From: Pristiophorus japonicus
Lineage: Eukaryota
DNA: 64,000 bases
Assembly: GCF_044704955.1 (NCBI RefSeq)
Contig: NC_092006.1
Span: 4,898,001 to 4,962,000, forward strand
Reading direction: 5' to 3'
In this document: piece after piece, positions 1 through 64,000 of the stretch
Position numbering within the stretch: position 1 is the first letter of the stretch
Layout of the letters: each line of letters opens with the position of its first letter
Position numbers and translations under genes: made by a program
Notes under the pieces: generated by a model
Told to the model about the DNA's origin: nothing
What the model saw: only the letters and a program-made list of their open reading frames with translations
Database searches by the model: none

Positions 1-494
1 TTTTAGAGATCCTGCCGGACTACGCCAGAATCTGTCGAGGAAATATTTAGCTTAAATTAACTCAGGCGGAGACTTTCAGAAGTGCACTTCGAGAGAATTT
101 ATTTTAAAAAGCGAGATAAATCTCGGAGAGCCTGCTTGGACCGTACCAAGGCAAAAACTCTGCCGTACAGGCAAATTGTCCCTATCTTTATACAGAAATT
201 GAATACAGAAATATAAAAGGAATCTTATTCATTAGTCCCGCGAGTACAAAGGTCGTCTCGGGAGGTACACACTCTATCTGTCCTTGCATAGTTTCTTTCT
301 GTTCACAGTCTGATAAGCAGAATAAAAGGAGACTCCCTTTTAATCCCAGATGGTCATTTAATTGCATCTCTAAGTTTCAAGGCTAAAAAAGCGTGGCTAT
401 TTTTCTAGTCCTATTATTTCTTTAAGCATAGCAAAAACAGAATTTAACCCTTCCCTTTTCCATAAGCCATAGATTCATAGATTCTTTCTTCCAC

Positions 495-797
495 AGGCAC
501 TCCCTCAGTACCGCCCCTACAACAATGCGGCGCTCCCTCAGTACTGCCCCTCCGACACTCCCGCCCCTCTGACGGTACTGCTGTTCCCTCAGTACCGCCC
601 CTCCGACAGTGCGACGCTCCCTCGGTACTGCCCCTCCGACAGTGTGACGCTCCCTCGGTACTGCCCCTCCGACAGTGTGACGCTCCCTCAGCACTGCACT
701 GGAGTGTCAGCATAAATATTTGTGCTCAAGTCTCTGGAGTGGGACTTGGACACACAACATTCTGATTCAGAGGTGAGCATGCTGCCCACTGAGCCAT
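495..797 (-). mobile_element. 5' part of tRNA-derived Deu-type SINE with internal 33-bp tandem (ctccctcagtactgcccctccgacagtg...)
   Basis: Minus-strand tRNA-like head (tggctcagtggg) followed by the same internal tandem seen in the full copies at 24311-24975 and 40700-41480. Confidence 0.75.
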
Positions 798-1324
798 GAG
801 TAAACCAGATGAGTTTTTACGACAATCCAGTAGTTTTATGGTCACTATTACAGAGTTGAACTGTTAATCCCAGATTTATTAACTGAATTTAAATTCCCCA
901 GCTGCCCTGGTGGGATTTGAACTCTGGTTTGCGGATCATTATTCCGGGCCTGGGGATTAGTAACGCAGTAATTTACCACTACGCTGACGGGTCTGCCTTC
1001 TCTTACAGTCAGCGTCGATGGCAGTATCGATACTGTGAGGAGTTCCCCACTACCGTTGTCTGATTGGGGCTGCACTGTGACGCGGGAGATTTCAATAAAA
1101 GAGTGATAAGTCTGGTGGCCAAACGAGTCTCGTCTTTTTTTGGGTTGCTGTCCGATGGACATCTTACGCCGTTGTCCGCTCGGGACACGGAAGAGCACTT
1201 CAGCGACTGGGAGAGCTTGACACCGAGCCCAGGGTAGCGGTTGGTGGGAGAGTGGGGGGGCACCTGGAGTGGGCCGGGGACTGAGCGAAGGTTCGCGAGA
1301 GCTGGGATTTCAGGGGGACCATTG

Positions 1325-2230
1325 CTGGGTAGCGGTGTGAGCTGTGAGGAGGACGCTAAGAGGCTGCAAGGTGACTTGAACAGGTTAGGTGAGTGGGCAA
1401 ATGCAAGGCACATGCAGTATAATGTGCATAAATGTGAGGTTATCCACTTTGGTGGTAAAAACAGGAAGGCAGAATGTTATCTGAATGGTGACAGATTAGG
1501 AAAAGGGGCGGTGCAACGAGACCTGGGTGTCATGGTACATCAGTCATTGAAGGTTGGCATGCAGGTACAGCAGGCGGTGCAGAAGGCAAATGGTATGTTG
1601 GCTTTCATAGCGAGAGGATTTGAGTATAGGAGCAGGGAGGTCTTACTGCAGTTGTACAGGGCCTTGGTGAGGCCTCACCTGGAATATTGTGTTCAGTTTT
1701 GGTCTCCTAATCTGAGGAAGGACGTTCTTGCTATTGAGGGAGTGCAGCGAAGGTTCACCAGACTGATTCCCAGAATGGCAGGACTGACATATGAAGAAAG
1801 ACTGGATCGACTCGGCTTATATTCACTGGAGTTTAGAAGAATGAGAGGAGATTTCATATAAATATATAAAATTCTCACGGGATTGGACAGATTAGATGCA
1901 GGAAGAATGTTCCCGATGTTGGGGAAGTCCAGAACCAGGGGTCACAATCTAAGGATAAGGGGTAAGCCATTTAGGACCGAGATTAGGAGAAACTTCTTCA
2001 CTCAGAGAATTGTGAACCTGTGGAATTCTCTGCCACAGAAAGTTGTTGAGGCCAGTTCGTTGGATATATTCAAAAGGGAGTTAGATATGGTCCTTACGGC
2101 TAACGAGATCAAGGGGTAAGGAGAGAAAGCAGGAATGGGGCACTGAGGGAATGTTCAGCCATGATCTTATTGAATGGTGGTGCAGGCTCGAAGGGCCGAA
2201 TGGCCTACTCCTGCACCTATTTTCTATGTT
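1325..2230 (+). mobile_element. CR1 LINE 3' fragment (RT C-terminus + 3' UTR)
   Basis: ORFs with LQGDLNRLGEWA...[18 protein letters not shown]...NFFTQRIVNLWNSLP; ends in ttctatgtt. Confidence 0.9.
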
Positions 2231-2379
2231 GACAGTCGGAGGTGAGGCATAGATACAGGCCTTTCTAGTCTGCACCGCCATTCAATGAGTTCATGGCTGA
2301 ACATGCAGTTAGAGAAAGAATTCAGGGAGCGAATTCAGAATTCCTGAGCGTACTGACGGAATGTTGGGCTTCCATGGGA

Positions 2380-2965
2380 ACAAGAGTCGGCCATTCGGCC
2401 CCTCGAGCCTGCTCCGCCCTTCAATAAGATCACGGCCGACCTTCGACCTCAACTCCACTTTCCCGCCCGATCCCTTGACTCCCCCCAGTTTCCAAAAATC
2501 TATCGATCTCAGCCTTGAATATATTCAACGACTGAGCCTCCACAGCCTCTGTGGCAGAGAATTCCAAAGATTCACCTCCCTCTGAGTGAAGAAATTCCTC
2601 CTCATCTCAGTCCTAAATGGCCGACCCCTTATCCTGAGACTGTGTGACCCCTGGTTCTAGACTCTCCAGCCCGGGGGGAAACACCCTCCCTGCATCTACC
2701 CTGTCAAGCCCTGTAAGAATTTTATATGTTTCAATGAGATCACCTCTCATTCTTCTAAACTCTCGAGAATATAGACCTAGTCTCCTCATAGGACAATCCC
2801 CCCATCCCAGGAATCAGTCTGGTGAACCTTCGCTGCACTCCCTCTATGGCAAGTATATCCTTCCTTAGGTAAGGAGACTCAAACTGTGCACAGTACTCCA
2901 GGTGTGGTCTCACCAGGGCCCGATATAATTGCAGTAAGACATCCTTATTCTTATATTCCATCTTG
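2380..2965 (-). mobile_element. CR1 LINE 3' fragment
   Basis: Minus ORF 2755-3045 contains [11 protein letters not shown]...[10 protein letters not shown]. Confidence 0.85.
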
Positions 2966-3193
2966 CTGCGAGTTAGGACACAGGGCGACAGAGTTTTGTT
3001 GGCCTCATGTTTAAGGAGGTAGAACGTGGGAGGCCAGGAGAGCATTGGAATACAAGTGTAAGGGCGAAGATGAAAGCTCCCAATCAGTACCCAGGTTAAA
3101 GAAATGGCCCCTTTGAGGGATGTGAATGGCTCCTCCTGGACTCTGCTCTCTGTTGATGCCCTTTGGTGTGAAGCTACCGCACAGCCGCTGCCT

Positions 3194-6100
3194 CTCCAGC
3201 AGGTGGCGCTGTAACATCCCCTCCTTCTCCAGCAGGTGGTGCTGTAACATCCCCTCCCTCTCCAGCAGGTGGCGCTGTAACATCCCCTCCCTCTCCAGCA
3301 GGTGGTGCTGTAACATCCCCATTCACTCCAAGAGTTGGCGCCGTAACAGTCCCATTCTCTCCAGCAGGTGGCACTGTAACATACACTCCCTCTCCAGCAG
3401 GTGGCGCCGTAACAGTCCCGTTCTCTTCAGCAGGTGGCACTGTAACATACACTCACTCTCCAGCAGGTGGCGCCGTAACAGTCCCATTCTCTCCAGCAGG
3501 TGGCACTGTAACATACACTCCCTCTCCAGCAGGTGGCGCCGTAACAGTCCCATTCTCTTCAGCAGGTGGCACTGTAACAGCCCCTCCCTCTCCAGCAGGT
3601 GGCGGTGTAACATCCCCTCCCACTCCAGCAGGTGGCGCTGTAACAGTCCCATTCTCTCCAGCAGGTGGCACTGTAACATACCCTCCCTATCCAGCAGGTG
3701 GCGCTGTAACAGTCCCATTCTCTCCAGCAGGAGGCGCTGTAACAGTCCCATTCTCTCCAGCAGGTGGTGTTGTAACATCCCCATTCTCTCCAGCAGGTGG
3801 CGCTATAACATACCCTCCGTCTCCAGCAGATGACGCTGTAGCATCCCCATTCTCTTCATCAGGCGGCGCTGTAACATACTCTCCCTCTCCAGCAGGTGGC
3901 GCTGTAACAGACCCTCCCACTCCAACAGGTGGCGCTGTAACAGACCCTCCCACTCCAACAGGTGGCGTTGTAACAGACCCTCCCTCTCCAACAGGTGGCG
4001 CTGTAACAGACCCTCCCACTCCAACAGGTGGCGCTGTAACAGACCCTCCCACTCCAACAGGTGGCGCTGTAGCAGACCCTCCCTCTCCAGCAGGCGGTGC
4101 TGTAACATCCCCATTCACTCCAACAGGTGGTGTTGTAATATACCTTCCCTCTCCAGCAGGAGACGCTGTAATATCCCCATTCTCTCCAGCAAGTGACGCT
4201 GTAACATCTCCTCGCTCTCCAGCAGGTGGCGCTGTAACCCCCATTCTCTCCATCAGGCGGTGCTGCAACATCCCCTGCCTCTCCAGTAGGTGGCGCTGTA
4301 ACCCCCATTCTCTCCATCAGGTGGTGCTGCAACATCCCCTCCCTCTCCAGCAGGTGGCGCTGTAACCCCCATTCTCTCCAGCAGGTGGCGCTGTATCAAG
4401 GATCAAGGGGTATGGCGAGAAAGCAGGAATGGGGTACTAAAGTTGCATGTTCAGCCATGAACTCATTGAATGGCGGTGCAGGCTCGAAGGGCCGAATGGC
4501 CTACACCTGCACCTATTTTCTATGTTTCTATGTATCATCCCCTCCCTTTCCAGCAGGCGGCGCTGTAACATCCCCCATTCTCTCCAGCAGGTGAAACATA
4601 GAAAATAGGTGCAGGAGTAGGCCATTCGGCCCTTCGAGCCTGCACCACCATTCAATAAGATCATGTCTGATCATTCACCTCAGTACCCCTTTCCTGCTTT
4701 CTCTCCATACCTCTTGATCCCTTTAGCTGTAAGGGCCACATCTAACTCCCTCCTGAATATATCCAATGAACTGGCATCAATAACTCTCTGCGGTAGGGAA
4801 TTCCACAGGTTAACAACTCTCTAAGTGAAGACGTTTCTCCTCATCTCAGTCCTAAATGGCTTACCCCTTATCCTCAGACTGTGACCCCTGGCTCTGGACT
4901 TCCCCAACATCGGGAACATTCTTCCTGCATCTAACCTGTCCAGTCCCGTCAGAATTTTATATGTTTCTATGAGATCCCCTCTCATCCTTCTGAACTCCAA
5001 TGAATAAAGGCCCAGTTGATTCAGTCTCTCCTCATATGTCAGTCCAGCCATCCCTGGAATCAGTCTGGTGAACCTTCGCTGCACTCTCTCAATAGTAAGA
5101 ACGTCCTTCCTCAGATTAGGAGACCAAAACTGAACACAATATTCCAGGTGAGGTCTTACCAAGGCCCTGTACAACTGCAGTAAGACCTCCCTGCTTCTAT
5201 ACTCAAATCCCCTAGCTATGAAGGCCAACATACCATTTGCCTTCTTCAGTGCCTGCTGTACCTGCATGCCAACTTTCAATGGCTGATGAACCACGACACC
5301 CAGGTCTCGTAGAGGATTTGAGAATAGGAGCAGGGAGGTCTTACTGCAGTTGTAGAGAGCCTTGGTGAGGCCACACCTGGAATATTGTGTTCAGTTTTGG
5401 TCTCCTAATCTGAGGAAGGATGTTCTTGCTATTGAGGGAGTTCAGCAAAGGTTCGCCAGACTGATTCCCGGGATGGCAGGATTGACATATGAGGAGAGAC
5501 TGGATCGACTGGGCCTGTATCCACTGGAGTTTAGAAGAATGAGAGGGGGATCTCATAGAAACATATAAAATTCTGACGGGACTGGACAGGTTAGATGCAG
5601 GAAGAATATTCCCGATGTTGGGGAAGTCCAGAAGCAGGGGTCACAGTCTAAGGATAAGGGGTAAGCCATTTAGGACCGAGATGAGGAGAAACTTCTTCAC
5701 TCAGAGAGTTGTAAACCTGTGGAATTCTCTACCACAGAAAGTTGTTGAGGCCAGTTCATTAGATATATTCAAAAGGGAGTTAGATGTGGCCCTTACGGTC
5801 AAAGGGATCAAGGGCAATGGAGAGAAAGCAAGAAAGGCGTACTGAGGTTGAATAATCAGCCATGATCTTATTGAATGGCGGTATAGGCTCGAAGGGCCGA
5901 ATGGCCTGCTCCTGCACCTAATTGCTATGTTTCTATGTAACATCCCCATGCTCTCCAGCAGGTGGCGCTGTAACACCCCCATTCTCTCCAGCAGGTGGCG
6001 CTGTAACATCCCCATCCCTCTCCAGCAGGTGGTGCGGTAACATCCCCATTGTCTCCAGCAGGTGGCGCTGTAACACCCCTCCTTCTCCACCAGGTGGTGC

Positions 6101-6280
6101 TGTAACATCACCTCCTCCAGCAGGTGGCACTGTAACATCCCCCCTTCTCCACCAGGTGGCGCTGTAACATCACCTCCTCCAACAGGTGGCACTGTAACAT
6201 CCCCTCCCTTCTCCACCAGGTAGCGCTGTAACATCAGCTCCTCCAGCAGGTGGCGCTGTAACATCCCCTCCCTCTCCAAC
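3194..6280 (+). repeat. 33-bp minisatellite (ctccagcaggtggcgctgtaacatcccctcc..) with a CTCF-consensus core per unit, interrupted by CR1 insertions
   Basis: 11-aa periodic ORFs (SSRWRCNIPSL). About 36 units at 3194-4392, about 2 at 4549-4593, about 10 at 5953-6280. Confidence 0.95.
4395..5937. mobile_element. Three CR1 3' fragments inserted in the minisatellite (+ 4395-4532; - 4595-5310; + 5310-5937)
   Basis: CR1 RT C-terminal ORFs 4821-5294(-), 5362-5568(+), 5615-5845(+); (ctatgttt) tails. Confidence 0.85.
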
Positions 6281-6968
6281 AGGACTCCTGTCGGAACCTC
6301 AGCACAGAAGGAGGCCATTCAGCCCGTGCCGGCTCTCTGTAAGAGCACTTCAGCTAGTCCCACTCCCCTGCCCTTTCCCGTTGCCCTGTAGATTGTTTTT
6401 TCCTTCAGGTACTTATCCAACTCACTTTTGAAAGCCATGATTGAGTCTGCCTCCAGCACCCTCTCAAGCAGCACATTCCAGATCCTAACCACTAGCTGCG
6501 GAAAAAGTTATTGCTCCTGTTACCTTTGGTTCTTCTGCCAATCGCCTTAAATCTGTGTCCTCTGGTTCTCAACCCGTCCGGCGATGTGAACAGTTTCTCC
6601 CTCTGTACTCTGTCTAGACCCCTCATGACTTTGAACGCCTGTATCAAATCTGCTCTCAACTTTCTCTAGTCTAAGAAGAACAACTGCCAACTGAGCTGGT
6701 GATAAACTTCTTGAGTGCTGTCGGAGCTGCAACTCATCCAGGCAAGTGACGAGTGTTCCATCACACTCCTGACTTGTGCCTTGTAGACGGCGGAAAGGCT
6801 TTGGGGAATCAGGAGGTGAGACACTCGCCGTAGAATACCCAGCCTCTGACCCGCTCTTGTTTACACAGTATTTATGTGACTGATCTGGTTGTATATTCGA
6901 TGTAATTCTGTGCAAACCATTTGCAATGTGGCTAGGCAGAGTCACTGCACGAGTTCCCAGCCCCTGTA

Positions 6969-8115
6969 CATAGAAACATAGACAATAGGTGCAGGAGTAG
7001 GTAATTCGGCCCTTCGAGCCTGCACCACCATTCAATAAGATCATGGCTGATCATGCAACTTCAGTACCCCATTCCTGCTTTCTCTCCATACCCCTTGATC
7101 CCTTTAGCCGTAAGGGCCACATCTAACTCCCTCTTGAATATATCTAACGAATTGGCCTCAACAACTTTCTGTGGTAGAGAATTCCACAGGTTCACAATTC
7201 TCTGAGTGAAGAAGTTTCTCCTCATTTCGGTCCTAAATGGCTTACCCCTTATCCTTAGACTGTGACCCCTGGTTCTGGACTTCCCCAACATCGGGAACAT
7301 TCTTCCTGCATCTAACCTGTCCAGTCCCGTCAGAATTTTATATGTTTCTATTAGATCCCCTCTCATTCTTCTAAACTCCAGTGAATATAAGCCTAGTCGA
7401 TCCAGTCTTTCTTCATATGTCAGTCTTGCGATCCCGGGAATCAGTCTGGTGAACCTTCGCTGCACTCCCTCAATAGCAAGAATGTCCTTCCTCAGATTAG
7501 GAGACCAAAACTGAACACAATGTTCCAGGTGTGGCCTCACCAAGGCCCTGTACAACTGCAGTAAGACCTCCCTGCTCCTATACTCAAATCCTCTCGCTAT
7601 GAAGGCCAACATGCCATTTGCCTTCTTCACCGCCTGCTGTACCTGCATGCCAACTTTCAATGACTGATGTACCATGACACCCAGGTCTCGTTGCACCTCC
7701 CCTTTTCCTAATCTGTCACCATTCAGATAATATTCTCTCTTCCTGTTTTTGCCCCCAAAGTGGATAACCTCACATTTATCCACATTATACTGCATCTGCC
7801 ATGCATTTGCCCACTCACCTAACCTGTCCAAGTCACCCTGCAGCCCCTTAGCATCCTCCTCACAGCTCACACTGCCATCCAGCTTAGTGTCATCTGCAAA
7901 CTTGGAGATATTACATTCAATTCCTTCATCTAAATCATTAATGTATATTGTAAATAGCTGGGGTCCCAGCACTGAACCCTGCGGTACCCCACTAGTCACT
8001 GCATGCCTTTCTGAAAAAGACCCGTTTATCCCGACTCTCTGCTTCCTGTCTGCCAACCAGTTCTCTATCCACGTCAGTACATTACCCCCAATACCATGTG
8101 CTTTAATTTTACACA
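6969..8115 (-). mobile_element. CR1 LINE 3' fragment, RT domain (351-aa open frame)
   Basis: SGVPQGSVLGPQLFTIYINDL...KFADDTKL motifs; 5'-truncated. Confidence 0.95.
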
Positions 8116-8659
8116 CTGTGTCCTCTCCTTACTCACAGAGCACTTCAATCCCCAGATCAATTCTCATCGCCGCCACATATAAAGCGGTCAGTTTCTGACT
8201 GGCACTTCGCAAAAAAACATCTGAAATGTTAAAAAAAAAACTACCCAAACCTCACTGAATGATACGGCACAGGAGGAGGCCATTTGGCCCATCCTGCCTG
8301 TGCTGGCTTTGTGAATGGGCTGCACCAGCTGGAGAGATCAGGACGTGTGGGGGCTCTGGGTGAGAAGTGGGTCAGAGCTCGATGATTTCACCTCTTTAAA
8401 TTGACACCGACCACATTTTAAGACAATCAAACGCTTTATTATATTCAAGCACAATGGGGGAAAAAATGCAATGATGGCAAACCCAATAAAAAGAGGGAAT
8501 GCTGGGAGTACACGGCTGGTCGGTCAGTGTCTGTAGTGGGGACAGACGGGTTAGTGTGGCTCGTAGAGAGGGACCCACTCCCGCAATCCCTCAGTTACTC
8601 ATCCCTCCGCCTCACACAGGCTGACTGTGTTTCCAGCGTTTTATAGTGTTATTTTACAA

Positions 8660-9180
8660 AAAAGAAAGAGAGGGAAAGAGAGAAAGAAAGAGAAAGAGAG
8701 AAGGAAAGAGAGAGAGAAAAAGAGAAAGAGAAGGANNNNNNNNNNNNNNNNNNNNNNNNNNNNNNNNNNNNNNNNNNNNNNNNNNNNNNNNNNNNNNNNN
8801 NNNNNNNNNNNNNNNNNNNNNNNNNNNNNNNNNNNNNNNNNNNNNNNNNNNNNNNNNNNNNNNNNNNNNNNNNNNNNNNNNNNNNNNNNNNNNNNNNNNN
8901 NNNNNNNNNNNNNNNNNNNNNNNNNNNNNNNNNNNNNNNNNNNNNNNNNNNNNNNNNNNNNNNNNNNNNGAGAAGGAAATAGAGAGAGGGAAGGAAAGAG
9001 AAAGAGAAAGAGAGAAAGAGAAGGAAAGCGAGAACGAGAAGGAAAATGAGAGAAAGAGAAGGAAAGAGAGAGAGAGAGAGAAAGAAGGAAAGAGAGAAAG
9101 AGAGAGAGAGAAAGAGAAAGAAAAAAGGAGAAAGAAAAAGGATAAAAAGAGAAAGAGAGAAACAAAAGGAAGGAAAGAAA
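8660..9180 (+). repeat. GA-rich low-complexity tract spanning an assembly gap
   Basis: (GAAA/GA)n on both sides of the N run. Confidence 0.9.
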
Positions 9181-9801
9181 GACTTGCATTTATATAGCAC
9201 CTTTCTCAACCTCAGGACGTCCCAAAGTGCTTTGCAGCCAATGAAGTACTCTTGAACCAATCACTGTTGTAATGAGGGTTAAAGAACTGGCAGAGGAGCA
9301 GAGGGATTATAGAGTGATGGGTTTATTGCAAGCCCTGCGTTAATCAATAACTTATTTTAAAGTGAATGTTGTTCGGAGGTTTCTTTGTCGAGTTTGATTT
9401 CAGATCAGAGTGTCCGACTGCCGACGGATTCCGTAAACTGATGAATTTTCTCCGGACCATCAGCGTCTCCTCCTGTTCCCACTGAGGCAGTGACAGTTGA
9501 CGATGCAGCTTGAGGAAGAATGAGGAAAAAAGAGAGTGACTATACGTTAAGTTCTTCATTGTCTCTAAACGTTTTGGGAAGTCCTGAGATCTGGACTAGG
9601 AATTGAACCCACAAATTTCTGAGTTAAGAGGTGAGAGTGTGAGCAACTGAACCACTGCAAACACCTGGACATATGCACACACACATATAGACACAGACAT
9701 GTACACGTATATACACACACAAGCACATGCACACACACATGTACACAGACGCGCACACACACACACACACAGATATACACACAGCCATGCACAGAGACAC
9801 A

Positions 9802-10523
9802 CGCAAAGTGCTGCAGTACAGCGGGACCTGGGGGTCCTTGTGCATGAAACACAAAATGTTAGTATGCAGGTACAGCAAGTGATCAGGAAGGCAAATGGCC
9901 TTTATTGCAAGAGGGATGGAGTATAAAAGCAGCGAAGTCCTGCTACAACTGTACAGGGTATTGATGAGGCCACACCTGGAGTACTGCGTGCAGTTTTGGT
10001 TTCCATATTTAAGGAAGGATACACTTGCTTTGGAGGCAGTTCAGAGAAGGTTCACTCGGTTGATTCCAGAGATGAGGGGGTTGACTTATGACGATAGATT
10101 GAGTAGGTTGGACCTACACTCATTGGAGTTCAGAAGAATGAGAGGTGATCTTATCGAAGCGTATAAGATAATGAGGGGGCTCTGGATGCAGAGAGGTTGT
10201 TTACACTGATGGGGGAGACTAGAACTAGGGGGCACGATCTTAGAATGAGGGGCCGCCCATTTAAAACTGAGATGAGGAGGAATTTCTTCTCTCAGAGGGT
10301 TGTAAATCTGTGGAATTCTCTGCCTCAGAGAGCTGTGGAAGCTGGGACATTGAAGGCGGAGATAGACAGATTTTTGAGCGATAAGGGAGTGAAGGGTTAT
10401 GGGGAGCGGGCAGGGAAGTGGAGCTGAGTCCATGATCAGATCAGCCATGATCGTATCAAATGGCGGAGCAGGCTCGAGGGGCCGAATGGCCGACTCCTGC
10501 TCCTATTTCTTATGTACTTATGT
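9802..10523 (+). mobile_element. CR1 3' fragment inserted in a CA-rich tract
   Basis: ORFs 9895-10209 and 10197-10427; CA-rich sequence on both sides. Confidence 0.85.
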
Positions 10524-10784
10524 TCAGACAGGCACAAATACAAACACAGACTCGCCCACATACAAACACAGACATACACACACACAAATGCATTCTGACG
10601 TCTTGTATAACGGCTTCGCATAGAGGCCATTTAAGAACATGATTTGAGTTACCTTCACAATTACAGATGGGTGTCATCGCATTTTTACATCCCTATAATA
10701 ATTCCTGTGGCTAAAGTATTAAAAACAGTAAACCCACCATGGGCAGGAAGGGGGTAATGATGACCTTTATTCTCTGTAGCGATT

Positions 10785-10880
10785 TGAAAAAAAGATTGCA
10801 AATTCTGAAATAAACACAGAAACTGCTAGAATTACACGGCGGTTTCTGTGTTTATTTCAGAATTAGCAATCTTTTTTTCA
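10785..10880. repeat. ~42-bp-arm inverted repeat (hairpin / MITE remnant)
   Basis: tgaaaaaaagattgcaaattctgaaataaacacagaaactgc ... gcggtttctgtgtttatttcagaattagcaatctttttttca. Confidence 0.8.
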
Positions 10881-11299
10881 TATTTTTCGAAGGCTTTTTC
10901 GAAGGCCTATTGCCCGAGACATTGCCCGATGGTTTCTATTAGTAGATGCCAGTGTGGTCGAAGGATTCGTTTTGTTTCCAGTCAGAGCGACAAATGGCGA
11001 TTCGATGGACATTAAGGTGATGTGGACCAGACCTCTGTTCCATTCATGCATAGGCGAAACTGTCCTTTGAAGCTGTCGGCGAACAAAATGTGAAACGCAC
11101 ATCAATTCTTGTAAATCCTTGATCACCTTCTATAAATATCGAGACTAGAATTGTGAGATGGTCTTTGAATCAATCGTACAAGCCCGTGGAAAATCTTAAA
11201 AATATAATACAGAGGTCAGAGTTGGGGGAGTGACCCGGTTTTGACACAATGTTAAATAGAGTGAGACTGTTGCCGATGTAAACTGGTCCAGTGACTCAC

Positions 11300-12570
11300 C
11301 TTTCCTTGTGGGATCGCATTGAATCACCGAAACGTACAGCACGGAAGGTGGCCATTCGGCCCATCGTGTCCGCGCCGGCCGACCAAGAGCCACCCAGCCT
11401 AATCCCACTTTCCCGTTCTCGGTCCGTAGCCCTGTAGGTTACGGCACTTCAGGTGCACATCCAGGTACTTGTTAAATGTGGTGAGGGTTTCTGCCTCTAC
11501 CACCCTTTCAGGCCGTGAGTTCCACCCCAGACCCCCACCACTCTCTGGGTGAAGAAATTTCCCCTCAAATCCCCTCTAAACCTCCCCCCAATTACTTTAA
11601 ATCTGTGCCCCCTGGTTGTTGACCCCTCTGCCAAGGGAAACAGGTCCGTCCTATCCACTCTATCCCGGCCCTTCGTAATTTTATACACCTCAATCAGGTC
11701 TTCCCTCAGCCTCCTCTGTTCCAAAGAAAACAACCCCAGCCTCTCCAATCTTTCCTCATCGCTAAAATTCTCCAGTCCAGACAACATCCTGGTAAATCTC
11801 CTGTGCACCCTCTCTAGTGCAACTTCCTGGTAAATCTCCTCTGCACCCTCTCGAGTGCAACATCCTGGTAAATCTCCTCTGTACCCTCTCTAGTGCAACA
11901 TCCTGGTAAATCTCCTCTGTACCCTCTCTAGTGCAACATCCTGGTAAATCTCCTCTGTACCCTCTCTAGTGCAACATCCTGGTAAATCTCCTCTGCACCC
12001 TCTCTCGTGCAATCACATCTTTCCTGTAATGTGGTGACCAGAATTGCACGCAGTACTCCAGCTGTGGCCTAACTAGTGTTTTATACAGTTCAAGCATAAC
12101 CTCCCTGCTCTTGTATTCCATGCCTAGGCTAATAAAGGCAAATAATCCGTTTGCCTTCCTAACCACCTTATCCACCTGGCCTGCTACCTTCAGGGATCTG
12201 TGGACCTGCACTCCCAGGTCCCTCTGTTCCTCTACACTTCTCAGTGTCCTACCATTTAATGTGTATTCCCTTGCCTTGTTAGACCTCCCCAAGTGCATTA
12301 CTTCACACTTCTCCGGGTTGAATTCCATTTGCCGCTGTTCTGCCCGCCTGACCAGTCTATCTCTTGTCTCGCCCTTCTGAAAGAATTCGCTGTAAATTGC
12401 CGTTGAAAGGCACGCGGAGGGAATCACGTCGAGCAAACATTTACTGACGAGCACCAGTTAAGTATCAAGTCTCACCTGCTTTGCCGCTGCCATGATGCCA
12501 AAGTGGAGGATAAGGATCAATACTAGAGCCAGGATCCCCGGGACAGTCATTGCACCAGGCACGCACCACC
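11300..12570 (-). pseudogene. Inverted pseudogene paralogue of IgSF gene A: TM exon (12570-12476) and first cytoplasmic exon split by CR1 (12376-12361 / ~11315-11300)
   Basis: TM exon GWCVPGAMTVPGILALVLILIL aligns with gene A DWCTPILPAIGVSAILVLVLILII but is frameshifted near its end. aatttacag..tttcag|aagggcgagacaagag and caaggaaag|gtgagt match gene A exon 34606-34636 and its flanking introns. Confidence 0.8.
11316..12360 (-). mobile_element. CR1 fragment with internal 38-bp tandem (about 11785-12010)
   Basis: ORFs 11966-12454 and 11497-11808; inserted inside the pseudogene exon. Confidence 0.85.
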
Positions 12571-12619
12571 CTACAGAGACAGAACACCGAGACATTGCTG
12601 CTGGCTCAAACCATTATCT

Positions 12620-13062
12620 CAGTGGTTCTCGACCGGTGTTCCGCAGCACATGCCGTGAACCCTTCACAGGGGTGCCGCCAAATTGTGTAAAAGTATGGTG
12701 GACTTTTGCTGATTTCACAATGAAACACAAACCATTTAACTCTGAAACAGAAGGGGAGGGGGGAGAGAGACAGACAGACACATGTGTCATCTACCTATAT
12801 GTACCACACCACTGCTGTAGTAAGCATTGCCAATATCGACAAATAGCTATCTATTTATCTCTACTATTATCAAAAAAAAACGATGTTCTCGAGTTGTACA
12901 AGTAACAATGACAAGAGACAACAGACACAAACAATGTAAATGTCCATACTCAGAACAAAATCCTTTGGCAAAATGTGTTTCCTCGGACACCACCCCTCTC
13001 CCACTCCGTTACTCCCTCCCATTACTGATAGAGAAGTGCTGGTGTCTACCATCGAATGAGAC

Positions 13063-13093
<31 letters not shown>

Positions 13094-14425
13094 TTACGTT
13101 TGGGTGTGTAAGTGCGTCTGTACCAAGGGCATAGCCTGAGGGGGGCATGGCCACCCCCAATCCAAAATAATAGTATTAAATTGTTCATGTGAAAAGCTTA
13201 AAATGTGATTGTTAATTTGGCTGAAAGAAATGAAAGACAAGTCTAACACATAGGCAGTAAAGAGTGTAGTTTTTATAATAAAATGTCAAAAACTATTTCA
13301 TTACATTTAACCACATTCTTATTTCTATTTTGTTATTTTTGTTTATTGATCTGCTGCATGATGTGTGGCCGGGACTGGTGGCATCTTTGACGCTTTGACC
13401 TGAAGCAGCGCCAATTGACGGCTCCTTCGATGTACGCGGCATCCAACTTGACCTGGCCGAGCCGCCCTATTTGTGAGAGTTGGCTTTTGGCATATTTTGA
13501 CCACAGTTCAAATCAACTCTCGCTTCGTTTCTGTCTGGACTCTCTGGCGTTTGGAAATTGGAAGACTCAGTTCGTGCCTGTCTGGAGTTTGGATCGTTCA
13601 GACGGATAAAGTTTGTCCTCCCCCCTCCCAATGGACAAATTCATCATCAGAAAACGTAAAAATGAGCGAGGAGATAACAATGACAGTGCCACTACAAGTT
13701 GGCCGACAACCATCGCCAGTACAAGCGGTGCCCAACCAAATCCTAAAAAACCCAAAATTCATCGTCAATATATGGAGGATTATTTGAGGTTTGGTTTTTC
13801 ATGGACAGGAGAAGAAGAATGCCCCGTTCCCCTGTGTGTTGTGAGCAGCGACTTTACATTGCAAGAAGAAGACGTATTGACTTCTATTTCTACAGACCGA
13901 GGTCTTAAAATGAAACATTCAGATTTGTCTCCTGATGCGTTCTGGATTTCTATTAAAGAAGAATATCCTATAGTATCAAAAAAAGCCTTGATAATTCTGA
14001 TGCAGTTTTCAGCATCATGTCTCTGCGAATTAGGATTCTCAACTCTTACGAACATCAAATGCAAAAAACAGGAAAAACTTGGAAAACTTGAACATGAAAT
14101 GAGAGTCGCCTTATCGGTTATACGCCCTAATATTAGTGACATAACTATAAAACATCAGGCTCAAGTATCACATTAAAATACTAATTAATCTAGAATTAAT
14201 GTGAGGAATTATTATTGTAGTTTATTATTTTATTGTTACTTTCAGAATAAAAAATAATTAGTAACATACATGTGTACAATGTTCATATGCTGTGATTAAT
14301 AAAATGTTTTTTAAATTTTCTGAAACTTGCTTTTTTAAAAAAACCTTTTAACCCCTTCAAGTGTGCCGCCAAAAATTCTAGTATTCGAAAGTGTGCCGCG
14401 AACACAGAAAGGCTGAGCGCCACTG
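12620..14425 (+). mobile_element. Internally deleted hAT (Charlie/Buster-type) DNA transposon
   Basis: Termini CAGTGGTTCTC... and ...GAGCGCCACTG; 8-bp TSD CATTATCT (12612-12619) / CGTTATCT (14426-14433) with central TA. Confidence 0.85.
13631..14176 (+). CDS. Truncated hAT transposase ORF: N-terminal BED-finger start fused in frame to C-terminal dimerisation domain (181 aa)
   Basis: RQYMEDYLRFGF...PLCVV joined to FWISIKEEYP..SKKAL..F...LCELGFS..KQAQVSH-like C-terminus, as in ZBED5/Buster-type transposases. Confidence 0.65.
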   Translation: MDKFIIRKRKNERGDNNDSATTSWPTTIASTSGAQPNPKKPKIHRQYMEDYLRFGFSWTGEEECPVPLCVVSSDFTLQEEDVLTSISTDRGLKMKHSDLSPDAFWISIKEEYPIVSKKALIILMQFSASCLCELGFSTLTNIKCKKQEKLGKLEHEMRVALSVIRPNISDITIKHQAQVSH

Positions 14426-14494
14426 CGTTATCTGGTGGGAAACTAGACCCAGTTACTACGTGAGACCACCAGCCCGGGGTGTGAAATGACAAGC

Positions 14495-14819
14495 CACTCG
14501 AGGTTCATCCCGAGCAGCTCCGTAACACAGGACCCTGTGCTCTACGGGCTGTTCCCGGGGACACACATCGAGACAGACATCACCTGCTGCTGGAGGGTCA
14601 TCAACTCAGTCAAAGACACACTTTGGTCTTGCCGAATCGTGCTGGTCTTCCAGAACAAGGAGATGTCCACGTCTGCGTGTTGCAGACTGGCGCAATCCAC
14701 GATCCAGGATTACGTGCTGAGGGTCGCACTTAAAATTGGTGCAGTCGCCGCAAAGACACGGTGGGGAAGGGCCACAGTTTAAAGCCCTTCTGACACGGTA
14801 AACCCAGGGGCTGGAATCA
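14495..14819 (+). mobile_element. Tx1/L1-clade LINE 3' fragment
   Basis: SRFIPSSSVTQDPVLYGLFPG...RWGRATV; same family as 25896-27610 and 45790-47050. Confidence 0.75.
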
Positions 14820-16044
14820 NNNNNNNNNNNNNNNNNNNNNNNNNNNNNNNNNNNNNNNNNNNNNNNNNNNNNNNNNNNNNNNNNNNNNNNNNNNNNNNNN
14901 NNNNNNNNNNNNNNNNNNNNNNNNNNNNNNNNNNNNNNNNNNNNNNNNNNNNNNNNNNNNNNNNNNNNNNNNNNNNNNNNNNNNNNNNNNNNNNNNNNNN
15001 NNNNNNNNNNNNNNNNNNNNNNNNNNNNNNNNNNNNNNNNNNNNNNNNNNNNNNNNNNNNNNNNNNNNNNNNNNNNNNNNNNNNNNNNNNNNNNNNNNNN
15101 NNNNNNNNNNNNNNNNNNNNNNNNNNNNNNNNNNNNNNNNNNNNNNNNNNNNNNNNNNNNNNNNNNNNNNNNNNNNNNNNNNNNNNNNNNNNNNNNNNNN
15201 NNNNNNNNNNNNNNNNNNNNNNNNNNNNNNNNNNNNNNNNNNNNNNNNNNNNNNNNNNNNNNNNNNNNNNNNNNNNNNNNNNNNNNNNNNNNNNNNNNNN
15301 NNNNNNNNNNNNNNNNNNNNNNNNNNNNNNNNNNNNNNNNNNNNNNNNNNNNNNNNNNNNNNNNNNNNNNNNNNNNNNNNNNNNNNNNNNNNNNNNNNNN
15401 NNNNNNNNNNNNNNNNNNNNNNNNNNNNNNNNNNNNNNNNNNNNNNNNNNNNNNNNNNNNNNNNNNNNNNNNNNNNNNNNNNNNNNNNNNNNNNNNNNNN
15501 NNNNNNNNNNNNNNNNNNNNNNNNNNNNNNNNNNNNNNNNNNNNTATCTATCTCTGTCGCTATTTCAATTCTTATCTCCATCTTTATCTCAATCTTTACA
15601 TCAATCTTTAGCTCAATCGCTATCTCTAGACCATATCTCTATCTTTCTCCATCTCTATATCTCTCTATTTTCATTATCTCTATCTTTATATCTAACCACG
15701 AACAGTTTCCAGTGACCCAATTTCTGTGAAACTTCAAACCAGGGTGAGATCTCCACAATACAAGCTGATTAAAATTAAAATAGCTCTCTTGAGCAAACGG
15801 AGTGGAATTATAGTTTTAAAACAGGGGCATTAAAGAAAACGGGTGTAATTGGGCCTGTACCCATGTCAGTTGTCCCACATTATCGATCAGGTTGGAGCAT
15901 TTCCGAGCATTAACACACTTCTGCTCAGAAAATCTGTCGACTTATTTCAAACCTTCAGTGAGCAAAGTTACACAACATTCCTTGGGAAGAGAGTGATACT
16001 TATAACTTTCCTTAAAAAATGTCAGCTGTGGCCAAGTAGATAGC

Positions 16045-16565
16045 GGGTTGTGGGTTCCAGTCCTACTCCAGAGACTTGAGCCCAAAATCTAGGCTGACAC
16101 TCCCAGCTGACACTGAGGGAGCACCACACTGTCGGAGGGGCGGTGCTGAGGGAGCGCCGTACTGCACTGTTGGAGGGGCAGTGCTGAGGGAGCGCTGTAC
16201 TGCACTGTCGGAGGGGCAGTACTGAGGGAGCCCCGCACTGTCGGAGGGGCAGTACTGAGGGAGCCACGCACTGTCGGAGGGGCAGTACTGAGGGAGCGCT
16301 GCACTGTCGGTGGGGCAGTACTGAGGAAGCGCCGTACTGCACTGTTGGAGGGGCAGTACTGAGGGAGCGCCGCACTGTCGGAGGGGCAGTACTGAGGGAG
16401 GGCTGCACTGTCGGAGGGGCAGTACTGAGGGAGCGCCGTACTGCACTGTCGGAGGGGCAGTACTGAGGGCGCCCCGCACTGTCGGAGGCGCAGTACTGAG
16501 GGATCGCCGCACTGTCGGAGGGGCAGTACTGAGGGAGTGCCACACCGTCGGAGGGGCAGTACTGA
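16045..16565 (+). mobile_element. Deu-type SINE head with expanded internal tandem
   Basis: ggttgtgggttccagtcctactccag head followed by (cactgtcggaggggcagtactgagggagcgc)n. Confidence 0.75.
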
Positions 16566-16566
16566 A

Positions 16567-18875
16567 ATTGAGCTATGAGGAAAGATTGGATAGGCTGGGA
16601 TTGTTTTCCTTGGAACAGAGGAGGCTGAGGGGAGATTTAATTGAGGTGTATAAAATGATGAGGGGCCTGGATAGAGTGGATAGGAAGGAGTATAATGTTG
16701 GAAAGTGTGAGGTCATGCACTTTGGCAGAAAAAAATCAAAGAGCAAGTTATTATTGAAATGGAGAAAGATTGCAAAGTGCTGCAGTACAGCGGGACCTGG
16801 GGGTACTTGTGCATGAAACACAAAAGGATAGTATGCAGGTACAGCAAGTGATCAGGAAGGCCAATGGTATCTTGGCCTTTATTGCAAAGGAGATGGCGTA
16901 TAAAAGCAGGGAAGCCTTGCTACAACTGTACAGGGTATTGGTGAGGCCATACCTGGAGTACTGTGTGCAGTTTTGGTTTCCATATTTACGAAAGGATATA
17001 CTTGCTTTGGAGGCAGTTCAGAGAAGGTTCATGCGGTTGATTCCGGGGATGAGGGGGTTGACTTATGAGGAAAGGTTGAGTAGGTTGGGCCTCTACTCAT
17101 TGGAATTCAGAAGAATGAGAGATGATCTTATCGAAACGTATAAGATTATGAGGGGGGCTTGACAAGGTGGATGCAGAGAGGATGTTTCCACTGATGGGGG
17201 AGCTAGAACTAGGGGGCACATAGTCTTAGAATAAAGGGCCGCCCATTTAAAACTGAGATGAGGAGGAATTTCTTCTCTCTGAGGGTTGTAAATCTGTGGA
17301 ATTCGCTGCCTCAGAGAGCTGTGGAAGCTGGGACATTGAATATATTTAAGACAGAAATAGACAGTTTCTTAAAAGATAAGGGGATAAGGGATTATGGAGA
17401 GCGGGCGGGGAAGTGGAGCTGAGTCCATGATCAGATCAGACATGATCGTATTAAATGGCAGAGCAGGCTAGAGGGGCCGTATGGCCAACTCCTGCTCCTA
17501 TTTCTGATGTTCTTATGAACTGTTTCTCTTGACAAAAGGGTCAATAACCAGGGGGCATAGATTGAAAGTAATTGGGGGGAGGTTTAGAGGGCATTTGTGG
17601 GGAAATGTCTTCACCCAGAGGGTGGTGGGGGTCTGGGGTGGAACTCACTGCCTGAAAGGGTGGTAGAGGCAGAAACCCTCACCACATTTAAACAGTACCT
17701 GGATGTACACTTGAAGTGCCGTAACCCACAGGGCTACGGACCGAGAGCGGGAAAGTGGGATTAGGCTGGGTGTCTCTTTGTCGACTGGTGCAGACACGAT
17801 GGGCCGAATGGCCTCCTTCCCTGCTGTAAATTTCAATGTTTTGAATATTCTATAAGCAGGTCGATGAGTGATCAGATAGAGGGGTTTAAGATTATGAAAG
17901 GGGTCGATAGGGTAGATGTAGAGAAGATATTTCCACTAGTGGGGGAGACCAGAACCAGAGGCCGTCAATATCAGACAGTCACCAATAAATCCAACGGGAA
18001 ATTCAGGAGAAACTTCTTTACCCAGAGAGCGGTGAGAATGTGGAACTCGCTGCCACAGGGAGGGGTTGAGGCAAATAGTATCAATGTATTTAAGGGGAAG
18101 CTGGATAAACACATGGGGGAGAAGGGAATAGAGGGATATGGGGATGGGGTGAGATGGAGAGGGGAGGGAAGGGGCTGGTGTGGAGCATAAACCCCGGCAC
18201 GGAGCGGTGGGGCCAAATGGCACAGGCGGTGAAGAAGGCAAGTGGTATGCTGGCCTTCATAGCGAGGGGATTTGAGTATAGGAGCAGGGAGGTCTTACTG
18301 CAGTTGTACAGGGCCTTGATGTATTGTGTACAGTTTTGGTCTCCTAATCTGAGGAAGGACATTCTTGCTATTGAGGGAGTGCAGCGAAGGTTCACCAGAC
18401 TGATTCCCGGGATGGCAGGACTGACATATGAAGAAAGATTGGATCGACTAGGCTTATATTCACTGGAGTTTAGAAGAATGAGAGGGGATCTCACAGAAAC
18501 ATATAAAATTCTGACGGGACTGGACAGGTTAGATGCAGGAAGAATGTTCCCGATGTTGGGGAAGTCCAGAACCAGGGTTCACAATCTAAGGATAAGGGGT
18601 AAGCCATTTAGGACCGAGTTGAGGAGAAACTTCTTCACCCAGAGAATTGTGAACCTGTGGAATTCTCTACCACAGAAAGTTGTTGAGGCCAGTTCGTTGG
18701 AAATATTCAGAAGGGAGTTAGATGTGGCCCTTACGGCTAAAGGGATCAAGGGGTATGGAGAGAAAGCAGGAATGGGGTACTGAAGTTGCATGATCAGCCA
18801 TGATCATATTGAATGGCGGTGCAGGCTCCAAGGGCCGAATGGCCTACTCCTGCACCTACTTTCTATGTTTCTATG
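16567..18875 (+). mobile_element. Nested/adjacent CR1 fragments of several subfamilies
   Basis: ORFs 16568-16816, 16770-17162, 17864-18190, 18154-18783 all resemble the CR1 RT C-terminus. Confidence 0.85.
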
Positions 18876-18949
18876 AGTAGCCTGTGTCTGTGCTGCACGC
18901 TGTGTGCAATTCTACCAGAAGGGTCACCCTCTTCTGAAGAATGAAGTGG

Positions 18950-19450
18950 TGTGGGGAACGGAGCGATGAGAGCAAGCGAGGTAAGTTTCGAATCAATTAC
19001 CGGTAGAGTTTGGCCGCGAGTCGAGCGGACCAATTTTTGCACTGCGCTGAATTTCTGAGCCGAGGTGCAGCAGTCCTTGACCTCAAAGGGCAGAGAAGCG
19101 AGGGCGACCCTGAAGCAGAGAGGTCAGGAGGATACAACCCGGCCACAGCCAGAGCAGAGGCGCCCGGCTTGTGGGCCGCGCGTGACGCGGTAGGCGCCTC
19201 GCCCGCCGCTCACGCTGCTTGCGGGGAGGGGCCGCTTGCGAACAGACGCGAAAGGCTCAGCCACGAACTGGTGGAAATAGCTGCACTGCCACAGATTCTG
19301 CCTTAGCCCGAAAGAGAGTGGCCGAGCTCGAAGCTCTCTGTGGTTTTCCTGTTGCTGCAGAAAGGTCAAACTCTGAGACATCACATCAAACCGCTCGCAG
19401 TTTGCCGCCCAGAGTACATTCAACCCAACCTACAGCAGCCCCCGTGTGCA
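18950..19450. promoter_or_regulatory. CpG-rich island-like segment
   Basis: High CpG density with GC-box-like gcccgcc and CRE-like cgtgacgc; no recognisable repeat or ORF. Confidence 0.35.
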
Positions 19451-19559
19451 TTAACCTCATGTGCACCATTGCCTTTCTAGGTGGCGGTGCTCGGTGTTCG
19501 GACAGAAGGAATTGGTGTTATTCTGAGTCCCAGTTACATTCATTAACCACCCCCCCCCC

Positions 19560-19900
19560 CCCGCACTCCCTACTCCACCGCGGCTGCAGTGTGCACCATC
19601 TATCTGGCAAGTGTCTCACCTCCTGACTCCCCCAAAGCCTCTCCCACCATCTCCAAGTCAGGAGTGTGATGGAACACTCCCCACTTGCCTGGATGAGTTG
19701 CAGCTCCAGCAACGCTCGGGAAGCTCGACACCGTCCAGGACAAAGCAGCCCCGCTCGATCGGCCACGCTCCCCACCACCTTCAACACTCACTCCCTCCAC
19801 CACCGGCGCACCGTGGCTGCAGTGTGCACCGTCTACACGATGCACCGCGGCAACTCGCCAAGGCTTCTTCGGCAGCACCTCCCAAACCCGCCACCTCTAC
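19560..19900 (+). mobile_element. Degenerate non-LTR retrotransposon RT 3' fragment
   Basis: ggagtgtgatggaacactccccacttgcctggatgag...caggacaaagcagcc; related piece at about 6700-6890 (-). Confidence 0.6.
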
Positions 19901-20236
19901 CCGCTATACCAGGGGTGGATTAACCCCACCAAAGAACATCGGCCCACCAAATAAATGTAGGAACAAAATATAAGGCCTTCCAAATAGGCTGAATAGAATC
20001 CACAACGAGAGAGGAGAAAAGCAAGACTGAGGAAAATATCGTTTGTTGGCCTAACGTGTACATAGATCAACGACAGGCCAAATCCACCCTTTTCACTCTG
20101 TGTATTGAACATGGCTGCTGGCTACTATTGAAATGGGAGACATCATTGAGAAATTCCCATGTAGGAAATCTCGCAATGTTATCTTATAAAGTACCTACGG
20201 GCTATATACTGGCTGATACAGGCTAGATTCACTTGT

Positions 20237-21447
20237 ATATACCTATATACAGAAGTGCCTATATACACGAATGTACCTATATACAGAAGTACCTATATAC
20301 ACTAATGTACCAATATACAGAAGTACCTATACACACTAATGCACCTATATACACTGATGTACCAATATAGAGAAGTACCTATATACACGAAAGCACCTGT
20401 ATACAGAATTACCTATACACACTAATGCACCTATATACACTGATGTACCAATATACAGAAGTACCTATATACACTGATGTACCAGTATACAGAAGTACCT
20501 ATACACACTAATGCACCTATATACACTGATGTACTGATATACAGAAGTACCTATATACACTAATGTACCTATATACACTAATGCACCTATATACACTGAT
20601 GTACTGATATACAGAAGTACCTATATACACTAATGTACCTATATACACTAATGTACCTATATACACTAATGCACCTATATACACTGATGTACTGATATAC
20701 AGAAGTACCTATATACACTAATGTACCTATATACACTAATGTACCTATATACACTAATGCACCTTTTTAAAGAAGTACCTATATACACTGATGTACCAGT
20801 ATACAGAAGTACCTATATACACGAAAGCACCTATATACAGAAGTACCTATACACACTAATGTACCTATATACACGAAAGCACCTGTATACAGAATTACCT
20901 ATACACACTAATGCACCTATATACACTGATGTACCAATATACAGAAGTACCTATATACACTGATGTACCAGTATACAGAAGTACCTATACACACTAATGC
21001 ACCTAATACACTGATGTACTGATATACAGAAGTACCTATATACACTAATGTACCTATATACACTAATGCACCTATATACACTGATGTACTGATATACAGA
21101 AGTACCTATATACACTAATGTACCTATATACACTAATGTACCTATATACACTAATGCACCTTTTTACAGAAGTACCTATATACACTGATGTACCAGTATA
21201 CAGAAGTACCTATATACACGAAAGCACCTATATACAGAAGTACCTATACACACTAATGTACCTATATACACTGATGTACTGATATACAGAAGTACCTATA
21301 TACACTAATGTACCTATATACACTAATGTACCTATATACACTAATGCACCTATATACAGGAATACACCTATATACAGAAGTACCTATATACACGAATGTA
21401 CCTATATACAGAAGTACCTATATTTACTAATGTATCTATATACAGAA
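20237..21447. repeat. AT-rich minisatellite (agaagtacctatatac / actaatgtacctatatac subunits)
   Basis: Direct inspection of 16-18-bp tandem subunits. Confidence 0.95.
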
Positions 21448-22333
21448 CAGAAAATGTAGTAACCTGTTTTATTTCACATGTTATTGAGAGAAATTTGCAT
21501 CTCTAGATAGGAACCTAGTATTACAATATTACCAGAATATATACCTACTTGATACAGAATATATGCTTTCATTGTTGAATAAACTGGCCTATGTTTTCAT
21601 ACTCAGAATCAGAATCATACACATCATGTAATGAAGATGAACAAATGTAATTATCGGCCCATTCATGCATAATTCATCCATAAAAGTTGAATTAGTACTT
21701 AAAATAAAAAGCAAAGTGCGTATATATCAAATTTTTACAAACTTTTCACCCAACTCCCTCAGTGTACTTCCTCCCAGATCGCCCCAGTGCAGATTCTCGG
21801 AGATTTTGCTCTCAAATTTTGTTGAATTTCCACTCAGAATTATTCGCAGTGAAATCACAAGCCAGCTGGAATACCTTCGCGGTTCCGCTAACAATAGCGA
21901 TCATAAGACAGCCTTAACCGTACCGCTAATAGATTGCAGCCGGGATTCAATTTCCCTTCGGTTATTCGGTGTACGGAAACGTCTGCGTGCAGCATTGGGG
22001 GGGGACAAATGTTCAATGTAACCTCCTCCTGGCAAAACACTTGCAATTTAGGAGCATCGAATACAAGTAGGAACATTTTTTTAACATAGTCCTACTCCGG
22101 TTAAAAGGCTCGGCTGTGACCACCACCACTCGGCTGTGTGGCCCAATGCTGTCCCGGGGAATTTACAGCCACGGAAACATAGAAAATAGGTGCAGGAGCA
22201 GGCCATTCGGCCCTTCGAGCCTGCACCACCATTCGATATGATCATGGCTGGTCATGCAACTTCAGTACCCCATTCCCTGCTTTCTCTCCATACCCCCTGA
22301 TCCCTTTAGCCGTAAGGGCCACATCTAACTCCC

Positions 22334-23000
22334 TGTTGTCGGGCACTTCCAAAGGCAAAGGCACCTGCAGGGTGTACGTGTGCATGTATATGTAAAGGGC
22401 GGCCAGATATATAAAATGGCTGCCAGAGATTCCGCAAAGCATTAGGGGAATTTAGCTAGCCAGCTTGACTACGTTCCTAGCAACTGAAAAGGGCGCGCTC
22501 AGCAGAATGTCTCGAATCAGCAACCCCCCCAGACAAGATGTCCTGGTAGATTACTAGACAATGGGATCCCTGTAACTGTGCAACTGAGTAATGGGATTCT
22601 CATAACTGTGTCAAGATAAGGAGGTTAGGCGCCAACAAAACCCAAGGACAGTCGAGGTAAGGGGGTCTGGAAAAACATCAGGAGACCACAAGTAACTCCC
22701 TTCCTGGACATGAAGTGATCACACAGCCCCTGCTACTGAGGGGCCAAATCCATTGGCCCAAAGGCACCGATATGTAACCGATACTCGTTATGATTGGATT
22801 GTGTCCAGCCGAGATGGGCTGAGTAATTGTAGTGAACTGACTGTAAAACATATAAGTAGTGACGAATTGCTTTGTTCGGCAGAGAGGAGTGCCTGGAGTT
22901 ACCCAGAGGCTGTCTCCCCGCCGGCGTAAACAAACCATTTTTGACGTTTGGAACCGACCCGAGTGACGATCGATTCTTCCAGAAAACATCCGCGCCAACA
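22334..23000. mobile_element. Solo LTR inserted in a CR1 3' end
   Basis: TGTTG...CAACA termini; 5-bp TSD CTCCC (22329-22333, 23001-23005); the CR1 sequence resumes exactly across it. Confidence 0.8.
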
Positions 23001-23469
23001 CTCCCTTTTGAATATATCCAACGAACTGGCCTCAACAACTTTCTGTGGTAGAGAATTCCACAGGTTCACCATTCTCTGGGTGAAGAAGTTTCTCCTCATC
23101 TCGGTCCTATGTGGCTTGCCCCTTACCCTTAGACTGTGACCCCTAATGTGGAGTGTGACCTCTGCCAATTGCAACCCCGCTGGAGACAATTGGAACTGAT
23201 CACAGGGCTGGTTCTATCGCTCAGTGTAATGAATTCTGAAACAAAACCCTCTTTGATGCGATTCATTTACCGGGGTGGACTGCACACACAGCTCTGGGTT
23301 CGTTTCTAGAGCAGTGGAATTGCAAAGGCAAGATGCTCTATGCTTACATGGAACCAAGGTTGGACCACACTTGGAGCACTGTGCATAATTCTGGTCTCCA
23401 TGTTCGAAAAATAGAGAAGGTACGAAAAAGATAAACAAGGATGAGACCAAGAACTGAGGGATTGGAATC

Positions 23470-24175
23470 ATAGAATCTGAGACGTTTACAGCAGGGAAAG
23501 AGGCCATTCGGCCCATCGTGTCCACGCCGGCCGACAAAGAGCCACCCAGCCTATTCCCACTTTCCAGCTCTCGGTCCGTAGCCCTGTAGGTTACGGCACT
23601 TCAGGTGCACATCCAAATGTGGTGAGGGTTTCTGCCTCGACCACCCTTTCAGGCCGTGAGTTCCAGACCCCCACCACCCTCTGGGTGAAGACATTTCACC
23701 TCAAATCACCTCTAAACAGCCCCCCCCTCCCAATTACGTTCAATCTCTGCCCCCTGGTTGTTGACCCCTCTGCCAAGGGAAACAGGGTTACACCTATCAG
23801 GAAAGTCCTGTGGAGTGACCTAATAGGGGGTCTTTAAAACGATGAAAGGGTAGGGCAGACAGAGAGAGGGAGTGGTTCCACTTGTGTGGGGGAGACCAGA
23901 ACCAGGGGCCATCAATATCAGACAGTCACTAATAAACCCAATGGGGAATTCAGGAGAAACTTCTTTACCCAGAGAGCGGTGAGAATGTGGAACTCGCTGC
24001 CACAGGGAGGGGATGAGGCGAATAGTATCGATGCATTTCAGGGGAAGCTGGATAAACACATGAGGGAGAAAGGAATAGACGGATATGGTGATGGGGTGAG
24101 ATGGAGAGGGGTGGGAGGGGGCTGGTGTGGAGCATAAACCCCGGCACGGAGCGATGGGCCGCTTCTGTGCCGTAA
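23470..24175. mobile_element. CR1 3' fragments
   Basis: ORF 23886-24137 (NFFTQRAVRMWNSLP) and a minus-strand piece at about 23480-23790. Confidence 0.75.
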
Positions 24176-24310
24176 TATCAAAGAGTCTTAACGACCAATG
24201 CAAACAGAGCATAACTGTGCTATGAATTTTCCTGTGGACACAAATTACAATACATCGTGGAACACTGCAATCATTGTTATCGTTTGCCGAGGTGTTCAAT
24301 CAAACTATTA

Positions 24311-24975
24311 GAAAGAAAGAAAGACTTGCATTTACATAGCGCCTTTCACGATCAATGGACATCTCAAAGCGCTTCACAGCTAATGAAGTACTTTTGGAGC
24401 GCGGTCACTGTTGTAATGTGGGAAACGCAGCGGCCAATTTGCGCACAGCAAGCTCCCACACACAGCAATGTGATAATGACCCAGGTCATCTGTTTTAGTG
24501 ATGTTGGTTGAGGGATAAATATTGGCCCCAGGACACCGGGGATTAATCCCCCTGCTCTTCTTCCAATACTGGCCGTGGGATCTTTTACATCCACCTGACA
24601 GAATAGACGGAGCCTCGGTTTAATGTCTCATCCGAAAGAGGGCACCTCCGACAGTGCGGCGCTCCCTCAGTACTGCCCCTCTGACAGTGCGGCGCTCCCT
24701 CAGTACCGCCCCTCCGACAGTGCGGCGCTCCCTCAGTACCGCCCCTCCGACAGTGCGGCGCTCCCTCAGTACTGCCCCTCCAACAGTGCGGCGCTCCCTC
24801 AGTACCGCCCCTCCGACAGTGCGGCGCTCCCTCAGTACTGCCCCTCCGACAGTGTGGCACTCCCTCTGCACTGCACTGGAGTGTCAGCCTGGATTTACAT
24901 GCTCAAGTATCTGGAGTGGGACTCGAACCCACAACCTTCTGACTCAGAGGCGAGCGTGCTGCCCACTGAGCCACA
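24311..24975 (-). mobile_element. Full-length Deu-domain tRNA-SINE (SacSINE1/AmnSINE1-like)
   Basis: A box TGGCTCAGTGG, B box GGTTCGAGTCC, internal 33-bp tandem, Deu core (gctgtgcgcaaattggc..gtttcccacattacaacagtgac), tail gcaagtctttctttc. Confidence 0.85.
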
Positions 24976-25895
24976 TTGGTAAATAGTGAATTCTTCCTGT
25001 GGATCGAGTGAATTCAGAAGAATAAACACGGTTGTCTCTGCCGTTATTTATGCAATAGGTTCAGTCAGTGGAAACCCACGCAATGGGCCTTAACAGAAAG
25101 GAGGGCAGTGCACGATATATTTTTAAATAGTAGGACTGATTTAAGAAAGGATTTGGATTCATTCAGCTTCTGTCTGAGTGCAATGAACGAAGGTGTCTCA
25201 CCGATTAGATTTCCGCGTGCATCTTCTGTCCTGGGGAGCAACAGACCAGTAACTAACACATTACATCCAGCGCTGTCTGGTCCCCTGCAAGTAAGCTGGA
25301 GCAAGAATGTGTCACAACCTCTTTGCAGAATAAACTATAATGACCACTTTCGGATAACACAGCGAGCTTTCACCTCCCAAACCCACGGCTTCCACCACCT
25401 AGAAGAACAAGGGCAGCAGGCGCATGGGAACACCACCACCTCCAAGTCCCACACATAGAATCAGGGAAGGGTTACAGCACAGAGTCCGGCCATTTGTCCC
25501 GACGAGCCCGTGCCGGCTCTCTGCAAGAGCACCTCAGCCAGTCCCACTCCCCCGCCCTTTCCCCCGTACCCTTGCAAACGTTGTTTCCTTCAGGTAATTA
25601 TCCAACTCCCTTTTGAAAGCCACGTTTGAGTCTGCCTCTACCACCCTCTCAGGCAGTATATTCCAGACCCTAACCACTCGCTGCTTAAAAATAGTTTTTC
25701 CTCATTTCGCCTTTGCTTCTTCTGCCTTAAATCTGTGTCCTCTGCTTCTCCACCCTTCTCCTAATGGGAACAGTTCCTCTCTGTCTGGACCCCTCACGAT
25801 TTGGCCATCCTGACTTGGGCATAGGTCATTGGGTCACAATCCCGGAACTCCCTCCCTAACAGCACTGTTAGGAGCACCTTCACCACAGCGGACTG

Positions 25896-27610
25896 TCGAA
25901 CTCGTTTGGCAGAACGTCTGATCGCCAGAGCTTTCACACAAGCACCAAGACGTAGCTTGGTTGGCGGTGAGGAGGGCCTTACCCATCAGAGCCTTCATGC
26001 ACAGCCGACGTCCCAGCAACTCGGCACGGTGCCCCCGAGTCGGCTGCAGGGCGGATGAGACTGTCACCCATCTCCTTCAGGATTGCCCCTTCGCAAGGCA
26101 GGTTTGGAAAGAGATGCAGTGGTTGCTGTCGAGGTTCATCCCGAGCAGCTCCGTAACACAGGACTCTGTGCTCTAGGGGCTGTTCCCAGGGACACACACC
26201 GAGACAGACATCACCTGCTGCTGGAGGGCCATCAACTTGGTCAAAGACGCTCTTTGGTCTTGCCGAGACTTGCTGGTCTTCCAGAGCAAGGAGATGTCCA
26301 CGTCTGCGTGTTGCAGACTGGCGCAATCCACGATCCAGGATTACGTGCTGAGGGTCGCACTTAAAATTGGTGCAGTCGCCGCAAAGGCTCGGTGGGGAAG
26401 GGCCACAGTTTAAAGCCCTTCTGTCACGGTAAACCCGGGGGCAGGAATCAGTACAAAACTCCCCTCGGGCCGTACTTTTTTTAAATTTCGAAATATATTT
26501 TCTTCATATAAAAATTTGTACAGTACATTCAAAAGCAGTTCAGTACATTTAGCTGCGGTCAGCAATCCCATACACTATATTTGGGTGCTGACGGAAGTTC
26601 CGTTCGATACATTTCCTTGCTTTTCAGTTCAAGTACAATTCGGTACAATACGGGATACCTTGTAGTACATTCGACAAATTACATTACACGTGTCACTATA
26701 CATTACACGGAATGGGTGACGGTACATTTACATTTTTCTTTTCAACGTGCATTATGAAACAGACCTTACATTGTACATGGCATGACACAGGTGTTTACAG
26801 ATCATGGTGCTCCATGTACACAAAAAAGAAGTTACAAGTACGACCCGAGGGGAGTTTTGTACTGATTTCTGCCCCCGGGTTTACCGTGTCAGAAGGGCTT
26901 TAAACTGTGGCCCTTCCCCACCGTGCCTTTGCGGCGACTGCACCAATTTTAAGTGCGTCCCTCAGCACGTAATCCTGGATCGTGGATTGCGCCAGTCTGC
27001 AACACGCAGACGTGGACATCTCCTTGCTCTGGAAGATCAGCAAGTCTCGGCAAGACCAAAGAGCGTCTTTGACCGAGTTGATGACCCTCCAGCAGCAGGT
27101 GATGTCAGTCTGGGTGTGTGTCCCTGGGAACAGCCCGTAGAGCACAGAGTCCTGTGTTACGGAGCTGCTCGGGATGAACCTCGACAGCAACCACTGCATC
27201 TCCTTCCAAACCTGCCTTGCGAAGGGGCAATCCTGAAGGAGTTGGGTGACAGTCTCGGGCTGTACTTGTTAATCTGCTTGTATACATAGAGCACCATGTA
27301 CTGACTAACACCTGTGTTTGTGCCATGTACAATGCAAGTCTCTGCACTGTTTAGTAACTTGTAAAGAAATGTAAATGTATTCTCACCCCGTTCCGTGCAC
27401 TGCTTTCAACTGCACAGCGCTACATGTAACATGATTTACGGATTGTACTAAACCGTACCTTGAAATGAAATGCACTCGAGTGCATTATACGGAACTGCTG
27501 TCAGCATCCAAACGAACTGCATGGAATTGCTGGCCACAAGTAGCTGAACTATTTTCCAATGTATTGTGAACATTTTATATGAATAAAGTATATTTTTGGA
27601 AAACAAAAAC
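25896..27610 (+). mobile_element. Tx1-clade LINE 3' fragment with a same-family copy inserted antisense (26478-27253)
   Basis: CCHC zinc-finger region (CPRVGC..ETVTHLLQDC); 14-bp TSD ctcgggc(c/t)gtactt at 26464-26477 and 27254-27267. Confidence 0.8.
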
Positions 27611-27992
27611 ACGGACTGCAGCGGTTCAAGAAGGCGGCTCACCACCGCCTTCTCAAGGGGCGATTGGGGATAGGCAATAAATGCCGGCCCGGCCAGCGAC
27701 GCCCAGATCCTGTGAACGAATCAAACACAATTCTAAACTTTTAACTGCCAAAATGAATAGTCAGAACAGTGTAAAATGTGCACACCCATACCGTAATCTT
27801 TCCGCCATGCTCTCCGAACGACAATGCAGCAAAGCTCTTCGCGTCCACTCTGCAACTCGCACTAGCCTGGCCACTGTGACGCACAGACGCTGGCCACATC
27901 TCAAGTGCATGAAGGATGGGATTGCTCAGGGCACGGCACCCAAAAGGCTTAGGTCGTAATAGTTTCCACTGCATCTGAAGGGGCTGCAACCG

Positions 27993-28039
<47 letters not shown>

Positions 28040-28119
28040 ACGGAACATTTGTCGCCCTCTCCGACTGTAGAATGTTCTGAGCGAGCACGGGAATAGCTGA
28101 GTGTGTCCCCGGCCCCAGG

Positions 28120-28177
28120 ATGTTGCTGGAAGCGTTTCCCCTGATCCTCACACTCCACCACGTGTGTTGGAATTACG
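28120..28177 (+). CDS. Gene A leader exon MLLEAFPLILTLHHVCWNY
   Basis: ATG, hydrophobic stretch, G|GTGAGT phase-1 donor. Confidence 0.65.
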
Positions 28178-31100
28178 GTGAGTGACCCGTGCTTGGGACC
28201 AGCCGAAAACGGGAAACAAGGGGACTGTGGTTGCGGAGTTGAAAATGTGACCCAGCTTTTGCCCCGATATTTTCGCCCCCTCTCCCTATCTCCGTAACCT
28301 CCTTCAGCCCTGCAACCCTCCCTATCTCTGTAACCTCCTTCAGCCCTGCAACCCTCCCTATCACTGTAACCCCCTCCAGCCCCTCCAACCCTCCCTATCT
28401 CTGTAACGCCCTCCAGCCCCTACACCTCTCCCTATCTCTGTAACCCCCTCCAGCCCCTACACCCCTCCCTATCTTTGTAACCCCCACCAGCCCCTACAAC
28501 CCTCCCTATCTCTGTCACCTCCTCTAGCACCTACACCCCTCCCTATCTCTGTAACCCCCTCCAACCCCTGCAACCCTCCCTATCTCTGTAACTCCCTCCA
28601 GCCCCTGCAACCCTCCCTATCTCTGTAACCTCCTCCAGCCCTCCAAACCCCCCGAGATCTCTGCGCTCCCCAATTCTCTTGAACAACCCCAATTGTAATG
28701 ACTCAACCATCAGTGGATGTACCTTCAGCTGCCTGGGCCCCAAGCTCTGAAACTCCCTCCCTAAACCTCTCCGCCTCTCTCTCCTCCTTTAAGACGCTCC
28801 TTAAAACCGACTTCTTTGTCCCAGCTTTTGATCATTACCTAATATCTCATTTTGTGACTCGATGTCACATTTCCGTGAAGCGTCTTGGGACATTCAATTA
28901 CGTTGAAGGCGCTTTATAAAAGAGATATTTTGTTGTTGATAATGTTGGTTTACTTTCAGGTCCTTCTACAAGGCTAAGCAAAGGCAAAGTAGAGAATGGG
29001 TCCAATCTGCCATAACTAAAGGCAATAATGCCGCTGGTCTTAAGTTACAGGCGATGGGTTTGAAAGCGGCCTCTCTCCATCTCTCAAAAATCAACATGAA
29101 GAAATTGTATTTATATAGCGCCTTTAATGTAGTGTCCTGGAGCCAATATTTATCCCTCAACCAACATCGCTAAAACAGATGATTTGGGTCATTATCACAT
29201 TGCTGTGTGTGGGAGCTTGCTGTGCGCAAATTGGCTTCCGCGTTTCCCACATTACAACAGTGAGCACACTCCAAAAAAAGGGCTTAATTGGCCGTAAAGC
29301 GTTTTGAGACGGCCGGTGGTCGTGAAAGGCGCTATATAAATCCAAGTCTTTCTTTCTTTTTAGTAAAACGCTTCACAGGAGAATTATTTTTAAAAATTTG
29401 ACCCCGAGCCACATGAGGAGATATTAGGGACAGGTGACCAAAAGCTGGGTCAAAGAGATCGGTTTGAAGGAGCGTCTTAAAGAAGGAGAGCGAGGCGGAG
29501 AGGTTTAGGGAGGGAGTTCCAGAGCTTGGGGCCCAGGCAGCTGAAGGCACGGCCACCGATGGTGGAGCGATGGAAATCGGGGGATGGGCAAGAGGGCAGA
29601 ATTGGAGGAGTGCAGAGATCTCGGAGGGTCGTGGGGGCTGAAGAAGGTTACAGAGTTAGGGAGGGGTGTATGGGTTAGAGGAGGTTAAGAGATAGGGAGG
29701 AGTGTAGGGGCTGGAGAGGGTTACAGAGATCGGGAGGGGTGTAGGGGCTGGAGGGGGGTTACAGAGATAGGGAGGGAAATAGTGGCTGGAGGGGGTTACA
29801 GAGATAGGGAACGGTTTAGGGGCTGGTGGAGGTTACAGAGATAGGGAGGGGTGTAGGAGCTGGAGGAGGTTACAGAGATAGGGAGGGGTGTAGGGGCTGG
29901 AGGAGGTTACAGAGATTGGGAGGGAAATAGTGGCTGGAGGGGGTTACAGAGATAGGGAACGGTTTAGGGGCTGGTGGAGGTTACAGAGATAGGGAGGGGT
30001 GTAGGAGCTGGAGGAGGTTACAGAGATAGGGAGGGGTGTAGGGGCTGAAGGAGGTTACAGAGATTGGGAGGGGTGTAGGGGCTGGAGGAGGTTACAGAGA
30101 TTGGGAGGGGTGTAGGGGCTGGAGTGATTTACAGAGATAGGAAGGGGTGGAGGGGCTGGAAGGGATTACAGAGATAGGGAGCGGTTTAGGGGCTGGAGGG
30201 GGTTACAGAGATAGGGAGGGGTGTATGGGTTAGAGGAGGTTAAGAGATTGGGAGGGGTGTAGGGGCTGGAGGAGGTTACAGAGATTGGGAGGGGTGTAGG
30301 GGCTGGAGGAGGTTACAGAGATAGGGAGGGGTGTAGGGGCTGGAGGGGGTTACATAGATAGGAAGGGGTGTAGGGGCTGGAGGGGATTACAGAAATAGGG
30401 AGTGGATTAGGGGCTGGAGGAGGTTACAGAGATAGGGAGGGGTGTAGGGGCTGGAGGAGATTACAGAGATAGGGAGGGGTGTAGGGGCAGGAGGTTACAG
30501 AGATAGGGAAGGTGTGTAGGGGCTGGAGGAGGTTACAGAGATAGGAAGGTGTGTAGGGGCTGGAGGGGATTACAGAAATAGGGAGGGGTTTAGGGGCTGG
30601 AGGGGGTTACAGAGATAGGGAGGGGTGTAGGAGCTGGAAGAGATTACTGAGATAGGGAGGGGTGTAGGGGCTGGAGGTTACAGAGATAGGAAGGGGTGTA
30701 GGGGCTGGAGGAGGTTACAGAGATAGGGAGGGGTGTAGGGGCTGGACGAGGTGACAGAGATAGGGAGGGGTGTAGAACTGGAGGAGGTGACAGAGCTCGG
30801 GAGGGGGCGCGGCCATGGGGGGGATTTAAACACAAGGATGTGAATTTTGAAATTGGGGCGTTGTTTAACCAGGAGCCAGTGTGGGTCAGCGAGCACAGGG
30901 GCGATGGGTGAGCGGGACTGGCTGCGAGTTGGGACACAGGTCGGGGCTGCAGAAGTGTGGGATGAACTGGCGTTGAAGGCGCGGGGGTTGGAGTGGACAA
31001 ACCATCTCTAATGGGACCCCCCCCCCTCTGTCCAGTCGCAGGATCTGAACCCTTCACTGTGACGGCGGCAGCCGGGGAGACGGTGGAACTGGAATGCCAC

Positions 31101-34100
31101 CTGGATTACGAAGTGGAATTCGTGGACAGCTACTTCTGGTACAAGCAACTCGTGGGGGAAGCGCCCAAGTTGGTGCATATACCAGCCTGCCGTGGAACCA
31201 TCTGCAAGTTTACTTCGAAGAGAGGGCGCAACAAATATATCCTGGTCCTGCAAATCCTGAAAGTGAACACTTCTGACGCCGGGTCCTACTACTGTGCTGA
31301 TAGGGATGGCTATGCTTCCCTTAGGAACAGTTCCTTGCTGCTGGTTGGAGGTAAGAACAAAGCCCGATTGAATTCATCCCATGCACATGCGATTAAAATT
31401 GCATTAGCCAGAATTTAACTGTTTCTTCCATCTCCATCCCCACCCAGACAGTTCTACGCCTAAGACCGATGTGCTGGTGTTTGTGACTCCAGGGGAGCCA
31501 CCTGTGAGGGAAACCATCCCCTTGGTGTGTCTGGTGACCGGCGTGTCCTCCAGGCAAATTGCCATTTACTGGAACGTGTCGGGACAGTTCGTCGCGGGAC
31601 GGAGCGAGGTCGGCACCCTGGACCCCGACGGGACCTACAGCATCAGAAGCCACGTGATGGTCGGGGCGGAGATCTGGAGCAACAGAGGGGTCTGCACTTG
31701 TATCGTCGAGCTGGGGTCGCCGGGCAAGTCTTGGACCAAGAGCGTGTCCCGTCCTGAAGCGGCGACAGGTGAGTCATAGCAACATCGAAACATAGAAAAT
31801 AGGGGCAGGAGCAGGCCATTCGGCCCTTCGAGCCTGCACCACCATTCAATATGATCATGGCTGATCATGCAACTTCAGTACCCCATTCCTGCTTTCTCTC
31901 CATACCCCTTGATCCCTTTATCCGTAAGGGCCACATCTAACTCCCTTTTGAATATATCCAACGAACTGGCCTCAACAACTTTCTGTGGTAGAGAATTCCA
32001 CAGGTTCACAATTCTCTGAGTGAAGAAGTTCCTCCTCATCTCGGTCCTAAATGGCTTACCCCTTATCCTTAGACTGTGACGGGGAGCTCGGTTGCGAAAG
32101 TGTAACATCGGTTGGACTGGTTCTCTCGCCCCTATTAAGCAACTCCGCGGGTCAAACACAGAGAGATATCTATCAGGAGAAACAGTGCAGCCAGCCTATT
32201 GGGAAATACCTTGAAATAAGCCCACCCGTCACAGGTCTTGTAAATAATTTCTCTGCTCTCGACTGCCCTTCGATTTCTGCCTGTCACCTTCGAATTATAG
32301 ACTTACACAGCACAGAATCAGGGGTCACCCATTTAAGACAGAGATGAGGAGGAATTTCTGCTCTCAGAAGGTTGTAAATCTGTGGAATTCACTGCCTCGG
32401 AGAGTTGTGGAAGAACATAATAACATAAGAAATAGGAGCAGGAGTCGGCCATTCGGTCCCTCGAGCCTGCTCCGCCATTTAATACGATCATGGCTGATCC
32501 GATCATGGACTCAGGTCCACTTCCCTGCCCGCCCACTTAATCCCTTATCGATTAAGAAACTGTCTATCTCCGTCTTAAATATATTCAATGTCCCGGCTCT
32601 CTGAGGCAGCGAATTCCACAGATTTACAACCCTCTGAGAGAAGAAATTTCTCCTCATCTCAGTTTTAAATGGATGGCCCCTTATTCTAAGATTATGCCCC
32701 CTAGTTCTAGTCTCCCCCATCAGTGGGGATCATTGAATAAATTTAAGACAGAGAGAGACAGTTTCTTAGCCGATAAGGGACTAAGGGGGCGGGCAGGGAA
32801 GTGGAGCTGAGTCCATGATCGGATCAGCCATGATCTTATTGAATGGTGGAGCAGGCTCGAGGGGCCGAATGGCCGACTCCTGCTCCTATTTCTTATGTTC
32901 TCATGTATATTCTATATCGGGAGAAACAATGCAGTCTGTCTGTTAAAAAATATGTTGAAATAAGCTATGGTCACCCTCCAAACCAGGCCTTTTAAATATT
33001 TTCTCTGCTCTTGACTGCCCTTCGATTTCGGCGTGTCATCTTAGAATTATCGAATACAGCACAGGAGTCGGCCATTCGGCCCCTCGAGCCTGCTCCATCA
33101 TTCAATAAGATCACGGCTGATCTTCGACCTCAACTCCACAATCCTGCACTGTCCCCACTTGGTTCCCCTCGAGTCCAAAAATCTATTGCTCCCTGTCTCA
33201 ACGACTGAGCCTCCACAGCCCTCTGGGGCAGAGAATTCCAAAGATTCACCACCCTCTGAGTGAAGAAATTCCTCCTCATCTCAGTCCTAAATGGCCGAGC
33301 CCTTATCCTGAGACTGTGTGCCCCCTGGTTCTAGACTCCCCAGCCCGGGGGGAAACACCCTCCCTGCATCTACCCTGTCGAGCCCTGTCAGAATGTTGTA
33401 TGTTTCAATGAGATCACCTCTCATTCTTCCAAGCTAGGAGTTTACAACATAGAAACATAGAAATTTACAGCGCAGAAGGAGGCCATTTCAGCCCATCGTA
33501 TCCACACCGGCCGACAAAGAGCCACACGGCCCTCGGTCAGCAGCCCTGAAGGTTACATATAAACCTACGAACGATGAACAATGACGGAAAGGCAAAGAGC
33601 ACCCAGCCCAACCAGTCCGCCCCACACAACTGCGACACCCCTTACACCGAAACATTCTACACTCCACCCCAACCATTGTCCAATTAGCCCCATTCCCCCA
33701 ACCTTTTCCCCACAGTCCTGCAAAGTGTCACTCTCCAAGTATTTATCAAATTCCCTTTTGAAAGTTATTAATTAATCTGCTTCTACTGCCCGGCAGCGCG
33801 TCTTGGAATAATTTTAAGATTAAAATCTATTTTAATTTTAATTTTGACTTGTGGATATCTGCAAATCAGACATATTACCCTCGGGTTGTGACGCTTCAGC
33901 GAAATCGGGTTATCGTTCCAGTTTAAGGATAAGGGGTAAGCCATTTAGGACCAAGATGAGGAGAAACTTCTTCACCCAGAGAGTGGTGAACCTGTGGAAT
34001 TCTCTACCACAGGAAGTTGTTGAGGCCAGTTCGTTGGATATATTCAAAAGGGCGTTAGATGTGGCCCTTACGGCTAAAGGGATCAAGGGTTATGCAGAGA

Positions 34101-36377
34101 AAGCAGGAATGGGGTACTGAAGTTGCGTGATCAGCCATGATCATATTGAATGGTGGTGCAGGCTCGAAGGGCCGAATGGCCTGCTCCTGCACCTATTTTC
34201 TATGTTTCTATATAATCCTGTGTAATAGTGCAACTTATTCTATTGGCGAGCATTCACTCGTCCAATATTGGTCGCGTTGGCTGGTTTGTGGTTTCACAGC
34301 CCGCGTTGGATGCGCCTAAATTGTAACTGGGTCGCGTTTCTCACAAGTGAATCGCAGAAAGAGTGGCTTGACCCAGCAACATTTTCTAAGTGTCCTGTCT
34401 TTGCAGACTGGTGTACACCGATCCTTCCTGCAATTGGTGTCTCGGCGATCTTGGTTCTAGTACTGATCCTTATTATTCTGTGTCATCATAACTGCGGCAG
34501 ACGAGGTGAGGGTTTATATCCGTCAAAAATATCTTTTATAAATGCTTGTTCAACGTGAGTCCCTTCTCGTATCTTTCGATACTAATTTACAGTGAACTGT
34601 TTCAGAAGGACGAGACAAGAGGCCCCGCCAGGAAAGGTGAGTAATTGAACTATTTACAAAGTTGATCAATGAGAGTCTCGCTGGGTTTAACACCGCGTCA
34701 GAACCAGTTTACCCCCAACTCTGATTCCAGTGCCAGATATTATTTGTGTTTTCCACGTTCTTTTTGAGCATGGTTCCAAGACCATTCCACAACTCTGTTC
34801 TCGGTATTTACGGCACGTGGCCACGGATTCACAGGAGGTAGAAAAGTAAAATACTGCGGATGCGAGCAATGTGACAGATACAGAGTTACAGACAGAGAGN
34901 NNNNNNNNNNNNNNNNNNNNNNNNNNNNNNNNNNNNNNNNNNNNNNNNNNNNNNNNNNNNNNNNNNNNNNNNNNNNNNNNNNNNNNNNNNNNNNNNNNNN
35001 NNNNNNNNNNNNNNNNNNNNNNNNNNNNNNNNNNNNNNNNNNNNNNNNNNNNNNNNNNNNNNNNNNNNNNNNNNNNNNNNNNNNNNNNNNNNNNNNNNNN
35101 NNNNNNNNNNNNNNNNNNNNNNNNNNNNNNNNNNNAGAGATGTAACCGGGTTTAAGCTCCACTTTCTCTGTACTTGCTGGAAACATTTTTCCTACATTAA
35201 AACAATGACTACACTTCAAAAAAGTATGCCATTGGCTGTAAAGTGCTTTGGGAGCCCAGTGGTCGCTACAGAAACGCCAGTCTGTCTTTGTTTCATTTCT
35301 GTTTTATCTCTAACGTTCTCTCGAAGGGTAACAGACCTGAAAGGTTAACTCAGTTTCTCTCCACAAATGCTGCCTGACCCGCTGAGCATCACAAGAAGTA
35401 ATGTTTGTCTCCTGTTTCTGTTCCCACACGGTTTCAGCTCCAGAGGGACAGTGAACAGAGCAGGAGGAGGTGAACCACACTTGGGTGAGTTGGATTGAAA
35501 TGTTGGCGCAAATAGAACGTCAAATGCAGGATATTTCAAAATTCAATTGGGGCATTACCCGCCTTCAAAATATTCTCCTGTCTGCCGGACATCCAGAAAG
35601 GCTAATTACTGCTTAGTCATGCCAATTAATAATGTATCAGATTGTTAAATGATGTATCGGGTGGACAGTAGTCGCCAGACACCGGGGGTAGATCGTCCGT
35701 GCCCATCCATTGGTGTATTGGACCATTGGTGTATTGGACCATTGGTTTATTGGACCATTGGTGTATTGCACCATTGGTTTATTGGACCATTGGTGTATTG
35801 CACCATTGGTTTATTGGACCATTGGTGTATTGCACCATCAGTGTATTGGGGGAACATTGGTGTATTAATGGACCATTGGTTTATTGGGGGTCATAGGCTT
35901 AATGATGGACTATTGGCGCTCAGTGCCTCTATAATTTATTATAAATGAGCCGGACTTGACAATAATTAAATTCAAATTCTTAACTATTTATACACAGTTG
36001 ACACCCATCAAATGGAGGCAAGGCAGACACATCAGGGTACAAGACATGTAAGTAAATTCATTGACCCTGTTGCAATAATATACAGGAATTTGCCGATTTT
36101 CTAGGTATCGCATGCAAATAATTGGCTTGTCTCTTTCAAAGAGCTGGCACGGGCATGATGGGCCGAATGGCCTATGCCTGTGCTGTATCGTGCTACGATT
36201 CCTTGAAACGCGATTGCGGGGTGGGATAGTTTGAGCTGCCTTTCGAATAACTTGGAACTTGTCGATATTTAACGTGTGTTCCTGTCTCAGGGCGCCCCGC
36301 AAGACCAGACTTTCTACGCCTCTCTGCAATTCGAAGCCGCGGAAAAGTCATCAAGAAAGAAGGCGGGTCGCCGATGA
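28120..36377 (+). CDS. IgSF gene A: non-rearranging V-C1-TM receptor with cytoplasmic TxYxxL (model join 28120-28177,31036-31350,31448-31768,34407-34505,34606-34636,35438-35484,35998-36047,36291-36377; 335 aa)
   Basis: All introns GT-AG; phases 1,1,1,1,2,1,0 give one open frame of 1008 nt. AATAAA at 36915-36920. The three small cytoplasmic exons are the least certain. Confidence 0.8.
28281..28920 (+). mobile_element. L2-like LINE 3' fragment with C-rich ~34-bp tandem (28281-28645)
   Basis: ctgggccccaagctctgaaactccctccctaaacctctccgcc..tttaagacgctccttaaaacc (L2 ORF2 end); inverted relative to 29400-30950. Confidence 0.7.
29100..29360 (+). mobile_element. Deu-SINE 3' half
   Basis: Deu core and tail sequence. 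Confidence 0.75.
29400..30950 (-). mobile_element. L2-like LINE fragment with G-rich ~34-bp tandem (ggaggttacagagatagggaggggtgtaggggct)n at about 29640-30800
   Basis: Reverse complement of the element at 28281-28920. Confidence 0.75.
31036..31350 (+). CDS. Gene A V-set Ig domain exon
   Basis: GETVELEC...YFWYKQ..GEAPK...LQILKVNTSDAGSYYC; phase-1 at both ends. Confidence 0.92.
31448..31768 (+). CDS. Gene A C1-set Ig domain exon
   Basis: IPLVCLVTG....IAIYW...DPDGTYSIRSHVMV..EIW..RGVCTCIV; 97-bp intron from the V exon. Confidence 0.92.
31788..34211. mobile_element. Cluster of CR1 3' fragments in gene A intron 3
   Basis: ORFs 31875-32159(-), 32511-32720(-), 33851-34120(+) with NFFTQR..NLWNSLP. 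Confidence 0.8.
34407..34505 (+). CDS. Gene A stalk-Cys + transmembrane exon
   Basis: DWCTPILPAIGVSAILVLVLILIILCHHNCGRR; tgcag| acceptor, |GTGAG donor. Confidence 0.88.
35706..35890. repeat. 16-bp tandem (accattggtgtattgg)n
   Basis: About 11 units by inspection. Confidence 0.9.
36291..36377 (+). CDS. Gene A terminal exon with ITIM/ITSM-like TFYASL
   Basis: tctcag|GGC; GAPQDQTFYASLQFEAAEKSSRKKAGRR*. Confidence 0.75.
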   Translation, partial: GAPQDQTFYASLQFEAAEKSSRKKAGRR

Positions 36378-37067
36378 GAACCCCGGAGGGGTTTCTAGCC
36401 GGTGGACGAGGGAGGAGACGGAACGTGCAAAGAAGAATGCCCAGCCCGGCGGAGTTAAGACTTAAGCCACAGAGACTCCAATCAAACATCCGGGGGCTGG
36501 ACTTTTCACTTCACATCGCTGGCCTAGTGCCCATATATCACCCAAAATGCCCTGCTATTGCCCATTTCACTTCGCTGGCCAATCGGCGAGTGGAAAATGG
36601 CGATACAAAAAATGGGCGATGTTCCAGCGATCAGTAAGGCTGACACATCGACCATCGCTGGAACATCGTTCATTTTTTGGGCGATAGTCTAGCCTACCTC
36701 CCTGTGTTCGGAAGGGTTTGCAAACACTCTTTCTGTTGAATGTAAAAGACCCGTGCTTTGAGTATTGTAAAGATGTCGCACTGTATTAGTGAGACCACCA
36801 TTTAGACCAGGGTCTTCTCAGTTTCCTGATTCTCTGAATCTTTTTCTGCTGACCCTGTAATTCCAGTCAGTAACAAGATTGGGGTTTATTTTTTGTCGCA
36901 AATGCTTGAATATAAATAAAATAAATGATCCTTTGACTGTAATGATGCACAGGAGGTTCCTATCGTTCAATGCTTCACTTACAATTCAATGTCATCTGGA
37001 TAAAACTTCGCTGGCTCTGAGCTGCCAATATCAGTCCTGAATTGAAAGAGTGTTAGTGGCGATATTC

Positions 37068-39340
37068 ATAGAAACATAGAAAATAGGTGCAGGAGTAGGC
37101 CATTCGGCCCTTGTAGCCTGCACCGCCATTCAATGAGTTCATGGCTGAACATGTAACTTCAGTACCCCATTCCTGCTTTCTCGCCATACCCCTTGATCCC
37201 CTTAGTAGTAAGGACTTCAACTAACTCCTTTTTGAATATATTTAGCGAATTGGCCTCAACAACTTTCTGTGGTAGAGAATTCCACAGGTTCACCACTCTC
37301 TGGGTGAAGAAGTTTCTCCTCATCTAGGTCCGAAATGGCTTACCCCTTATCCTTAGACTGTGACCCCTGGTTCTGGACTTCCCCCAACATTGGGAACATT
37401 CTTCCTGCATCTAACCTGTCTGAACCCATCAGAATTTTAAATGTTTCTATGAGGTCCCCTCTCATTCGTCTGAACTCCAGTGAATACAAGCCCAGTTGAT
37501 CCAGTCTTTCTTGATGGGTCAGTCCCGCCATCCCGGGAATCAGTCTGGTGAACCTTCGCTGCACTCCCTCAATAGCAAGAATGTCCTTCCTCAAGTTAGG
37601 AGACCAAAACTGTACACAATATTCCAGGTGTGGCCTCACCAAGGCCCTGTACAAATGTAGCAACACCTCCCTGCCCCTGTACTCAAATCCCCTCGCTATT
37701 CACTGTCTGAGGCCGCGATAGGCTTAATCGCTTACAGACTAAAAACAGGAGAGAAACGAGGGCAGAGATGCAATGAATTTATCCATTTTACCTTTGGCTT
37801 GTGTGTTTTGGTATGTGTAGTAATTATAGAATGGTTACAGCACAGAGGAAGGCCATTTGGTCCATCGAGTCCGTGCCGACTCTGAACAAGTCCAACTCAC
37901 CCCCTCGTCCTTTCCCCGTAGCCCTGCAAAATTCTTTCCTTCAGATACTTACCCAACTCCCTTTTGAAAGCCCCGATTGAGTCTGCCTCCACCACCCTCT
38001 CAGGCAGCGCGTTCCAGATCCCAACCACTCGCTGCGTAAAAACGTTTTTACTCACGTCGCCTTTGGTTCGTCTACCAATCGCCTTCAATCTGTGTCCTCT
38101 GGTTCTCCACCCTTCCACCAATGGGAACAGTTTCTCTCGATCTACTCGGTCCAGACCACCCATGATTTTGAACATCTCGATCAAATCTCCTCTCAATCGT
38201 TTCTGCCCCACGGACAACAACCCCGGCTTCTCCAGTCTCGCCCCGTCACTGAAGTCCCTCATTCCTGGAAGCATTCTCGTAAATCCTTCCTGCACCCTCT
38301 CCAAGGCCTTCACATCCTTCCCACAGTGCGGTGCCCAGAATTGGACACAATGCTCCAGTTGGGGGCCAAACAGATAACTTCCACACTTTTCCACTCTACA
38401 CCTCAACTTATGGACCCAGATACCCGTCAGCCTTTGTAACTGCTTTCTCAACCTTGCTAGAACGACTGTCCGAGACAGATGAGTGAGTGTAGCATGGCTT
38501 GGGAGGACTGGATGACTTTGGACCTGTGGTCCCCAAAGCTCTCCATAACTGGGGGCTTTGCTCAAGTCAGGTCTGGGTCTGTTGTAGACTAATGGGTTGC
38601 GATGGTTTACCACGACAACCCCATTATCATTGGATCACGCGACCACCAGGATGGTAGAAGGCGAGCAAGATAATATTTATCTTTCTCTTTCCCATGGCAA
38701 CCAGTGATGATTCCAACATTCACACCCCATCTAGACTCAGCTTTACTTTCCTATCTTATACCATTACCATCTCAATTCGGCCCATTGTCCCCTTTTGCCT
38801 CTCTAATCTCTCTTGCCTTCCTCCTGGTCACAGACCTTCCCATTTGTTCTTTCAAAAGAACATAAGAACATAACATAAGAACATAAGAATTAGGAAAAGG
38901 AGTAGGCCATCTAGCCCCTCGAGCCTGCTCCGCCATTCAACAAGATCATGGCTGATCTGGCTGTGGACTCAGCTCCACTTACCCGCCCGCTCCCCGTAAC
39001 CCTTAATTCCCTTATTGGTTAAAAATCTATCTATCTGTGACTTGAATACATTCAATGAGCTAGCCTCAACTGCTTCCTTGGGCAGAGAATGCCACAGATT
39101 CACAACCCTCTGGGAGAAGAAATTCCTTCTTAACTCGGTTTTAAATTGGCTCCCCCGTATTTTGAGGCTGTGCCCCCTAGTTCTAGTCTCCCCGACCAGT
39201 GGAAACAACCTCTCTGCCTCTATCTTGTCTATCCCTTTCATTATTTTAAATGTTTCTATAAGATCACCCCTCATCCTTCTGAACTCCAACGAGTAAAGAC
39301 CCAGTCTACTCAATCTATCACATTAAGGTAACCCCCTCAT
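37068..39340 (-). mobile_element. CR1 fragments (about 37068-37700, 37850-38370, 38855-39340)
   Basis: ORFs 37340-37666, 37897-38613, 38969-39313. Confidence 0.85.
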
Positions 39341-39397
39341 CTCTGCCCCTGCCTCTTTCCTCCCCTCCCCCTTTCACTATCCCCTTTGCACTTCCTT

Positions 39398-39690
39398 AAA
39401 AAGAAAGACTTGCATTTATATAGCGCCTTTCACGACCACCAGGCGTCTCAAAGCGCTTTACAGCCAATGGAGAGTACCTTTGGAGTGTAGTCACTGTTGT
39501 ATTGTGGGAAACGCGGCAGCCGATTTGCGCACAGCAAGCTCCCACAAACAGCCTTGTGATAATGACCCAGATCATCTGTTTGTTATGTTGGTTGAGGGAT
39601 AAATATTGGCCCCAGGACACCGATGAGAACTCGAAATAATGCCTTGGGGTCGTTTATGTCCATTTGAGAGAGTAGATGGAGCCTCCACCA
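39398..39690 (-). mobile_element. Deu-SINE 3' half
   Basis: Deu core and tail. Confidence 0.75.
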
Positions 39691-40699
39691 AACAAAATCG
39701 TTTCTCTCTATCTAGTCTATGAAATAGTTAAATCGTCTTAATCACCTCAATTAGATAACCCCCTAATCTTTTATACGCAAGGCGGGGGGTCTGTGCACAC
39801 TGTCCTTATAAGTTAACCCTTTTTGCCCAACATGGTACTGGTGAACTTAAAGGCTCTTTATAAAAACCTACAATATAAATTAACATTAACAAGAACACTG
39901 GGTCGCTGGGAATTTATTCAAACTCTCATAAGATGTTTTGGGAAGTTTCTGGGCGATGGATTTGAACGAGTCTTTGCCAGGATTGTTGCTGTTCCCGAAT
40001 CTCATCCGGTTGTACCTGCTGATTCCAAAGTGATCGGAAGGGGAGTGATTAAACTGACTCTGGTGGATAACGCAATGTAACTACCTGTGGTACAGCCCTG
40101 TTTCTGGCTCAATATCTCCTCTGGGTAAAGAAGTTTCTCCTGAATTCCCTATTGGATTTATTAGTGACTGTCTTATATTGATGGCCCCTGGTTCTGGTCT
40201 CTCCCACAAGTGGAAACACTCCACGTCTACCCTATCGACCCCTTTCAGAAGCTTAAAGACCTGTATCTTGTTGACCCTCCGTCTCTTTTCGAGGGCCCCA
40301 GCAGGTTCAGCCTTTCCTGATGGCAAAACCTCTTAGTTCTGGTATCGTTTTAGTCAATCTTTTTTGCACCTTATCCAGTGCCTCTATATTGTTTTTATGA
40401 TACGGAGAGCAGAACTGTGCACAGTGCCCCAAGTGTGGTCTAACCAAGGTCCGATACAAGTTTAACATTACTTCCCGACTTTTCAATTCTATCCCTCTAC
40501 AAATGAACCCTGGTTCTTTGCTTGTTTTAATGGGCTTGTTAAGCTATGTCGCTACATTTAGTGATTAGTGTATCTGTACCCCAGATCCCTCTGTTCCTCT
40601 ACCCCATTATGGAAACTTATTTTCTAAGAAGGAACAGATATTTATAATAAAAAACGAATTGCTGACAAAATCACTTCACTGCATTATTATGAACATACA

Positions 40700-41480
40700 G
40701 AACATACATTTATAAAGTGCTTTTCACGACCACCGGACATCTCAAAGTGCTTTAAAGCCAATGAAGAACTTTTGGAGTGTACTGTTCTAATGTGAGAAAC
40801 GCAGCAGCCAATTTGTGCACAGCAAGCTTCCACAAACAGCAATATGAAAATGACCCAGATATTCTGTTTTAGTTTGTTAATTGAGTGATAAATATTGGCC
40901 AGGCTACCGGGGATAATTCCCCTGCTCTTCTTCGAAACAGTGCGATATTTTATATCCAGCTGAGAAAGCAGCTTGGTTTAATGTCACATCCGAAACACGG
41001 CACCTCCGACACTACAGCGCTCCCGCAGTACTGCCCCTCCCACAGTGCAGTGCTCCCTCAGTACTGCCCCTCCGACAGTGCGGCGCTCCCTCAGTACTGC
41101 CCCTCCCACAGTGCAGTGCTCCCTCAGTACTGCCCCTCCAACACTTCCTCAATACTGCCCCTCCGACAGTGCGGCGCTCCCTCAGTACCGCCCCTCCAAC
41201 AGTGCGGCGCTCCCTCAGTACTGCCCCTCCCACAGTGCGGTGCTCCCTCAGCACTGTCCTCCCTCAGTACTGCCCCTCCCACAGTGCGGCACTCCCTCAG
41301 TACTGCCCCTCCCACAGTGCGGCGCTCCCTCAGTACTGCCTCTCCGACAGTGCGGTGCTCCCTCAGCACTGCATTGCAGTGTCAGTCTAGATTTTTGTGC
41401 TCAAGTCTCTGGAGTGGGACTTGAACCCACAACCTCTTGTCTCAAAGGCAAGTGTACTGCCCACTGAGCCACAGCTGACA
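40700..41480 (-). mobile_element. Full-length Deu-type SINE with internal tandem
   Basis: Same structure as 24311-24975. Confidence 0.8.
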
Positions 41481-41778
41481 CTTAAAAGGAGCTGCTGGGT
41501 TTAAAATAATCCAGTTTCAATCGTAAATGTGACAAGGTTCACCTCCAGGACACAGCCAGAGAATGTTTGGGATCTATGTAAACGCCAGCTTTAATATCAA
41601 TGCAGCTTAAACCTGGAATCAGTGTCTGAGTTGCCCCAGAGGTCCTTAGCCCCACATAAATCACATTTGCTCTATAAATGTGCGCTGTAAATCAGCATTA
41701 GAGATACACTGAGCGCATCTGGGCTTGAACGTTCAAAGAGCAGGAATCGCAAACGCAATGCTAGGGTTTGACAACCTG

Positions 41779-41784
41779 TTTATT
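41779..41784 (-). terminator. Candidate poly(A) signal AATAAA of gene B
   Basis: Lies in a block paralogous to 53293-53455, where ATTAAA (53436-53441) occupies the matching position downstream of gene C. Confidence 0.45.
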
Positions 41785-42387
41785 TGTATTTGTAACATCG
41801 GACAGTGAGCCGTGTTAACTACGACTTGAATAATATCGTGCTCACAGACAGCACAATGCATTTAAGAACAATACAAGCGAGGAGAGACAAGCCGGGACTG
41901 AACGGAAATGGCAGGCGACGTGTCGTCTTCGGAGTAGCAGATGATGGGTCAAGAGAGGATTTCGACATGTTTCGAAGCTCCCGCAGAATTCCCCGTTTGC
42001 AAAGCGGCTTGAAATTGCACTGGTGGTGTTTCGGCGTTAAGGCTCTCCAATCAGCGTTACAATGGTTCTGCGTTGGTCAGTTTCCTCTTGCGATTAATTA
42101 TTGATCAGTGCGCATCAGATCGACAGAGTGAAACGTCAACAAGGACAGCAATTTGAACCCTTTAGCTGCACGCCACTGCTTTCAATAGTCGGATTGATGC
42201 TGTGCCTTGGGACTGGAACCCGGCGTCTCTTGGAAGGGTCGACACCCCAAGGCGCGCTGGTCAGTCTTCTGAAGGAGATGGCCAATTAACTCCCTGTCCA
42301 GGGGTCCCAGAAGCAGACAGAGGCGACGCGGAATTGAGGTACAAGGGATTGTTACTGAGCAAGGTGTCCTCGCTGGTCTCCCACACT

Positions 42388-43035
42388 CGGAGGGTGGTGA
42401 ATCTTTGGAATTCTCTGCCCCAGAGGGCTGTGGAGGCTCAGTCGTTGAGGATATTCAAGGCTGGGATCAATGGACTGGGAATCTAGGGGATTCATGGGAT
42501 ATGGACATCGGGCGCGAAAGTGGAGTTGAGGTCAATGATCGGTCATGATCTGCTCGGGGCGCCAAATGACCGACTCCTGCACCTATTTCTTATGTTCGTA
42601 TATTCAGAGGATAGGTTGGATAGGCTGGCGTTGTTGTCTTTGGAACAGAGGAGGCTGAGGGGAGAGCTAATTGAGGTGTGTAAAATGCTGAGGGGCCAGG
42701 ATAGAGTGGATAGGACGGACCTGTTTCCCTTGGCAGAGGGGTCAACAACCAGGGTGCATAGACTGAACGTAATTGGGGGGAGGTTTAGAGGGGAGTTCAG
42801 GAGAACTTTGTTCACCCAGAGGGTGGTGGGGGTCTGGGGCGGAGCTCGCTTCCTGAAAGGGCGGTAGAGGCAGAAACCCTCACCACATTTGGATGTGCAC
42901 CTGAAGTGCCGTAACCTACAGGGCTACGGACCAAGAGCGGGAAAGTGGGATTAGGCTGGGTGGCTCTTGGTCGGCCGGCCCGGACACGATGGGCCGTAAT
43001 GGCCTCCTTCCGGGCTGTAAGTTTCTAGCGTTTCT
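42388..43035 (+). mobile_element. CR1 3' fragments
   Basis: ORF 42520-42867 LEQRRLRGELIEV. Confidence 0.8.
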
Positions 43036-43997
43036 ATAGTTTCAGAGGAAACTTTCCACCATGCTTCATATCCATGAGCTGTTCACTTTCCTTTCCCGTC
43101 GGACTGTTGGATCCGCCTTAAATGCCAGTTGGGCGTAAAGAGTCTATGAGAGAAAACAGAAACCATTATCGCGGCTCACATCATCACCATCGGAACGGAG
43201 TGACAGGAGGAGGCCATTCAGCCCCTCGAGCATGTTCCCCCACTCAATAAGATAAGAACATAAGAAATAGGAGCAGGAGTCGGCCATTCGGCCCCTCGAG
43301 CCTGCTCCGCCACTTAATGAGATCATGGCCGATCTGATCATGGACTCAGCTCCACTCCCCTGCCTGCTCCCCATAACCTCTTATCGCCATCGTTCAAGAA
43401 ACTGTCTATCTCTGTCTTAAATTTATTCAATGTCCCGGCTTCCACAGCTCTCTGAGGCAGCGAATTCCACAGATTCACAACCCTGAGAAGAAATTTCTCC
43501 TCATCTCAGTTTTAAATGGGCGGCCCCTTATTCTAAGATCGTGCCCCCTAGTTCTAGTCTCCCCCATCAGTGGAAACATCCTCTCTGCATCCACAGCTGA
43601 TCCTGTATCTTAACTCACTCTACCCACCTTGGTTCCCTAACCCTTAATCCCCTTACCCAACAAGAGTCGATCCACCTCTGTCTTGACATTTCCAACTGAC
43701 CCCTGACCTCGACAGCTTTTTGGGGGAGAGAGTTCCAGATTCCCGCTCCCCTTTGTGTGAAGAAGTGTTTCCTGTCATCACCCCTGAACGGTCTGGCTCG
43801 AAATTTAAGGTGACGTCCCCTTGGTCTGGACTCCCCCCGCCAAAGGAACTCATTTCTCTCTCTATCCACCCTATCGAACACTTTAATCATCATAAACAAC
43901 TCGATTAGATCGCCCTTTAATCTTCTATACTCCAGGGAATAAAAGCTTAGTCTGTGCGACCTGTCTTAATAATTTAACGCTTTTAGCCCCTGTATTA

Positions 43998-45445
43998 TTA
44001 GTTAGGCCACAGCTGGAGTACTGCGTGCAGCTCTGGTCACCACATTACAGGAAAGATGTGATTGCACTGGAGAGGGTGCAGAGGAGATTTACCAGGATGT
44101 TGCACTGGAGAGGGTGCAGAGGAGATTTACCAGGATGTTGCACTAGAGAGGGTGCAGAGGAGATTTACCAGGATGTTGCACTAGAGAGGGTACAGAGGAG
44201 ATTTACCAGGGTGTTGCACTGGAGAGGGTGCAGAGGAGATTTACCAGGATGTTGCACTGGAGAGGGTGCAGAGGAGATTTACCTGGATGTTGCACTGGAG
44301 AGGGTACAGAGGAGATTTACTAGGATGTTGCACTGGAGAGGTGCAGAGGAGATTTACCAGGATGTTGCACTAGAGAGGGTGCAGAGGAGATTTACCAGGA
44401 TGTTGCACTGGAGAGGGTGCAGAGGAGATTTACCAGGATGTTGCACTAGAGAGGGTGCAGAGGAGATTTACCAGGATGTTGCACTGGAGAGGGTACAGAG
44501 GAGATTTACCAGGATGTTGCACTAGAGAGAGTACAGAGGAGATTTACCAGGATGTTGCACTGGAGAGGGTACAGAGGAGATTTACTAGGATGTTGCACTG
44601 GAGAGGGTGCAGAGGAGATTTACCAGGATGTTGCACTAGAGAGGGTGCAGAGGAGATTTACCAGGATGTTGCACTGGAGAGGGTGCAGAGGAGATTTACC
44701 AGGATGTTGCACTAGAGAGGGTGCAGAGGAGATTTACCAGGATGTTGCACTAGAGAGGGTGCAGAGGAGATTTACCAGGATGTTGCACTAGAGAGAGTAC
44801 CGAGGAGATTTACCAGGATGTTGCTCTGGAGAGGGTACAGAGGAGATTTACTAGGATGTTACACTAGAGAGGGTGCAGAGGAGATTGACCAGGACATTGC
44901 ACTAGAGAGGGTACAGAGGAGATTTACCAGAATGTTGCACTAGAGAGGGTACAGAGGAGATTTACCAGGATGTTGCATGGACTGGAGAATTTTAGCGACG
45001 AGGAAAGATTGGATAGGCTGGGGGTTGTTTTCTCTGCAACAGAGGAGGCTGAGGGGAGACCTGATTGAGGTGTATAAAATGATGAGGAGCCTGGATAGAG
45101 TGGATAGGAAGGATCTGTTTCCCTTGGCAGAGGGGGTCAACAACCAGTGGGCATAGATTGAAAGTAATTGGGCGGAGGTTTAGAGGGGATTTGAGGGGAA
45201 ATGTCTTCACCCAGAGGGTGGTGGGGGTCTGGGGCGGAACTCACTGCCTGAAAGGGTGGTAGAGGCAGAAACCCTCACCACATTTAAAAAGTACCTGGAT
45301 GTGCACTTGAAGTGCTGTAACCTACAGGGTTACGGACCGAGAGCGGGAAAGTGGGATTAGGCTGGGTGGCTCTTGGTCGGCCGGCGCGGGACACGATGGG
45401 CCGAATGGCCTCCTCCCGCGCTGTAAACTTCTGTGATTCTATGAT
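43998..45445 (+). mobile_element. CR1 fragment with about 24 copies of a 38-bp internal tandem (44062-44975)
   Basis: (ttgcactggagagggtgcagaggagatttaccaggatg)n within [13 protein letters not shown]. Confidence 0.9.
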
Positions 45446-45789
45446 TATTCTGTCAACTTGTAATTATATATAATCGCCAACTTAAAATATAGACCGATAT
45501 TTTGTAATCTGTTTTTGCAGTTCTATCAAAATAAACTGCTTTCCTGCAGAGTTCATTGTGCAAAGTTTTATAGAATCGTTAACTATGAATCTTAACCGTT
45601 GGATTAAGGATGAGTGCAGGTAACTGCAAGGTGTCAAGCAAAGACAATTATTTTCACTCTCACCTCCTTATCTCTTGCACCTGGTCTGGAATCCGTGAAT
45701 TTCTCATCGCTGGCCGTGTTACCTGAAATAAAGGGAATGCAATCTAAGTCTAAATGCACACACATTTCACGCTGACATGCACCGAGCCA

Positions 45790-47050
45790 AACGTTGTTTC
45801 CTTCAGGTAATTATCCAACTCCCTTTTGAAAGCCACGTTTGAGTCTGCCTCTACCACCCTCTCAGGCAGTATGTTCCAGACCCTAACCACTCGCTGCTTA
45901 AAAATAGTTTTTCTTCATTTCGCCTTTGCTTCTTCTGCCTTAAATCTGTGTCCTCTGCTTCTCCACCCTTCTCCCAACGAGAACAGTTCCTCTCTGTCTG
46001 GACCCCTCACGATTTGGCCTTCCTGACTTGGGCATAGGTCATTGGGTCACAATCCCGGAATTCCCTCCCTAACAGCACTGTTAGGAGCACCTTCACCACA
46101 GCGGACTGTCGAACTCGTTTGGCAGAACGTCTCATCGCCAGAGCTTTCACACAAGCACCAAGACGTAGCTTGGTTGGCGGTGAGGAGGGCCTTACCCGTC
46201 AGAGCCTTCATGCACAGCCGGCGTCTCAGCAGCACGGCACGGTGCCCCCGAGTCGGCTGCAGGGCGGACAAGACTGTCACCCATCTCCTTCAGGATTGCC
46301 CCTTCGCAAGGCAGGTTTGGAAAGAGATGCAGTGGTTGCTGTCGAGGTTCATCCCGAGCAGCTCCGTAACACAGGACCCTGTGCTCTAGGGGCTGTTCCC
46401 AGGGACACACACCCAGACAGACATCACCTGCTGCTGGAGGGCCATCAACTTGGTCAAAGACGCTCTTTGGTCTTGCCGAGACTTGCTGGTCTTCCAGAGC
46501 AAGGAGATGTCCACGTCTGCGTGTTGCAGACTGGCGCAATCCACGATCCAGGATTACGTGCTGAGGGACGCACTTAAAATCGGTGCAGTCGCCGCAAAGG
46601 CACGGTGGGGAAGGGCCACAGTTTAAAGCCCTTCTGACACGGTAAACCCAGGGGCAGGAATCAGTACAAAACTCCCCTCGGGCCGTACTTGTAACTTCTT
46701 TTTTGTGTACATGGAGCACCATGATCTGTAAACACCTATGTAGTGCCATGTACAATGTAAGGTCTGTTTCGTAATGCACGTTGAAAAGAAAAATGTAAAT
46801 GTACCGTCACCCATTCCGTGTAATGTATAGTGACACATGTAATGTAATTTGTCGAATGTACTACAAGGTATCCCGTATTGTACCGAATTGTACTTGAACT
46901 GAAAAGCAAAGAAATGTATCGAACGGAACTGCCGTCAGCACCCAAATGTAGTGTATGGGATTGCTGACCGCAGCTAAATGTACTGAACTGCTTTTGAATG
47001 TACTGTACAAATTTTTATACGAATAAAGTATATTTTGAAATTAAAAAAAA
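45790..47050 (+). mobile_element. Composite CR1 fragment + Tx1 3' end with poly(A), in gene B intron
   Basis: Near-identical to 25578-26477 including junctions; 3' UTR matches the reverse complement of 26480-26850. Confidence 0.8.
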
Positions 47051-47664
47051 TAACACAGTAACTGGATAGATTGGCCGCGCCTCCCGACCGCCGCTACCTG
47101 ACTGCCGGGTCCTGCAGCTCCAGCTCGCCATCACCGTCACCATCAGGAGGAGGAGAAGCACCACCGAGCAAGTCACCAAAACCCATAAACTACAGTCGCT
47201 GTGCAGCGGGAGCCCTGTACACAAGGGGGAAAAACAGCCTCTTAGTTAAAAGAAAATCCCGTAACCCAAGCCCTCTGCTTCTCGCAGGAGGTTCAGGGAG
47301 ACCCAATACCATCTTCCAGGGTCCACGAGGGTTAGATACTCAATACCAAGTCTTCCCAACATCAATAGATAGAGATNNNNNNNNNNNNNNNNNNNNNNNN
47401 NNNNNNNNNNNNNNNNNNNNNNNNNNNNNNNNNNNNNNNNNNNNNNNNNNNNNNNNNNNNNNNNNNNNNNNNNNNNNNNNNNNNNNNNNNNNNNNNNNNN
47501 NNNNNNNNNNNNNNNNNNNNNNNNNNNNNNNNNNNNNNNNNNNNNNNNNNNNNNNNNNNNNNNNNNNNNNNNNNNNNNNNNNNNNNNNNNNNNNNNNNNN
47601 NNNNNNNNNNNNNNNNNNNNNNNNNNNNNNNNNNNNNNNNNNNNNNNNNNNNNNNNNNNNNNNN

Positions 47665-47820
47665 NGATACGTGTATAGATAGATAGACCGACAGATTTAT
47701 GGATAGACAGACAGATAGATGGATAGATACATCGATAAATCAATAGATAGACAGATAGACAGATATATTTATGGATAGACAGATAGATAGATCGACAGAC
47801 AGACACAGACAGACAGATAG
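47665..47820. repeat. (GATA/GACA)n microsatellite
   Basis: Direct inspection; adjacent to an N gap. Confidence 0.9.
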
Positions 47821-47821
47821 A

Positions 47822-48551
47822 GGAGGTGCAACGAGACCTGGGTGTCATGGTACATCAGTCATTGAAAGTTGGCATGCAGCTACAGCAGGTGGTGAAGAAG
47901 GCAAATGGCATGTTGGCCTTCATAGCGAGGGGATTTGAGTATAGGAGCAGGGAGGTCTTACTGCAGTTGTACAGGGCCTTGGTGAGGCCTCACCTGGAAT
48001 ATTGTGTTCAGTTTTGGTCTCCTCATCTGAGGAAGGACATTCTTGCTATTGAGGGAATCAGCAAAGGTACACCAGACTGATTCCCGGGATGGCAGGACTG
48101 ACATATCAAAAAAGGCTGGATCGACTAGGCTTATATTCACTGGAATTTAGAAGAATGAGAGGGGATCTCATAGAAACATATAAAATTCTGACGGGACTGG
48201 ACAGGTTAGATGCAGGAAGAATGTTCCCGATGTTGGGGAAGTCCAGAACCAGGGGTCACAGTCTCAGGATAAGGGGTAAGCCATTTAGGACCGAGATGAG
48301 GAGAAACTTCTTCACTCAGAGAATTGTGAACCTGTGGAATTCTCTACCACAGAAAGTTGTTGAGGCCAGTTCGTTGGATATATTCAAGAGGGAGTTAGAT
48401 GTGGACCTTACGGCTAAAGGGATCAAGGGGTATGGAGAGAAAGCAGGAATGGGGTACTGAAGTTGAATGATCAGCCATGATCATATTGAATGGTGGTGCA
48501 GGCTCGAAGGGCCGAATGGCCTGCTCCTGCACCTACTTTCTATGTTTCTAT
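47822..48551 (+). mobile_element. CR1 3' fragment
   Basis: ORFs 47826-48080 and 48089-48460. Confidence 0.9.
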
Positions 48552-50347
48552 ATTTGGACGGACGGATAGATGGTAAACAGACAGATAGTTTACAGATAAT
48601 ACAACACTTGGTAAAGCAGTGGATCAGGATGAGGATAATTATAGGCTGCAGGAGAGCACAGACGGGTTGGTGAAATGGCCGTCAGCACGGCCGGTGGGGT
48701 TCAAAGCGGGGAAGTGTTAAGTGTTTCAGTTTGGGAGGGGTAACATGGACAGACAATGTACTGTGAATGGCATCGAGCGAGGACGTGATCCACCGGAAAT
48801 GGCAGTATATTATTCTCCAATTTGACCCATGGATCGCCCAGGAATATACCTGCTCTCCCAGCAGGTAGATATGACCTAGCAGGACAGAAGGACCTTATAA
48901 TTGAGAAAGCTAAACATTGAGAGATCTGGGAGAGGTAAATCATTGAGATACTTACACACGAATTTGCAGAAAGGAAGAGAATTTGAATGTATAACGTGAC
49001 AGGGCTAACAATGATCTCTTACATCACCATTGAAGATATTAGTGAAGGAGAATAGTTACCGCTCAGCGATGAGATGCTTTCACTGATGAAATTGCCGGTG
49101 GAATTGACCGGAACGGCGCAAGTGCAGACAGCGCCACTCCGCCAAGTTTCCGCCGAGACGCTGAGGTGACTCCCGACCGTGAGCGTCCCGTCCGGCTCGG
49201 TGGTCCCGGAGTCGCTCCGTCCCTCGGCGAGCCGTCCCGAAACAGTCCAGCGGACGGGAAGGGAATCGGGAGTCAGGCCTCTGACCAGACACAGCAGCGG
49301 GACCCTCGCCAGCGAGGGAATTTCGTCCTGCGGCAGAGTTAAGAGCTGTATTTCCGGAGACCCTGCCGAATTTGGGGAGGATTAATATTCGACGGAAATC
49401 GGCCGTTATTTATGACGAAATTCGTAAACGAATTCTTACCTGTAATGAGCAATTTCGAGCCGTTTCCGAATATAAGGTGCAATGGACTAGATTTCTGAGC
49501 TGTGCAGTAATACACCCCTGAATCGTTCCCCTGGACCTCGTTCACAATCAGAGAGTAAATATTGAATTTGTCGTCAATTTGTCCGGAAAATCTCCCTTCA
49601 GGAAGATTGTAGTCGCTCACGGTGTAAACTTTCTGCAGAGGTCCTCGGTTCTGCTGCTTATACCACTGCACAGCTCAAGTCAGCAACTGACCAGCGTGAC
49701 AATCCGCCTTGTAGGTACTGCCAACCGAGAGAGTCTGGACCGACGGACTCTGGGCGAAATAGTCCTGGGAGGCAATAACTGAGAGAAGAACATGGTCACC
49801 ACGGGGTCTGTTACAACAGGAATAAACACCGCTTCAGATCAAGAAACCCACACAGCAGTGAACGGTGAGAGAGGCGCTCGTGTTCAAGGAGCCTCATTTC
49901 TAATTGAGTTCAATGCTGAGGGTTAACATTGAGCCAATAACAGGAGGACAGAAGGAAGGAAGAGAAAAAAAGAAAGAGAAAGAGAAAGAAATAGAGAGAG
50001 AGAAGGAAAGAAAGAGAGAGAGCGAGAGAAAGAGATAGAGAGAGAAAAGAAANNNNNNNNNNNNNNNNNNNNNNNNNNNNNNNNNNNNNNNNNNNNNNNN
50101 NNNNNNNNNNNNNNNNNNNNNNNNNNNNNNNNNNNNNNNNNNNNNNNNNNNNNNNNNNNNNNNNNNNNNNNNNNNNNNNNNNNNNNNNNNNNNNNNNNNN
50201 NNNNNNNNNNNNNNNNNNNNNNNNNNNNNNNNNNNNNNNNNNNNNNNNNNNNNNNNNNNNNNNNNNNNNNNNNNNNNNNNNNNNNNGAGAAACAGATAGA
50301 GAAAAAGAAAGAAAGAGAGAGAGAAAGAAAGATAAAGAGATAGAGAG

Positions 50348-50652
50348 AGGGAAAGAAAGAGTTGGATTTATATAACGCCTTTCGCAACCACTGGACTCAA
50401 AGTGCTTTACAGCCAATGAAGTACTTTTTGAAGTGTAGTCACTGTTGTAATGTGGGAAACACGGCGCACAGCAAGCTCCCACAAATAGCAATGTGTTAAT
50501 GACCCAGATCATCTGTTTTCGAGATGCTGATTGAGGGATAAATATTGGCCCCAGGACACCGGGGAGAACTCCCCTGCTCTTCTTCGAAATAGTGGCCGTG
50601 GGATCTTTTACGTCCGCCCGAGAGAGCAGACGGGGCCTCGGTTTAACGTCTC
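50348..50652 (-). mobile_element. Deu-SINE fragment
   Basis: Deu core and tail next to a GA-rich tract and gap. Confidence 0.75.
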
Positions 50653-51424
50653 AGGCAATAGATGCAGAATATTGACATTGGGTCTATTTCCCACCAGCCT
50701 GAGATATTGCAAGATGCTAATATCAGCGAACGCAGCGCGCAATCTCCGACTCGGCTGACGAGCTCGCTGATCTTACGCCGCAGTTCCGCCATGGATTACC
50801 AGCAAATTCGACTGACCTGGAAAGAGAAGGGCGAGCACGCAGGGAGCTAAGCGATGCATTGTCTGCGACCTGAGGCGTTTGCTGTCCAACTCCACACTGA
50901 CGCTTTGCCGGGAGGTCTTTGCGCCCGCAAGCGACGTGAAATGCACACAGCTTGCAGAACGTGCGTTTAAAAATAGCGGTCTGGAAAATCCAACCCGGTG
51001 CAAAAGCTGGCTGCGGGTTTCCTGTTGACACACGAGGCGCCCACGCACAGATGTGCCTGCAAAGGGCAATGTGTTACAGCTGGTCTGAAGGGTGCTGTGC
51101 AGTCGAGACCCATTAAACCGTGAACTAACGCCAGGCGGTGCAGAATTCCACACACCGTGTACCGCTTGTGCAATTCGAGTGGCCGCGGGGGAATTATCCC
51201 GTTTCCGAGTGTTGCGATCGATTGGTCCAGAATGCATTCATTGATACACCCTTACTCGTACCAACAAAAAATGGATCACATTCTGCCCAGAGAATGCCCT
51301 TCAAATTCTTACACTGGTAAAAAAGCAGGCACAAGGCCTCTTTTTTTTTTTACCAGCGTAAGAGTTTAAAGCAACAGGAAAATAAAATATTATCACCTAT
51401 TAGCTGTAGGCTGCAGGACTATAG

Positions 51425-51892
51425 AACTGACCACACTCGATCAGCTCTACTGGGCAGGCCACATAGTTCGCATGCCAGACACGAGACTCCCAAAGCAAAT
51501 GCTCTATGCGGAGCTCCGTCATGGTAATCGAGCCAAAGGTGGGCAGAGGAAACGTTACAAGGACCACCCTCAAAGCCTCCCTGGTAAAGTGCGACATCAC
51601 CACCGACACCTGGGAGACCCTGGCCGCAGACCGCCCGAGGTAGAGAACGTCCATCCGGGAGGGCGTTGAGCCCTTCGAGTCTCGACGCAAAGAGCGTGAA
51701 GAGGTCAGGCACAGGCAGCGGAAGGAGCGCGCGGCAAACCAGCCCCACCCACCCCTTCCCCCGCCGAATGTCTGTCCCACCTGTGACAGGGTCTGTGACT
51801 CTCGTATCGGACCGTTCAGCCACCAGAGAACTCACTTTGGGAGTGGAGGCAAGTCTTCCCCGATTCCGAGGGACTGCCTGTGATGATGATGA
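51425..51892 (+). mobile_element. RTE-clade LINE 3' fragment
   Basis: WAGHIVRMPDTRLPKQMLYAELRHGNRAKGGQRKRYKD; tail cgagggactgcctg(tga)n. Confidence 0.85.
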
Positions 51893-51894
51893 TA

Positions 51895-52750
51895 CGATCA
51901 ATGAACTGGTCAGGTGGGCAGAACAGCGGCAAATGGAATTCAATCCAGAGAAGTGTGAGGTAATGCATTTGGGGAGGGCTAACAAGGCAAGGGAATACAT
52001 TGAATGGTCAGACACTGAGAAGTGTAGAGGAACAGAGGGACCTTGGAGTGCAGGTCCACAGATCCCTGAAGGTAGCAGGCCAGGTGGATAAGGTGGTTAA
52101 GAAGGCATACGGAATACCTGCCTTTATTAGCCGAGGCATGGAATACAAGAGCAGGGAGGTTATGCTTGAACTGTATAAAACACTGGTTAGGCCACAGCTG
52201 GAGTACTGCGTGCAGTTCTGGTCAGGAAAGATGTGATTGCACTGGAGAGGGGGCAGAGGAGATTTACCAGGATGTTGCCGGGACTGGAGAACTTTAGCGA
52301 TGAGGAAAGATTGGATAGGCTGGGGTTGTTTTCTTTGGAACAAAGGAGGCTGAGGGGAGAGCTTATTGAGGTGTCTAAAATTACGAGGGGCCTGGATAGA
52401 GTGGATAGGACGGACCTGTTTCCCTTGGCAGAGGGGTCAACAACCAGGGGGCACAGATTTAAAGTAATTGGGGGGAGGTTTAGAGGAGATTTGAGGGGAA
52501 ATTTCTTCACCCAGAGGGCGGTGGGGGTCTGGGGCGGAACTCACTGCCTGAAAGGGTGGTAGAGGCAGAAACCCTCACCACATTTAACAAGTACCTGGAT
52601 GTGCGCTTGAAGTGCCGTAACCTACAGGGCTATGGACCGAGAGCGGGAAAGTGGGATTAGGCCGGGTAGCTCTTGGTCGGCCGGCGCGGACACGATGGGC
52701 TGAAACGGCCTCCTTCCGTGCCGTAAATGTCTATGATTCTACGATTCATA
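51895..52750 (+). mobile_element. CR1 3' fragment
   Basis: ORFs 52000-52236 and 52233-52562. Confidence 0.85.
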
Positions 52751-53574
52751 CTTATGCCAACATAAATAGCCCACATTCTGCCCGGCGTATGCCCATGAAA
52801 TTCTGACGCTGGCCAAAGCAGGAGCAAGTGGGTAGCACTCTCGTCTCAGAGTCAGAAGGTTGTGGGTTCAAGTCCCACTTCAGAGATTGAGCATACAACC
52901 CAGGGATGGAATACTTCTCGACCTGGAGTCCAGCTTGGTGCTGTCTATAATCCACATTTTTTCATTTCCTGGATTATCCAGCTAACCAATTACTCACATG
53001 AACGTTCCTTTCTACGTAAGTAAGAATAACATGCAGCACAGCTCAATGCAAAATCCAACGTGCATGTTTTGGTAAACTGATAAAACCTTATATCTGAATA
53101 ACATTTTAAAAATGGCAAGTTATGACAGTAAACAGCAATAAGAGTGTATACCCGGCTATAATCCACAAACCCCCGCATTCAAAGTACATAATGAAGTGAA
53201 AACAATATGTATTTTCTCACTCTGACATTGCAATGACTCAGTAACGATTTCCCAGTCAATTGGTCTTGCAACAGTGCCTGAGCTATCCTGTGGGTCCTTG
53301 GTTTCACTGACACACCGCACACATTTGTTCTTTCAATCTGTGCTGTAAATCGGCCGCAGAGATATTCTGAGCGCATCTGGACCGAGCGATCAAAGAGCAG
53401 GATTCACATCCACAACGCTGGGGTTTCAAAACCAGTTTAATTTATCTGTAAACATTACATATGAATTATATCACGTGCTGTATAAAGATGTACTCAGCAC
53501 GGAAACCACAAATACAAGAATTTGGCATTACAATACTTGAAATTAGTTGAGTATATTCAAGACGGAGAGCGATA

Positions 53575-54255
53575 TAGGAGCAGGAGTTGGCCATTCAGCC
53601 CCTCGAGCCTGCTCCGCCATTTAATACCATCATGGCCGCTCTGATCATGGACTCAGCTCCCCTTCCCCGCCTGTTCCCCATAACCCTTTACTCTCTTATC
53701 GCTCAAAAATCTGTCTATCTCCACCTTAAATATATTCAATGACCCAGCCTCCACAGCTCTCTGAGTCAGCGAATTCCACAGATTTACAACCCTCTGAGAG
53801 AAGAAATTCCTCCTCATCTCAGTTTTAAGTGGGCGGCCCCTTATGCCCCCCCAGTTTTAGTTTCGCCTATGAGTGGAAACATCCTCTCTGCATCCACCTT
53901 GTCGAGCCCCCTCATTATCTTATATGTTTCCATTAGATCACCTCTCATTCTTCTGAACTCCAATGAGTAGAGGCCCAACCTACTCAACCTATCCTCATAA
54001 GTCAACCCCCTCCGGAATCAGCCGAGTGAACCTTCTCTGAACACCCTCCAATGCAAGTATATCCTTCCTTAAATACGGAGACCAAAACTGCACGCAGTAC
54101 TCCAGGTGTGGCCTCACCAATACCCTGTACATTTGTAGCAGGACTTCTCTGCTTTTATACTCCATCCCCCTTGCAATAAGGCCAACATTCCATTCCAGTT
54201 GAGATCGAAGATCGGCCATGATCTTATTGAATGGCGGAGCAGGCTCGAGGAGCCG
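53575..54255 (-). mobile_element. CR1 fragment(s); part of a block duplicated at 58560-59580
   Basis: ORF 53995-54219; shared junction ccattccagttgag. Confidence 0.8.
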
Positions 54256-54273
54256 AATGGCCTCCTCCTGCTC

Positions 54274-57200
54274 CTAATTCGTATATTCTAAAATAGAGAT
54301 TAAACTGAACAGTAACCGACATATCATCGTAAGAACAGTGGCCCAACACAACGCTATGTAAGAGTCCATTTCAATGGTAGAGTTTTCGATTGGACCCAAT
54401 TGGGAAATCGCGCCCAAACTATGTTTGAAATTGCACCGACTGTCCGGCAAAACAGAGGAAGCTTTGCACTCCATATCGTCTTTCCTTTCCCATCGGAGTG
54501 TTGGCTCCGTGTTAAATGCCAGCTGGGCATAAAGAGTCTGTGAGAGAAAACAGAAACAATTACCACGGCCCACATCTTCAGCGTCGGAACAGTGGGACAG
54601 GAGAGGGCCATTCAGCCCTTCGAGCCTGTTCCCCCATTCAGTTTGATCATGGCTAATGTGTATCTGAACTCCATCCGCCCGCCTTAAATACCCTCGCCCA
54701 ACACCAATCTTTCATCGCAGTTTTGAACATTTCAATTGACCCTCAGCCTCAACAACTTTATGAGGGAGAGAGTTCCAGGTTCCCGCGGCCCTTTGTCTGA
54801 AGATGTGTTTCCTGACATCACCCCTGAACGGCCGGGCTCGAATTTTAAGGTCAAGCCCCCTTGTTCTGGACTCCCCAGACTCTCTCAAATTCTCTAATCA
54901 TCTTAAATATCTCGATTACATCACCCTGTAATCTACACTCGAGGGAAAACAAGGCCAGTCTAAGAACATAAGAACATAAGATTTAGGAGCAGGAGTCAGC
55001 CATTCGGGCCCCTCGAGCTTGCTCCGCCATTCAATGAGATCACGGCTGACCTTCGACCTCAACTCCACTTTCCTGCCCCATCTCCATATCCCTTGTTCCC
55101 CTCGATTCCGAAAATCTCTCGATCTCAGCCTTGAATATACTCAACGACTGAGTCTCCACAGCCCTCTGGGGCAGAGAATTCCAAAGATTCACCACCCTCT
55201 GAGTGAAGAAATTCCTCCTCATCTCAGTCCTAAATGGCCAAGCCCTTATCCTGAGACTGTGTGACCCCTGGTTCTAAACTCCCCAGCCCTGATATGATTC
55301 AATGAGATCACATCTCATTCTTCTAAACTCCAGAGAGTATAGGCCCAGTCTACTCAACAGGTATATGCAACCTGTCCCATAATATAACCCTTTTAGCATG
55401 TTGGGACATTTTATTGGTTGTTGATAGCTCAGGTATAATTGTAGTGAATCGGCAATCCTGTGGGTATTTATAATTACTGACTGAAAATATCCAAATATAG
55501 ATATTTGAATTTACTTTCAAATAAAAGGTGAATTTGTTTATTCGTTCCTGGGATGTGGGCGTGGCTGGCAAGGCCGGCATTTATTGCCCATCCCTAATTG
55601 CCCCTTGAGAAGGTGGTGGTGAGCCGCCTTCTTGAACCACAGAGGGTGGTTAAGCACCATTCAAATCGCTGTGGGTTTGGAGTCACGTATCAGCCAGACT
55701 GGGTAAGGGGCAGTAGATTTCTGTGATTTCCTTCCCTGAAACATAGAAACATAGAAACATAGAAAATAGGTGCAGGAGTAGGCCATTCGGCCCTTCGAGC
55801 CTGCACCACCATTCAATATGATCATGGCTGATCATGCAACTTCTGTACCCCTTTCCTGCTTTTTCTCCATACCCCTTGATCCCTTTAGCCATAAGGGCCA
55901 CATCTAACTCCCTTTTGAATATATCCAACGAACTGGCCTCAACATCTTTCTGTGGTAGAGAATTCCACAGGTTCACAATTCTCTGAGTGAAGAAGTTTCT
56001 CCTCATCTCGGTCCTAAATGGCTTACCCGTTATCCTTAGACTGTGACCCCTTGTTCTGGACTTCCCCAACATTGGGAACATTCTTCCTGCATCTAGCCTG
56101 TCCAATCCCGTCAGAATTTTATATGTTTCGATGAGATTCCCCTCTCATTCTTCTAAATTCCACTGAATATAAGCCTAGTCGATCCAGTCTTTCTTCATAT
56201 GTCAGTCCTGCCATCCCGGGAATCAGTCTGGTGAACCTTCGCTGCACTCCCTCAATAGCAAGAATGTCCTTCCTCAGATTAGGAGACCAAAACTGCACAC
56301 AATACTCCAGGTGTGGCCTCACTGAGGCCCTGTAGGAGGGCGATGGCTACGAAGCCAGGTCGCTGGTTGCAGTGCAGGCAGGCACAGCAGGAGGGGCGAC
56401 GGAGCAGCAAGAGTCCGTAGAGGGAAGTGATCGAGGCCCAAGAGAGGCGTGAATCTGGGGCCCAGAAGAGACGAGGGCCCAGGGGCAGCACGGGCCCAGC
56501 CCACACTGTGCGATATGTGCGCGCACTAGGCCCGTGCAGCAGAGCTGGTCTCCAGTCGTCCTGGTTCACCCTTGCCCCTGGACCAAGACCTCGCTCTGTC
56601 AAGCCCCGTGTGGTGGCTGGTGTGCAACGGTCACCCCACGTTAAAAAAAAACACCCACAGGGGCCTTCCACCCTTCAGGATGTAGTTCGGGATCTAGAAT
56701 TTTAGGTTCTTTATTGAAACACTGTGAACTCATCCCTTTTTTGGCGTGGAATCAAGCCATACTCACTTCGAGGGACTGCCTATAATGATGATACAACTGC
56801 AGTAAGACCTCCCTGTTCCTATACTCAAATCCCCTATACTGTCCTATACTCAAAGACATTAGTGACACCAGATGGGGTTTTACAATCTGGTAATTTTATG
56901 GTCACCGTTACTTTTTAATTCCACATTTATTTGATTAATTGAATTTAAACTTCTCACCTACCATGGTGGGATTGGAATTCGGGTCCCCGGGATTAATAGT
57001 CCAGGCGCCTGGATTACTAGCCCGCTGACATAACCACTATGCTACCGTTCTGTCGTGTTGAGCGAAGACAGCTCTTTTCCTATCTACCGCCTGGAACAGC
57101 GAACCACCCTGCAAGCGGATAAATTGGGAGTGCGGAGGAGTTTGAAGCACCTTGCGACCATCCCTACCTGACTGCCGCTCCGGACAGCCGCCACAGACAC

Positions 57201-60200
57201 CATCAGGAGCAGGTGAAGCGCCGCCAACAAATTCAGGACCAACCGCAATCTGCAGGCGCTCTGTGACGGAGACACTGTAAGAAAAGAGCTTTTTTAAAGA
57301 AAAAGGACGTTTCTGCAAAGAGTTAAACAAGTGCAGCCACCGAGCAAATCTGCTTGTGGAATTTCACACAAAACATTTTGCATAGTTCCCCAGCGAGCAG
57401 ATATCTGAGAGGCCCCTGCTTACCGATAACTTTGCAATTAACAAGGACTGCGATGTTGCGATAGACAGGCAGACACGGGCAGACACCTGAGAGATAGACA
57501 GATAAGAACACAAGAAATAGGAGCAGGAGTCGGCCATTTGGCTCCACAGCTGGTCTGGTCTCGGGCTCAGCTCTACTTCCCTGTCTGATAGATAGACAGA
57601 CAGACATAGAGATAGAGATAGAGAGAGAGTTAGAGAGTTAGAGAGAGAGAGGGAGATAGAGAGAGAGAGAGAGAGAGAGAGGGAGATAGATAGATAGAGA
57701 GTTAGAGAGAGAGAGATAGATAGATAGAGAGTTAGAGATAGAGAGTTAGAGATAGAGAGTTAGAGATAGAGATAGAGAGTTAGAGATAGAGATAGAGAGT
57801 TAGAGATAGAGAGTTAGAGATAGAGAGTTAGAGATAGAGAGTTAGAGAGATAGATAGATAGAGTTAGAGATAGAGAGTTAGAGATAGAGAGTTAGAGATA
57901 GAGAGTTAGAGAGATAGATCGATTGGATAGGCTGGGTTGTTTTCTTTGGAACAGAGGAGACTGAGGGGCGACCTAATTGAGGTGTATAAAATTATGAGGG
58001 GCCTGGATAGAGTGGATAGGACAGACCTGTTTCCCTTGGCAGAGGGGTCAACAACCAGGGGTCACAGATTGAAAGTAATTGGGAGGAGGTTTAGAGGGGA
58101 TTTGAGGGGAAATGTCTTCACCCAGAGGGTGGCGGAGGTCTGGGGTGGAACTCACTGCCTGAAAGGGTGGTAGAGGCAGAAACCCTCACCACATTTAAAA
58201 AGCACCTGGATGTGCGCTTGAAGTTCCGTAACCTACAGGGCTACGGACTGAGAGGTGGAAAGTGGGATTAGGCTGGGTGGCTCTTTGTCGGCCGGCGCAG
58301 ACATGATGAGCCGAATTACCTCCTTCCATGCTGTAAATTTCTATGATTCTAGGATAGACATCGCGATAGAACACAGCACAGTGGAAATGTAATCACATTT
58401 TCGACTTTTAAGCAGGGAGGTACCTTACTCCGAACATTTATTCCCTAGCTAGACAGATAGACTTCAAAATTCAGCAAGGTAGACACTGAAACATTGAGAG
58501 ATATGTGATAGGGAGATCGTGGTATAATTATACACGCAGACGCAGAAAAGGACGTAAGAATATAAGAACATAAGAAATAGGAGCAGGAGTCGGCCATTCG
58601 GCCCCTCGAGCCTACTCCGCCATTCAATACGATCCTGGCTGATCCGATCATGGACTCAGCTCCACTTCCCCGCCCACTCCCCATAACCCTTCACTTCCTT
58701 ATCGCTCAAAAATCTGTCTATCTCCACCTTATATATATTCAAGTTCCCAGCCTCCACAGCTCTCTGGAGCCGAGAATTCCACAGATTTACAACCCTCTGA
58801 GAGAAGAAATTCCTCCTCATCTCAGTTTTAAATGGGCGGCCCCTTATTCTGAGACTATGCCCCCTAGTTCTAGTCTCCCCCATCAGTGGAAACATCCTCT
58901 CTGCATCCACCTTGTCGAGCCCCCTCATTATCTTATACGTTTCGATAAGATCACCTCTCATTCTTCTGAACTCCAATGAGTAGAGACCCAACCTGCTCAA
59001 CCTTACCTAAGAAGTCAACCCCCTCATCTCCGAAATCAACCAAGTGAACCTTCTCTGAACTGCCTCCAGTGCAAGTATATCCTTCCTTAAATACGGAGAC
59101 CAAAACTGCACGCAGTACTCCAGGTGTGGCCTCACCAATACCCTCTCCAGTTGTAGCAGGACTTCTCTGCTTTTATACTCTATCCCCCTTGCAATAAAGG
59201 CCAAGATTCCATTCCAGTTGAGGTCTAAGATTGGCCGTGATCTTATTGAATGGCAGAGCAGGCTCGAGGGGCCAAATGGCCTCCTCCTGCTCCTAATTCG
59301 TATATTCTAAAATAGAGGTTAGACTGAACAGTAACCGACATATCGTAGAGGGTTGTTGAGGCCAGTCTGTTAGATATATTAAAGAGGAAGCTAGATATGG
59401 CCCTTACAGCTAAAGGGATCAAGGGGTATGGAGAGAAAGCAGGAATGGGGTACTGAGGTGAATGATCAGCCATGATCATATTGAATGGTGGTGCAGGCTC
59501 GAAGGGCCGAATGGCCTACTCCTGCACATATTTTCTATGTTTCTATGTAAGGACAGTGGCTAAATACAGCGCTATGTATTCTGAATTCCCTGTCATTCTT
59601 CTGAACTCCAGGCCTTCAATATACAAAAAGTTGCGAAGAAGTGAGACTCACATCACCATTGAAGATATTAGTGAAGGGGACACCGGCCACAGTTACCTCC
59701 CGGAGATGCGACGCTTTCACTCAGGAGATCCCCGGTGGCGTTGATCGGAACGGTGCAAGTGCAGACGGCGCCGCTGCGCCAGGTTTCGGCCGAGACGCTC
59801 AGGACGCTTCTGGCGGTATAGCTCCCGTCCGGCTCCAGCTTGCCGGGCTCGCTCCGTCCCTCGGCGGCCCATCCCGCAACCAGCCAGCGGATGGGGAAGG
59901 AGTCCGGAGCAGCGCCCCGCACCAGACACATCAAGGGCACTCTCTCCAGCCGGGGAATCTCAGCCGGCGGTGGCGTTAAGAGGAAGAGGACCGGGGGGCC
60001 CGCTAGATGGAAGAGAAATTGGAATTAACCAGGCGCACAAGGTAGGTTTGAATTGGTGTCTCGACGCACAATTGGATGGACGAGTGGGATTACCTGTGAT
60101 CACCAGCGTGGTGCCAGTCCCGAATATCAGGGACCGATTCCTGGCGTTTGGAGCAGCGCAGTAATACCGCCCAGAATCGCTCCTCTGGACGTTGTCAATG

Positions 60201-60432
60201 ACCAGCGAATAATTCCCCGATTGCTCGCATACCTCGCCGGAAAATCTTCCCCCGGGCCTCACGAACCGTCCGGTTTTGTAAACGATCCGCATGCCCTCTC
60301 GGTGCCAGTGTGTGTACCAGTAAACGATGCCCGGGGCCAGCCTCCCGGTCTGGCATTGAAGTTTGACCAGGCTCCCGACATCGGCCGTTAGCAGCGCCGG
60401 AAATTGGCTCAAGACCGCCTGAGACACGACAG
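54274..60432 (-). CDS. IgSF gene C: germline-joined VJ-C1-TM receptor with TLYAQL tail (model complement join 60432-60094,60002-59697,57274-57168,54537-54274; leader exon not located)
   Basis: V VKLQC..VYWY..RFSG..YSLVIDNVQRSDSGRYYC..LIFGTGTTLVIT (339 nt, same length as gene B V); C1 PLMCLVRG..PDSFPIRW..EPDGSYTARSVLSVSAETWRSGAVCTC; TM SACRLRLVLNLLAALHLLLMVSVAAV; phase-0 terminal exon TLYAQLAF. Confidence 0.8.
55540..57040 (-). mobile_element. Nested repeats: SINE (about 55540-55740 + 56855-57040) interrupted by CR1 (55741-56855), itself interrupted by an RTE-tailed SINE-like insert (about 56335-56792, +)
   Basis: CR1 resumes ccctgta|caactgcagtaagacc across an insert ending cgagggactgcctataatgatgat. 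Confidence 0.65.
57590..57920. repeat. (GAGATAGAGAGTTA)n / GA microsatellite
   Basis: Direct inspection. Confidence 0.9.
57920..59548. mobile_element. CR1 fragments in gene C intron (+57920-58350; -58555-59220; +59350-59548)
   Basis: ORFs 57937-58173, 58656-59000, 59007-59204. Confidence 0.85.
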
Positions 60433-61536
60433 CTGAGACAAGGTTGCGGGGGGGGGGGGGACACAAAAATAAAAAAAAACACAATATTAACAACAGGTTA
60501 TAGGCCCCCGAGTCACCCTGGATACCGACACATCTCAAATTCCCCACCACTGGCGCGTCGGGAGCGCGTGTGGGACATTCCGCCGCGCTGCGCACCGTTA
60601 AATTGCGCCTCTCCGCCCGCAATTCCCACAGGCGCACAGTCCGAGTCCGTTCGCTGTGAAATCCGCTCCAATCATTGGCGGGCACCATGGCGACTGGCTG
60701 CAGTTAAGATTGCAAAATCCTTCTCCCAAACCGATTATGCTTCCCCCTGGTCTAACCCGGCTCTCCAATCCATCTCTCCAGGGGTTGGGGACCGGGGGGC
60801 GCTTGATTGTGTTAAAATGGGGCGATAGCTTTCTCACTAATTCCACTAGACAGGCCCCCCTCTCCCAACGGTAGACCCTCGCCTTCAAATACCGGAGTTC
60901 ACTGACAACTTTATCTCAGTTAGGGGGCAGTTCAGTGTCACATTCGCTTCCACTCACCCATCACAATGTTCGGCTCCAAAGTCGCGCTATCGGTATTGAG
61001 CGAAGCCCGCACACCTTTATACTTTGCCCAATATCTAATCTGCTTCTTAAAAAAATTATAGTTAAACGCAAACTTGTGTATCAGCGAACGATGCAACACA
61101 GGAGGCCATTCGGCCCATCAAACCTGTGTTGTGCCGGCTCTGTGACAGAGCGACTCAATCATTCCCACTCCGCCCCTGCTCTTTCCCCACAGCCCGGCAT
61201 ATTGCCTCCTTTCCAAATATTTATCCAATTCCCCCGTTTGAAAGTCACTTTTTCATCTGCTCCCAGTGCCCCTTTCAGGCAGCGCGTTCCCGAGCACAAG
61301 CTCTCAGGGCTTGAAATCACGTCCTGATCTCCCCCTCTGGTTCTGTTACCGATTATATTAAACATGTGTCCTCTGCTTACCCACCCTCCTCCCACTGGAA
61401 ACAATCTCTCCTTCTTTACTCGATCGGAAGCCTTCTCCTTATTAATTCTATACAAAACCCTTCTCCTTATTAATTCTCTCCAAAACCCTTCTCCTTATTA
61501 ATTCTCTCCAAAACCCGTCTAAAATCCAAAATCCAA

Positions 61537-62615
61537 AAGAGTAGGAGTAAACGGGTACTTTTCAGAATGGCAGGCAGTGACTAGTGGAGTGCCGCAAGGT
61601 TCTGTGCTGGGGCCCCAGCTGTTTACATTGTACATTAATGATTTAGACGAGGGGATTAAATGCAGTATCTCCAAATTTGCGGATGATACTAAGTTGGGTG
61701 GCAGTGTGAGCTGCGAGGAGGATGCTATTAGGCTGCAGAGTGACTTGGATAGGTTAGGTGAGTGGGCAAATGCATGGCAGATGAAGTATAATGTGGATAA
61801 ATGTGAGGTTATCCACTTTGGTGGTAAAAACAGAGAGACAGACTATTATCTGAATGGTGACAGATTAGGAAAAGGGAAGGTGCAACGAGACCTGGGTGTC
61901 ATGGTACATCAGTCATTGAAGGTTGGCATGCAGGTACAGCAGGCGGTTAAGAAAGCAAATGGCATGTTGGCCTTCATAGCGAGGGGATTTGAATACAGGG
62001 GCAGGGAGGTGTTGCTACAGTTGTACAGGGCCTTGGTGAGGCCACACCTGGAGTGTTGTGTACAGTTTTGGTCTCCTAACTTGAGGAAGGACATTCTTGC
62101 TATTGAGGGAGTGCAGCGAAGGTTCACCAGACTGATTCCCGGGATGGCGGGACTGACCTATCAAGAAAGATTGGATCAACTGGGCTTGTATTCACTGGAG
62201 TTCAGAAGAATGAGAGGGGACCTCATAGAAACGTTTAAAATTCTGACGGGTTTAGACAGGTTAGATGCAGAAAGAATGTTCCCAATGTTGGGGGAGTCCA
62301 GAACCAGGGGTCACAGTCTGAGGATAAGGGGTAAGCCATTTAGGACCGAGATGAGGAGAAACTTCTTCACCCAGAGAGTGGTGAACCTGTGGAATTCTCT
62401 ACCACAGAAAGTAGTTGAGGCCAATTCACTAAATATATTCAAAAGGGAGTTAGATGAAGTCCTTACTACTCGGGGGATCAAGGGTTATGGCGAGAAAGCA
62501 GGAAGGGGGTACTGAAGTTTCATGTTCAGCCATGAACTCATTGAATGGCGGTGCAGGCTAGAAGGGCTGAATGGCCTGCTCCTGCACCTATTTTCTATGT
62601 TTCTATGTTTCTATG
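61537..62615 (+). mobile_element. CR1 3' fragment, RT domain (312-aa open frame), inserted in the 28-bp satellite
   Basis: SGVPQGSVLGP..FADDTKL; (ctatgttt)n tail. Confidence 0.95.
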
Positions 62616-64000
62616 TCTCCTTATTAATTCTCTCCAAAACCCTTCTCCTTATTAATTCGCTCCAAAACCCTTCTCCTTATTAATTCGCTCCAAAACCCTT
62701 CTCCTTATTAATTCTCTACAAAATCCTTCCCCTTATTAATTCGCTCCAAAACCCTTCTCCTTATTAATTCTAACCAAAACCCTTCTCCTTATTAATTCTC
62801 TCCAAAACCCTTCTCCTTTTTAATTCGCTCCAAAACCCTTCTCCTTATTAATTCGCTCCAAAACCCTTCTCCTTATTAATTCTCTCCAAAACCCTTTTCC
62901 TTATTAATTCGCTCCAAAACCCTTCTCCTTATTAATTCTAACCAAAACCCTTCTCCTTATTAATTCGCTCCAAAACCCTTCTCCTTATTAATTCTAACCA
63001 AAACCCTTCTCCTTATTAATTATCTCCAAAATCGTTCTCCTTATTAATTCGCTCCAAAACCCTTCTCCTTATTAATTCTAACCAAAACCCTTCTCCTTAT
63101 TAATTCTCTCCAAAACCCTTCTCCTTATTAATTCTATCCAAAACCCTTCTCATTATTAATTCACTCCAAAACCCTTCTCCTTATTAATTCTCTCCAAAAT
63201 CCTTCTCATTATTAATTCTCTCCAAAACCCTTCTCATTATTAATTCTCTCCAAAACCCTTCTCCTTATTAATTCTATCCAAAATCCTCCTCCTTATTAAT
63301 TCTCTCCAAAACCCTCCTCCTTATTAATTCTCTCCAAAACCCTTCTCCTTATTAATTCTATCCAAAACCCTTCTCCTTATTAATTCTATCCAAAACCCTC
63401 CTCCTTATTAATTCTCTCCAAAACCCTTCTCCTTATTAATTCTCTCCAAGACCCTTCTCCTTATTAATTCTCTCCAAGACCCTTCTCCTTATTAATTCTC
63501 TCCAAAACCCTTCTCCTTATTAATTCTCTCCAAAACCCTTCTCCTTATTAATTCTATCCAAAACCCTTCTCCTTATTAATTCTCTCCAAAACCCTTCTCC
63601 TTATTAATTCTCTCCAAAACCCTTCTCATTATTAATTCTCTCCAAAACCCTTCTCCTTATTAATTCTCTCCAAAACCCTTCTCCTTATTAATTCGATCCA
63701 AAACCCTCCTCCTTATTAATTCTCTCCAAAACCCTTCTCCTTATTAATTCTCTCCAAGACCCTTCTCCTTATTAATTCTCTCCAAGACCCTTCTCCTTAT
63801 TAATTCTCTCCAAAACCCTTCTCCTCATTAATTCTCTCCAAAACCCTTCTCCTTATTAATTCTATCCAAAACCCTTGTCCTTATTAATTCTCTCCAAAAT
63901 CCTCCTCCTTATTAATTCTCTCCAAAACCCTTCTCATTATTAATTCTCTCCAAAACCCTTCTCCTTATTAATTCTCTCCAAAACCCTTATCCTTATTAAT
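62616..64000. repeat. 28-bp satellite (ccttctccttattaattctctccaaaac)n; 3 more units at 61430-61515
   Basis: About 49 units running to the window end. Confidence 0.95.

What the first reader, a model, noticed from the sequence alone, without database searches (positions are those of the whole stretch)
3194..6280. Tandem array of ~48 co-oriented CTCF-consensus motifs at the edge of the Ig-like gene cluster
Seen: almost every 33-bp unit contains CCAGCAGGTGGCGC(T) or a close variant (CCACCAGGTGGCGC, CCAACAGGTGGCGC), all on the + strand. Known: this matches the vertebrate CTCF core (CCASYAGRKGGCRS); forward motifs act as left loop anchors, so these point into the cluster. Clustered CTCF sites form strong anchors at the mouse Igh 3' end and at DXZ4/Firre. 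Inference: a minisatellite-built super-anchor or insulator bounding the locus. Each unit also holds a CAGGTG E-box (E2A/ZEB type).
Basis: partly seen in the sequence, partly recalled or inferred. Interest (0 to 1): 0.7.

Follow-up and report, generated by a model that had tools for sequence, protein, structure and literature searches.

The report
CTCF-motif repeat heading shark receptor units
A 33-base DNA repeat carrying about 49 same-direction matches to the docking motif of the genome-folding protein CTCF sits at the start of a 106-kb block of shark immune-receptor genes that is repeated twelve times in this assembly, so it likely acts as a one-way chromatin barrier of a kind known from mice, although binding is untested and such repeats are common in this genome.

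Summary
The motifs are real: 49 units (16 exact CCAGCAGGTGGCGC, all + strand; 31 score p<=1e-6 on a recalled CTCF matrix). They fill only 1,614 of 3,093 bases, in three blocks split by LINE fragments. This copy is not at the cluster edge. It is the third of 12 copies, one about every 106 kb, heading a tandem unit of four non-rearranging VJ-C1 receptor genes (4 of 12 units mapped). Only copy 1 lies at the left edge, next to PEX11- and dermatopontin-family genes. An unrelated 41-bp array of weaker, reverse motifs lies about 45 kb beyond the right end, making a convergent layout. Unrelated CTCF-motif minisatellites are common in this genome and show no excess over single motifs (80-fold enriched). 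Evidence that selection keeps the motif is weak (p about 0.08), and its CpG has decayed in 16 of 49 units. Best reading: one CTCF site amplified by slippage, then copied passively with the gene block; likely bound and acting as a one-way barrier (0.5), or a neutral repeat (0.38). The closest known case is mouse DXPas34. The scan already reported two sister copies of this array and similar arrays in other genomes.

The parts
3191..4395 (+). Array block 1: 37 units, mostly 33 bp (some 31 bp), each with a CTCF-like core
   Evidence: TRF period 33, 36.7 copies; unit list
4396..4533 (+). Short LINE 3'-end fragment inserted in the array (CR1-type by recalled likeness, ends in TTTCTATG repeats); shared by the paralogous copies examined
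   Evidence: sequence; contig depth in millions versus tens over the array; same 172-bp step in 7 of 7 copies examined
4534..4594 (+). Array block 2: 2 units, the second cut by the next insertion
4595..5935 (.). About 1.34 kb of LINE 3' fragments, minus then plus strand (CR1-type, recalled)
   Evidence: ORFs 4821-5390(-) and 5543-5845(+); depth
5936..6283 (+). Array block 3: 10 units of 30-34 bp with CTCF-like cores
30966..31779 (+). Gene 1 of the unit: V exon and C1 exon of a non-rearranging VJ-C1 gene (ORF limits)
   Evidence: Pfam V-set E=9e-10, C1-set E=3e-8
49067..49788 (-). Gene 2: VJ exon (FGNGSKLLIT) and C1 exon. The V exon has an in-frame TGA in this unit; units 1, 2 and 12 are open there
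59671..60445 (-). Gene 3: VJ exon (FGTGTTLVIT) and C1 exon. Its leader exon lies just beyond the window (about 64,640-64,710); gene 4 (+) is at window-equivalent 71.7-79.3 kb
   Evidence: P0001, 92% identical to the V exon

Best explanation
The array is a 33-bp minisatellite of a strong CTCF motif, present once at the left end of a 106-kb tandem unit of four VJ-C1 receptor genes, and it likely binds CTCF and would act as a one-way barrier to loop extrusion facing the genes of its own unit. Steps. (1, shown) Units are head-to-tail copies of one 33-mer with a forward core; LINE fragments split the array, and the insertions are shared between copies, so the array is older than the block duplications. 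(2, shown for 4 of 12 units, inferred for the rest) The duplication breakpoint lies about 2.7 kb left of the array, so each copy of the block carried the array along; copy 1 keeps the original place between the PEX11/dermatopontin-family genes and the receptor genes. (3, inferred from mammalian and skate data) Forward CTCF sites stop cohesin that arrives from their 3' side and stacked strong sites insulate more, so copy 1 would shield the left neighbours and copies 2-12 would cut the 1.3-Mb cluster into one-sided subdomains. A reverse 41-bp CTCF-like array about 45 kb beyond the right end would close the domain. (4, inferred) Only a few of the 49 sites need be occupied, and the large number mostly reflects slippage rather than need.
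For: Motif strength: 31 sites at p<=1e-6 against none elsewhere in the window (matrix recalled). The same IUPAC motif is 80-fold enriched genome-wide over its reversed control (43,714 vs 543), as expected if it is the site that CTCF reads in this animal. The array has a fixed position and orientation: 12 of 12 copies on +; the same four-gene order follows it in 4 of 4 units mapped. The only cluster of 3 or more co-oriented motifs in 600 kb of flank is the reverse array at C32:6,049,773-6,050,428 (8 of 17 units p<=1e-5; reversed-matrix control gives 0 clusters). The array's only core CpG is at C12 and none of 49 units has one at C2; C2 is the dominant methyl-sensitive position (PMC10325916 passages). 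There are hints of constraint: the four highest-information columns show 3 of 12 possible variant alleles against 49 of 81 elsewhere (p=0.02, post hoc), and 0 of 74 distinct units have a core deletion against 15 with a spacer deletion. Precedents: DXPas34, dosage of tandem sites in a model, CTCF orientation code in skate.
Against: No binding, chromatin-contact or expression data were available. Counted as independent events, the core mutates as often as the spacer (3.64 vs 3.21 changes per column, p=0.44). Non-CpG core changes are only slightly milder than chance (p about 0.08). Six arrays combined give p=0.046, but they were picked for having the motif. The raw contrast of 7.7% vs 17.2% is inflated by related units, and the flank TGTAACA is as conserved as the core. 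The core CpG has become TG or CA in 16 of 49 units and CpG o/e is 0.37 against 0.54 for the window, which points to germline methylation. Two LINE insertions were tolerated. Unit number varies from 23 to 48 among six fully read copies. At least 10 other loci with motif pairs 30-34 bp apart and 18 more with pairs 15-29 bp apart exist (first 100 rows), no more than neutral duplication of a common motif would give. Convergence of two flanking arrays has a 1 in 4 chance, the reverse array is weak, and it abuts another gene's promoter beyond a PAQR-family gene.
Confidence: 0.5

Rival explanations
1. Neutral minisatellite: a chance tandem amplification of a sequence that happened to hold one of about 44,000 genomic CTCF motifs. 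It is methylated and mostly unbound, or bound without consequence, and rides along with the duplicated block.
For: No excess of CTCF arrays over single motifs. The core is no less mutated per event than the spacer. CpG decay, LINE insertions, a twofold range of unit number, and a window full of other minisatellites (65 TRF rows).
Against: Weak sparing of the top-information columns (p=0.02 post hoc; rho=-0.67, p=0.02 between information content and changes in 12 non-CpG columns). The placement is at the junction between unrelated genes and the receptor cluster, with a convergent array at the far end. C12 methylation is the less inhibitory kind.
Confidence: 0.38
2. Single locus-bounding super-anchor like the mouse Igh 3'CBEs, evolved to bound the cluster.
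For: Copy 1 does sit at the left edge, about 3.4 kb after the last mapped dermatopontin-like exon, and points into the cluster.
Against: The window's copy and 10 others are internal. The genes have joined VJ exons and the window has no RSS match, so no recombination needs focusing. The Igh element is 10 separate sites tested by deletion (PMC7826415 passages).
Confidence: 0.06
3. The array works as an E-box (E2A/ZEB) enhancer or silencer rather than through CTCF.
For: CAGGTG is in 38 of 49 units, and the neighbours are immune-type genes.
Against: CAGGTG is contained in this variant of the CTCF core. The T of CAGGTG is one of the more often changed core columns (7 events). The nearest mapped receptor exon is about 25 kb away.
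Confidence: 0.04
4. The array is a coding exon for a mucin-like Ser/Thr/Pro stalk (SPAGGAVTSPP repeats).
For: One + frame is open for 397 codons, 3172-4365, and the same frame reads alike at the start of 5 of 5 copies checked.
Against: The frame has no methionine and shifts at the 31-bp units. LINE fragments interrupt the array. The receptor proteins have no such stalk in 9 of 9 aligned relatives. A 33-bp unit without a stop gives a long frame by itself.
Confidence: 0.02

Closest known systems
Mouse DXPas34 minisatellite at Tsix (PMC3149622, passages read)
   Same: A minisatellite of 30-34-bp monomers in several blocks, each monomer holding a CTCF site, lineage-specific.
   Different: DXPas34 is described as CpG-rich, lies at a promoter and is single-copy. 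This array is CpG-depleted, far from any mapped promoter, and repeated once per 106-kb gene block; binding is not shown.
Mouse Igh 3'CBE super-anchor (PMC7826415, passages read)
   Same: Many CTCF motifs next to Ig-domain genes; copy 1 lies at a locus edge.
   Different: Igh has 10 sites with an insulator role shown by deletion in a recombining locus. Here there are 23-48 minisatellite units, 11 of 12 copies are internal, and the genes do not rearrange.
Tandem CTCF arrays of Pcdh and Igh V clusters (PMC7087399, abstract and outline read)
   Same: A long gene cluster studded with periodic, co-oriented CTCF sites facing reverse sites at one end.
   Different: In those clusters single sites sit at each promoter or V segment (recalled). 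Here one large array stands per four genes, about 25 kb from the nearest mapped exon.
2xCTS clustered CTCF sites (PMC4562119, passages read)
   Same: Closely spaced co-oriented motifs that can be doubly occupied.
   Different: The paper's example pairs are 20-bp motifs with a 30-40-bp linker, mostly at active promoters and enhancers. The linker here is about 13 bp by that count, so full occupancy of adjacent units is not assured.
PRARP-type non-rearranging VJ-C1 genes (named in passages of PMC10751288 and PMC11599192; primary papers not held, features recalled)
   Same: For the neighbouring genes: single-exon VJ, C1, transmembrane segment and a conserved tyrosine motif in the tail; relatives in sharks, rays, sturgeon, caecilian and turtles.
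   Different: About 48 gene copies in 12 blocks in this assembly; orthology to chicken PRARP was not tested.

Membership tests
CTCF-site minisatellite (DXPas34 type) | Head-to-tail monomers of about 30-35 bp | tested here: met
   period 30-34, 49 units
CTCF-site minisatellite (DXPas34 type) | CTCF core motif in most monomers | tested here: met
   47 + strand hits at p<=1e-4 and 31 at p<=1e-6 with a recalled matrix; core consensus as given in PMC12885311
CTCF-site minisatellite (DXPas34 type) | CTCF occupancy in cells | not testable with these tools
   no ChIP or ATAC run among the 7 runs listed
CTCF-site minisatellite (DXPas34 type) | Motif kept while the rest of the monomer diverges | tested here: inconclusive
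   events per column p=0.44; non-CpG effect p about 0.08; top-information columns p=0.02 post hoc; no other shark genome could be searched
Super-anchor (Igh 3'CBE type) | Located at the edge of the locus | tested here: not met
   the window's copy is third of 12; met only by copy 1
Super-anchor (Igh 3'CBE type) | Co-oriented sites facing the locus, with convergent partners | tested here: met
   all +; reverse array at C32:6,049.8-6,050.4 kb; one strong reverse site about 51-58 kb into 3 of 4 mapped units, absent from the window's unit
Super-anchor (Igh 3'CBE type) | Insulation or stripe in Hi-C and an effect of deletion | not testable with these tools
   no contact data
Two-part (core plus upstream) CTCF site | Upstream CTGCAGTTCC-like motif 2-7 bp before the TGG-core | tested here: inconclusive
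   by eye, CTGTAACATC matches 5 of 10 with a 7-bp linker in 33-bp units and 6 of 10 with a 5-bp linker in 31-bp units (consensus); it overlaps the end of the previous core; no matrix was available
Non-rearranging VJ-C1 receptor genes (PRARP-like) | V and J in one exon without RSS, then C1, TM and a tyrosine motif | tested here: met
   0 RSS matches in the window; gene 1's J motif is degenerate
Non-rearranging VJ-C1 receptor genes (PRARP-like) | Orthology to chicken PRARP by tree and synteny | not tested
   primary papers not held; flanking PEX11, dermatopontin and PAQR families fit human 1q21-24 from recall only

The most novel reading that the evidence does not exclude
A duplicated immune-receptor cluster carries its own insulator in every repeat. 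Twelve minisatellite-built CTCF barriers partition about 48 non-rearranging antigen-receptor-like genes into four-gene cassettes inside a domain closed by a convergent array, so that cassettes are chosen or expressed independently (protocadherin- or KIR-like variegation). Array length (23-48 sites) would tune each cassette.
Probability: 0.1. Interest if true: 0.7.

Novelty: new member of a known kind. Interest (0 to 1): 0.3.

Why it matters
CTCF-site minisatellites are known from mouse (DXPas34), and this genome has dozens, so the array alone is ordinary. What is less ordinary is the layout: one array per gene block across 1.3 Mb, with a reverse array at the far end. If the copies are bound, the locus is a natural dose series (23-48 sites) for how tandem CTCF sites insulate. 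It would also show how segmental duplication can turn one border element into periodic internal borders in an old family of antigen-receptor-like genes. I found no paper on CTCF minisatellites in sharks or on this cluster's regulation in searches; the library lacks most subscription journals.

Tried and rejected
Sequencing runs: no RNA holder listed; 4 DNA holders from one study and one sample. This says nothing about expression. Runs X5 and X6 cover almost none of the array, which is not proof of absence. Copy number from reads: no result, so whether 12 or only 7 blocks are real is open. Raw column variation (core 7.7% vs other 17.2%, Fisher p=2e-8): rejected as evidence of selection because units are related; replaced by event counts. 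The first matrix-effect test (p=0.007) fell to p about 0.08 once CpG columns were removed. The idea that the period equals the full CTCF footprint was rejected: periods of 20, 23, 26-28, 35, 41 and 43 also occur. Excess of CTCF arrays over the reversed control (182 vs 0; 108 vs 2) was rejected as evidence because single motifs are 80-fold enriched. Descent from the common 33-bp shark repeat at 24645-24874: borderline, 51 of 1000 shuffles score as high, not accepted. Common origin with five other CTCF arrays: spacers unrelated, p 0.35-0.66. A C1-set search (150 of 970 candidates scored) listed no match close to the other arrays and was not decisive. A zinc-finger family search for the ctcf gene was uninformative; the gene was not located. 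The last small exon of the dermatopontin-like gene was not found by pattern, so copy 1 could lie in its last intron. Look-ups for look-alike stretches in other genomes returned nothing. The UrIg2 paper describes a different gene. Three papers were not held. No supplements were read; they may hold synteny tables for these genes.

Full report
Observation. The stretch holds 49 units with a CTCF-like core, all on the + strand: 16 exact CCAGCAGGTGGCGC, 44 within two mismatches, and 23 matching CCASYAGRKGGCRS. With the JASPAR MA0139.1 counts recalled from memory (column sums 908-913 as a check), 31 sites score p<=1e-6, none of the 19 weaker hits elsewhere in the window does, and 0 of 20,000 unit shuffles reach the unit's score. 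The array is not continuous. Blocks at 3191-4395, about 4534-4594 and 5936-6283 make up 1,614 of 3,093 bases. The gaps are LINE 3' fragments (CR1-type by recalled likeness), whose contig depth is in the millions against tens to about 140 over the array in two DNA runs of one sample. So the array is present in reads and is low-copy. CAGGTG occurs in 38 of 49 units.

Where it sits. The window is G000:C32:4,898,001-4,962,000, in a 5.9-Gb genome that is shark-like by its genes. The array recurs 12 times on C32 from 4,688,597 to 5,914,440, 105-121 kb apart and always on +. I read units 1, 2, 3 and 12 in full. Each has the array, then four genes in the order +, -, -, +; neighbouring units are 95-99% identical. 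The other eight units are inferred from the spacing. Five copies repeat at an offset of exactly 559,609 bp with 0 mismatches in 8 of 8 locus pairs of 3.4-3.6 kb, so the true number may be 7, or the duplication is very recent; this is unresolved. The window's copy is third, hence internal. Copy 1 lies about 2.7 kb inside the left breakpoint and about 3.4 kb after the last mapped exon of a dermatopontin-family gene, with PEX11- and Ras-family genes further left. To the right of unit 12 lie PAQR/HlyIII and 7TM genes. No related Ig exon was found in 600 kb of flank.

The genes. They have a single exon with V and a J motif (FGTGTTLVIT, FGNGSKLLIT), a short intron, a C1 exon, then transmembrane and tail exons ending in a tyrosine motif. 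No RSS matched in the window. Relatives of 260-410 aa occur in sharks, rays, sturgeon, caecilian and turtles, and the tail tyrosine is invariant in 9 of 9 aligned proteins. This fits PRARP-type non-rearranging VJ-C1 genes, named in passages of PMC10751288 and PMC11599192; the primary papers were not held and orthology is untested. Gene 2 has an in-frame stop in the window's unit but not in units 1, 2 and 12. With no rearrangement, the Igh role of focusing recombination (PMC7826415 passages) cannot apply.

How common. Exact motif pairs 30-34 bp apart number 182 against 0 for the reversed control; the first 100 rows hold 10 loci outside C32, including an array spread over more than 50 kb on C20. 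Pairs 15-29 bp apart number 108 against 2, with 18 further loci in the first 100 rows. Pairs 35-59 bp apart number 1,186 against 41, dominated by a dispersed element with two motifs 59 bp apart. Single motifs number 43,714 against 543. With an 80-fold excess of singles, the excess of arrays needs no selection. Spacers of five other arrays are unrelated to this one, so these arrays arose independently.

Selection. Raw variation is lower in the core (7.7% vs 17.2%), but units are related. Counting events on a spanning tree of 63 distinct units gives 3.64 changes per core column and 3.21 per spacer column (p=0.44). Inside the core, changes fall on low-information columns (rho=-0.67, p=0.02, 12 non-CpG columns). 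The mean matrix cost of non-CpG changes is milder than chance at p about 0.08 (74 distinct units from 7 copies). The top four columns show 3 of 12 possible alleles against 49 of 81 elsewhere (p=0.02, chosen after seeing the data). Five other arrays give p=0.05-0.40, and all six combine to 0.046 with ascertainment bias. This is a hint, not a demonstration. The core CpG is TG or CA in 16 of 49 units and CpG o/e is 0.37, consistent with germline methylation. It is the C12 position, and passages of PMC10325916 name C2 as the dominant inhibitory site, so methylation need not block binding.

The far end. At C32:6,049,773-6,050,446 an unrelated 41-bp minisatellite (16.7 copies) carries weaker CTCF-like motifs on the - strand: 8 of 17 at p<=1e-5, 2 at p<=1e-6, CpG o/e 0.80. 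It directly abuts a first exon that is probably EIF3J (Pfam E=0.056 only). It is the only cluster of three or more co-oriented motifs in 600 kb of flank, and the reversed-matrix control has none. It converges with the 12 forward arrays, as at skate TAD borders (PMC10115646 passages). Convergence alone has a 1 in 4 chance, a PAQR-family gene lies in between, and the array may simply serve that promoter.

Mechanism. Shown: tandem amplification of a motif-bearing unit, LINE insertions before the block duplications, and carriage of the array with the block. Inferred: CTCF binds some units (ZF3-7 need 12-15 bp; a full ZF3-11 complex was solved on 35 bp, PMC10484683 passages, so full 11-finger occupancy of adjacent 33-bp units would be tight). 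The N-terminal side faces 3' of CCACCAG (PMC12885311 passages), hence toward the unit's own genes. Stacked strong sites are predicted to insulate more, but tandem non-boundary sites may not insulate at all (PMC11828424 passages). I give 0.5 to a bound one-way barrier, 0.38 to a neutral repeat, and little to a single super-anchor, an E-box element or a coding exon.

Comparison and novelty. The closest known element is mouse DXPas34, with 30-34-bp monomers each holding a CTCF site (PMC3149622 passages; lead taken from earlier scan notes). By sequence this array is a new member of that kind. It fails the 'edge of locus' test for an Igh-type super-anchor, although copy 1 passes. DXZ4 was seen only as a search listing. 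The scan had already reported the sister copies at about 5,123 and 5,683 kb and at least 22 similar notes in 11 genomes. What I did not see in their displayed text is the edge position of copy 1 and the convergent reverse array. Interest 0.3.

Noticed in passing
G000:C32:6,049,773-6,050,446 (L074:9773-L075:446): Unrelated 41-bp minisatellite of reverse CTCF-like motifs abutting a CpG-rich first exon, probably EIF3J; converges with the 12 forward arrays.
   Followed up: partly
G000:C20:69,250,600-69,306,800 (L083-L087): Very large 27-31-bp CTCF-motif satellite with about 200 sites at p<=1e-5 per 10 kb in its first 20 kb, then a 2.9-kb higher-order repeat; flanking genes not identified.
   Followed up: partly
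G000 genome-wide: A dispersed element with two CTCF motifs 59 bp apart, probably hundreds to about 1,000 exact copies; a likely transposon source of CTCF sites in sharks.
   Followed up: no
G000:C32:4,795,517-5,355,126 versus 5,355,126-5,914,440: Five units are repeated at an offset of exactly 559,609 bp with 0 mismatches in 8 of 8 sampled pairs: a very recent duplication or an assembly duplication.
   Followed up: partly
G000:C32:4,740,385; 4,846,839; 5,972,386: A single strong reverse CTCF motif (score 20-23) about 4 kb upstream of gene 2's V exon in units 1, 2 and 12. It lies in a stretch of about 0.8 kb that the window's unit lacks, and gene 2 there also has a stop codon.
   Followed up: partly
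window 60,600-64,000 and beyond: Genes 3 and 4 are a head-to-head inverted pair (about 92-94% identical V exons) with a 28-bp satellite between leader and V exon of each.
   Followed up: no
G000:C8:170,312,365-170,316,740; C28:14,539,400-14,541,000; C34:10,623,700-10,626,800: Other GGTGGCGCTG-type minisatellites (32-33, 35 and 28-31 bp); C8 has 96 and C28 35 motifs at p<=1e-5, while the C34 arrays gave none.
   Followed up: partly
G000:C1:272.6-273.2 Mb: 23-bp CTCF-motif repeat recurring every few kb over about 0.5 Mb, suggesting another tandem gene or segment cluster with one array per unit.
   Followed up: no
window 13610-14176: Open frame with a weak hAT transposase dimerisation match (E=3e-4).
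   Followed up: no
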